DNA of 64,000 nt from the human T2T-CHM13v2.0 reference genome, Homo sapiens: NCBI RefSeq assembly GCF_009914755.1, contig NC_060939.1; one strand, 5' to 3'. The notes under the pieces were generated by a model. That model worked only from the letters and a program-made list of their open reading frames with translations, ran no database searches and had not been told where the DNA came from. Position 1 is the stretch's first letter, and the number at the start of each line of letters is the position of its first letter. Both the position numbers and the translations under genes were made by a program. This document shows positions 1 through 64,000 of this stretch, piece after piece.

Positions 1-1484
1 TTGGGATTCTTGTTTGACATCTGTTTCTCTTGGAGGAAAGATATTTCAGGAACTATAACTCCTATGAATAAGTCTTGAGAAAAAAAATGGAAGGAGAAAG
101 TTCATTTTTCCAAGTGTTCACACTTTACCCACTTAAGACTCTGAGGTCAGAGTTTTCAGAAAGGCCTCATGATAGATTCTTTTGTCTGACACTTTCTACT
201 TCTCCCTACAGATTGCATTTCCAAAGATGGTTGCTAGCTGCTGCCGTTTCCTTTGCTATTTCTGTCGAATTAGCCGGCAAAATCAGAAGGCCATGTTTGA
301 GCATCTGAGTTATCTTCTGGAGAATAGCAGTGTTGGCCTAGGTGCGTAAGTCTTCTTGTAACTTCCACATCCAAACTCGAAGGTTACACTCCCCCTTTTG
401 ACCACTTAGGAAAATACAGGGAAAGGAGCCACATGCACGCTGTGATATTTGTAAATACTAGAAGAGACTCTGCCTGATTTAAAACAATTGAAGTAACGAT
501 GCCACAAGAACGTTCTCCAACAGAAGCAGAGATGTTGCTACCAGCCAAGATTGGTGACAGTTTAGTGTTGGCATAGTCATACAGTTTTACCTCATCTCTC
601 TTGGGACCAGTGGCCCATGGTTTACAAAATGCCCCTGGGATTGCAGGTATAGTCTGGGGGCACAGCTCTTCCCAGCCCACTCAACTGACCAGGGAGCAGT
701 GCTGATGAGACCAAGGTCATGGATCGGATCTCGTCTTGGCAGGCTGGCTGCAGGCTGCATACCTGTCCATCAACCTCCCAGCAAGTGCTTTCCTTAGCGG
801 GGAGGCAGACTGGCCAAGAGCAATCGTGGATAAACAGTGTAAATCCACCACTACCACTAGAAAAGCAAGTCACTGCATATGCCTTACTCACTGTTCTGGG
901 TATAAACGAAATGAATGTGTGTAATACACAAATACTTGCACTTGAAAACTGAAGTTTCACGGGTTTTTATTTCTCAAATGCAACCTCAGGCTACTAACCT
1001 TTTTGTAAAATGCCACCTGAAGTTTTTCTTAATTCTAGCCTGAGAACCAAACAAACAAGTCAAAAACAACATTGGTGACCTGGTGAAACTATATGAGCTA
1101 ATGCTGTTTGATGCTATTTTTAAACTCTAGGTGGTAGCCCCAGAAATATACAGGTTCCACTGGGCTTAGTTGGTCGAGTGGCATCTGATATGGGGGCCTC
1201 AAGAAGTTTTGTGTTAGAAAAGCACTTGGAAATACATGGTCCCGGTTGGTAGTGTGAACCGATTTTCTATTAATTCGTATTCACGGCAATGAATGTGGGG
1301 AGGAAGGATAGCTAATAGAGCTGTTCTTAATGCAAGCGGACTGTCCCATTGGAGAACGGTCATGTAAGCCAGGTTTCAGTGTGTTTGCTGCCCTCTCCTG
1401 TCCGCTTACGTGCACTGCAGTCTCAGCTCAGCACTGAGTGTCTTCCTCTGTCCTTTTCTTGCTAATTCTCCCCTCCTCCCTCAG

Positions 1485-1588
1485 CCTCCCCGTCGATGAG
1501 GGGATCCACCCCGCTGGATGTGGCAGCTTCCTCTGTGATGGACAACAATGAGTTAGCGCTGAGCTTAGAGGAACCAGACCTCGAGAAG
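1485..1588 (+). CDS. RYR3: RYR3 exon A ([34 protein letters not shown])
   Basis: Long pyrimidine tract + tcag acceptor; AAG|gtaacc donor; 104 nt. Confidence 0.95.
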
Positions 1589-3809
1589 GTAACCGGCCCT
1601 TGGGGTGGCAGTGTGGTGTTCTCTTCAGCCTGTAGTGCAGCTAAGCTAAGGATAAGCAGACCACAGATGGAGTCTCTGTCACTGTATCGTCATCTTGGTG
1701 GGCTTGTAGGGAAAGTGTGAAAGAATGTGAGTAACCGGTAGCAGCACAACGATTATGACCAAGGGATCTCCTGTGAACACAGGTAGCCAGCTTCAGAGAC
1801 ATGTGGACATTTGTGTTCTTCGTGTGTGGAAGCCCAGCCTCGTTGGTCTACATGGAACATTACCAGATGCCGGTGGTTCCTAATAAAGTTCTGCGTAATT
1901 TACAGATTTATAAATCTACCTATGGAAGGAAGAGACATGGCAGAATACTGTATAATCAGTGTCCTTTCCATGTGTAACTGAGACAAACTGAGCTGCCCTC
2001 TGCTGGGAGTGTGGATGAAGCTCCTGGTGGTGGAGCTGGTTGAGGCGGCCTCACTACGTCTTTTCCCCATCCCTTTCTTTAAATGATGTCCTTGACCGGA
2101 GGGCTGACAGGATTCACAGTGTGACCTTCTGAGTGGAGCAGAGCAACCTGGAGGGGGAGGGGGGTGGAGAGGAGGGACGTGGGCAAGTCAAAGACAAATC
2201 AAAGGTCATCATTATGTAGGGGGTTTGGGAGCACACGGAAAAGGGCACCTGAGCCTGACTAGGGGATTGGGAAGGTCACTCAGAAACAGTCATGACTTGA
2301 GGGATGAGTAGAAGCTGATCAGCCGCATTGTTGGGGAAGCATGCCAGGGATGTTTGCATGTCCGAGAGGAGAGTATGGCGTGCTGGGGAATAGGAGACTG
2401 GGTATGACTGAAGCACAGAGTACCTGGGGGATGTGGTGAGAATGCAGCAGAAGCAGTGAGGAATTGAACTTATGCTACCATTTCTGTTACTAAAAGAAAT
2501 TCATGCTCATACACTGTGCCAGGCTTTATTCTGAATGCTTCCCACAAATGAACTCACGTGACCCTCAGACCAAGCCCTTTCATTGTTGCCTGCCAGTTAC
2601 GGGCAAGGAAGTGGAGGCATAAAGAGATTGGGTGGCATCCTCAGTGTCATGCGGTTAGTCAGTGGCACAGCCAGGCATCGAGAGCGCTGGGCTGTGGAGG
2701 CAGTGCTCCTACCCATTTTATTACAGGAGGTCACCGTAGAGCCAAGAGTGGTGGAAACCACTGGAGAGTATTAGGCAAAGGGGCAACACGATACAATTCA
2801 TATTTTAGAAAACACCCCAGTTTCAGTAAGAAGAACTGAACAGAAACAAGTCTTGAGGCAAGGAGGAGAGTTTTGGTAGTAATCAAAGCCCAAGACTGTG
2901 CTGGCTTCAATTAATATTGATGCAGTGGGTGTGAGAAGCGTTTGAAGCCAGGGGACCGATCTATCACAGGACAAGTTGCAGCCATTAATTAGATATCAGT
3001 TCAGCCCATGTTTTCCTCCAAGGAGTGCAGGAGGTAGAGCAGATCTGAGGAGGCCGGCGATGAGTTTGGGGTCTGTCAAGTTTAAGGGGCCCCAGGGCTC
3101 CCAAATGGCATTGTCAAGTAGGGAATTGACGACCTGGCAGTAAATCTCAGGAGAGCTCTCTGAGCTGCAGATAGAGCACACAGAGGGTGGTTGAAGCGCT
3201 GGGGGTACATGAGGTGACTCCAAGGGCTGGTCTGGAGCAAGAAAAGAAGCATAGCCAGGCCAGAGCCCTGAGGACCACCAGCATATTTAAGGGAGTCGCT
3301 GAGGAAAAGGCACCAACAAAAAACAGGAAGAGGAGCAGCCAAAAGGATGAGAAAACCCAGCAAATCTAGTATCTGAGAAGCTGAGAGGGAAAATTGAGAA
3401 ATAAATACACATTTTTTTCTTCGTGTCGCATAGTGAACGTGGGGTGGCTCAAAGAAGACAGGGTGAGGAAAGAGAGAGAGGGGTTGTCTTGATTAAACGA
3501 TTGTGGCAGCAGATGGCCTTCCTCTAGCTGAGGCAGCCACACAGAACACAGATTTACCACTCACGAAGATTCTGCTGTTTCAGGCCTTGGCAGAGAATCA
3601 TTGGCCAAGCTGCAAAACCATGTCTGATCTATTAAGATGAGATGATAATTACCCACCAATAATTCGTTGACATTTTTCAGTTAGTAAATTCTATTTCAAA
3701 TGCATTCAACTGATAATTACTGAGGGCCTATCATGAACCAGACAGACAAAACGCCCGTGTTTGTGCAGCATATTTCTAATGGGAGGAACTTTCCTTGTAG
3801 TAAGAGAGG

Positions 3810-4192
3810 ATATTACTTTGCTGGGGCTGCCATAACAAAGTACCACAGGTTGGGTGACATAAACATCGGAAATTTATTTTCTCACAGTTCTGGAAGCTGG
3901 AAGTCCAAGATCGAGGTGTGCGCAGGTTTGGTTTCTTCTGAGGCTTCACCTCCTGGCTTGCAGATGGCCACTGTTTTGCTGTGTCCTCACGTAGTCTTTT
4001 CTTTGTGTGCACGTATCCTTGCTATCTCTCTGTGTGTCCAGATTTCCTCCTCTTGAAGGACATGACCCCAACAACTCAGTTTAACTTAATCACCTCTTTA
4101 CAGCCCCTATATCCAAATACAGAAACATTCTGGGATATTGAGGGTTAGGGCTTCCACATGAAATTTGCGGGAGACAATTTAGCCCATGACAG
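3810..4192 (-). mobile_element. MLT1-family MaLR LTR
   Basis: gctgccataacaaagtaccaca...tctcacagttctggaagctggaagtccaagatc...acaatttagcccatgaca; boundaries approximate. Confidence 0.75.
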
Positions 4193-4496
4193 AGGGGTTT
4201 GTCTTTGAGTTGGTCATTTTATTTTGTTCTTTAAAGTATTTTGAAATATCAGACATTTTTACAATAATATTTTGAGGCGACAAATTTAAGTGAAAGCATT
4301 TTTTTTTATTTTGTCAGATTCAATCAGTATTTCCAATGGACTTCATTGGGTCCCTTATAAATCATTAAGTTAAAAGCAGGAATCAAGGAAAGAATCTATT
4401 TACTGGCCTTATCAAATATGATGTTTATCAAACAACCCAATACCATAATAATACCATAATAGAAGAACCTTGCTTTTTAACATTCTGTTAAAAGAG

Positions 4497-4846
<350 letters not shown>

Positions 4847-5564
4847 TTACGGTTAACTTTAATAAGCAATCCCAGCTGCAAACGGAGTAAGTGAAAATGA
4901 CCAGACCAGAGGGAAATGTTAGAAGTTGCTCCTCCAGGCTCTGTAGGCCTGTGTTGTGAAGGGTACCAGCCACCTCCTGCATACACACAAGACTCAAGCA
5001 CCATGCCACCTGTCGTGAGAGCTTCCATAAATGCTGTGTCTATTCATGGTCTCTGCATCTAGAGGGAGAGACCTCAGCCAAACCCTGTTATTCGTACATT
5101 TAGATGACAATAAATAGCTCAGTGTTTTAGGTGGTATGACGATAACCGATGCTTGTGTGAAAAGCAGCTGAATGGGTCTTTTTGGACAAGGCAATGCCAC
5201 AAGGTTTTGAACTCCATATCCTATTCTCAGCCTCAGTTCATCTTTTGAAACAGTGTTGCTCAGCAAAGACATGGAGCCTCCATTGGAAGAAGTCAGATGT
5301 GATTAACGCAGGCCAGCAAGCTGGAGAGGGAAGAAATGGGCGCTTTGGGAAATCTGTAAAGGGGATGAGGTTTGCCACACCGTTTTCAAGTAGTTGGGGT
5401 GGCTTAGCACACTGCTATAGACTTTATTCAGCCCAATGTCAGGAAATTACCCAAGTTTGGTTCACAGGAAAGAACAGCAAAGGACTGGTATGCTGGAGTT
5501 TCTTCCTTCTATTGATCACGCCAGAAATTAGATCATTTAGGATTGAACAGTAGCCCTACCCCAA

Positions 5565-5631
5565 CACATACACACACGCATATGCACACACACATGCACA
5601 CACACTCTTTCTCTCTCTCTCTCTCTCTCTC
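5565..5631. repeat. (CA)n-(CT)n compound microsatellite
   Basis: Seen directly. Confidence 0.9.
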
Positions 5632-6694
5632 ATATGGGCAATTATAGCAGCCTGTGAAATGTCTGCACCTGCAATCTTGAAAACTCTGCCCAATTCTGGC
5701 CCTTATTGATGCTTCCCTGACATTTTAAAGACAAAATCAAATCTGAACTCTAAGCAGAATATTATCTTTACTGGTTTAAGAAGGAAAAAGTGTGGTGATA
5801 GATTCTTGCTGAGTTTGGCCTTATTTTTATTATACTTGCAAAATAGAATATTTGACATCAGCAAGTAAGTGATTCATTGAACAAACATTTATTGAACAGC
5901 TACTATGTGCTAGGCCCTGGAGGTTAAAAAAAATCTTAAAAAACACCATCTCTGACTTTGAGGATTTTGGAGCACTGTGGATTCTCCTCTTCTCTGTGTA
6001 TACATAAGATATCAAAGGTGAAATTAGAATAGCAACTGCGTTTTAATCAAAGGTATATTTGCCAGGCTTTTTGCCTGAAAGCTGCTGAAAAGTAGAACAG
6101 AATCTAAAATCTTCTGTAAGATCCTAGCACAGAGATCTCGTGATAAGTGTCTGGTAACCTGGAAGCAAAGAGACCACCACCAGTCCCAGTCCTTAATGGA
6201 TGGGGATCTCTTTTTCTGGCCATCCCAACCTCAACATCTTGGCTTTTGACTTTGGACAGCTGTTGTGGATGCAGAACGAGAGTAGACACCCCTGATTACT
6301 CAAGGGCCCACTCTGGGTCAGTCAGTGACTGAATATTGTAGCCTTGCAATACCATGGCCAAGTGAACATGGCCCGCCCCCAGTGGGCCCTTCTTTTCCTG
6401 CACTGTTGTCTCCCCAGATGTACGCTAGCTAGGCTTATTTTTAAATGACAGCTCCCTCTTGCCAGAACTGGAAAAACCAGGAACTGACAGTACATGGTGT
6501 GTTCCTACATAACAATGATAATCAATCTTGTTAATCACTTGGAAACAAAAAATGAATTGGAGGCTCTTTCTAGCCTCCAGGGAAATGGAAGCCTTTCAGT
6601 TCTTAGAATTTCACAGGCCTCACAGCTATCTTATAAAAAAAAAAATAAAAACTTAAGCAGTTCTTTCTTTGTTTGTTTCTTATATACGTGTAAG

Positions 6695-7387
6695 ATTTAT
6701 TTTTAAATTTTATTGTGTTAAAATACACAAAATATATAATTTACTATCTTGATCATTTTTAACTGTATATGTAGTATTCAATACTTTTGTAATGTTGTTG
6801 AACTGTCACCACCATCTATCTCCATAACTCTTTTCATCTTGTAAAACTGAAATTCTAGACCCACTTAACAATAACTTTCCATTCTTCCCTCCCCTCCCCC
6901 AAGTCCCTGGCAACCACCATTCTACTTTCTGTCTTTATGGGTTTTACTACTCAAATTACCTCCTATGAATGGAACGATACGGTATTTGTCTTTTTGTGAC
7001 TGGCTTATTTCACTTAGCGAATGTCCTCAATGTTCTTCACGTTGTAGCATGTATCAAGATTCTGTTCCTGTTTAAGGCTGAATATCCCATTGTACGTATA
7101 TATCACGTTTTGCTTATTCATTCATTCATCCATCAGTGGCCACGTGGGTTGCTTCCACATTTTAGCTTTCAATTATTTGGGGGTATATACCCAGAAGTGA
7201 AATTGCTGGATCATATAGCAATTCTGTTTTTAATTTTCTGAGGATCTGTAGTACTGTTTTCCACAGTGGCTGTACCATTTTACATTCTCACCAGCAATGC
7301 ACAAGAGTTCCAACTTCTCTACATCCTCAACCAACACTTGTTATTTTTTGAGGTGTGTTTTTTAATAGCCATCCTAATGCGTGCGAA
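6695..7387 (-). mobile_element. Old L1 (L1M-type) 3' fragment
   Basis: ggcaaccaccattctactttctgtc...gggtatatacccagaagtg...tttaatagccatcctaat, typical antisense L1M 3' end. Confidence 0.8.
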
Positions 7388-7414
7388 AGAACACTTTTGT
7401 ACTGTTTCTGGCAG

Positions 7415-7550
7415 GTGGTGACCTACTTGGCAGGCTGTGGCCTACAGAGCTGCCCCATGCTTCTGGCCAAAGGATACCCTGATGTCGGCTGGAACCCCAT
7501 TGAAGGGGAACGCTACCTGTCCTTCCTGAGGTTTGCTGTCTTCGTGAACA
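7415..7550 (+). CDS. RYR3: RYR3 exon B ([45 protein letters not shown])
   Basis: ctggcag acceptor; ACA|gtgagt donor; 136 nt. Confidence 0.95.
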
Positions 7551-9156
7551 GTGAGTCCCACATTTTTCCATACCTCTTATACCCAGAATAGCATGATCGT
7601 GGATACCTACAAGGAAAAGGATATCCTTTCCATTGCTTCTTATCTGAAAATAGGGGGTTGGTGGCTGGCAAGAGAAATCTTAGGGAGAATCACAGGTGTT
7701 TGGTGGCTGGCAAGAGAAATCTCAGAATCAGGCCAGACAAGGATAAAGAGTAGAGTCCAGTGAACAGAGCACTGAGCATTAGTCCCAGGTCCAGCAAGAA
7801 ACTCACCGCAGAGAGGTCATCTCTCTGCACTGTAAAAGGGGGCCTTATGAATATCATCATTAATACCTCACCTGTTTCACAGAGCTAAATGCACATGTAC
7901 ATCTAGATCCCTGGACTGTTGGATGGATGGATGGATGAATGAATAAAATCAAGTATAACTGAGTAGCTGTAAAAGATAAGTAAACTCCCAGGAGAAAAAA
8001 ATTGCTATAACAACCCTAAATATTATTTGTCATAATACAATCTACCTCCCATTTATAGTGAATTCCAACACAACCAGAATTCTTTAGTTGCTCTGGAATA
8101 ATATGCTGAATATTATGTAAATAAGTGGGGTACTTTCTTGAAAATGAGCCTTGCCTCCTAAGAATTTTTGTTATAATACTAATTCATTTGTATTGACATT
8201 ATAGTTATAGTCCCTCTCTGTTCTCTCAGTTTGGGGTTCCAGGCTAACAAATTGCACTAAGCAGGTTAGGTGATCTCAAAGAGAGATTGCAGCTAACACA
8301 CAATCATGCCAGTTGTTCTAAGAATTTGTCTCAAAATATGTTGATATAATGTGATCATTATATTCCCGTGTGCTTTTCTTGTTGTCTCTCTACCCTCCCA
8401 TTTCACCTGCTTACTTTTCTTCACTGTACTATACTATAGTCTTAATATTTAAATGGTTTCTTTTCTCCTTGTCCTGGTTAGATTGCAGGCCTTGAGGTGG
8501 TTGCTTGTTATCCCTGGAACCCACCCAGCCAACTTCCTAATCAACTCTCTCTGCTTCTCTCTGCGTATTCATCACTGCATCCTTCTTGTTTATCACCAGC
8601 TTTGCTAACCTCCATTTTCTTCTCTTGAGGGCAGTTTTAGAGTATCCTCTAATAGCCTGGTTCACTTTGTATCCAAATTATCACATGTCCAGAATTAACA
8701 CGGAGTTACTGTAGGAGTAAAGCAAATTTGTGGGTGTATGAAATGGATATTAAGAATTTATACAGCTCGCCAAATTATGTAAATAGATTGTTTGCAGACA
8801 AATCTGATCAAGGCAGAACCAATTTATTCATCTTGGTCACCTTCACAGTCAAGATCAAGAGCTTTTTGAGTCATTTTATGAGACCATCTACCTGGATCGT
8901 GAAGGTAAAGGAATCGACTGGCTCTTCTTCTACCCGGATTGCTAAATTCTAACACTTGCTTTTGTGGGTTAGGTACAACAATATTGAACTAAACTCTAGA
9001 CCAAAAGGTTTGGTCCACCCCTTTTGTTTTCAGGTTATTTTATATCTTTTCAATATATTTTCTGCACTACAATTCTATAATGCAACAAACTCTGGCAAAC
9101 TGGCCCATCAATAGAAATATTTGTGGATTTCAGTTTAATGTTTGTCTCTATAATAG

Positions 9157-9634
9157 TGTTATATATATAAAGTTTCGGTGCCACAAAAGAAATAGCACTT
9201 GAATATAAAATTTTCCTTTTAATTCTCAGCAAGGCAAGGTACTTCTTTAGAAGGGTGTGCCCTTACAGATGGAGCAATGGTGAGCACACACTTGGACAAA
9301 GGAGGGGAGGGGGTTCTTATTCCTGATGCACGTGGCCCCTGCTGCTGTGTCGTTCCCCTATTGGCTAGGGTTAGACCGCACAGGCTAAACTAATTCCCAT
9401 TGGCCGATTTAAATAGAATGACGGGGTGAGTGCTTCGGCGGGAGTCAGGACAGAGCAGGTAGCAGGTAATCAGAATAAGTCAGGGTGGAGCAGGTGATCA
9501 GAATGAGTCAGGGTGGAGCAGGTAATCGAAAAAGTTTGCTTTAGGAGGAAGTTAGGTTTGAAAGTAGAAGGCAAAGAATTGAACATAATGACATATTAAT
9601 TCTTTGAAAAGAAATTTAGAGCTCATATCTAACA
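9157..9634 (-). mobile_element. ERV1 solo LTR, LTR10-like
   Basis: TG...CA ends; reverse strand begins tgttagatatgagctctaaatttc; 28-bp internal tandem repeat; 4-bp TSD atag/gtag. Confidence 0.75.
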
Positions 9635-9942
9635 GTAGCCGTGTCTAGTTTTGGCAAAGGATGTCAGCTTCTCCTTTCAAAGAATTTTCAGTCTTTTAAG
9701 GGGAGCAGACATGGACAGAGATCACTACAATAAAAGTAAGTGGAGTAAGGCAGGGAGAGAGCACTGAAGGGGTTCAAGAGGGGAAACTTATATCTTATTG
9801 AGGAGATCAGAAAAGGCCTAATGGAGGAGGTGATGTTAGAGATAAGCTTTGAAAGGTCAAGTTTCCAAATACATAGATTCAGTTGAGAAGCAGCATGTAC
9901 AGTAGCTGAAAGGCTAAAGCATGCTGTGCTCAGGAAACCTAG

Positions 9943-10301
9943 TGCTATTGTTTAAATGTGTCCCCTAAAAAGCATGTTTTAGAAACTTAATCCCGAGAGT
10001 TGGGAGATGGGGCCTAATTGGAGGTGTTAGGTCATGAGGACCCAACACCTCATGAATGGGTTAATGCCCATTATAAAATGGCTGGAGGCCACGAGTTCAA
10101 CATCTTGCTTTCTTGTGCACACTCTCTTGCCATGTGATGCCTTCTGCCATGTTATGATGCAGTGAGAAGGCCCTTAACAGATGCACCTCCTTGATCTTGG
10201 ACTTCTCAGCCTCCAGAATCATGAGCCAAATAAACCTCTATATTGTATAAATTACCTAGTCTTTGATATTCTGTTATAGCAGCACAAAACAGACTAAGAT
10301 A
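9943..10301 (+). mobile_element. MST/MLT1A-type MaLR solo LTR
   Basis: tgctattgtttaaatgtgtcccc...cttgatcttggacttctcagcctccagaa...acagactaagata. Confidence 0.75.
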
Positions 10302-10835
10302 CCTTAGTCTGGAGGGTAGATGCATGGATGGCACTGGTAAGACATGCGGTTTAAAAGGTAGGTGGTTATAATGGGGAAAACCTAAATGCCAAGTTGAAAA
10401 GTTTAGTATTGATTCAGCGTGTAGAGAGCTGTAAAACTTTTTAACAGAAGAGAGACTGATGGGTTGATACCCACTCATGGGTTCTGTACTCAGGTTAGAA
10501 TAATGAGTTTCTAAATTATTATGGTGTTGGTAAAATGGACTAGAAGAGATACATTTGAAAGAAATTACTGAGGTGGAATTCACAGGACTGTATTAGACCA
10601 TTCTTGCATTGCTATAAAGAAATACCTGAGACTTGATAATTTATTAAGAAGAGAGGTTTAATTGGTTCACAGTACTGCAGGCTTTATAGGAAGCATGGTG
10701 CTGGTATCTACTAAACTTCTGGTGAAGCCTCAGGGAGCTTCCGATCATGGCAGAAGGCAAAAATGGACTAGGCATGTCACATGGCGAAAGCAGGAGGAAG
10801 AGAGAGAGAGTAGAGAGGCTGGAGGTGCCATACAC

Positions 10836-10986
10836 TTTTTTTTTTTTTTTTTTTGAGACAGGGTCTTGCTCTGTCACCCAGGCTGGAGTGCAGTGGTGCA
10901 ATCTTAGCTGACTGCACCCTCGACCTCCCAGCCTCAAGCAATCCTCCCTTCTCAGCCTTCCGAGCAGCTGGGACTATAGGCATGCC
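10836..10986 (-). mobile_element. Alu right-arm fragment (AluJ/S-like)
   Basis: polyT-gagacagggtcttgctctgtcacccagg...gggactataggcatg; then abruptly MST internal sequence. Confidence 0.85.
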
Positions 10987-11701
10987 AGTGGCTCTACCAT
11001 CCTGGGGTCTGGAGGGTGGCTCCCCACAGCTCCACTAGGCAGTACCCCAGGAGGGACTCTGCATGGAGCCTCCAACCCCACATTTCCCGTCTGTACTGCC
11101 CTAGTAGAGGTATTCTGTGAGGCTCCACACCTGCAGCAGGATTCTGCCTGGGGACCCAGGCTTTTCCATACATCCTCTGAAATCTAGGTGGAAGCTGACA
11201 AGTGTTCTCCACTGTTGCATTTTGCATACCTACAGGCTTAACACTACATGGAAACTGCCAAGAGTTATGGCTTGCATTCTCCAAAGTGGCAGCCCAAGTT
11301 TTAGCTGGGCCCGTTTGAGCCACAGCTAGAGTTGGAGCAGCCAGGATATATGGGGAGCAATATCATGAGGCTGCCCTGGGCCTGGCCCACAAGTTAATTC
11401 TTCCCTCCTAAGCCTCTGGGCCTATGATGGGAGGGGCTGCCATGAAGGTCTCTGAAATGCCTTTGAGGCCTTTTCCTCATTATCTTGGATGTTAGCACTT
11501 GGCTCCCTTTTAGTCATGCAAATATCTCTAGTAAGTAGTTGCTCTACATCCTACTTGATTTCCTCTTCTGAAAAAGCCTCTTCTTTCTCTGCCACATGGC
11601 AAGGCTGCAAATTTTCCAAACTTTTACACTCTGTTCTTGTTTAAATAAATTTCCAACTTTAAGTCATTTATTCATTTTCACATCTGAACATAGGTTGTTA
11701 G

Positions 11702-12033
<332 letters not shown>

Positions 12034-13659
12034 ACCAGGCCACTTCTTGAACACTTTGCTGCTTAGAAGTTTCTTCCACCAGGATACCCTAGGTCATCAC
12101 TCTCAAGTTCAAACTTCCATCGATCCCTAAGGCACGAACAGAATGCAGCCAAGTTCTTTACTAATGTGTAATATGCATGACCTTTGCTCCAATTCCAAAT
12201 AAGTTCCTCATTTCCACCTGAGACCTCAGCAGCTTGGACTTCACTGTCAGCATTTTGGTCACAACCATTTAACTGGTCTCCAAGAAGTTCCAAACTTTCT
12301 ATCATCTTCTTCTGAGCCCTACAAACACTTTCAATCTCTGTCACCTACCCAGTTCCAAAGCTGCTTCCACATTTTCAGGTATCTTTATAGCAATACCCCA
12401 ATCTTTGGTACAAATGTTCAGTATTAGTCCATTCTTGCATTACTCTAAATAAATACCTGAAACTGGGTGATTTGTTAATAAAAGAAGTTTAATTGGCTCG
12501 TGGTTCTGCAGACTTTACAGGAAGCATGGTGCTAGCATCTGCTTGGCTTCTGGTGAAGCCTCTGGGAGCTTTCAATTGTGGCAGAAGGTGAAGGGGGAAT
12601 AGGCACATCATAGGGTGAAAGCAGGCATAAGGCAAGGGGGAGGTGCCACACACTTTTAAATGGCCAGATCTCTTAAGAACTCACTGTTGTGAAGACAGCC
12701 TCAAGCCATGAGGGATCTGTCCCCATGATTCAAACACCTCCCACCAGGCCCCACCTCCAGCATTGGGGATTACAATTCAACATGAGATTTGGGCAGGGAC
12801 AAATATACAAACTGTATCAAGGACTGAATGGTGATGATGATGGCTGAGCCTAGGTATGTTGAGAGAAAAGGAACAGAGGTCACATTGAAGCTTAAAGATT
12901 TTTGAGGGTAGAGAGAAAGAAATAAGGATGTCAGAAGAAGCAAAATGGTTTGAGATGGAAGGTAATAAGCTTGGCTTGGGTCACATTATATTGATTTTTC
13001 TGTGTACAGTACCCATATAGAGATACCCCTAATTGAATTTGTAGGATAGAAATCAATCAACAGATTAGAACTAAGTAGATTTGCAGTCCATTGGTAGCTC
13101 AAATGCTTCACAGTAGGTTGCCACAGGTGAAGGCATGAAAAAGAAAAATGTGGAGAGTATGAAAAAGAAAAATGAGAATATTTCTGAATACTTAGGAGGA
13201 GGAATAGTGGCTCAATCACAACAGAATGTTACAGAAGAGTTTGGAGTAGAGAATGGAGTAACTTGGGTTCAAATTTGGCTCTATCATTTACTAGTTGTGT
13301 GAATTGAAGCAAGTTAGTCAAAATACCTAACCTCAGTGCTTTTTTATGTGTAAAACAGAGATGATAATAATGTATGCCTCACAGAGTTGTGAGGCTTAAA
13401 TGAAATAATCCATGGAAAACTTAGATCAGCCCAGTGCCACAAACCTTATAAACTTGTAGTTATGATAGTTGTTGTTCATGATCTTTACGAGAGTGGTAGG
13501 GCATTTGAAATGGGAAAACTGTAATAAACAGATTTCTTTGGAATCTCAAAGCCCTTTATAAGTCCTTATGTCTAAAAGGTGATTCAAAAGGACTTTCTGA
13601 ATACCTTTGTGAACTCTGCTCAGCAATGTAAGATAAAAGTGATATAAGGAATCGTGGCA

Positions 13660-14025
13660 GATGATGGAAGTATTCATGGTGGGTGATGGTAGATGATGGT
13701 GGGTGGTGGTATATGATTATGGTGGGTGATGGGGTGTTCATGGTGGGTAATGGTGAGTGGTAGTGGGAATTGTGATAGTGGGTGATGAATGGTGATGATG
13801 CTAGTGATAGTGGAATATGATAGTTGGTCAGTGGTTATAGTGAGTTGTAGGGTGACTGAGGTGGGTGGTGGTTAGTGAAGGTAGACATGGTGATGGTGGT
13901 GGGTGATGATGATGGTGATGATGGGATATGATGGTTGGGTGGTGCATGGTCATATAGGGGGGTTATAAGGGTGAGTGTGGTGAATGATGGTGAGTGATGA
14001 TGGGGGTGGTGAGGGTTGTGTGAGG
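13660..14025. repeat. (GGT/GAT)n low-complexity tract
   Basis: Seen directly. Confidence 0.85.
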
Positions 14026-14127
14026 ATAACAGCTAACACTTATTGAGCATTTACCATGTGCCAGGCACTGTTCAAAACACTTTTACATATATTAACTTTA
14101 ATTATACGACAATCCAATGAGGGAAGC

Positions 14128-14493
14128 ATCTTAGTCTGTTCAGGCTGCCATAACAAAATACCATAGACAAGGTAGCTTATAAACAACGTAAATTTATCTC
14201 TTACACTTCTGAAAGCTGGGAAGTCCAGGATCAAGGTGCTGGCAGATTCAGTGTCTGGTGAGGTTTCCTGGTTCATAGATGGTGCCTTCTCACTTTGTTC
14301 TCACATGGTGGAAGAGGCAAGGCAGCTCTCTGGGGCCTCTTTTGTAGTGGCACAAATCCCATTCATGAGGGCTCTGCCCTTATGACTTAATTACCTACCA
14401 AAGGCCCTACTGCCTAATATCGTCACCTGGACAGTTAGGATTTCAACATGAATTTTGGAGGGTGTGGGGGACACGAATATTCAGACCATAGCA
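14128..14493 (-). mobile_element. MLT1A-type LTR nested in a MIR
   Basis: tcttagtctgttcaggctgccataacaaaataccataga...attcagaccatagca; MIR-like sequence on both flanks. Confidence 0.75.
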
Positions 14494-16047
14494 AGTGGAT
14501 ACAATTATCTTCATATTGTAGATGAAGACCCTGAAGCTTAGATTAAATACCTTGCCCAGAGTCTCATAGGTAGTAGAAAGTAAAGCCAGAAATTGAATCA
14601 AGCAGTTTGACTCCAGAGGCCACAGTTTATGAACCATTGTGCACTGTTGTCTTCCTGTCTCCCTAATCAACAAGGAGAAACAACATTTTCTCCTTTGAGC
14701 TTGTCAAAAATGGTGGTATTATTTAATCACTGTTTGGTGCTAATTTTAAAAATTTTAAGCCATATCAAAAGCTTTTAATATATCAAAATAATGGAATTAG
14801 AAAACTCTTTCTAACATTAATTTACTATTATTTCTTAATGTTTGTAGTAAATCTTCTTAAATATTTGTCTTTAAGAAAATGTTTTAAGGCATATAATTTG
14901 CTTCACTTTATTTTTATTAGCTGTTGAGAAGCCTTGGGTTGTGTTTAACTCTGGAAGTAATGAAGTCGTTAAGCTTCTATTTTCCCCGCAGTTGCAGGCA
15001 CTGTAGCCAGGCTAAGCACAGATGTGTTTGGGTGTCTGTGATTAATCCCTTCCTATTGTAGATTCTGAGAAGGAAAAGGTTTCCTATCAATCCACAAGAA
15101 AAAGGGAAAAGTTATTCTGTGTTTTCTTAGAGTCCTTGGAGAGTTATAGCGATATCTTCCCCAGACTACAAACTTAGTTTAAGGAACATAATATCTCCTA
15201 GCTTTGCTGAATCTGCTTTCCTAGGTAGATTTATTATCAGTGGCCATAACTTGGACATCCATCATGTGACATGTGAAGAGTCTATGAGGGGCTGTGAAAC
15301 GTGATGCTCTAGAAGTCCTGCCCAGAAGTCACTTCCTACAACTCAAAGCAGGAAACAGAGAAAACCCAAGTAGAGTGATCAGAAACATGTATGGAATAAT
15401 TACTAAAAACTTTGTAATCAACCACACCTACCTACATAGTGACACATGAGACATTGGCATGCCAAAATGATGGTGTTTATTGGAATCTGGTAGAATTAGT
15501 CAAGGGATGCATGAGGAAGAAGGCAAGTGTTGAATAACATCTTGAAATAAATGGATATAGTTTAACAAAGTCCTAAAGGGAGAGCATATGGATAGACTGT
15601 TGTGCTGGGAGACATACATCTTTTAGGGTTGAGAGTACAAAGTGTCATCTTAGCTTTGAAGGGCATATAAGGTGTAGACACTTAAGAATCATCTGGTTTA
15701 TTTCTGCCCTTGTATTCATGTTTTTAGAGTCAGAAAGGGCATGTTAACCATTCTTCAGTGTGATTGGTACTAGACTAGGCATGGTTAGGACTAAATGTGT
15801 GACACATAGTTTTGTTCTCAAATTTATAAAACAGTTGAAAAGATTCAGCAAGCTCTTGAAAAATTAACCAATGGCAAAAGATTTAAATAACAGTTTAAGA
15901 CAAATAGGAACAACATCGCAATGTTGTACTCAGGAGATACAATCATGCTAGAGTGATAAGAAGGTAGAATATAAGGTACATTTGAGATATGGCTAGTTGC
16001 AGCTGGATTCTTAACATCTATGTTACACCTTTGTACTAACTGTAAGG

Positions 16048-16845
16048 TATCTTAGTCCATTTATACTGCAGCAACAAAATACCTGAGACTGGATAATTTA
16101 TAAAGACAGAAATTTATTTCTCACAGCTCTGAAGACTGGGAAGTTCAAGAACAAGGCACCAGTAAGATTGATGTCTGGGAGGGCTGCTGTCTGCTTCCAA
16201 GATAGTACCATGTTGCTGCATCCTCTGGAGAGGAGGAACACTGTGTCCTCACATGGCAGAATCAATTGAAGGGCAAGAGAACATCCCTTCAATTTTAAAC
16301 CCTTTTATAAGGGTACTAATCCCACTCATGTGGGCAGAGATCCTTATAACTTAATCACCTCCCAAAGGCCACACTTCCTAATACTGTTTAATATGGTTTG
16401 GATGTTGTCTTCTCTGAATCTTATGTTGAATTCTCATCCCGAATGTTGGAGGTGGAGCCTGGTGGGACGTGTTTGGATCATGGGGGCAGATGCCTCTTGG
16501 CTTGGTGCTGTCCTCACACTAGTGAGTTCTCATAAGCTCTGGTTGCTTAAGTGTGTGGTACCTTCCTCCCACTCTTTCTCTCGTTCTCTGAGACACCTGC
16601 TCCCCCTTCATCTTCTGCTATGAGTAAAAGTTTCCCAAGGCCTCACCAGAAACCAAGCAGTTGCTGGCACCGTTTCCTGTATAGCCTGCAGAACCAATGA
16701 GCCAATTAAACCTCTTTTCTTTATAAATTACTCAGCCTCAGGTATTTTTTTATGGCAATGCAAGAATGGCCTAACACACTGTTGCATTAGGGATTAAGTT
16801 TCAACATAAATTTCGGAGGAGGCACCATGATTCAAACCATAGTAT
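16048..16845 (-). mobile_element. MST/MLT1A-type LTR interrupted by a second LTR
   Basis: Antisense MaLR LTR hallmarks on both sides of the 16389-16778 insert. Confidence 0.7.
16389..16778 (+). mobile_element. MSTB-type solo LTR (nested)
   Basis: aatatggtttggatgt...gagccaattaaacctcttttctttataaattac...cctaacaca; 5-bp TSD ctgtt. Confidence 0.8.
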
Positions 16846-19800
16846 AAAGCGTGTACAGTCTTGCATACCCTACCTTCTTCGTTCTCCCACTGGACTCCCT
16901 GGAATCTTTATACCTGAGAAAAGGAAAGGAAATCTATCAGACAGGTAAAGGGCTTCTAGTGACAGAGGCAAGGAAATGTGCCTCCATCTGTAAAAATTCA
17001 AAGTGAAACAGCATCAAAGTCCAGAAATAAGCAGACAGTCAAAACAGTACCAGTAATAGAAAACAAATTCCTCAAATAAAGAAGCCAATGGCAAACCTAG
17101 GCCCAGAGCACCAAAATGAGGAAAGCTGGCTGGGGTGAAAGGATATCAGCTACATTCTTTTCACCCTAAGTGAATTTCTCAGCAGCTTGCCTCCAAGGCC
17201 CCTGTGGGATTCCAACGATAGTGATAACTGAGTGTCTTGGCAGTGGACTCAAAAGTCCAGAACCTACTTAATATACGTATGTGGATTTCATCAACCATTT
17301 CATTGATAAGAGTAGTAAGTGAAGCCTGATACTTCAATAAAACTAGAATTAAGCTGAATGAAACAAAAAAAAAAATCCACTTCATCAACATTATTCACAC
17401 AAAATGGCAGTATTATGATCCTTGTGCCCATCAAAGGCTGATTTTCATCATCTTATTGAGAATGCCCATATTTTGTCAGAGCACACCTTCTGACTTCAGG
17501 TTTCTATGGCATTCAAGTTTTATTTGGCATATTTCATGAAAAAGCTACATAGACCCAAACTCTAGACACATGGGCAAAATCTTAGCACAATTCTGCGATT
17601 AAATACTGGCCTTCAAAATATCTGGGCTACTACTGCACCATCCACCCTGCATGGTTTCATGGCTTTGAATTCCACGTATACACTGATGATCCCCAGATGT
17701 ACTTTGCCAGCTTTGTCCTCTTCCCTGAGCCCCAGACTTGTATATCTTGGTTATCTACCTGGTATTTCTACTTGAAGGTTTAATACGCATCTTAAATTTT
17801 GTACATCTTAAAGCTGAGTATGTAATTACCACCCAAAACCCGTTCTTCCCCGAGGATTCTCCATCTCCTTAACTAGCTCCACCAACTTTTCAGATACTCA
17901 GACTAAGTCTAGACAGCATCCTTGAATCAACTTTTTTCCTTATTCCCACATCCAGTCCATCACCAAGTTCTGTTGATTCAGCATCTAAAAGATATCTGAA
18001 ATCTATCTTCTCTCCATCTCCACTGGCCACTTTCTACTCCAAGTTGTTATTATCTTATACCTGGGCCACTCTAAGTTGTGTAGGAGGAACTGAATTCCCT
18101 CCTTCTACTCTCTTATATTGGCCTGCATCTGCTACATAATAACTTCATAATCTCAAAGGCATAAAATAATAAGCATTTATTTCTTACATATCTGCAAGGT
18201 GGTGGGAAAGCTCTGCTGCAGGTCCACAGGTCTGCGGGGGTGGCTCTGTTCCACTAGTCTCATTCTGGAGTTCAAGCTTGACTGTCCTGGTTACTGCTTG
18301 TCTGCTGTCTCTAGGTCAGTTACTAGCATGTAGTGTGGACTCAATGGATAGTTGAATTCATTAATAAATGGGCAAACAATTCCTGGTTTGTTCTCTGTGC
18401 TATCACAGTGGCTCTTAGACATATCTCCAGTCCATCCCTTCCCAGGCTGGAAGGCCCTAAAAAGAAGATGGTATGTCCTTACTATTTGGAATCACTTAGT
18501 TCATACAAGTTGCCTGGCACCCTATCAAAGATGGCATTTAGCAAATAGAGGTGTTGGATCCTGGCCATTACCCTGCCCCTGTGATTCTCTAAATTAATTA
18601 AATGAGTGTCAGTACATTCATTCATGCTGAAGCCCCGTGTTCTCTCTTACTGAGGTGGGACTTGATTGGGAATATGTTTCTTTTCTTTAGGACTAATTGA
18701 AATCTGAGGTAGTAGATGATGCAGGCTCTTGTAAACAGAGGCTGATAATTGCCTGGGATAATGGAACAATGGGTAGCCACCTTTGGTTTTCCATCCAGTC
18801 ATTCCAAGTCTCTGCCTTGAGTCTCAATAAAGTCTATTGACTTATTGAAGAAATATATTTTTTGAATGTTTGTGATATGCCAGATGTTAGCAAGACCCTT
18901 GAGCACACAGTGTTAGATAATTCAGACACAAGGCCCTGTTCTCATGGCATGTACAGTCTAATGGGGAAAGCAGGCACAAAGGAAGAGGACAGGGTGTTTG
19001 AGAGGAACAGGTCCTCTGGGGTTCCCATGTTTAAGCTCCTCCTGAAGGATGAAATGGAGTTACCTAAGTTGAGGGTTTACATCAAAAGAATGGGAAGAAA
19101 AACAGTGTTCCAGACAATGGAACTTTAAAACAGGAACTAGAGTTAGAACACAGAGAGTGAGAAAAGTGATGGGCTGAAGGTTAAATAATTATTTCCCTGC
19201 TAACTGTCCCTGTGGTGGGTATGACTGTTTTACCAGGGTAAAATGGGGAGAATCATTTCCATTTCCATCCAACTATTCAGGAACATCGAAAAGAAAACAG
19301 TAACATGAAGACAGTGTTGAAGCCTTTGAAGAAAGGCACTGTGAACATTCATGCTGTTATTAAGCTCATTATTCATATTAGAACTCAAGCAGAAAGCATT
19401 GTTGCAAGCCCTTGGGCAAAACTAGTTTACCTCAAGTCTCTCTCTCTCCCCCTTGAAAAATGCCCTCAAGGTCAATATCTAGCTTTACCACAATGGATTT
19501 GGTTAGCAGTGAAGCTTGCTGAGCTACAGGTAATTAGGAAGAGACTGTCTCTCCCTCCTAATCATGCCATCCTCTTTGCCTTGGGAAGCCTTTGGAAATT
19601 CTTTTCCTTGGTCCCCTGTCTAATTAGCAGCAATGGTTGCACTTCAGCTCCTTCGTCTTAGAGCGTGCTCTGCATTCTCCACAGATGTCCACAATTCAGT
19701 AATCAAGGGCCGGCTTCCTGGGTCACTTGCAGGAGCAGACCCAATTAGTTCAGTTCTGAAGGCCTGAGACTCATAAAATAAGGTTAATTGGGCAAATGAA

Positions 19801-21071
19801 TTTCAATCGCAAGCTCAACGTAGAACTCACAGTCTGATTTTTCAACTTCTGCATATTGTGGTTTTATATCCCACCAACTTCGTGATGCCAATCACTGTGG
19901 GAAAGGCTAAGTTGAATTCAACATGCTGGTAAAATCGGTGGCTGACCCACAAGCATTTCCACCAGGTAACTGAAAGAATTATAGTATTCAAATAAGCTTG
20001 ATTAACAGAGTTGGGTTTTTTCCTCCATTTTTTTATATTTAAAATTTCAATGTTTTAGCTTTATTATTCTTGTAGTGAGAAATTACAACTGAGAGGGCTG
20101 ATGTATGTGCTACCTGATAAGTACTGGAGGCCAAAACCATTCGAAAGTAGTGAACTGTGAGATACGTCCATGTCTGAGACCACTGGCTTTTAGAAATGTA
20201 GATTCTCCTGGGGCTTTTCTGTAAGTATCCCTCCTGTGAGTAAACTGTATTAGGTATAAATGGTAGGTTCAACTGATAGGAGAGCATGGGCATAGCACTT
20301 GACATCATACCCTTCTCTGGTCTTCTACAAACTGTACAATGTCTTTCAACCTCTCCTTGGTTTCTCTTTTTCCAGAATATGTTGATTCCTTCCACCATCC
20401 CATTATTATGATAATTTTACCCTTTTAGTATCTCCTGAGAATTTTCTTCACATGGATTCTGGTTTAATAAAAACTGATTGTTTTTTAGTGTGTGATACAT
20501 TGGATAGAACTTGAAGACAAACTTCTTTACAAAAATTTTAGACTCTTGAAGGATTGAGCTATAAAACCGTGAATGGAAGCTGATTAGCTGTTTAAATTCA
20601 GTCTAATAAATTTTTTTCTGGATTGAGCTACGCAACTCTAAAACTTAGAGTGGTACATGCTTACAATCTTGGATTTTGCCCACAGTGCAAAAGCTTGAGT
20701 GATAAAAGAGGATGTCAGCAAGCCAAGCTCTAGGACTGGACTACACCTGTGGTCTGAGGTAGACTCTTCAGGGCTGTGAGACACATTCGGTATGTTCAAG
20801 ATTGAGTTTGGTGTGAGAGGTGAGCCTGAGTTAATTACAGGCATTCGGACAGCAAGCTCAGCTGCCACCCCACCCCATCCCCATTCCTCTGAGCATCATG
20901 GGAGAAATCTCTGCATCTGAGTTAGACTAATAGAGTCACTCTAAAACTAGATGGAGCATGCATATCTGAAAAGGGGAAAGATCCAGTGAGATTGTGCAGT
21001 GTGTGTATTCACACAGTGATGAGCTAAAGAGCTGGAACAAGAAGATTTTCTGGGTTCTCATTCAGATGCTC

Positions 21072-21377
21072 TGCCAGGGTGTGGTGGCTCACGCCTGTAA
21101 TCCCAGCACTTTGGGAGGCCAAAGCAGGAGGATTGCTTGAGTCCGGGAGTTTGAGGCCAGCCTGGGCAACATGGTGAAACCCTGTCTTTACAAAAAAGTA
21201 CAACAACAACAAAAATTAGCCAGTTGTGGTAGCATGTGCCTGTAGTCTCAGCTACTCAAGAGGCCGAGGTGGGAGGATCACTTGAACCCTAGAGGGTGAG
21301 GCTGCACTGAGCTGAGATCATGCCACTGTACTCCAGCCTGGGTGACAGAGCCAGACCCTGTCTCTTAAAAAAAAAAA
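21072..21377 (+). mobile_element. AluJ-like
   Basis: Dimeric Alu; gggaggatcacttga in the right arm. Confidence 0.9.
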
Positions 21378-21434
21378 TGCTTTACTCACAACACTTCTAA
21401 GTTGATTCATAAAATGTTGTATTAAATAGAACTT

Positions 21435-21972
21435 AAACTGCTAAAATTGTTTCAAAATATGTCTATAAATTCTTTGATGCTCCTCCCTCCAAAATACAGA
21501 GCCTAATTCTCCCTTTACATGTAAGCTGGACTTAGTGACTCACTTCTAATGAATAGGATATGACTAAGTAACAATAAATGACCAGGTTATTAAAGGCAGC
21601 TTGGCTTCCGCTTTACTGTCCTTCTGGATAAGTTGTTCTGTGGGAAGCCAGCTGCCACATCATGAGAACACTCAAGCAGCCCTATGGGGAGGTCAACATG
21701 GTGAGAAACTGAGGCCTCCACCCAACATCCAGTATGCAACTGAGGCCTCTTGCCAACAGCTGTGTGAGTGAACGTGGAAACTGATGCTCCGGTCCCAGAC
21801 AGGCCTTCGGAAGACGGCAGCTGCCACCTCATGGGAGATCCCAAGGCAGGACCACCTAGCTTAGCGACTTCAAAATCCCTGACCGATACAAATACTGCAA
21901 GATAACAAATATTTATTGTTCTAGCCTGCCAATATTTTGAGGGAATTTTTTGCACGAGAATAAATAATACAA
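21435..21972 (+). mobile_element. MLT1F/G-type LTR
   Basis: ggacttagtgactcacttctaa...gggaagccagctgccacatcatgag...aataaataataca; boundaries approximate. Confidence 0.7.
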
Positions 21973-22982
21973 CAGCTTATCACATTGTAACCTCGATTAT
22001 CGCTCAGTTCTCCAAGAAATACCTAGGGTATTTCTGTAGAAAAGTTTTTCTTCAAGCTTCCAGTACATAACATCAAAGTCTTGCCTTTGAGTATTGAGTT
22101 CAGGGATAAATTCTCAGACACAAATGAGGTACCTCTTATGATTTTGTAGAGTTTTTCTTTAGGCTTTAGCTAACACAACATGAAAAAAAGTCTTGCTCTT
22201 GAGTCTTGGCTCAGAGATGAATTCTCAGATACAAATTAGGATTTCATCTGAGACAGAGTTTTTTTTTTATTAAGTTGTTCGAACAAGCTACCAACCCACT
22301 TTTGAATATATGTATTGGCTCTAAGAAAGAATGGCTATCCCTAAGTGTCCAGTTCTACCACTTAATCACTTTATCAGGAAATGAGACCCTATCTTCATTA
22401 TCTATGGTTCATCCAAAAACAAATGCCACAGAATACAATTCTCTAACCTCTGCCTTCCCACAGAACAAGTTTAGGAATAACCAATAAAACTTTACCAAGG
22501 AGATTCTTCATCTGGATACATGATTCCAGAAATGACCTGAAGTCCCTCCATACAAACCTGGCTGTCCTAGGTTAGGTATTAGACTCTGTGAGAGTATTAG
22601 GGTAACAGAGTCAGAAGCTGATATGTCACTTCCCCAAACGTTAATTGAAGCACACCAGCTTGAGTAACCATCTGCCTTCCTTTCAAGGAAGGAAGCAGAT
22701 TTGCATGCCCTCATTGAGGTAATCAAGATGTAAAGTCCTTCTGTTCTCTGAGTCACTTGTGAATGAATCAGTATTCCATGGTAGACTCAGTAGTTTATTA
22801 ACTGCCCTCTGAGGACCTAAATATATGGAAATAATCTCTACAGTACAAAATCCTGAGCCGAAGAGTAAAAACCTGCTCTGTAATGGTGGATCTTAATACT
22901 TTAAACAAACAGATCCTGACCCAATTTATCAAAGCCACCTTTTTCTCCATCAGTGTCAACTCCTAATCTCAAGAGTAGATGA

Positions 22983-23094
22983 GGCTGGTTCAAGTGCAGT
23001 GAGTGGGGTTTATAACTAACTGACCACAATCAGTTACAGATGCCTTAGTTCCTTCTCCACTCCCACTGCCCACTTGACTGGCCTAAACCAAAAA
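22983..23094 (+). pseudogene. Y3 RNA (RNY3-like) retropseudogene
   Basis: ggctggttcaagtgcagtg...cagttacaga...ttccttctccactcccactgc...cacttgactggcct resembles hY3 end to end; A-rich tail; TSD agagtagatga (22972-22982) / agagtaggtga (23096-23106). Confidence 0.9.
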
Positions 23095-23205
23095 CAGAGT
23101 AGGTGATAAGCTGAACAAAATACTGTTCTCCCAGCCTCATCAACTAGAAATAAATTCTGGGGTTGTCCTTTTCATTGAGAAGGAAACAGTGCCTGTCTTC
23201 CTTAG

Positions 23206-23386
23206 GTGAGAGTGTGGAAGAAAACGCCAGCGTTGTGGTCAAGCTGCTCATCAGACGCCCAGAGTGCTTCGGCCCGGCCCTGCGGGGTGAGGGGGGAAAC
23301 GGGCTCTTGGCAGCCATGCAGGGTGCCATTAAGATCTCTGAGAACCCAGCGCTCGACCTCCCCTCTCAAGGATACAAAAGAGAAGT
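23206..23386 (+). CDS. RYR3: RYR3 exon C ([59 protein letters not shown])
   Basis: ccttag acceptor; AGT|gtaagt donor; 181 nt. Confidence 0.95.
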
Positions 23387-24555
23387 GTAAGTGAATGGAA
23401 TTCCCTTCCGGCACAGATACGGTTGGTGAGCTCTCAGATATTATTGGTATACGGATGATTTAGGAGGTAATAGAGAAAGCACATGTTCTTAACAGTTACA
23501 GCTAAAACATTGACCCTTCATCGAGAACAGTGTTGTCTTAACTCTCCCAGTAAGGCTAGTGATCAGCATCACCTTCACCCCCTTCCATTTTCTCTACTCT
23601 GCTCAGCGCAGCTGGAAATCACAAAGTGGGCAAACTCTTGGCCTCCCTATAGTATCACCATGGGGTAGGAAGCTAAAGGTCTGGACCAAGGTTGTACTCC
23701 TTGTCTAACTTCAGCATGTTTCCTTCAGTATTTTGTCCCACGGTGTCTCGTCCCATACCTCATTTGTAAAAACAGATAGTGCTTCCACTTCCTCTTCTGA
23801 AAGCATGAGGACTAATTAAGAAAGTGTTTCGATTTGACTTCTAAAAATAAATAAATAAATAAATAAACCAGCTGCAAAATGTGAAAAGTCGCAGCACTGT
23901 AATGTTGTTATTTAAATGTTAAGGATATAGTTGGTAGATTGTCTGATTGTCTTACTTTCCCTTTATCAAGTCTCATGATCATGTCCCTTTCTTTATCACA
24001 GCCTTTAGGTTAGACCGTAGAATCTAGAGAGTGGGCATAACCCAGCAGCAGAAACTCTTTAGACGGTTGGCTTTTTTCTTTGTCATCAGACCTGGTAGAG
24101 CTGGAAAGGACCCTACACATACGCTTTCGCCACTTCCTCAAGCAACATGAGAAAAAAACTGAGGCCCAAGGTCATATAGCTTATTAGCAACAGAGCCAGG
24201 ACAGGGACTGAGCCCTCCTGACTCTTGGTCCAATGTGTTTTCCATGTATCTTCCCCTCACAGAGAGGAAAAGGGAATGAATGGTTGGTAGGAGTTATGGT
24301 CTGATGATCAGCTCATGTCGGTACTCATGCCTTAAGATTCATGGAATCCTGTGAATGTCATGGACAAAAATTTGGGTTCCTTGAGCTTAATGAATGAAAC
24401 CACTTTGTCAACTTCTAGAGGAAGACGAGGTTCCAAGGGAAAGGATGTATGATATGCAAGAAGAGCAGAGTGCTTCCATATCAAGCAGCTTATGTCTCGC
24501 AGCATGGCAGTGCCTGCCAACCTTCCTCACACCTCCCCTCTGTTGGTTCTCTCAG

Positions 24556-24667
24556 CAGCACGGAGGACGATGAAGAGGAAGAAGAAATCGTGCATATGGG
24601 CAATGCAATTATGTCATTTTATTCGGCCCTTATAGATCTACTGGGCCGCTGTGCTCCTGAAATGCAC
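24556..24667 (+). CDS. RYR3: RYR3 exon D ([37 protein letters not shown])
   Basis: ctcag|CAG tandem acceptor; CAC|gtaagt donor; 112 nt. Confidence 0.94.
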
Positions 24668-25643
24668 GTAAGTGATACAGCTTCCAGAGAACAGCTTTGA
24701 GAAACCTATGCCAAGAACACTATAGATTTCCTGAACCTCATTTCTTCCTCTGTCTCTGGCATTTGCTAACATGCCTTTTTCTAGGTCCCTTTTAGCTAGT
24801 TTCAAAAGTAGTTTCCACCTCTGATACGTGACTCTGCTGCTTTCTAGGGAGGGACTCCCGGGCAGATCCCTGTCTTGTGTGATTTCTCTGTGGCACTAGT
24901 TGAGCATGTCCTCTGCACAGTTTATTTCAAAAGCCTCCCATTTGACATGCCTCAATTTGGTCAAAATGGGAGCAACTTGATTCTGGATCATGGCCATCAG
25001 GATGCTCCATGTAGAAGATCCCTTTCCTGATGACTGTGGCGTTAGGCCCCAGGAAGGCAGACTCTTCCTGTGGTTGGTGTTTGAATTTTTCCCCCAGAGG
25101 TAGAGTTTGCAAACATCACAAAAGGATGGTTCTATTTTATGAGATGTCTTCTCAGACTTCTAGTTTTGAACTAGAAAGTATGTTCTTTTCTTTTTTCACC
25201 TCTACTGAGGGCTGAAAGAATAAGCCTTATTTCATATAAGGTCTGACATCATAAGAGAGGAAATAGCTGCTTTTCCTATGAAAAGCAACTCTAAATCTTG
25301 ATAAGGGAGGCTGATCTGAATTCCTAGGATTCCAATTCCTACTGTGATAAAGGACCCTTACCCACTTAGGCCTGTTTTTCCATTTCTGTGCCTTTAAGTA
25401 AATGCAGGAAACCTGGAAGGGAGCCCAGAAAACACTAAGGTGTTCTACAGTCTTGGCGGGGGTGGAGAGGGTCAGAGACCCCTGTGTGTTCACACTCTAG
25501 CTTTCCTGATCACCTCTCATCACATCAGAAAGCACATTATAGTTTGCTGCTTCTCAAGAAGGCAGCATGGGATAGCTCAGTCACCAGAGCCCCATCTGCG
25601 GTGCCCCATTCTTCCTTCCTTACTGCCTCTCTGCTCCAACACC

Positions 25644-25645
<2 letters not shown>

Positions 25646-25686
<41 letters not shown>
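25646..25686. repeat. (CA)n microsatellite, about 20 units
   Basis: Seen directly. Confidence 0.95.
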
Positions 25687-25692
<6 letters not shown>

Positions 25693-26160
25693 CATCCCTT
25701 CTTAGGACCCCTCCTGTGGGTCCTGCCCTATCAGTGGTGAGGGAAGGATGCCATCATCACCAACCACCTCTTCTCTACCCTTGGAGATGGAGGCGGCACC
25801 AGGGTGCGTGGGCGGGCCTTCTCCTTTCCCTGGTGGCACCAAGCATCGTATCTCAGCATACCATCCAGCCCACCTGGGGACAGTCTGACCCTATGACATT
25901 CAGTTCCCAGCTGAACGCCTACTACACCCCGCCAGAGACTGCCTGTGCAGGGGGATATGCATGCACACCATTGTACGTGCTGGTTGGCCCATCAGTGTCA
26001 GGGTGGATCGGGCTACTCAAGCCGGGATAACTCCGCTGAGCCCCTCAAGTTCTCTCTGACATTCTCTATACCCTTTTTGCCCAGTCATCATCCCCAGCAT
26101 TAATCAAACTCTTAGAAATTGAAATTCATAAGCCATTTCTATGTTTAACAGATTTCTAGA

Positions 26161-26566
<406 letters not shown>

Positions 26567-26877
26567 TCACATTGAGAAGCCACCAGCAGGCCGTGTAGTT
26601 ATTCCTGGGGCCTGATACCACAACCTCATGGCCACTTTAATAACAGCAAAGGAATCAAGCAATGTCTTTAGTCAGTTATTTCATCAGTAGCACTCTTCTG
26701 GAAAATCAAGATGCCACTCTCCTCTTTCCCTGTGGCCACAAGTGTCTGTAGCAATTAGGGAAACATAGAAATGGACCCCTGCCCTTAAGCCGTTTTACTG
26801 CCAGAGGTTTGGAGGTGGGGTGGAGGGAGGTGTGGGAACCTCACTTATCTAATGTCATTCTCAACCCTATCTTCCAG

Positions 26878-26998
26878 CTCATCCAGACAGGAAAGGGGGA
26901 AGCCATCCGCATCAGGTCCATCCTGCGCTCCCTGGTCCCCACAGAAGACCTGGTTGGGATCATCAGCATCCCCTTGAAACTGCCCTCCCTCAACAAAG
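26878..26998 (+). CDS. RYR3: RYR3 exon E (LIQTGKGEAIRIRSILRSLVPTEDLVGIISIPLKLPSLNK)
   Basis: cttccag acceptor; AAG|gtaagg donor; 121 nt. Confidence 0.95.
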
Positions 26999-27164
26999 GT
27001 AAGGGGAGTGACTGCAGGCTGCAGCAGCAGTCTCCCAGCAGCCACTGGCTCGGGGCAGGACTCTGTCCCCAGCACAGTGGCCCCCAGGCCCTGACTTGCA
27101 GGGCGGGCTGCACAGGGCAAGTGTCTCACTCTTTTTCCTGTGATGAGTTTTCTCCTCTAGGCTC

Positions 27165-28995
27165 TAGCCAGCTGCTCTCTTGTCTTCTCAAGAAGCAATC
27201 TCAAAACAATAAATCGACTCCTGATTCCTAGCATTTGCCCATTTCTGTGGTATAAACTTTCTCACCATGACCAATTTCAAGCCACCAATGTAATGTCACT
27301 GAACACAGAGTTGGGAAGAGAATGGACATGGCACACCATTAGATTGTATTCCCAACACACAAATACAACTGATGCAAAAAACCTCAAGAGTATAGTTCAT
27401 AGTGAAATAATTCGGAAGTAATGACTTCAATCTGCTCTCTTGTCTGTGTCAGGACAATTGTACCCTGTGTCCCACAGGTACAGACAGACCTTGCTGTCCT
27501 CCTATGAGCATGCCAACCCTCTGAGGGAGGCTGATGGAATGGGACAAGCGAAAGCTCTCACCACGGCCTCCCTTCTCGTTTTCCCCTGGGTCCCCCAGCT
27601 TGTGTAGGCAGTTGGGGCACAGACGGGCCCCCACACAGCCTGTCTTCAGCCACAGTCGCATGCCTTAGGGCTGAGGATCATAAAAGTGTTTTCCCCCAGT
27701 GCTACCTGTGACATTTGACATCAGTCAGTGTTATCTTTGCAAAACTTATACTCTCCTCGAAGTGTTGTTTCTCTGAGTCGCCTCACCCATTATCCAGGCT
27801 AATGGAAGAATTGAAAACATATGATTCCAACCGTTGTCATGTTTCCCAAACTGATATTCCACAGAAGGTTTTTGTGGGAGATATTAATAGGTGTGCATAT
27901 TAATAAGGGACCCGGGGTCAAATAAGTTTAGGAAATGCTGTGGAATACATCACATCAGTATAAGCACAGTAAAATGATTACATCTCTGAGAAAACTTAAG
28001 ATAAAGCAAATAGATGTTGAACTCAGTGTTTCCCAAACATAAAACACTAACTAATATCCCACCACACCAGGCACGCATGAGAGAGGAAGTCAATTTCAGC
28101 CATTCAGGGCAGGAGAGGCCGCAGCCTGCAGTCTGGAAGGCCCCTTCTCTCTGGCTCTGCTGGAACCTGACGCTGATTCCTGGGCAGGACGAGAGTCTGG
28201 GCTGGCTCGGACTTAATTTTTGTCCTCTCAGGGTTCCTTATGAAGTCCCACACTTTTCCGGTACAGTATTTAAATATGCTGTGGCTATAGCGTGCTCATT
28301 TGGGGGTCCTCTTTCCTAGTTTTTAGTGTCAACAAAACAGGAAGAGGAAATTGTTTTCTATCCTCACTCGAAATCCTGTCTTTATTCTCCAGCTCAAGCA
28401 GTTTTTATTTTCTTCATAGTATTTCCCCACTTCACCTTTGAACCTCTTGATTAAGATTAGAATTCTTGGATGACCTGATTTACATTTCACCTAAATCAGA
28501 CGATTATTTCCAAATATTGCAACAGTATGTCCTCGAAGTTTATTCTATTTATGATGTAATAACTACAGACATGACATATTAAACTTAATCTGTCTTCATT
28601 CATGTTTTCTCCCTCACTTACTTAGGTTTCAAATCAACAAAGCAATAAATCGAGCCCTGATTCCTAGCATTTGCCCATTTCTGTAGTATAAACTTTCTCA
28701 CCATGGCCAATTTCAAGCCACCAATGTAATGTCACTGAACACAGAGTTGGGAAGAAAATGGACATGGCACACCATTAGATTGTATTCCTAACACACAAAT
28801 ACAATTGATGCAAAAAACCTCAAGAGTATAGTTCACAGTGAAATAATTAGGAAGTAATAAGCTCTAGTATTTGTTACCTTTTTTAAATATCTACTTAATT
28901 GTAAATTCTAATTTTTAATAATGAGCATGTTTAACAACTGGCTGGAATTTTAAACTGGCTTTTCAACAAAGTACAAGCTGCCTTCAGCGCAGCAC
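27165..28995 (-). mobile_element. MER63-like hAT DNA transposon, split, with 216-bp duplication (27207-27422 / 28643-28858)
   Basis: ccatggccaatttcaagccaccaatg...gagttgggaaga...ttaacaactggct resembles MER63; the duplicated blocks are 207/216 identical. Confidence 0.7.
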
Positions 28996-28999
28996 TGTA

Positions 29000-29226
29000 C
29001 AGATTGAGTATTCCTTATCCTAAATGCTTGGGACTAGAAGCGTGTTGGATTTTTTTGGATTTTGCAATATTTGCGCTATACTTACCTGTTGCATATCTCA
29101 AATCTGAAAATCCAAAATCCAGAATACTCATGAGCATTTCCATTGAGCATCATGTTGGTGCCCAAAAAGTTTCAGATCTTGGTGCATTTCAGGTTTCAGA
29201 TTTTTGGATTTGAGATGCTCAATCTG
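29000..29226. mobile_element. Tigger4/MER46-type MITE
   Basis: TIRs cagattgagtat / atgctcaatctg flanked by TA on both sides. Confidence 0.8.
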
Positions 29227-29348
29227 TATTTTTCCAAAAATTCTTGTCCCTTATAGGGAGAATAAGCTATAGACAGACAAGCTCTGTGTTATCTTTTGAG
29301 ACTTTGGAGACAGGAAAAGGGAAATTACATTTTCTATGTGTCTTTCAG

Positions 29349-29518
29349 ATGGGTCGGTCAGTGAGCCAGATATGGCGGCCAATTTCTGCCCTGACCACAA
29401 GGCACCTATGGTGCTGTTCTTGGACCGCGTTTATGGCATTAAGGATCAAACTTTTCTGCTCCACTTGCTGGAGGTTGGATTTTTACCTGACCTAAGAGCT
29501 TCTGCCTCTCTAGATACA
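29349..29518 (+). CDS. RYR3: RYR3 exon F ([29 protein letters not shown]...RASASLDT)
   Basis: ctttcag acceptor; ACA|gtaagt donor; 170 nt. Confidence 0.95.
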
Positions 29519-29744
29519 GTAAGTTGCAAAAATAACAAAAAATTATTGTTCCCATCATTGTGAAATGAGTAATGTTGGACTTCGAAGCAAATATTTTCTC
29601 TTTACTCACCAATTACATTTTAATAGCTTACTTTAATGGGTGAGAAAATAGAGGTATCATGAAATGGAAGATCTTAATTTATTGGGCCAGAGACTTAGAT
29701 ATAGGTCAATTTGACCCCAAATCCAACTCCCTCAATTGCAGAGT

Positions 29745-29930
29745 TTTTTTAACCTTGACAGTAAATGTTAAGGGGCTATCCTGTGCATTGTAGAACGTGT
29801 AGCAACATCCCTGGCCTCTACCCACTAGATATCAGTAGCACCCCAGTTCACCGCGAATCCCTGCCAAAATCAATTTCAGATATCACCAGATGTCCCCTCG
29901 GGGACAAAATCACCCTCTGGTGAGACCGTG
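29745..29930. mobile_element. MER20-like DNA transposon
   Basis: cctgtgcattgtag...agcaacatccctggcctctacccactagat...tgtcccctcggggacaaaatcaccc. Confidence 0.75.
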
Positions 29931-31979
29931 TCTCTATTGCCTTTGAAAAAGGCTGGCTGGCAACATTATAGGCTGACATTACTCTTCACACTCTCGCTTC
30001 TTAGTTTCATGTACTGACCACCAGGATGGATAGGTCTGAAGCCAGGGGCCTGACGAAGGTCAATACAAGAGGACAAAGGCAAATATAAGTTTGGAAATCA
30101 AGGGTGAGATAGATAAGGTAGTTCACCATCAACAAACATCAAGAGAGGAGGCCCCTAGAGTTACAAAGCTCAGATACGAGATGCCACAAGTCAGAACTAA
30201 GCAGAAAAAGGTACACCAGGAGTCATAGGTCCAAGGAGAAAAGACAAACTAGATCTGCGTAAGTCTAAAAAACATCTTTCCAGTTTAGTGTTGTTTTTAG
30301 TTATAACATTTCTCAAAGGCTCCACCTGGTGTCCAACAGAGACAGAAATCTGAGCTCTGTGATGGGTTGTCAGCGGCAAATACCTTAACTTGGATGGATT
30401 CCACCTGCATGGGTTATCCAGAAATGGAAAGAAATATGAGCCCCAACCTGAGTGGGAGCTGCATTCCCATGTGTGGTATGGTGATGATAAATGGTATATA
30501 TGACAGTATTAGGGTATACGATCCCTAATACTGAATAACCCAGTCTAACCCAATGTTTTGATATAATAAAACAATGAATAATTTTTTATTCATAATGAAT
30601 AATTATGAATAATTATTTGTGAATAATTATTTGTGAATAATTAAAACAATGCTTCTGCCACTGCTGTTGTTTTGAACTTTTCTATAAATTATTTGATTTT
30701 AAAAATAATTTTCTTAACTCATGGGATCTCCCCAAGCTTCCTGATCAAATAATTTAATGTTTTTATAAATCAAATAAACAGCAAATGCTATTCTAGTATC
30801 TGGTGTTCAATCACATGTTTGTCCAAACACCATCTACAACAAAAAGGTGTTATATTCAGTTCATTAACACATAGACATTCATGCATTCTCTTTTGAAAAC
30901 TTATAATCTACTGAAATCAAAGCTCTGTCCTTTCTCGTTTTAAGTCTGTATATTAAAGTGATAAATGTGAAAGATTAGCTGTTTCTCCCAGCATGATTAC
31001 TGAAGTTTCTAGGAGACAAACTTGATAATTTAGATAATTTATAGGAACAATGAGACATGTATATAGTTCAAAGAAAATGGTTTTTCAAATCATAAGTTAT
31101 ATAAAGTGTGTTACAGATAGAATGACTGCAGGAATCACAGGAAATGGCAATATTTCATCTCTGTGGATCTCAAGGTTTCTTTCGAAAGTTCTATAGTTTT
31201 CAAAGATGGTGGTAAAGCATGCTTTGGCTATACTTAGTGTCACTAAATGGGTTTTCCTTGTATTCCATTCATCCGTCTAAATGTACATCAAAGAGCATTG
31301 TAAGCAAGAACTATGTTAGAGTTGTACAGAAGGTCCCAAGTTTCTGTTCCTTTTCCACGTTGCCCATGCAGAGTCAGGTTCCCTTTAGTGGGGTCTACTC
31401 TAATGTCAGTATTGATTGTGAATTGCTCTAAGTGCTCACCAATTAACTGAAAGGAGTCAGAGTTCCACTTTCGCTTTCACAAAACTGGTGAATTTGAGAA
31501 ACTGCTTGGCCTATAACCATTCACTAATCTTACAGTTGTAAAATTACAGTGTGTGAGTCCCTGGTAGGTGAGAAAAGAGAGCGAAAACCAGAATAGTAAT
31601 GTAGTATCCTGGCAACTAGACTTTGCAAGCATCAAAATGTTGGGTTAGACTGGCCATCAGCTGATTTTAATGAGTTCAAAATTCTTTTGAAGGGAACAGA
31701 TATTTATAGGATCATTTGGGAAGACTTAGAGCCAGCTAGCCTTTGTTATGATTTTTTTGTGTGTTTTTTTTTTGTTCTTTCTTTTAACTTGATTTTTTTT
31801 CATTGAAAATGCAAAAAGAAAAATAGAACTGCCGATAAGGTAGAAAGTTGTTCACTGCCTTGCTATGCAACGTGGACATATATAAGCTCCCACAGCTTGC
31901 TACATGGGAACTCTGTGCAGAGCCAGCTTTGCTCTGTTCCTCAGGGCAATTAACCTGTGTCCCAATCTTCTTTCTCTAG

Positions 31980-32200
31980 GTTTCCCTAAGCACCACAGAG
32001 GCTGCGCTTGCACTAAATAGGTATATATGTTCTGCTGTGCTCCCGCTCCTCACAAGATGTGCCCCTCTCTTTGCCGGAACAGAACACTGCACCTCTCTGA
32101 TTGATTCCACACTGCAGACAATATACAGGCTATCCAAGGGACGTTCCCTCACCAAAGCACAAAGGGACACTATAGAAGAATGTTTGCTTGCCATTTGCAA
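31980..32200 (+). CDS. RYR3: RYR3 exon G ([31 protein letters not shown]...IEECLLAIC)
   Basis: ttctctag acceptor; CAA|gtaagt donor; 221 nt; translated by hand. Confidence 0.95.
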
Positions 32201-32605
32201 GTAAGTACATATCCTATGTTGTTACTTCTGTGTATGCATCCAGGTCAACTGCATTTTCCTATGTAATCTAAAAACTGGTGGTCTAGTCTAAGGAAGCTTC
32301 CAGGCCATTGTCATACACCAGCCCTCCCCCAGACATCTCATAGGATGTGCTCGGCTCCCCTATTTGCCACAGGCTCTTCCTTGAGGCTCATCTTTCCCTT
32401 TGGGGGAAGGGAGAGGGCACAGCTCAGGCTTTACCCATTACGGTTGATGGACCAGAAGACTATTTCAGGCCTAAACTGTTCAGATTAAGGGCTGTCTTCA
32501 TTCTCTTCATTCTCAAGATAGAGCCAGAAGCAGATGTGTCTGTCCTCTACATGAGCATATCTTACATAGAAGCCAGACTCTGAGTGTGAATAAAAGCAAC
32601 CTACC

Positions 32606-32992
<387 letters not shown>

Positions 32993-33539
32993 TTATGACT
33001 GCAGATGGGCATCAGAGCCAGCTGAGGACAAAAGGTAAAGTCACCCCAAGAGCCTTGGGTCTTCAGGAATCTAAGTCAAGTCTGGTAGAATCCAAGGAAG
33101 ACGACCCTTTCAACAGGTCTTAGCAGCACAGGCCAAGACTATGATCTGCTATTTTTCAGCCAGTGTTTTTCCTTCTCACCTGCATATCAGAAATGCCTGA
33201 TGAGTTACGAAATAAATATCCCAGTGCCCAGGCCACATCCGAGCCCAAAAAGTCAAAACTGTTAGGGATGGGACCCAAGATTCTGGCTTTTGAAGCTTCC
33301 CAAGTGATTCCAATATGTAGTCCAGATTAGGAATCACTGCTGTAGGGCACTCCAGAGAGAGGATCAACAGCCTTCCCCCTTTAGGGGCCAGCTGAGTATG
33401 GTCTTGATTTCTTGTTGAATGAGTTCTTTTCTAATCACAGATGAAATTACTATGCATTGGGGAGCTAGGGCTACCTGGAAAAAAAAACTCATCGGTCCTC
33501 ACATCGATGTGAGTAGAACATCACACCAAAAGGTAATCT

Positions 33540-34420
33540 CAGCAATGAGATAGCACTACACACATATCAGAATGGCCAAAATGCAGAACACTGACACCAC
33601 CAAATGCTGACAAGGATGTGGAACAACAGGAACTCTCATTCATTGCTGGTGGGAGTGACAATGGTATAGTCACTTTGGAAAGTAGTTTGTCAGTTTCTTA
33701 CAAAACTAAATATACTCTTAACTATATGATTCAACTATCTTACTCCTTGGTTTTTTTACCCAAATGAGTTGGAAACTTATGTCCATACAAAAACCTGTAT
33801 GCAGATGCTTGTAGCAGCTTTATTCATAATTGCCAAAACTTGGGAGCAATCAAGATGTTTCTGAGTGGGCGAATGGATAAATAAACTGTGGTACATCAGA
33901 CCATGGAATTTATTCAGTGCTAAAAAGAAATGAGCTATCAAGCAATGAAAATACATACAGGAACCTTAAACCCATATTACTAAGTGCAAGAAGCTAATCC
34001 GAAAAGGCTACATGCTGTATGATTCCAACTATATGGCTTTCCGGAAAAGGCAAAGCTAAGGAAACAGTGAAAAGATCAGTGGTGTCAGGGGTTGGGGGAG
34101 GGAGAGATGAACAGGCTGAGCACAGAGAATTTTTAGGGCAGTGGAAACAGTATAATGATGGATGTATGTCATTAAATACTTGTCCAAACCAATAGAATGT
34201 ACAACACCAAGAGTGAACCCTAATGTAAATTATGAAATTTGGGTGATAACGATGTTTCAATATAAGTTTATCAGTTGTCACAAATGTGCCACTGGTGAGG
34301 GATAATGATAATGGGGAAGGCTGTGCCTGTATGGGGCCAGGGATATATGAGAACTCTGAGTACCCTTTGCTCAATTTTGCTGTGAACCGAAAACTGCTCT
34401 GAAAAATAAAGCCTGTTACA
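33540..34420 (+). mobile_element. Old L1 (L1MC/MD-type) 3' fragment
   Basis: caaggatgtggaacaacaggaactctcattcattgctggtggg...tgctcaattttgctgtgaacc...aataaa. Confidence 0.8.
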
Positions 34421-35183
34421 AAACAGTTTTAAAATGTTGTAAAAAGGATAATCTCATGCTTATATTTCAAATATAACAATGATCACTATGTTTAAAATGC
34501 TTTTTAAAATTAAGCTGTATCTACTGTCTTTGTATTGTCTAAGGCCTACAGGCTTTAACTGTTTTATGGAACAAGCTGTGTCATTGCATGGTATTATTTT
34601 CTTGGGGTGGGGAGTAAAGGCTGGTTGATGGGAAGGAGGCCTCGACCCAGGCCCCAAAAAGGGTTTTCTCCCAGAGATCTCCTTCCCAAACCAGGCCTAA
34701 TATTATGTTACTGCTTCATTCAACACAAGATTTTTATGATAACTGGCAGACAATTAAGCTAATTAGAATATTTTTGATCTTTCAAGAGAGACAAATTTCA
34801 GTGGACACACCAATTAACCTCCAGGAATTAATAAGGTACCTAGGTTTTGCACTTTGCCGCTTCAAAAGGAAGATTAATGCCCCATTATTTGTTTTTATGA
34901 GCCTCTATTTTCTTAATGGTAGAAAATGGAGTAAATAATGAGTTTACACAAAAAGAAATCGTTTCCATCAGCTTTAATTTGTAATTGGTTGGTAATGCAT
35001 CAATAACAGCTGCAATCGTGTTCCACCTTTTGCTGGAGCTGAACTCCAGGTGTATTTTAGAAACCACATCAACCAAGGACCCCTGCCTCCCAACATAAGC
35101 TGTTTCCTAATAACAAAGTCGCATTGGTGAGACTGATTTGAGCTGCAAATATTTCTAAAGAATCAGACTTTGGAGAAATTCGA

Positions 35184-35494
35184 TTTTTTTTTCTTTTTTT
35201 TTTTTTTTTTTGAGACAGAGTCTCGCTCTGTCGCCCAGGTTGGAGTGCAGTGGTGCCATCTCCACTCTCTGCAAACTCCGCCTCCCAGGTTCACACAATT
35301 CTCCTGCCTCAGCCTCCTAAGTAGCTGGGACTATAGGCACCCGCCACCACGCCTGGCTAATTTTTTGTATTTTTAGTAGAAAAAGGGCTTCACCATGTTA
35401 GCCAGGCTGGTCTCGAACTCCTGACCTCAGGTGATCACCCCACCTTGATCTCTCGAAGTGCTGAGATTACAGGCGTGAGCCACCGCGCCTGGCC
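35184..35494 (-). mobile_element. Alu (S/Y)
   Basis: Full antisense Alu; TSD gagaaattcga / gagaaattgga. Confidence 0.92.
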
Positions 35495-36737
35495 GAGAAA
35501 TTGGAATTTTACATCAAACAAAAAGTAGAGCTCACAGCCCTATTACTGTACTTTTAGAGCTTTTCTTCTTGATCACTTGAGCTCTAGATGTAGCAGGCAA
35601 ACTGATACTTAACTAGGTTTTTTCATTGTTTATTTTAATAAGTCAGGAATTCACAGAATTACAGACTTATTGCACTCTTTGTATTCAAGTTAGTGAATCT
35701 TAGGTGACAATTGCTAATTAGCTGAATAATTGAAACATTGAGTGATTTTTGCATTCTAACTATTGGATTCTGAGACAAGGCTACTTACTTGCTGTGTATT
35801 TTCACCCTGGGGCTTTTTATCACAAGGCCAGCTCCAGAAACAGTTGTGAAACAGACGACTTTTGTTCTCCATCTGCATACATCCTTCTTATTGTAGATGC
35901 TCCAAGGATTTCTTCCCTGGCATTCCAACATTTAACAAAGGGGTGTCAGCTTTACCTCCTTAGCTCCTTAGGCAATAGTGGAAAAAATCCAGGGATTCAT
36001 GAGCTGAACTTATATACCAAATTGTGTTTATGTGTGTACACCTTTCTCTGGAGAAAACCATAGGTTCCACTAGGTTTTTTTTAAAGTTTGGCAATGTAAA
36101 AAAAGCAAAATTCGTGTTGCTTATCTCTCCTTTCTCTACCTCAAAATTTATTTGTGCCATGAACTCTGTAATTTGATAGATTATTCTTTAAATAGTTACT
36201 GTGTTTGCCTATTAACGGAGTTGTTTTGAGAACAAAGCCTTACCCCAAACAAATGATTCCAGTAGTGAGAATTTCATGGCCCAGATCATAAGGCGGAGGG
36301 CTTTAAAGTTCTCTTCAAATCGCACCAGTAGGTGGCCTCAGATTCCACCTGTGCAGCTGCTCAACGCCAGTTTCTCCCTCTGCAGAGTTCAGGGGACCTT
36401 AGAGATGACTAGAAAATGAACTGCACCTTCTTTCTGTTATATTCTTTGCACATAATCAGTGACTATATTTTGAGTATGCATATATCCTAGAACATTTTGT
36501 CACATAGCAATTAGAATTCCACTTCGGGTATCCCAATTCATTAGCACTCTTTTTCTGAATTTTAACTGTACTCTTTTCAAGTGTTTCATCATCTACTCTT
36601 GTTTATCCGAGATCTTGTGTATTAGGAGCTGTTTTGAGGCTTGGCTGTAATATGCTTATTGTTCAGTGTTTCTTTCATTCCTCCTTTATTATTATGTTTT
36701 CATTTTATTTATCTACGTTTGTCATTTCATACTGCAG

Positions 36738-36828
36738 TCACTTGAGGCCTTCCATGTTACAGCAACTCCTGCGACGCCTCGTTTTTGATGTGCCGCAACT
36801 CAATGAATACTGCAAAATGCCTCTCAAG
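36738..36828 (+). CDS. RYR3: RYR3 exon H ([30 protein letters not shown])
   Basis: ctgcag acceptor; AAG|gtaaac donor; 91 nt. Confidence 0.95.
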
Positions 36829-37233
36829 GTAAACATCACTATTGTTACAGAAATACAGTCTATTGCACAGGAAACTTGCCTTGTAATATGTGATGTCTTC
36901 ACAATTTAGAAGGAAAAATACATGCTAAATGGGTTTTACTCCCTTAAGTTGATGGTTAGCTAACAAGATACATCCCACAAAACCAAGTCCTTTCTTGAAT
37001 GCCGAGGTTGAAGAAAATTGCTCCAATTTTCTTTAACTGCTTTCCACTGACTGCTTGATATTTAGCTGCATTTAATACGGGGACTTAGATTTTGTGCTTC
37101 CCCAATGTAATTAGGTTTTCAGAATGTGTTCATCTCAAAAAGCTTTGAAGGCCCTGTGGTTTTTCATTAAATTGATTAAAATGTCCCTTTTCTATTCCAT
37201 ACTGTTTTGTGCTTTTCTTCTTTGTAAGAAATC

Positions 37234-37762
<529 letters not shown>

Positions 37763-38950
37763 TTCCCTTTTTTTTATTGTCTTGTTTCTGGTTTTCTCAT
37801 AAATTACAAATATTTTATCACTAGAGGCATCTGGGCCTGGTGGGAGGACACCAGAATCAGTCATCCACCCAAGCAGACAGTGTTTTTTACCTTTTATCTC
37901 TGAGGCACCTGCCATATTCCCATATGCAAAAGTGTTAGCAATGGCTAGCCACACCTGAAAATCCTACCTAATGATTTTAACAGCACTTTCCTTTATAGTC
38001 CAAGCGAGCATTTCAGGCAGCATTTTACTGTGCTAACAAGAATTCCCAGAGGGCTTTAGTTCAATCCCCTGTCTCCATGCCAGGCAGAAAACAGTTTGTA
38101 TGTTCTTAGAGATTCCACAGTCCTCCAAGGGCTAATTCTACTCTCTAGCAGCCCCAGTTTTCATCTCAAAAAAATACTTTAACTGAAAACCATAGTTAAA
38201 GTATTACCATCTTAATTTGGTATTGCTTCCTCTGCAAGCCTTTGCTGCCAGCTGGATACTGGCTTTGAAGAGGCATTATTGATATCACTCAATAAGCTCA
38301 CTTTTACCTCTCAAATCTGTGGGATTTTTCTTGGAGGACATGGATCACACCTGCTGGGATGGAAACATTACTGGTAACTTCTGCCCTCTACTGGCAAGAT
38401 GTGAAACTGCTGTAAAGTCACTGGGGTGTGAGAGAGGGGAGAGGGAGCGGGCACGGGGAGTGGGGGCAAGGAAACAACGGGTAGTAATTGACGAGAGAAA
38501 ATCTTCAGACCCACGACTTGCAGCCCACCATCCTCTCCCCATATCAGCATCCCCCAAAGATCTTCCAGAATTACAAGCAAAGGTCCCAGAAGAAATTATT
38601 TCCACCCCTGACTGGCTAGAACAGCTCACAGTGGCTACTTTCAGAAGGTAGCACTTTCTGGTGTGAACTAGAAACGGCTCCTCTCCATTTCCTAGTAACT
38701 GCTAGGGGGCACATTAGGAGGCATAAGAATTAATCAGGCAGATCCGCTCAGGCTCAAGCTGACTGTTCCCAGCTTGAGAGCAGACTGTTCCCAGCGGTGT
38801 TTGAAGGGCCTCTTTGTAGACAGCCCAGCTGTTTCGCATGTTTCATTCTCATGGTCTCTGCTTACTACTTGATTCTCTCCTGCATGTTTTTGATGCCTGT
38901 GGACTTTCTCTATGCCACCCCGCTGGTCTGTCCTGTTCTGCACCTCCCAG

Positions 38951-39091
38951 CTTCTGACGAATCACTATGAACAGTGTTGGAAGTATTACTGCCTGCCTTC
39001 AGGATGGGGGAGCTACGGGCTAGCTGTGGAAGAAGAGCTGCACCTAACGGAGAAGCTTTTCTGGGGGATTTTTGACTCGCTCTCCCATAAG
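38951..39091 (+). CDS. RYR3: RYR3 exon I ([20 protein letters not shown]...IFDSLSHK)
   Basis: ctcccag acceptor; AAG|gtaatg donor; 141 nt. Confidence 0.95.
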
Positions 39092-40332
39092 GTAATGACA
39101 GTACTTTCTGAACAAAAAGAGAGCATCTCAGTGCTCCAGCATCTACAGATAATAACAGCCGTCACCTGTTTAGCATTCCATTTGCCAGGACCTGTGCTAA
39201 GTACTTCACAAGCATATTACGCCAATCCTTGCCCATCTCTCTGAAATGGAAACTCTCAAAATCCTTATTTTACAGGTGAAGAAAAGCCTCAGAGTAGCTG
39301 AATAAATTTTCACATTCACAAAGCTGTACGAGGGAAAGTGACTACCAGAGTGAATTCCACACAGATCATCTGATGTCAGTCTTTGATGTCTTACCTCCCC
39401 ATTCGTTTCCCCCTGATTTGGTGTGGCTCCTGTCTGCCAACCTTCACTAGGCTCGAGCCAAGAGGAAAAGTCCTGACATCTGCTGTGATGGTGGGACAGG
39501 GGATTTCCAGAAGACCTTAAGCCATTCTGGGAGAGGTTCTTTGCAAGCACTCATTTGAGGAGGCTTCGAGTGAGAACTGAGAGCCTCTGAATCCCAGGCC
39601 TTACTTGAACGGTGTGATTGAAGTAGAGCTCTGACTCTTAGACTTTGCTCCACTTCCCCTAACCCAGTTTGTGAGGTCAGGAGCTTTAAAGGTAGAAAAT
39701 GAGTAGGTCTGGTTTTCTTAGAGAAATCTAGAACATGCACATAGCTTGTTCACCTGCACTTAAATTTTCTTTACCCCTGGATTTCGTTGGTCTAGTATAA
39801 GCAGATCAAAAGCTCTTCCCAACCCCATGCCATTTGACTGAAATTCATTTCTGGCTGGGTTCAAGAGAGAATGATGGATATTGAGCAGCCTGCTGATGAT
39901 GTCAACATATGACCCATATCAGCTACTGCAGAGCTTGGCACAGCTTACTGTGCCCTCTCCAGTTATAAGTTGGGTCCGTTTCTGTGACCATCCTTAGCAG
40001 ACAAGTTTATAGTCACCTTCTGGCCTAGCGCCTAGTCACTTTAACCCTTAGGTAGTCTTGAAATTAGTCATTTAGGAGATATTGATTTAAGCCTGTTTTA
40101 AGATTTTTCAACTTAAAGCAAATGGTGACTTGAGGATTTATAGTGTTATTTCATTTTCCAAGGATACCTGCATTTCCACCAGAAAATATTTAAGGGGTTA
40201 CACATTTCCCGTTTTGGTTAACCTGGATAAATGCGCGTATTTTATTTCTGTTTTCAGCTGATTGGTGATTGGTTCTGTCTAAAGGCATGGTTCTGCTTTC
40301 TCTACTAATGTGGCCTTGTTTTTCCCTCACAG

Positions 40333-40496
40333 AAATATGACCCAGATCTTTTCCGAATGGCCCTGCCTTGTCTCAGTGCTATAGCTGGGGCCTTGCCACC
40401 AGATTATTTAGATACCAGAATCACAGCCACGTTGGAGAAACAGATCTCAGTGGATGCGGATGGCAACTTTGACCCAAAACCTATTAACACCATGAA
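40333..40496 (+). CDS. RYR3: RYR3 exon J ([25 protein letters not shown]...[10 protein letters not shown])
   Basis: ctcacag acceptor; GAA|gtgagt donor; 164 nt. Confidence 0.95.
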
Positions 40497-42102
40497 GTGA
40501 GTCCAGAATCATCTCTGAGCTGGTGCTGTATTTTGTCCAATAGCCAATGTTTTCTTCCAGAGGGTAGCAAGAAATGTGAGCTTTACCTCTTTCCCTCCTG
40601 CCAACACTGTTCATCATTTCTCTTGATGTGTCAAGTCCCATCAGGCACAAGGTTTAATCCATACATATCTGTATTATTATATTCTGGGTTTTTGGTGGGG
40701 GAGGAAAGGGTTGGTTTATTTTTTACCAGAGATAGACGTTCCCACACATAAATATCTCCTGAGGCACTGAGAGAACTACCCTGACAAATTATGCAATTAA
40801 TTTATTAATGAGCTTTTTGACAATATCTTTGCTCATGGTGAATTAGGCTCATATGGTTCTAATAGCATCATACATCACAACAGCTCCATAAATAACACTC
40901 AGCTGTGTCCTGGCAAGGCTGCGGTGTGATGGCAGAACAGTGTGGGGTCCTCACTGGAAAAGCTGGACCTGCTCTTTGCCATGCCGAGGGATGCTGGAGC
41001 TTCAGAATAGCCCTACCATTGCACCTTTTACTTTCTCCCTGTAATTTTCCAGAATTTCTCACTGGTGTTGACTAGGCCATGGAGGTGTGCTTATCCCTTG
41101 GGCAAAATATTGCTAAGTTTTGGCTTGTGGTAGTTCTGCCCAGTTATGAATATGCGCTGTAGGGTATACAGTCAGCTCCAGGTGCATTTTAAATGAAGAG
41201 CTCTAAAACTGCTTCAGAGTGAGCAGGGAAAGTAAGCCTGAGCCTATATGAGCCCCTTGGACCTGTCCTTCATGGCAGTAGTTCTCAAATGAAAGCCTGA
41301 ACCCTTCCCAGGGGGACTGTCTGCTTTGATCATGTGTAACATTCGTCTTTGGGACAATTAAACACACATTCCGTTGGAAAGAGCTTTGAGCTGTGGGGAT
41401 GGTGAGACAGAATTGAAACTGCTGTTAAGTAAGAGGTAAGAAGCATGGTGAACCATCAAGCTTGGGCCAAAGAAGGCAGGTGCTGACTTGGGAGGGCTCT
41501 GCCTATAAAAAGGGAACAGTGCTAAAGAAAGACAAAGCAAATGGCGTAGTAACTTGGATGCTTTTGAAAACGTTCTGAGAAAACATTATACTCTAGCAAC
41601 TGTGTGTTAATGGCTCTGTGTTATTTTGAGAGTTCAGATTTATTCCAGTGTACCTGTGACATCAACATAGTTCCTTGAGGAATGTGAGGAATGGAGACTA
41701 ACCCTGGCTTAAGGAGAAAAGCACCTTATTGCAAGAATATGGGGTCATTATCAAGACCTAGTGAAAGGCCAACCTGGCCTTAGCACGCATAGTCACCAGG
41801 GAAGGACTGCAATCAGGCACAGGGAGGAAATCGACAATCTTCAGGTGTCCCCATTGGGTGAATCACCTTGAAGAATTTACTGCCCTAGTTTCACCCAACT
41901 CAAGACTTAAATTCCGTGGAGAGAAAGTCTGATTTGCCCAGTCATATGCCCATCCTTGGTGACAGTTCACATAACACTGCATGCAATATAAGAAGACTGT
42001 GCAATGCAAAGGGAATGTAGGTGCTGATACCAACAGAAGGGACAAGAGCTGTTTTCTGGGAAAACAGAAATAGCAGGTGTCTACTGTACTGCCAAAATTC
42101 TA

Positions 42103-42417
<315 letters not shown>

Positions 42418-42869
42418 CCAAAATTCGAGTATTTTACCATGAGCCACTGAGCCCCAAAAGGTAGAAAACCACTATTTCATAACATACGGCTCTCTGGCTA
42501 CCCATTTCTACCATTTCCAGATTGTAGCCAGAGGATGACAGGCCATTTACCTTGGATTCTCGCTGTCTAACCAAGACAGGTCTGGCCCAGGAGCCAAGAG
42601 ACCCTGGAGCACATGGCAGGAGGCCTTCCCAGCCAAGGCTCCTGCAGAGATGTTCCATGGTTAGACTTGGGTGCGTCCGTGACCTAACCCTGGCTATGCC
42701 ACCCCTACTCAGGAATGTCACTGCGCCTGGAGTCCAGCTTTAGCTTTGGGATTGGCTGGCTGATCAAATCCACCTTCTGACAGCTGGTTGATTGGTAGTT
42801 CTGACTATCTTCTACTATGTCTGGCTGAAGTGCTTGGGGAGGTTGTAATTTTTTTTCCTCATTTCACAG

Positions 42870-42948
42870 TTTTTCCTTGCCTGAAAAATTGGAATACATC
42901 GTCACCAAGTATGCTGAGCATTCACATGATAAATGGGCCTGTGACAAG
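42870..42948 (+). CDS. RYR3: RYR3 exon K (FSLPEKLEYIVTKYAEHSHDKWACDK), RyR repeat 3
   Basis: ttcacag acceptor; AAG|gtaggg donor; 79 nt. Confidence 0.95.
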
Positions 42949-43824
42949 GTAGGGATTATCATCCAACTGACAATCGTCAGGAAGGAAAAACAGCCCAAGA
43001 ACATTAAAGGGCCCAGTCCTGGAAATCTGCCTGATTTGTCTAAGTAACAGATTTTCCATGCCGAGAGCATTCATTATTTCTGAGCAGCAATTTCCCAGGG
43101 TTGGTGGAGGTCAAAGAAATAGGTGACAGCAGCTGCTGGTGTTGCTTTTGTATTTCTCAAGAAAATGATCAATTCTGGAAGTGTTAACTTCTTTCTTAAC
43201 ATTTACTTACTGGAGTTGTGCCCAAACACAGGCTTGTATGTGTTTGACGTAAATGCTTAATGGGAATGGGAAGGCTGCTATTTAATTTTTGTCTTTGAAT
43301 GCAGATTGGAAAAAAAAAATGAAATTGAAAGCCTAACCCTTACATGTTTCTGGAAGGCTGGATTTTATTCTAGGGAAGACATGCAATCGTCTTCTTATGG
43401 TAGGCAGTGGTAGAACTCCCAGACACTCCCTTATTAATAAGGCTCTCCATCTGGTGTTTAAAATTCCTCACCACATGAGGTCAGGCTGTTTAATAAGTTT
43501 CATTGCTGTGTCAACCCTTTAACACTGGCAGGCAAAGTGGGAAGACTGTGCCAAGGATATCCAGGATTCCTGTGGGCAGCCAGTTAAGGATTGGGGCCAT
43601 TTCTCAGCTGCAGCCTACGGTGTGTAACAGTGGACCCATGTCCACAGCAAAGCCACAGAAAACCACCTCCATACAATGTGCCCACAGAGAAGGGACACCT
43701 TGAACCACCAGCTCAGCCTCTGTGTGGATGTAGGCTCAGCTCGTCCTTCCAGGAGTCTACTGGGAGCTGATGATAACAGCTATCATTGTAACTGTAGAAC
43801 GGGCTAATACCTCATGATTCTAAA

Positions 43825-44055
43825 ACAGGAGTTGGCAAATCTGTTCTGTAAAGGGCTGAATGGTCAACATTTGAGGCTGCAAGGGCCAGACCATCTCCAT
43901 TGCAACAACTCCACTTGGCCGTTGCGGCACAAAAGTAGCCATAGAGAAAACATAAACAAAAGTGGGTGCCTGTGTTCCAATCACATTTTATTAATTAAAA
44001 AAAGGTGGCCAGCTAGATTTGGCTTAGGGGGCATAGCCAGGTGGCCCTTGCTCTA
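43825..44055. mobile_element. MER58A-like DNA transposon
   Basis: caggagttggcaaatctgttctgtaaagggc...tgtgttccaat...ccagctagatttggc. Confidence 0.7.
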
Positions 44056-44224
44056 GAGCATCTGCGTTTTCTGAGAACTCCTTGCTTATGGCCGTTTGGC
44101 CAGCCTGTGAATTAGGGAGAAGAGTCACCTCCAGGAGCCCACAGCATTAGCCAAGCCATCACTCAACCATGTGGATTTGAACTCCCGAGTCTCTCTTATA
44201 TCTGTATATTTGTCTCTGTTCTTA

Positions 44225-46095
44225 TGACTTCAGTCCAAGCTGCCATCGTCTTTCACCCAGACGACTGGGATAAGCTCCTTGCAGGTCTCCTCAAGTGCAT
44301 TTGCCCAGTCTGTTCTTCATACTGCAAGCAAGTCAGAATTTCAGTACACAAATTGAATCATACATATTCTACCACTGCTTCTCCTACCCAGCCCCTCTCC
44401 TTGTTAAAATCCTTTCATAATTTCTAACTATTCTGAAGACAATGGTCAAAATCTTTGGTATGGCCTGGTAGGCACTGCCTGATCTGACCTCTGCTACCAT
44501 CTGTAGCCTCATCTCCTCCTTTGCCCTCTGCCCTCCAGCCACCTCCCCTTATTTTAGACTCACTCTCTCATATGCACTACACATGCCAGAGACCCTCCTC
44601 TGCCTGAGCCTGCCAGATACCCGCCTGTACTCACACACATTCTCACAGCGTTCACCAACTCATCCTGCAAATATCACTCCAAGCATGAATTCCTAGGATG
44701 GCATTTTTCAGATTTCTCAGCTCTGGGCCCTCTTAGCACCTTGTTCTTCTCTTTCATAGTACTTTCGTAGCACGCTTAGGTATTTGTATTTATAACAGTT
44801 AAACATCTACACATTTATTCTATTTATCAATTTTACATTCACTTGTATGGTTATTTGATTGATATCTCTTTCTGCCACTAGATTGTAAGCTTCATGAGGG
44901 CATAGATACATGCTGCTCACCAGTACCAGGCGGCGCTGATTATCTCACAAGAAAAAGAGTATTTTCCTTGCCCTCAAAAGCCTCATGATCTTGTGGGAGA
45001 AACAAAATGAACCAGCCATTGTGGGGCAGCTTGTTCAGGGCTATGGTGAGCATGAGCACAGGATTAGAACACATAGGAGTCCCTAATCCAGTACCGGGGG
45101 TCCAGGGACACCTCCCAGAGTTGGTGACATCTACAGCATTTGCTAAAGGATGAGTGGGAGCCATTTGTCACAAGGAAGTAAGCGCGCTGCCGGCCTTGGG
45201 AACAGCAGGTGCAGACCCAGGGAGGCAAGAGACAGTTTGGCTTTAGGGAACCATGGTTCAGTATAGCTAGGACATGGAGTAGGATGGGTACAGAGGGTGA
45301 GAGATAAGTCTGGAGAGGTCAACATGATCACCTTTTTAGGTTTACAGGTCATTTGAAAACATGTGGGTTTTACCAGGATGGCAGCTTGCTGTTGGAAACA
45401 TTCGAAGTCAGTAGTGTGCCCACAAATGATTGTGATTTTTGACTATCCCCTGACAATAGTGTAGAAAATGAATCCATGGAGAGGCAGCAAGACTGGAGGC
45501 TGGGAGGCTGCTTAGGAAGCTCTTGCAGTAACCCCAGTGAGAGCTAATGGTGGCCTGAACTAACATACTAGCAGGGAAGTGGGTGAGAGAGACAGACAGA
45601 CAGACAGACAAATGATGGGAGGGGTACAGGCAGTGGTGTCAAGGAGGACTCCCATGTCATTGGCTTGGAAAGTGAGCATAAGCTGGGGCTGTTCACTCCA
45701 CTTCATCCAGGGGACCCACGAGGAGACATGTAGAGAAGTAATTTGAGGGGTGCCTGTGGAACATCCAAGCAAAGCTTAAATAGGTTTGAAACTAGGAGGG
45801 AGTTTCTGCGCTGGAAGTACTGATTTGATACTAGCCTCTTCTCGGTGGTAACTGAAACCAAGGGCCTAAATTAGATCACCCAGGAAGTATATGTCTTGAG
45901 AAGGGACAGAAACTTAGGAAATATACACATTTAACAAATGGACAGGAGCAGAGATTGAGAAAGAGCAGCCAGGAGTCTTGGGGATGTGAAGTTACAGAAA
46001 TCAGGGGCTCTTACTTATCTCTGTATCCACTGTGCCTCGGACAGAGTCTGGTGTGTACCATAGAAGACATTCACCCAATATTTGTTGAATAACCC
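44225..46095. mobile_element. L2 fragments (antisense then sense)
   Basis: L2-like motifs ctagattgtaagcttcatgagggca and ggaggctgggaggctgcttaggaagctcttgcagtaacccc; boundaries approximate. Confidence 0.6.
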
Positions 46096-46571
46096 TAAAA
46101 GTTCTTAAACTTCTGTGACTCTAGGAAGCACACATCACTACACTTTTGCTCTGGCACTGGCAGGCAAGGGTTGCAAGGCAAATGGCCCCTCTAGGCAGTG
46201 GCAATAGGTCCAGTCTTCCCAGGCCTTCCAGTCCTAGCCTCTGTTCTTCCTGCGAGGGGAGTACTCTAACCTGAGAAGCACCATTCCCAGGGCCTTTTGA
46301 AACATGCTGTTTTAAGAGGGCCTGAAATACAAGTGAGAAAGTGGAGAGGACAGCAACTGAAACAAGAAGGAATAAAAGAGCAGAGTTCAAGATTCAGGAG
46401 GCGGAGAGCCTGATGGCCTGAAAAGATCAATTAGGCATTTTTGAGGAGAATTTCTAAGCCCTGTCACTATCCATTACTCCACTTGCTCCATGAAAATAGA
46501 AGCAGGGATTTGGGTCACATAGCGGGGTTCTTTGCGTGCCAAGGATATTTGAACTGAGAACATTTCTACAG

Positions 46572-46661
46572 AGTCAGAGTGGATGGAAATATGGGATTTC
46601 CCTGGATGAAAATGTGAAGACCCACCCACTGATAAGGCCTTTCAAGACATTAACGGAGAAG
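46572..46661 (+). CDS. RYR3: RYR3 exon L (SQSGWKYGISLDENVKTHPLIRPFKTLTEK)
   Basis: ttctacag acceptor; AAG|gtaaga donor; 90 nt. Confidence 0.93.
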
Positions 46662-46899
46662 GTAAGAAGCAGGCCTCTGGTAACACTGTGTGACCATGCT
46701 GTTTCCTTCCTTGAGTGATTTTATCAGAGGAGTTCAGAGCACATTCACTCTCACGTCCCTACAACATCATCATCTAGGACTCAGTAAACTGTTCACAAGC
46801 TTGCCAGTGGGCAGGTGCCTCAGGACCAGTTTCCGAGAGCCCAGCCTCACTTTCTGTTCTTTGGCTTTGAGAGGCCATTGGTGAAAGAAGCATTGTTCA

Positions 46900-47613
<714 letters not shown>

Positions 47614-47879
47614 AAAAATGATTTCTAATACATGGAAGATACAGGTAATAGAGAAGAGAATCCTCAAGAAAATATAGTTAAGAGAATGCATCTCTTGCTT
47701 AAAAAAATTAATTAATTAACGTATTTGGTTTAACTCAACTCTGAATTCTTATCTTGCAATCTGTAAGATTCTTAGTAAGCTTTAGGCCTAGGCCTAGTGT
47801 CACATGTAAAGGCTGGTGTATGTATCTTTGCATTCATGTTGACTACCTATTAAATTGTACATAGACCAAAAGAGAAATC

Positions 47880-48228
47880 TTTTTTTTTTTTTTTTTTTGA
47901 GACGGAGTTTCACTGTTGTCACCCTTTTTTTTTTTTTTTTTTTTTGAGACAGAGTTTCACTGTTGTCACCCAGGCTAGAGTGCTGTGGTGCAATCTTGGC
48001 TCAGTGCAAGCTTCATCTCCTGGCTTCAAGCAATTCTTTTGCCTTAGCCTCCCGAGTAGCTGGGACTACAGGCATGCACCACTACGCACAGCTAATTTTT
48101 GAGTTTTTAGTGGAGATGGGGTTTCACCATGTTGTCCAGCCTGGTGTCGAATTTCTGACCTCAGGTGATCCACCCGCCTCGGCCTCCCAAAGTGCTGGGA
48201 TTACAGGCATGAGCCACCGTGCCCAGCC
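47880..48228 (-). mobile_element. AluS with duplicated 3' end
   Basis: polyT+gagac(g/a)gagtttcactgttgtcaccc present twice. Confidence 0.9.
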
Positions 48229-48617
48229 CACAAGAATTCTAAATCTAAGAAATTATCTTTCCCAAACTCACAGGAGAGCTTTATGCAGATGCATTTTGAC
48301 AATCTTCAACAACTACTAGAACATGAGGAGCCACTCTCCCGTTCCTGTTCTTCGTCTACAGAATGTAGATAATGTCATTAATAATGTCTGGCACATTTCC
48401 TCCCAGGGCAGGAAAGACCGTAGGGTCTTATATCTAAAAACACCAGAAAGACTGTGTTTCGGGTAAGATGCCACAAAGGATGTTTTGACCTTGTGAGAGA
48501 AGGCTGGTGCTAACTAGCACCCCCACCCACAGTGGGATGCACCTTCCATGCGGAGATGGGCCAGGGAGAATGCTGGGGTGTGTTCTGCAAAGTGCTTCTG
48601 CTCAAATTCTCTTCTAG

Positions 48618-48764
48618 GAGAAGGAAATTTATCGCTGGCCTGCGCGAGAGTCCCTGAAAACCATGCTGGCTGTGGGCTGGACTGTGGAGAGGACCAAAGA
48701 GGGAGAAGCTTTGGTTCAACAGCGGGAAAATGAGAAGCTTCGAAGTGTGTCCCAGGCCAACCAG
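48618..48764 (+). CDS. RYR3: RYR3 exon M (EKEIYRWPARESLK...EKLRSVSQANQ), includes phosphorylation loop
   Basis: cttctag acceptor; CAG|gtatga donor; 147 nt; loop homologous to the RYR1 S2843 / RYR2 S2808 region. Confidence 0.95.
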
Positions 48765-48971
48765 GTATGACACCACACCCAGAGGCCCACGCTGGGCCGA
48801 TGGAAGCCATGGAGAATCTGGGAATGTTCTGCCTGGGGCATCGTAGGTGGGACCATCTAAGATGAACCCTGGGGAGTTTTCAGGACACATTTTTGACAGC
48901 TGAAGTTGGGGATGCCTGATAAGAACAAGGAAAATAATGGCAACCCAGTGACTCTGCCTTTGCTTTCCTAG

Positions 48972-49034
48972 GGCAACAGCTACAGTCCTGCTCCCCTCGA
49001 CCTCTCAAACGTTGTGCTCTCCAGAGAGCTCCAG
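48972..49034 (+). CDS. RYR3: RYR3 exon N (GNSYSPAPLDLSNVVLSRELQ)
   Basis: ttcctag acceptor; CAG|gtcagt donor; 63 nt. Confidence 0.94.
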
Positions 49035-49314
49035 GTCAGTGCCCCAGGTCCAGCATGACTTGCTTTCAAGTGCAGGACGCATTACCTTCCAAAGAGTTAA
49101 AGGGGGAAAAAAGGGAAAGAATGCCTAGAACATATCACCACTAAAATTCAAAACTGAAGACGGTCACCTTGTGCAGAGGCCACAGGGAAAGTCTCTGCAG
49201 AGTGAACCAATCCTCCAAGGGGAGGCTTTGCGCTTCTTCTAAGGACTTCATGATGGATGCTGACTCAGTAGGAAGCACCACCAGCGCACTAGAGTCATTC
49301 CTCAGCATCCATGA

Positions 49315-49626
49315 AAGCTTTACCCTAGGACTTCCCACAGATACCAAAACCCACGAACGCTCAAGTCCCTGATATAAAATGGCATAGTTTTACCTATAAC
49401 CTACACACATCCCCCCATATACTTTAAATTATCTCTAGATTATTTATAATTCCTAACACAATGTGAATTCTATATAAATAGTTGTTATGCTGTATTGCTT
49501 AGAGAATAATGACAAGAAAAAAATCTGTACATGTTCAGTACAGACACATTTTTTTCCAAATATTTTCAAGCTACAATTGGTTGAATCCACAGATGCAGAA
49601 CGCATGGTTAAGGAAGGCTGACTATA
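49315..49626. mobile_element. MER2/Tigger-type DNA transposon
   Basis: gataccaaaacccacgaacgctcaagtccctgatataaaatggc...ggttgaatccacagatgcagaac. Confidence 0.75.
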
Positions 49627-50482
49627 CTGTATCAAAACCCAAAATAAATAAGACAGCTAGGACAAAATCTGTGAAATTTAGCACCTCAATGGAGGTGCTT
49701 GCTGGTCATTGTAAGGCCCCCAAAACATAAGGACAGCCCACACGTCCCACAGTGGGTTTGCTGGGGCTCCCTGTGATGGTGCAGGCAGGCAATCATTGCA
49801 GGATATAGGAATGTAAGACCAAGGGGTTGAAACTGAAAGCCCTAAGCTGCTTCCTCCCGTTGCTCCCCTCCTGTACACACTGGTGGCTGTGGCCTGCCCT
49901 AGCCTGGAGCACTCACCCTCTGGAAGTCCATCAGACCAGCCCCTTGGACCTTCGAGAAAGTTTCTTTCCAAAGTACATCCTTCATTCTAAGTCACTGTTT
50001 TACAAGCCTTACAAAGATGGATTCTACTAGAGAAATCTTATTTACAGCACTTTCCTTTAAGACGTGATTATTTTTAGTTTGTTAAGCTATAGGCTTTCGG
50101 GGGTTCTAGACTTTTCTTGGCCCGCACTCCCAACTCCCCGTCTGAGGTCAGGAGTACAATACCAAGCTGCTGTGAAAAATGATGTGCTGCCAGCATGCAG
50201 GTTCAAGTGGAAATGGATGTTTCTCATAAATGCATCAAACTGCCAGAATAATAAGTTACAAGGGAAGGACAGAGTTAGAAATTGTTTTCTATGTGTATGG
50301 GAGGATAGGAAACTAATGAGGTACATAAGCACACACTAATTAATGATGGGAAGCCCTTGGCCGTCTGCTGTTAGTGTTCAGTGGTGTGCTTTTCCCGAGG
50401 CTGCCTGAAATGACCTAGCAGCTATGAAGCCAGCTTGCCTGCTTTCTTTCTTTTTGACTTGGCTCTTCTTGGTGGGACACAG

Positions 50483-50558
50483 GGAATGGTGGAGGTCGTG
50501 GCTGAGAACTATCACAATATCTGGGCCAAGAAGAAGAAGCTGGAGCTGGAGAGCAAAG
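50483..50558 (+). CDS. RYR3: RYR3 exon O (GMVEVVAENYHNIWAKKKKLELESK), RyR repeat 4
   Basis: acacag acceptor; AAG|gtgagt donor; 76 nt. Confidence 0.95.
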
Positions 50559-50666
50559 GTGAGTGAGGTTCACAGCATCCCCTAAAGAAGCTGAACCGGG
50601 GCAGCTATGGTCTCCCAGAAGTGCAAAGGAAGAGCCAAATGTCATCTCTCACCTTACTGACCCCAG

Positions 50667-50790
50667 GTGGTGGCAGCCACCCTCTTCTGGTACCATATGA
50701 CACCTTGACTGCCAAGGAAAAGTTCAAGGACCGGGAGAAGGCACAGGACCTGTTTAAGTTCCTCCAAGTGAATGGCATCATAGTTTCCAG
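50667..50790 (+). CDS. RYR3: RYR3 exon P ([40 protein letters not shown])
   Basis: ccccag acceptor after a 108-nt intron; CAG|gtaagt donor; 124 nt. Confidence 0.95.
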
Positions 50791-51237
50791 GTAAGTCACC
50801 TTCCATGTGATGCTAGTGGGACAGGGCTGTGCCTCCCTAGATATTTAATTACGTGCCTACAAAACCCATCCAAGTAAGGAGAACAATTGAGTCTTTTAAA
50901 ATGAGAACATTTTTATTTTAGAACATGAAGCCCTCTTTTTTTGATATAAGCAGAAATGTTAGGTATTAATTTTTAAAGATCAGTGACAACAAAGAATTAT
51001 TACAAATTATACCTACATACCTTAAACATTTCATTGTAACTTAAAATATATAAACATGCATTCATTCACAAACCTTGTGCTATGGGCTAAGGCCCTTTCT
51101 TTGTATATTCTCTTTATTGGAGTTATAAACGACATCCATAATACAACCTCAAAGCTTTGGAATTTGGGCTTCTTTAAAGAGTGGTGATAATTTGCAGCAC
51201 ATGATAACAGGGTAAATGCAGTACCCTAGATATTTTT

Positions 51238-53573
<2,336 letters not shown>

Positions 53574-54437
53574 AGTACCCTAGATATTTTTCAAATTTCC
53601 TCCCTTATCTTTGACAGTTGTCTCACCCATACCTAATTCAAAAATTACGTATTTGGAAGCCTGCAATTGCAGGTGTTTACAAAATATGCATCTTAGTTTT
53701 CATAGAGTCAGCAGTTCTCTTCATACTTTTATTTGTTGTTTTATATGATATCTTATTAAATTACATAGTAATAATAGCAAGCATAACTGACATAAGCAGT
53801 CTTGGAACAAAGGGAATTGATTATTATGAAGATACAACTCTACTGGAGAGATTGAATGCATCATGATGTCCTAAGATGTTTTATCTCAAACTTACATAAG
53901 TCAAAATCATCTAGGTGAATGTTTTATATAGGATGGCATTGGCTGCTTAAATCTTAAAGTCAGGCTGTTTTCTCCCTGGTCAAATGGTGCTGGTGGGCTG
54001 TGCTATGTAGGATCATGCTTGCTGAGTTCTTTGTCAAATGAAAAGCCGGTGTTTTTATTCCGATATAGCCATTCTTCCTAAAAGAAACATTTACTGAGCA
54101 AGCTGCTGTTTCTTCTAGTTTCCTATAGATTTTTTGCCATCGAATGGCAAAAATAAAAATAAAAATCTGTACAAACATTTCTATTGTATCTCATATGAAA
54201 AAAATAGCAAGACTTATTTGCCGTGTTGTCGAACAGGAAAGGTCAGACAGCAGGAGATAGCCTCCGGGGAAGCATTCGAGAAAGACTCCCGTCGTCATTT
54301 TAATCCTGTTCTTAACACCAAGATGAATCTGTGGTGTGATTTGCTGATAAATAACTTGCTCACAGCAATGAAAAATTCCCGTTTACTGTAATGATAAAGG
54401 AAGTCAAGGAAATAGGAGGAAATCAAGAAGAAAGATA

Positions 54438-54660
54438 CAGGAGTTCCAGACCAGCCTGGTTAAGATGGTGAAACCCATCTCTACTAAAAATACAAAAAAT
54501 TAGCCAGCAATGATGGTGCGTGCCTGTAATCCCAGCTACTCGGGAGGCTGAGGCAGAGAATTGCTTGAACCCAGAAGGCAGAGGTTGCAGTGAGCCGAGA
54601 TCATGCCAATGCACTCCAATCTGGGCGACAGAGTGAGACTCCATCTCAAAAATAAAAATA
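54438..54660 (+). mobile_element. AluS lacking its 5' head, in L2 context
   Basis: Starts mid-left-arm (caggagttccagacc); followed by antisense L2 (54661-55370). Confidence 0.9.
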
Positions 54661-55568
54661 CCCAGAATTTGACCACTTCTCACCCACTTCATGCTATCCT
54701 CATCCTCCTGCCTGTGCTCCCTGCTTCTACACTTGACTCACCACCATGGTCAATTTTAAACACAGCAACCAGTGATACTGTTATGATGCAAGTCATGTCA
54801 TGTCACTTCTCTATTGAAAACTTCTAATAGCTTCCCTTCTCACTCAGAGCAAAAGCAAAATCCTAAGGATGGCCTGTAGGGACGTACATGATTGTCCCCA
54901 CTTCCTACCCCACACTGCTTTAACCTTCAACGCAACACGCATGCTCCTGCCTCAGGACCTTTGCACTGTCTCTTCGCCCCACCTTAAGAACTATTTCCCC
55001 AGATGTCCATATGGCTCACCTCCTCATCTCCTTCAAGCCTTTATTGCAGCATCAGTCTCCCAGTGAGACCAACCCTGACTACCCTATTTAACACTACAGT
55101 CTGCAAACCCTGGCAGTTTTACCTTTAAAATATACCCAGAGGCTGGGCGCGGTGGCCGGCCTTTCTGGACCAGTTCTGGACCAGTCTGGACCTTTTCATT
55201 CTGCTTTAATTTTTCTTTTATTCACAAAATGTGTTAACTTCTAAGATTCCATCTAATTTATATTTTGTTTTTTCTGTTTACAGCTAGCATGTAAATTCTT
55301 TCCGTAAGAGCAGAGATTTTTGCTTTCCCCTCAGACATCTCTAGCTCAGTACTCATTGTATGAATGATAAAGGTCTTTCTGAAAAATCTGTGCTCACATA
55401 GGTAGGTTCCAAGTGAGAGGGGAAATCAGTCAAATGATGAGTCATGTCACTACGCCAGAATAACCACTAACATTTGGAAATTAAATTCAACACTGGTAGG
55501 ACTGGTGGTGCACCTGAGTGACATGGTTGTCTCTGTTACTTCCTGGGGTCTGTCCATGTCCAACGTAG

Positions 55569-55684
55569 GGGTATGAAGGATATGGAGCTGGATGCCTCCT
55601 CCATGGAGAAGAGGTTTGCCTATAAGTTCTTGAAGAAGATCCTGAAATACGTTGATTCTGCTCAAGAATTTATTGCCCATTTAG
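55569..55684 (+). CDS. RYR3: RYR3 exon Q ([38 protein letters not shown])
   Basis: acgtag acceptor; TAG|gtaagt donor; 116 nt. Confidence 0.94.
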
Positions 55685-55842
55685 GTAAGTATCATCATGA
55701 AATAACCCAAAAGAATTCAATATTCTTTTATCAAGAAATAATCCTTTCAGACTGTAACTTTTTATGATTCATTTAGGTGCATGATTTTAGGGGGAAAACA
55801 GTGGCTGAAATTTTTTTCCCCCAACTTAAAAAAAATCAATCC

Positions 55843-56145
55843 GGCCGGGCGCTGTGGCTCACACCTGTAATCCCAGCACTTTGGGAGGCCGAGGCGGGCG
55901 GATCATGAGGTCAAGAGATGGAGACCATCCTGGCCAACATGGTGAAATCCCATCTCTGCTAAAAATACAAAAAAAATTAGCTGAGTGTGGTGGTGCACGC
56001 CTGTAGTCCCAGCTACTTGGGAGGCTGAGGCAGGAGAATCACTTGAACCTGGGAGGCAGAGGTTGCAGTGAGATCGTGCCATTGCACTCCAGCCTGGGGA
56101 CAGAGTAAGATTCTATCTCAAAACAAACAAACAAACAAACAAAAA
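55843..56145 (+). mobile_element. AluSc-like
   Basis: Full Alu with (CAAA)n tail. Confidence 0.9.
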
Positions 56146-56252
56146 CTCCTTAGTTTTTATAGTGGACTTGATTGAACCTTTTGTCATTTTTTCGCACAAC
56201 TTATCCTATTTTAACTTTCCTGTTGTCTTGCTTTATGACTGTGGACATATGA

Positions 56253-56578
<326 letters not shown>

Positions 56579-56809
56579 TGAAGCTGCTTTCTGATTGTTA
56601 AAGTAGAAAAAAGGGTAGTGAAACAGCTTAAAGAATTGACACAAGAAATAGCTAACCAGGACAGTTGTAAAGTACTTTGTAAGATATATTTTGTGAAATC
56701 AGATAGCCTTTTTAAATAGCCTTTAGAAAAGCTGCTCTGTTTCTAAAATGTTGTGACTGATTTTTACTTCGTAACTCTGGCCAACTTTGTGTTACCTGTG
56801 TCTTCGTAG

Positions 56810-56877
56810 AAGCCATTGTCAGCAGTGGGAAAACTGAAAAGTCTCCCCGTGACCAGGAGATCAAATTCTTTGCCAAA
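56810..56877 (+). CDS. RYR3: RYR3 exon R (AIVSSGKTEKSPRDQEIKFFAK)
   Basis: tcgtag|AAG acceptor; AAA|gtaagt donor; 68 nt. Confidence 0.94.
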
Positions 56878-56934
56878 GTAAGTGGCCCTGCACTTAATCA
56901 AATTACTTTCTTCTTAGGATCTCTACTATTTAGG

Positions 56935-57566
56935 AAACAGGTTAAGTGGATCCAGTGAAGATATCTAAAACTCCAATGGCTTCAGTGAGGTACATGTATA
57001 TTTCTCTGTCGTGTAACAGTCCCAAGGGAGGCTGGCAGTCCAAGGAGGGATGCAGTCTGCCTAGCCCCACACCATCACCTGGGAACCCAGGTTCTTCCTC
57101 TCTTGCTACTCCACCATCTCCGGAGGTGTGGCCTGTGTGCGTGGTTCAGACAGGCTCACCTGCACTGCATCTGTGGGAAAGGGAAAAGGAGAAGGGAAGG
57201 CAAGCTGTTGCTTTTTAAAAGTTCTATCCCAATGGCTAGAACTTGTCATCTTTCACCTTACTGACCCCAGGCAGTATGTCTGGGGTCAATAAGGTGAGAG
57301 ATGACAGGTTTACCCTTATGGTACATATGGTACCCTCTTCTGGTACGATATGATACCTTGAATGCCAAGGAAAAGTTCAGGGACCGGGAGAAGGCACAGG
57401 ACCTGTTTAAGTTCCATTTGAGCTTCATCCAGCTGCAAGGGAGACTGGGTGATACGTTTTCTGCCTGGGTGGCTCTCTATCCAGCTAAAACACAGTGGGA
57501 TCCTGTTGCCAAAAGGAAGAAGGGGAGAATGAATTTGGGCTCAAGTTAGCAGTCTCTTCCATACAG
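56935..57566. mobile_element. MLT1J/K-type LTR interrupted by the exon-P copy
   Basis: ...cccaatggctagaacttgtca | insert | cat...cagctgcaagggagactggg...gaaggggagaatgaat...agcagtctcttccataca follows the MLT1J/K pattern cattggccagaacttagtcacatggcc...agctgcaagggaggctggg. Confidence 0.7.
57240..57415 (+). pseudogene. Intronic rearranged partial copy of RYR3 exon P (acceptor + inverted acceptor + 84-nt exon body)
   Basis: 57244-57270 matches 50640-50666 (26/27); 57280-57306 matches its reverse complement (26/27); 57332-57415 matches 50679-50762 (80/84). Confidence 0.95.
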
Positions 57567-57978
57567 CCCTGCTCAGAGGACTAAAGGCACAGAAGGGCTT
57601 GAGTCGCCTTGCTCTGAGAAGCAGACAGAATGCTTGAGGCTAGTGGCACTAAGCCATGCCTTGAGTGCCTCTTAGATGCAGCGCCCAAGAAGCCCTATCT
57701 GAGTGCAGCTGTCTCGTAGGACTCCTCTGCAAATGCGCACACATTTCTTTGGGCCCTTAGTCCATGGCTGTCTCCTTTCACATGCCCTTAAGGACTCTGG
57801 TTTGAGGCATAGAAAAGGAAAATACGATGGAAACTGGGACCAAAGGGGTAGAATTTCCTGGAAATTACAGGACCAGGGTTCAGAGGCTTTTTGCTCACTG
57901 AAAATAAACACTTTTAAATGAACCAAATGAAGAGTTTTGGATAGCTTCCTAGAAGTTGATTTCTGGTGCGTTTCCCAG

Positions 57979-58100
57979 GTTCTCCTCCCGCTGGTTGACC
58001 AGTACTTCACCAGTCATTGCCTCTACTTCTTGTCATCCCCTCTGAAGCCCCTTAGCAGCAGCGGATATGCCTCCCATAAGGAGAAAGAAATGGTGGCCGG
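57979..58100 (+). CDS. RYR3: RYR3 exon S ([40 protein letters not shown])
   Basis: ttcccag acceptor; CGG|gtgagt donor; 122 nt. Confidence 0.95.
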
Positions 58101-58343
58101 GTGAGTCTACAAGATAAAGGGAAGGTGATGGTGCTGATGCAATTTACTTAAAATGCCAGGTCCCTGTGGACTAAAAGGCGAGTCTTTTGGAGAAATGAAA
58201 CTGGATGATGTTTTGGTTTGTCATCTGAGTTTCGAAAGAAACTATATTCATACATATCTGAATTATTTCAGCAACCAATTGAGGTATACTGTGTGGGAGT
58301 ACCCGTGGGGCTTGGGAAAGATGTATATAATTAAATCAACATC

Positions 58344-64000
<5,657 letters not shown>

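What the first reader, a model, noticed from the sequence alone, without database searches (positions are those of the whole stretch)
57240..57415. Templated, scrambled copy of exon P inserted 6.6 kb downstream into an MLT1 LTR
Seen in order: acceptor copy (joined to the LTR through tgtca microhomology); an inverted copy that also includes the LTR-flank bases aac(t/c)t; filler built from exon pieces (acccttatggtac, and catatggta = reverse complement of taccatatg); then 84 nt of exon at 95% identity. It includes intron sequence, so it was copied from DNA or unspliced RNA rather than mRNA. Known: microhomology, snap-back synthesis and serial template switching typify polymerase-theta end joining or MMBIR. 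Inference: a primate-era repair event that duplicated a functional splice acceptor within the same gene.
Basis: partly seen in the sequence, partly recalled or inferred. Interest (0 to 1): 0.8.

Follow-up and report, generated by a model that had tools for sequence, protein, structure and literature searches.

The report
Scrambled exon copy inside intronic LTR
An old DNA-repair scar in a RYR3 intron: about 170 bases copied in pieces, partly backwards, from an exon boundary 6.6 kb upstream and patched into an ancient retroviral LTR, most likely now inert.

Summary
Window 57244-57415 carries a direct copy of the splice acceptor of the RYR3 exon at 50667-50790 (27/28). It also carries an inverted copy of the same acceptor (26/27), 21 nt of filler that resembles the exon, and 84 nt of the exon at 80/84. 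In the whole assembly only the source and this copy match.

The flanks belong to a dispersed repeat: a 24-mer gave 193 genome hits against 0 for the reversed control. In other copies of that repeat the two flanks lie next to each other. So one LTR was split at GTCA|CAT, with no target-site duplication and no poly(A). A GTCA/TGCTA-type overlap of 4-5 nt (GTCA or TGTCA) lies at the left joint.

Best reading: one germline break repaired by microhomology-primed, template-switching synthesis that included a snap-back. The two acceptor copies form a 33-bp hairpin (-58 kcal/mol as RNA).

Not tested: the enzyme, DNA versus nascent-RNA template, one step versus several, the date (about 4-5% divergence, roughly tens of Myr), and the name MLT1. 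This is a new example of a known kind of scar, of modest interest.

The parts
50640..50666 (+). Source: the last 27 intron bases (pyrimidine tract and AG) of the acceptor of the RYR3 exon at 50667-50790
   Evidence: exon limits from the gene table supplied with the finding
50667..50790 (+). Source exon (RyR repeat domain; reads [40 protein letters not shown] from 50669). Bases 50679-50762 were copied; 50668-50678 and 50763-50790 were not
56991..57243 (+). Left part of the interrupted LTR-like dispersed repeat. The 5' limit is approximate. The name MaLR/MLT1 is recalled only
   Evidence: 4 of 29 copies (L014, L019, L026, L027) score 46-52, above the shuffle maximum of 37.5, over 56991-57248. 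for the last 31 nt
57244..57248 (+). Junction overlap TGTCA. GTCA is certainly shared by LTR and source; the T is possibly shared
   Evidence: 14 of 29 family copies have GTCA at this place, preceded by A in 8, T in 3 and G in 3. Source sequence
57244..57271 (+). Direct copy of the acceptor plus the first exon base (27/28)
57272..57276 (+). Hairpin tip with no template found. CA at 57272-73 pairs with TG at 57277-78; the loop is GTA
57277..57310 (+). Inverted arm: reverse complement of 57240-57273 (30/34). It includes the inverted acceptor (26/27 to the source) and 5 nt of LTR flank (4/5)
   Evidence: (I9, I12)
57311..57331 (+). Filler: a degenerate re-copy of the start of the exon fragment. 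Direct parse 14/16, inverted parse 11/11 when the ACC at 57332-57334 is included
57332..57415 (+). Direct copy of exon bases 50679-50762 (80/84). In the exon's frame it reads [27 protein letters not shown]
57416..57565 (+). Right part of the same LTR-like repeat. It holds the 24-mer 57426-57449 used to find the family. The C at 57415 may already be LTR
   Evidence: 193 hits against 0 control; right-flank alignments end at 57552-57567 in L006, L011, L019, L021 and L032

Best explanation
A germline chromosome break, or a collapsed replication fork, inside an old solo LTR in a RYR3 intron was repaired by error-prone synthesis that switched templates several times.

Inferred path:
1. The LTR's 3' end (...GTCA) paired with the same 4-5 bases at the acceptor of an exon 6.6 kb upstream on the same chromosome.
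2. Synthesis copied about 23 further bases, came off, and added a few bases.
3. The strand folded back on itself and copied its own new strand backwards, running 5 nt into the LTR.
4. It returned to the exon, made a faulty copy of about 20 nt, and restarted at an ACC shared by both positions.
5. It copied 84 nt and was joined to the other LTR end with 0-1 nt of overlap.

The net gain is about 166-172 nt, and the LTR lost nothing (within about 3 nt).

Shown: the pieces, their orientation and identities, the contiguity of the LTR, and the absence of retroposition marks.

Inferred: a single event, a DNA template, the order of the steps, and the age (tens of Myr).

Today it is most likely a neutral relic. 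The copied acceptor and a donor-like site created by its inverted copy are locked together in a 33-bp hairpin.
For: - Piecewise homology to one source only. Searches show this within the window, and searches show that the whole assembly holds only the source and the copy.
- The flanks are one element. The 24-mer 57426-57449 with up to 3 mismatches gave 193 genome hits against 0 for the reversed control.
- The flanks abut in other copies. In 15 of 29 fetched copies the bases that align to the end of the left flank lie 8 nt before that motif, and in 20 of 29 they lie 7-9 nt before it. All 8 copies scoring 18 or more fall at 7-9 nt (6 of them at exactly 8); 18 is above the 95th percentile (16) of a shuffle control taken over 8 copies, though 22 was that control's maximum. 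The window has 10 nt there.
- There is no target-site duplication and no poly(A).
- Overlaps sit at the switch points: GTCA/TGTCA, ACC and CA/TG.
- The inverted arm extends into the flank 4/5, against 1/5 for the source.
- The filler is less like its neighbour (18/21; 85%) than the 84-nt tract is like the source (95%). A later clean duplication would give the opposite.
- The two arms share no derived change relative to the source.
- Kent et al. [quoted passage not shown]
Against: - The template is 6.6 kb away and the longest tract is 84 nt. From my recall of that literature, this is more than usual for Pol-theta scars.
- No larger copy-number change accompanies it, unlike most MMBIR cases (also recall).
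- The right joint has only 0-1 nt of overlap.
- The window has 2-3 more bases than most family copies between the insert and the motif. This is unexplained: it could be an indel or junctional addition.
- A single event cannot be told apart from a quick succession of events with so few sites.
- The 4/5 flank match has a chance probability of about 0.016 on its own.
- No outgroup sequence was seen.
Confidence: 0.55

Rival explanations
1. The same kind of repair patch, but copied from nascent unspliced RYR3 pre-mRNA rather than from DNA. This would be a class-2 'templated sequence insertion' made by a reverse-transcribing repair polymerase. Synthesis would start from the right-hand break end and finish by annealing through TGTCA.
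For: - The insert holds an intron-exon boundary, is in sense orientation, and comes from upstream in the same transcription unit (gene table).
- It has no target-site duplication or poly(A), and it has junctional microhomology and untemplated bases. These are the features of class-2 TSIPs (PMC5110952, passages read).
- That review reports enrichment of transcribed donors and suppression by RT inhibitors.
- Pol theta can reverse transcribe RNA (PMC8195485, title and start of abstract only).
- Ending on the 4-5-nt overlap is what synthesis-dependent MMEJ would predict.
Against: - Nothing in the sequence requires RNA.
- Sense orientation is a 50% chance outcome.
- Priming at the right end would rest on 0-1 nt of overlap.
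- The TSIPs described come from distant loci, not from 6.6 kb away in cis.
- Proximity in cis is just as well explained by DNA template switching.
Confidence: 0.2
2. Several separate mutations. First a plain insertion of a contiguous 123-nt patch (50640-50762). Later a short-range template-switch mutation replaced exon bases 50668-50678 with an inverted copy of the neighbouring sequence. A slippage duplication then produced the filler.
For: [quoted passage not shown]
- The inverted arm was copied from the local copy plus flank, not from the source.
- TRF sees a 22-nt tandem pattern.
Against: - The arms share no derived change and differ at 4/34, about as much as each differs from the source. 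The inverted arm is therefore not clearly younger.
- The filler is more diverged than the 84-nt tract, the opposite of what a later duplication would give.
- This needs three rare events within 90 nt.
Confidence: 0.15
3. The structure has acquired a function. It could be a 23-nt frameshifting pseudo-exon (57271-57293) flanked by the copied acceptor and a donor-like AAG|GTGAGA, or a hairpin RNA acting as a small-RNA precursor or editing substrate.
For: - The acceptor copy keeps 26/27 intron bases of a working acceptor.
- The inverted pyrimidine tract reads as a donor-like site.
- The hairpin folds at -58 kcal/mol, z -10.1.
- Template switching has been proposed as a source of new miRNA hairpins (bioRxiv 10.1101/2023.04.19.537475, title and start of abstract only).
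Against: - No RefSeq transcript uses it (gene table).
- Both splice sites lie inside the stem, so they are probably masked.
- The loop is only 3 nt.
- The Rfam hits are generic, 20-27 bits against gathering scores of 79-190.
- The copy has accumulated substitutions at about the neutral level.
Confidence: 0.05
4. An assembly artefact, or a private recent event in the sequenced cell line.
For: Raw reads and other assemblies could not be examined.
Against: A chimeric artefact or a recent event would be almost identical to the source. Here 6 of 139 aligned bases differ (5 if the position of open polarity is set aside). The two arms carry different changes, and transitions outnumber transversions.
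Confidence: 0.02

Closest known systems
Class 2 templated sequence insertions / TSIPs (Onozawa and Aplan; review PMC5110952)
   Same: The donor is left intact. There is no target-site duplication and no poly(A). Microhomology and untemplated bases sit at the joints. The insert is 10^2 nt in size, and intronic or unspliced sequence can serve as donor.
   Different: Here the donor lies 6.6 kb away in the same gene rather than at a distant locus. The insert is internally rearranged (an inverted segment and a re-copied segment). It is apparently old and fixed rather than polymorphic, though that was not tested.
Polymerase-theta-mediated end joining with templated insertions / synthesis-dependent MMEJ (PMC4912351, PMC5728401, PMC2943611: listings and abstract starts only)
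   Same: Microhomology at the joints, snap-back copying of the strand's own end, repeated rounds of annealing, synthesis and release, and low fidelity in the filler.
   Different: From my recall, such inserts are usually 3-30 nt and templated within about 100 nt of the break. Here the insert is 172 nt and its main template is 6.6 kb away. Dependence on the enzyme cannot be read from sequence.
MMBIR / FoSTeS replicative template switching (Hastings et al. 2009, PMC2621351: listing and abstract start only)
   Same: Serial switches to nearby templates in cis, in both orientations, with 0-5 nt of microhomology.
   Different: There is no accompanying larger duplication or deletion, and the tracts are very short (20-84 nt).
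Short-range template-switch mutations, four-point model (Loytynoja and Goldman 2017, PMC5453318)
   Same: 57277-57310 is a reverse-complement copy of the adjacent 57240-57273, and it creates a hairpin, exactly the outcome that model describes.
   Different: That model explicitly leaves out long-range and multiple successive switches. It explains only the hairpin part, not the transfer over 6.6 kb.

Membership tests
Class 2 templated sequence insertion | The insert is templated from another genomic place that remains intact | tested here: met
   Source 50640-50762 is intact and part of an annotated exon. The only other match in the assembly is the copy
Class 2 templated sequence insertion | No target-site duplication, no poly(A) tract or signal-driven end | tested here: met
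   The flanks read ...GAACTTGTCA and ATTTGAGCTT..., with no repeat between them and no A-run. The family copies show the two flanks abutting
Class 2 templated sequence insertion | NHEJ-type joints (microhomology, untemplated bases, small deletions) | tested here: met
   GTCA/TGTCA overlap on the left, 0-1 nt on the right, and 5 bases with no template found at 57272-57276
Class 2 templated sequence insertion | Donor at a distant locus; insertion polymorphic in people | tested here: not met
   The donor is 6.6 kb away in the same gene. Polymorphism is not testable here; the 4-5% divergence suggests an old event
Pol-theta templated insertion (TMEJ) | Insert templated from sequence next to the break, in direct or inverted orientation | tested here: inconclusive
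   The inverted arm is templated from the immediate flank plus new strand. The other 130 nt or so come from 6.6 kb away
Pol-theta templated insertion (TMEJ) | Dependence on POLQ | not testable with these tools
   An evolutionary relic; no genetics is possible
MMBIR / FoSTeS | Two or more template switches with microhomology, templates nearby in cis | tested here: met
   At least 4 switches, with overlaps of 4-5, 2, 3 and 0-1 nt
MMBIR / FoSTeS | Origin at a collapsed replication fork | not testable with these tools
   Sequence alone does not separate a fork collapse from a two-ended break
L1-mediated retrocopy (class 1 TSIP / processed pseudogene) | Target-site duplication, poly(A), TTTT/A target, spliced template | tested here: not met
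   None is present, and the insert contains intron sequence
MaLR MLT1 LTR (host element) | Dispersed, old, roughly 400-nt element whose copies are colinear across the insertion point | tested here: met
   193 hits against 0 control. Identity to the better-matching copies is about 67-77% over 130-140 nt. The flanks abut in other copies
MaLR MLT1 LTR (host element) | Match to the curated MLT1 consensus or model (Dfam/Repbase) | not testable with these tools
No repeat library was on hand. A full-text search for a 31-nt stretch of copy L019 found 0 papers

The most novel reading that the evidence does not exclude
The patch was reverse-transcribed from nascent RYR3 pre-mRNA still tethered near a break in its own gene. 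It survived because the same event made an inverted copy that locks the duplicated, otherwise competent acceptor and a new donor-like site into a 33-bp hairpin. On this reading it is a self-masking splice-site duplication, and a natural example of transcript-templated repair moving exon sequence within a gene.
Probability: 0.12. Interest if true: 0.6.

Novelty: new member of a known kind. Interest (0 to 1): 0.3.

Why it matters
This is a clean natural specimen of a multi-step templated repair scar. Every piece can be traced, and the host LTR serves as a built-in empty-site reference.

Such events move exon and splice-site sequence within genes without any retroelement machinery. That is one possible route to pseudo-exons, exon duplication or new RNA hairpins.

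The copy also preserves a snapshot of the exon at the time of the event. At one codon it reads R, as another RyR3 entry in the PDB does, where the human exon reads K.

On its own it is a curiosity. A census of such cis inserts could test whether nascent RNA or DNA is the usual template.

Tried and rejected
- Whole-assembly DNA searches with the left and right flanks found only the flanks themselves. nhmmer of both flanks against the window also found only self. These searches are too insensitive for an old repeat. A 24-mer pattern with mismatches worked instead.
- MAFFT of the window with 29 copies put the whole insert opposite gaps. It misplaced the copies' ...AGAACTTAGTCACAT under the end of the exon fragment, which happens to resemble it. 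I therefore did not use it for the junction.
- A one-pass alignment with cheap long gaps was too permissive and was dropped. The anchored semi-global alignment replaced it.
- The notes of earlier sessions were closed.
- Rfam gave only sub-threshold generic hairpin hits.
- A full-text search for 'RYR3' plus 'pseudoexon' found 1 paper. Its (AAG)n pseudo-exon is at GRCh38 chr15:33,772,172-33,772,481. By my own coordinate offset estimate that lies beyond the window's end, so it is unrelated.
- An ancient tandem exon duplication was rejected, because similarity stops sharply at the LTR on both sides.
- An L1-mediated retrocopy was rejected (no target-site duplication or poly(A), and intron sequence is present).
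- I ran no further search on polarising the K/R codon.

Full report
**What is there**

The stretch 57244-57415 in the RYR3 intron between exons 56810-56877 and 57979-58100 is built from pieces of one source. That source is the acceptor and first three quarters of the exon at 50667-50790, two exons upstream. The pieces are as follows.

- blastn and the repeat finder agree that 57244-57271 is a direct copy of 50640-50667 (27/28).
- 57280-57306 is an inverted copy of 50640-50666 (26/27).
- 57332-57415 is a direct copy of 50679-50762 (80/84, E 4e-34).
- Exon bases 50668-50678 are absent from the copy. In their place stand 60 nt: a 5-nt tip, the inverted arm and a 21-nt filler.

Of the 20 annotated exons in the window, this is the only one with a second copy (3 of 304 non-self HSPs). 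In the whole assembly both the insert and the source find only each other.

**The inverted arm**

The local inverted repeat (57240-57273 against 57277-57310; 34 nt, 88%, 3-nt loop) is longer than the homology to the source. It runs 5 nt into the left flank, matching the flank 4/5 and the source's own upstream bases 1/5. So the inverted arm was copied from the newly joined local strand, not from the source. On its own this is weak evidence (chance about 0.016).

With the source as reference, each arm carries its own changes and the arms share none. The arms are therefore about as old as the insertion itself.

**The filler**

The stretch 57311-57331 resembles the start of the exon fragment, and 15 of 2000 shuffles reach its score. 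It can be read in two ways:

- directly, as an error-rich re-copy (14/16 with one gap; TRF period 22, 1.9 copies, 85%);
- in part as an inverted copy (11/11).

The two readings cannot be separated because the source motif is made of two palindromic hexamers. In either reading an ACC is shared at the restart point.

The filler is less like its neighbour (18/21) than the 84-nt tract is like the source (95%). That is the opposite of what a later clean duplication would give. It points to sloppy synthesis during the original event.

**The host element**

Direct searches with the flanks found only the flanks themselves. A 24-mer from the right flank (57426-57449) with up to 3 mismatches has 193 matches in the assembly, against 0 for the reversed control. 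The flank is therefore part of a dispersed repeat.

I compared 29 other copies (L004-L032) with the window:

- The better ones align at about 67-77% over 130-140 nt on either side.
- Four left-flank alignments score above the shuffle maximum.
- In 15 of 29 copies the bases that align to the end of the left flank (...GTCA) lie 8 nt before the motif, and in 20 of 29 they lie 7-9 nt before it.
- All 8 copies with scores of 18 or more fall at 7-9 nt. That cut-off is above the shuffle control's 95th percentile of 16, although its maximum was 22.
- The window has 10 nt there.

So the two flanks are neighbouring parts of one element, split between GTCA and CAT. The LTR shows no loss or duplication beyond 2-3 unexplained extra bases.

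The element spans roughly 56991-57565, about 400 nt without the insert. No repeat library was available, and a text search for a 31-nt stretch of one copy found nothing.

**Joints**

- Left joint: GTCA is present at this place in 14 of 29 family copies (preceded by T in 3 of them) and in the source. The overlap is therefore 4-5 nt.
- Right joint: the last C of the insert may equally be the LTR's C (10 of the 14 copies continue GTCA-C). The overlap is 0-1 nt.
- There is no target-site duplication, no poly(A) and no A-rich target.
- The insert contains intron sequence, so L1-mediated retrocopying of mRNA is excluded.

**Mechanism**

The anatomy fits repair of a break or collapsed fork by microhomology-primed synthesis with several switches:

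- template in trans (the upstream exon boundary);
- a few untemplated bases;
- snap-back on the strand's own new end;
- return to the exon, a failed attempt, and a restart;
- an 84-nt tract, then capture by the other end.

The three modes reported for Pol theta are non-templated extension, templated in cis and templated in trans (PMC4912351, start of abstract). All three appear to be represented here.

The 6.6-kb distance and the tract length fit replicative template switching (MMBIR/FoSTeS; PMC2621351, start of abstract) or class-2 templated sequence insertions (PMC5110952, passages) better. The hairpin part alone matches the short-range four-point model, whose authors explicitly leave out long-range and serial switches (PMC5453318, passages).

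The sequence cannot tell which enzyme acted. It also cannot tell whether the template was DNA or nascent pre-mRNA; the latter is allowed by the sense orientation, the upstream donor in the same transcription unit, and the intron-exon content.

**Age**

Against the source, 6 of 139 bases differ, or 7 of 144 when the flank bases of the inverted arm are included. That is about 4-5%.

In the exon's frame the copy reads P>R, T>N and K>R, plus one synonymous change:

- P and T are kept in RyR1, RyR2 and RyR3 structures, so those two changes belong to the copy.
- The K position is R in another RyR3 entry (9c1e), so that difference may instead be a later change in the human exon.

Using lineage rates that I recall (about 1e-9 per site per year), this gives some tens of Myr with a wide Poisson range. 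That is far younger than the LTR, which is about 25-30% from its relatives. 'Primate-era' is therefore plausible but untested, because no primate genome was available.

The divergence and the independent changes in the two arms argue against an assembly artefact. Raw reads could not be checked.

**Present function**

None is indicated. No RefSeq transcript uses the region (gene table).

The copied acceptor keeps 26/27 intron bases. The inverted pyrimidine tract happens to read as a donor-like AAG|GTGAGA. Together these outline a 23-nt frameshifting pseudo-exon (57271-57293).

Both sites lie in the stem of a hairpin of -58 kcal/mol (z -10.1, 0 of 200 shuffles as stable), so they are probably masked. 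Rfam gives only generic sub-threshold miRNA-like hits (20-27 bits against gathering scores of 79-190).

A published RYR3 (AAG)n pseudo-exon lies elsewhere in the gene.

**Verdict**

This is a real, well-resolved complex templated insertion into an old LTR. It is a new example of a known kind of repair scar and is probably inert. Interest is modest. It would rise if comparative or RNA data showed an RNA template or a masking role for the hairpin.

Noticed in passing
window 57271-57293: The acceptor copy (AG at 57269-57270) is followed after 23 nt by AAG|GTGAGA, which is the reverse complement of the acceptor's pyrimidine tract. This outlines a 23-nt frameshifting pseudo-exon. Both of its splice sites lie inside the hairpin stem.
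   Followed up: partly
window 57379-57381 (codon AGG) against 50726-50728 (AAG): The copy reads R where the human exon reads K. Another RyR3 chain in the PDB (9c1e) also has R there. The copy may preserve an older state of the exon.
   Followed up: partly
window 57394-57411 against 57233-57248: The end of the exon fragment (…CAGGACCTGTTTAAGT…) loosely resembles the LTR sequence at the break (…TAGAACTTGTCA). The likeness was enough for MAFFT to misalign the family copies under it. It could be chance, or a homeology that helped the final return to the LTR.
   Followed up: no
window 57320-57357: A second small hairpin appears in the DNA fold. It is formed by the filler and the start of the exon fragment, and it arises from the palindromic GGTACC and CATATG hexamers of the exon.
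   Followed up: partly
window 55830-56580: An inverted pair of Alu-like repeats lies in the intron upstream (arms 55987-56072 and 56345-56430, 86 nt, 90% complementary). This is ordinary, but the pair could form double-stranded RNA.
   Followed up: no
outside the window (about 8.7 kb beyond its end, by my own offset estimate): A published RYR3 pseudo-exon is controlled by an (AAG)n repeat (PMC10078293). It is unrelated to this finding.
   Followed up: yes

What the first reader, a model, noticed from the sequence alone, without database searches (positions are those of the whole stretch)
57240..57310. Hairpin-caged 23-nt poison microexon created by the fold-back
Seen: the left arm is a near-exact copy of a working acceptor (...ttactgaccccAG, 57270). 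Inverting its ctcacctt creates a consensus-like donor AAG|GTGAGA at 57293/57294. Together they define a 23-nt exon (57271-57293). Inclusion between R and S shifts the frame to TGA at 58043-58045, predicted to trigger NMD. Both sites lie in one 34-bp stem (57240-57273 with 57277-57310: 30 Watson-Crick, 3 G-U, 1 A-C). Inference: a self-silencing cryptic exon or structure-gated switch for RYR3 dosage; stem-breaking variants could be deep-intronic loss-of-function alleles.
Basis: partly seen in the sequence, partly recalled or inferred. Interest (0 to 1): 0.85.

Follow-up and report, generated by a model that had tools for sequence, protein, structure and literature searches.

The report
Hairpin-masked pseudoexon from an exon-fragment duplication
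A very stable hairpin in a RYR3 intron is the fold-back scar of an old partial exon duplication; it does carry a splice acceptor and a strong donor 23 bases apart, but it looks like a silent relic, not a working switch for RYR3 levels.

Summary
There is a 34-bp stem (30 Watson-Crick, 3 G-U, 1 A-C) with a 3-nt loop. An AG ends at 57270 and AAG|GTGAGA lies at 57293/57294, 23 nt apart. Inclusion would give a first in-frame stop at TGA 58043-58045.

The hairpin has a simple origin. Bases 57244-57415 are a rearranged copy of 50640-50762, which is 27 nt of intron plus the 5' part of exon 50667-50790. The 27-nt intron end was copied twice, head to head. The donor is the reverse complement of the copied pyrimidine tract.

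Nothing supports use or regulation:
- The hub table lists no exon here in 19 RefSeq transcripts.
- The acceptor is mediocre and the exon is 23 nt.
- There is no UGC motif upstream of the AG.
- Both sites are almost fully paired.
- The arms have drifted at the same rate as the non-stem part, with no compensatory changes.
- None of 201 single substitutions or 510 small deletions exposes both sites in silico.

Stem-masked decoy splice sites in introns are already described (PMC1935003). My verdict is a real structure and a hypothetical exon, most likely a neutral relic. RNA-seq junction data and other primate genomes could not be consulted.

The parts
50640..50762 (+). Source of the duplication: the last 27 nt of the intron plus the first 96 nt of annotated RYR3 exon 50667-50790.
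   Evidence: blastn of the intron against the window. A whole-genome search finds only this place and the copy.
57240..57273 (+). Left arm of the hairpin. Bases 57244-57270 are a direct copy of the source intron end (26 of 27 identical). It carries the pyrimidine tract, candidate branch sites and the AG at 57269-57270.
57274..57276 (+). 3-nt loop (GTA).
57277..57310 (+). Right arm. Bases 57280-57306 are the reverse complement of source 50640-50666 (26 of 27). It carries the donor-like AAG|GTGAGA (57291-57299).
57271..57293 (+). Hypothetical 23-nt pseudoexon between the copied acceptor and the inversion-made donor. No evidence of use.
   Evidence: the hub annotation lists no exon here.
57311..57331 (+). 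21-nt junction filler between the fold-back and the exon copy, with no clear source. Together with the start of the exon copy it forms small secondary hairpins (57311-57323 and 57326-57350).
57332..57415 (+). Copy of exon bases 50679-50762 (80 of 84 identical). The frame is still open. The original donor was not copied.
58043..58045 (+). TGA that would become the first in-frame stop if the 23 nt were included.

Best explanation
The hairpin is the fold-back junction of an old intragenic duplication, probably primate-age. About 123 bp (the end of one intron plus most of exon 50667-50790) was copied 6.6 kb downstream into the intron between exons 56810-56877 and 57979-58100. In the same event or soon after, the first 27 nt were laid down twice in opposite orientation. 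This is the kind of product left by template switching or snap-back synthesis during replication or break repair. One arm therefore keeps a real acceptor. The other arm, being the complement of a pyrimidine tract that contains CACCTT, reads as a near-consensus donor. In the pre-mRNA the two arms emerge about 40 nt apart and should pair at once. That buries the branch region, the pyrimidine tract, the AG and the donor in one 29-34-bp helix. The expected result is that the 23-nt segment is not spliced in, and the element has no effect on RYR3 output. It is a neutral relic whose own structure keeps its decoy splice sites silent. Shown: the anatomy, the origin, the predicted stability, the frame consequence and the neutral pattern of drift. 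Inferred: the mechanism of the rearrangement, its age, formation of the stem in vivo and the lack of inclusion.
For: Origin:
- The left arm matches the source at 27 of 28 bases, the right arm matches its reverse complement at 26 of 27, and the exon part matches at 80 of 84.
- Only these two places match in the 3.1-Gb genome. The flanks are unique.
- Each arm differs from the source by one private transition: 57252 makes a G-U pair and 57289 makes the A-C mismatch. The arms share no difference from the source, so the palindrome was perfect when it formed.

Neutrality:
- There are 2 changes in 54 arm bases against 4 in 84 non-stem bases (Fisher p = 1.0), and no compensatory pair.
- 3 of the 4 changes in the exon copy alter the amino acid.

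Masking:
- MFE is -58 kcal/mol, z = -10.1.
- Mean unpaired probability is 0.05 for 57251-57271 and 0.001 for 57291-57299.

Weak exon features:
- With a crude matrix built from the window's 20 exons, the acceptor scores 3.6 bits. It ranks above 3 of the 20 real acceptors, and 324 of 4745 non-annotated AGs score as high.
- There is no TGC in 57230-57270.
- Real neural microexons are reported to have unusually accessible branchpoint-to-3' splice site regions (abstract of PMC12871342).

No record of use:
- The hub table lists no exon here in 19 RefSeq transcripts.
- Searches for RYR3 with 'poison exon' (0 papers), 'cryptic exon' (1, by its title and abstract start on an unrelated topic; not opened), 'pseudoexon' (1, a different locus), 'microexon' (1; the one passage naming RYR3 concerns tandem duplicated exons, not this element) and 'deep intronic' (6; only titles and abstract starts seen, none describing this element) found nothing.

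Precedent:
- Unused donor sites in wild-type introns that are kept silent inside RNA stems are documented for ATM and CFTR (abstract of PMC1935003).
Against: - The donor is really strong. It scores 10.1 bits, a score reached by only 5 of 3256 non-annotated GTs in the window, itself included. It is one of 10 NAG|GTRAG sites on the + strand, 5 of which are real donors.
- The acceptor is a copy of one that works constitutively 6.6 kb upstream.
- Folding is a thermodynamic prediction. Helicases, bound proteins or A-to-I editing could open the stem in cells.
- Transcripts destroyed by NMD are under-represented in annotation, so absence from RefSeq is weak evidence.
- I could not consult any RNA-seq junction resource or any other primate genome, so both non-use and the age are untested.
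Confidence: 0.8

Rival explanations
1. Splicing noise. The stem breathes or is unwound in a small fraction of transcripts. The strong donor is then occasionally used, either with the 57270 acceptor or with upstream AGs, giving rare frameshifted transcripts that NMD removes. There is no regulation and no measurable effect on dosage.
For: The donor is among the 5 best of 3256 non-annotated GTs. Acceptors of equal score lie outside the stem at 57091 and 57154 and would give pseudoexons of 203 and 140 nt, which are more exon-like sizes. RYR3 has a documented polymorphic pseudoexon elsewhere (passages of PMC10078293). It contains an (AAG)n tract that I located about 15.5 kb downstream, outside the window.
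Against: The donor's unpaired probability is 0.001. There is no annotated transcript and no report in print.
Confidence: 0.12
2. This is a structure-gated poison microexon: a helicase, RNA-binding protein or editing enzyme opens the stem in some cell state, the 23 nt are included, and RYR3 mRNA is lowered through NMD.
For: Both splice signals are intact, the frameshift and TGA are confirmed, and both sites lie in one helix.
Against: - Drift is neutral and there is no compensatory change.
- The estimated age is young, whereas known regulated poison exons are usually deeply conserved (recalled).
- A 23-nt exon is not a multiple of 3, has no UGC motif and has a mediocre acceptor.
- 0 of 201 substitutions and 0 of 510 deletions open both sites in silico, so the gate would need active unwinding of about 30 bp.
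- There is no annotation or literature (hub table).
Confidence: 0.03
3. The hairpin acts as double-stranded RNA rather than as an exon. It could be an ADAR editing substrate, with the A at 57289 opposite C as the obvious candidate site, or a precursor of a small RNA.
For: It is a near-perfect 34-bp duplex with one A-C mismatch. Covariance models of several miRNA families give weak hits on it (best is mir-4796, 27.1 bits, E = 0.005).
Against: None of the 11 Rfam matches comes near its gathering score (27 against 90 bits). The hits reflect a generic hairpin shape. The 3-nt loop is far shorter than usual for a Drosha substrate (recalled). The hub table lists no RNA gene in the window. Editing, if it occurs, would have no evident consequence.
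Confidence: 0.05

Closest known systems
Decoy 5' splice sites silenced inside intronic RNA stems (ATM and CFTR pseudoexons; Buratti et al. 2007, PMC1935003, abstract read)
   Same: A donor-like sequence already present in a wild-type intron sits in a stem and is not used. Those authors showed that exposing such sites produces pseudoexon inclusion.
   Different: Here the stem is much longer (34 bp) and was made in one step by an inverted duplication. It buries the acceptor as well as the donor, and nothing has been tested experimentally.
Poison (NMD-coupled cassette) exons such as SCN1A 20N or those of SR-protein genes (recalled, not from a call)
   Same: A cassette bounded by AG and GT whose inclusion would create a premature stop well upstream of the last exon junction.
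   Different: Known examples are observed in transcripts, respond to NMD inhibition and are usually strongly conserved. This one has no transcript evidence and looks like a young, neutrally drifting duplicate.
Neural microexons (30 nt or less; SRRM4-dependent class)
   Same: The size is 23 nt, and RYR3 is expressed in brain (recalled).
   Different: - There is no UGC motif near the 3' splice site.
- The length is not a multiple of three.
[quoted passage not shown]
Templated insertions and inverted-duplication junctions from template switching or snap-back synthesis (replication-based or end-joining repair; recalled)
   Same: A nearby sequence was copied into a new site, with part of it laid down in both orientations around a very short spacer and with filler bases at the junction.
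   Different: The mechanism is inferred from the product alone. The template happened to be a splice acceptor and an exon, and that is what gives the product its splice-site look.
Published RYR3 pseudoexon with an (AAG)n enhancer (PMC10078293, passages read)
   Same: It lies in the same gene, is an intronic pseudoexon, and its inclusion is documented in a minigene for the (AAG)10 allele.
   Different: It is a different locus. The (AAG)8 tract lies at about window coordinate 72,801-72,824, outside the window. It is driven by repeat length and not by RNA structure.

Membership tests
Poison exon (NMD-coupled cassette exon) | Bounded by a usable 3' splice site (AG) and 5' splice site (GT). | tested here: met
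   AG at 57269-70 and AAG|GTGAGA at 57291-99. The donor scores 10.1 bits and the acceptor 3.6 bits on a crude matrix built from the window's exons.
Poison exon (NMD-coupled cassette exon) | Inclusion creates a premature stop upstream of later exon junctions. | tested here: met
   The first stop is TGA 58043-58045, inside exon 57979-58100. By the hub table the gene continues for about 110 kb beyond the window.
Poison exon (NMD-coupled cassette exon) | Inclusion is observed in transcripts and rises when NMD is inhibited. | not testable with these tools
   No RNA-seq resource was available. The hub table lists no exon in 56878-57978 in 19 RefSeq transcripts. Five literature searches found nothing on it.
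Poison exon (NMD-coupled cassette exon) | Evolutionary conservation of the exon and its flanks. | not testable with these tools
   No other vertebrate genome is held. Internal evidence is 6 changes in 138 copied bases, the same rate in stem and non-stem parts, which suggests neutral drift.
Neural (SRRM4-type) microexon | Length of 30 nt or less, usually a multiple of 3. | tested here: inconclusive
   At 23 nt it is short enough, but it shifts the frame.
Neural (SRRM4-type) microexon | UGC-containing enhancer just upstream of the AG (motif recalled). | tested here: not met
   No TGC in 57230-57270.
Neural (SRRM4-type) microexon | [quoted passage not shown] | tested here: not met
   Predicted mean unpaired probability is 0.05 over 57251-57271.
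Structure-masked decoy splice site / pseudoexon | The splice-site-like sequence lies in a stable stem. | tested here: met
Structure-masked decoy splice site / pseudoexon | Opening the stem activates the site. | not testable with these tools
   This needs a minigene. In silico, no single substitution (0 of 201) or small deletion (0 of 510) opens both sites.
microRNA precursor | A match to a curated family at its gathering score. | tested here: not met
   The best of 11 matches is mir-4796 at 27.1 bits against a gathering score of 90.
Fold-back (inverted duplication) junction of a duplicative insertion | Both arms derive from one source sequence elsewhere, in opposite orientation. | tested here: met
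   The arms match 50640-50667 at 27 of 28 (forward) and 50640-50666 at 26 of 27 (reverse).

The most novel reading that the evidence does not exclude
The fold-back made, in a single mutational step, a self-caged poison microexon that cells can unlock to lower RYR3 mRNA through NMD, for example with a dsRNA helicase or with ADAR editing at the A-C mismatch 57289. This would be a lineage-specific dosage switch born from an exon-fragment duplication.
Probability: 0.03. Interest if true: 0.6.

Novelty: new member of a known kind. Interest (0 to 1): 0.2.

Why it matters
If the element is inert, as I think, its value is mainly illustrative. It shows how one rearrangement can create an acceptor, a near-consensus donor and the structure that silences both, and why sequence-only splice predictors may flag deep-intronic sites that RNA structure keeps off.

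For RYR3 variant interpretation the practical message is reassuring. Single-nucleotide variants and small deletions in this hairpin are not predicted to unmask the pseudoexon. Only if junction reads exist and respond to NMD inhibition would it become a candidate regulatory or disease-relevant element.

Tried and rejected
- Transposon inverted repeat. Rejected because both arms and the adjoining 84 bp match one unique source in the same gene, and nothing else in the genome matches. The flanks 56878-57243 and 57416-57978 are single-copy at the sensitivity of the search.
- Known RNA family or miRNA. Only sub-threshold generic hairpin hits were found.
- The published RYR3 pseudoexon. It is a different locus, about 15.5 kb downstream.
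- The RYR3 tandem duplicated exon substitution event mentioned in PMC9741552 (one passage read). It does not concern this intron as far as the passage shows. I did not open that paper's supplements, which may name the exons.
- Selection on the stem. The rates in stem and non-stem parts do not differ (Fisher p = 1.0). With only 6 substitutions the test has little power.
- Extension of the palindrome beyond the source homology. In the alignment the arms resemble each other for a few more bases (the outer 4 bp of the stem), where the present source differs. This is too short to decide whether the fold-back arose in place after the copy or whether the source has since changed.
- MaxEntScan and SpliceAI are not available. 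I used a crude log-odds matrix from the window's 20 annotated exons, so the scores are for ranking only.

Full report
**Observation**

The sequence at 57240-57310 is as described. The repeat finder reports one inverted repeat in 56800-58100, with arms 57240-57273 and 57277-57310 of 34 nt each and 3 nt between them. A script census gives 30 Watson-Crick pairs, 3 G-U pairs (57243/57307, 57252/57298, 57271/57279) and one C-A mismatch (57261/57289), with loop GTA.

As RNA, 57230-57320 folds at -58 kcal/mol against -22.8 +/- 3.5 for dinucleotide shuffles (z = -10.1; 0 of 200 shuffles as good). The stem is kept in both the MFE and the centroid of a 351-nt context. In a 151-nt context the outer 5 bp trade places with a small upstream hairpin, which leaves 57245-57305 paired.

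In the whole window only 5 close inverted repeats of 20 nt or more are found. The other four are A/T-rich low-complexity sequence at 74-81% complementarity.

AG lies at 57269-57270 and the donor AAG|GTGAGA at 57291-57299, with 23 nt between the sites. The 20 annotated exons are open in one frame (0 stops in 818 codons, against 38 and 44 in the other two frames). Exon 56810-56877 ends on a codon boundary. Inserting the 23 nt gives a first stop at TGA 58043-58045.

**What it is**

The intron 56878-57978, compared with the whole window, has three informative self-matches:
- 57244-57271 matches 50640-50667 on the same strand (27 of 28).
- 57280-57306 matches 50640-50666 on the opposite strand (26 of 27).
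- 57332-57415 matches 50679-50762 on the same strand (80 of 84).

50667-50790 is an annotated constitutive RYR3 exon whose acceptor context ends in the same 27 bases. A search of the 3.1-Gb assembly with 57200-57460 finds only the query itself and that exon. The flanks 56878-57243 and 57416-57978 are single-copy at the search's sensitivity.

The element is thus a rearranged duplicate. It holds the intron end plus about 96 nt of the exon. The intron end is laid down twice head to head, 11 exon bases (50668-50678) are replaced by the inverted copy, and there is a 21-nt filler (57311-57331). The exon's own donor was not copied.

Each arm differs from the source by one private transition. 57252 C>T makes one G-U pair, and 57289 G>A makes the A-C mismatch. 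The arms share no difference from the source. The palindrome was therefore perfect across the 27 copied bases when it formed and has since decayed.

**Age and selection**

Six changes in 138 copied bases give 4.3% (Poisson 95% interval 1.6-9.5%). With recalled primate neutral rates of roughly 1e-9 per site per year, this suggests an event some tens of millions of years old. That is an inference I could not check, because no other vertebrate genome is held.

The arms carry 2 changes in 54 bases and the non-stem exon copy 4 in 84 (Fisher p = 1.0). There is no compensatory pair. In the exon copy, 3 of the 4 changes alter the amino acid, although the frame is still open over the 45 codons examined. 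This is the pattern of neutral drift, with the caveat that six substitutions give little power.

**Would it be spliced?**

I built a crude log-odds matrix from the window's 20 annotated sites. No MaxEntScan or SpliceAI was available, so the scores serve for ranking only (all figures below are).

Donor:
- It scores 10.1 bits. Leave-one-out scores of the real donors run from 3.4 to 12.9.
- Only 5 of 3256 non-annotated GTs reach that score, itself included.
- It is one of 10 NAG|GTRAG sites on the + strand, of which 5 are real donors.

Acceptor:
- It scores 3.6 bits, above only 3 of the 20 real acceptors. The source acceptor scores 6.3.
- 324 of 4745 non-annotated AGs do as well.

Eight pseudoexons of 3-300 nt in the window have both sites at least this good. 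Three of them use this same donor, with acceptors at 57091 (203 nt), 57154 (140 nt) and 57271 (23 nt). If the donor were ever free, the longer versions would be at least as plausible as the microexon.

An internal exon of 23 nt is hard for the splicing machinery to define. This is established knowledge, restated in the abstracts of PMC12871342 and PMC11648925. The UGC motif I recall for SRRM4-dependent microexons is absent from 57230-57270. Real neural microexons are reported to have unusually accessible branchpoint-to-3' splice site regions (abstract of PMC12871342). Here the predicted mean unpaired probability is 0.05 for 57251-57271 and 0.001 for the donor.

**Robustness of the cage**

I folded all 201 single substitutions in 57240-57310 that keep the AG and the GT. 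The largest loss of stability is 7.2 kcal/mol. The highest mean unpaired probability is 0.14 for the acceptor region and 0.16 for the donor.

I also folded 510 deletions of 1-15 nt that spare 57257-57271 and 57291-57299. None exposes both sites. The best minimum over the two sites is 0.14. The best single-site exposures are 0.48 for the acceptor (which shortens the exon to 12 nt) and 0.44 for the donor.

The strand that masks the donor is the acceptor's own pyrimidine tract. The strand that masks the AG is the body of the would-be exon. Removing an arm therefore removes a site.

**Other identities tested**

A permissive Rfam scan of the intron gives 11 matches at E of 10 or less. The best are miRNA-family models on the hairpin (mir-4796 at 27.1 bits against a gathering score of 90; mir-992 at 26.7 against 79). 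These are generic hairpin resemblance and not membership. The hub table lists no RNA gene in the window.

**Literature**

Full-text searches gave the following:
- RYR3 with 'poison exon': 0 papers.
- RYR3 with 'cryptic exon': 1 paper, by its title and abstract start on an unrelated topic; I did not open it.
- RYR3 with 'pseudoexon': 1 paper.
- RYR3 with 'microexon': 1 paper.
- RYR3 with 'deep intronic': 6 papers. I saw only their titles and abstract starts, and none describes this element.

The pseudoexon paper (PMC10078293, passages read) validates a different RYR3 pseudoexon, driven by an (AAG)n tract. I found (AAG)8 at L003 1802-1825, which is about window coordinate 72,801, outside the window.

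PMC9741552 (one passage read) lists RYR3 among genes with tandem duplicated exon substitution events. I did not open its supplements, which might name the exons.

The concept of unused donors held silent in intronic stems, and activated when the stem is altered, is already established for ATM and CFTR (PMC1935003, abstract read).

**Verdict**

The structure is real and striking, and its origin is now explained. The '23-nt poison microexon' is a correct in-silico construct with no evidence of use. Several features argue against use: a mediocre acceptor, very small size, no microexon enhancer motif, near-complete pairing, neutral drift and no annotation.

My estimates are:
- Silent relic of a fold-back exon-fragment duplication: 0.8.
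- Rare unregulated noise splicing: 0.12.
- dsRNA-type activity such as editing: 0.05.
- A regulated structure-gated dosage switch: 0.03.

The decisive data are RNA-seq junctions under NMD inhibition and orthologous primate sequences. Neither could be reached with these tools.

Noticed in passing
window 57332-57466: The intronic copy of exon 50667-50790 keeps an open reading frame in the source's frame for all 45 codons examined. That is 18 codons beyond the end of the homology, even though 3 of its 4 differences from the exon change the amino acid. It has no copied donor and no annotated use.
   Followed up: partly
window 57311-57350: Just after the main stem, the junction filler and the start of the exon copy form two further small hairpins (57311-57323 and 57326-57350) built around GGTACC/CATATG-like palindromic words. 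This may be a second, shorter template switch in the same rearrangement.
   Followed up: partly
L003 1802-1825 (about window coordinate 72,801-72,824, outside the window): An (AAG)8 tract fits the published polymorphic RYR3 pseudoexon, whose inclusion in a minigene needs the (AAG)10 allele (PMC10078293). It shows that RYR3 introns do hold activatable pseudoexons, but not at the hairpin.
   Followed up: yes
window 57091 and 57154: Two non-annotated AGs outside the stem score as well as the copied acceptor. With the 57293 donor they would define pseudoexons of 203 and 140 nt, and both would shift the frame.
   Followed up: no
window 57240-57243 with 57307-57310: The stem extends 4 bp beyond the part that still matches the source. 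The two arms resemble each other there while the present source differs. So either the fold-back arose in place after the copy, or the source intron has changed since.
   Followed up: partly
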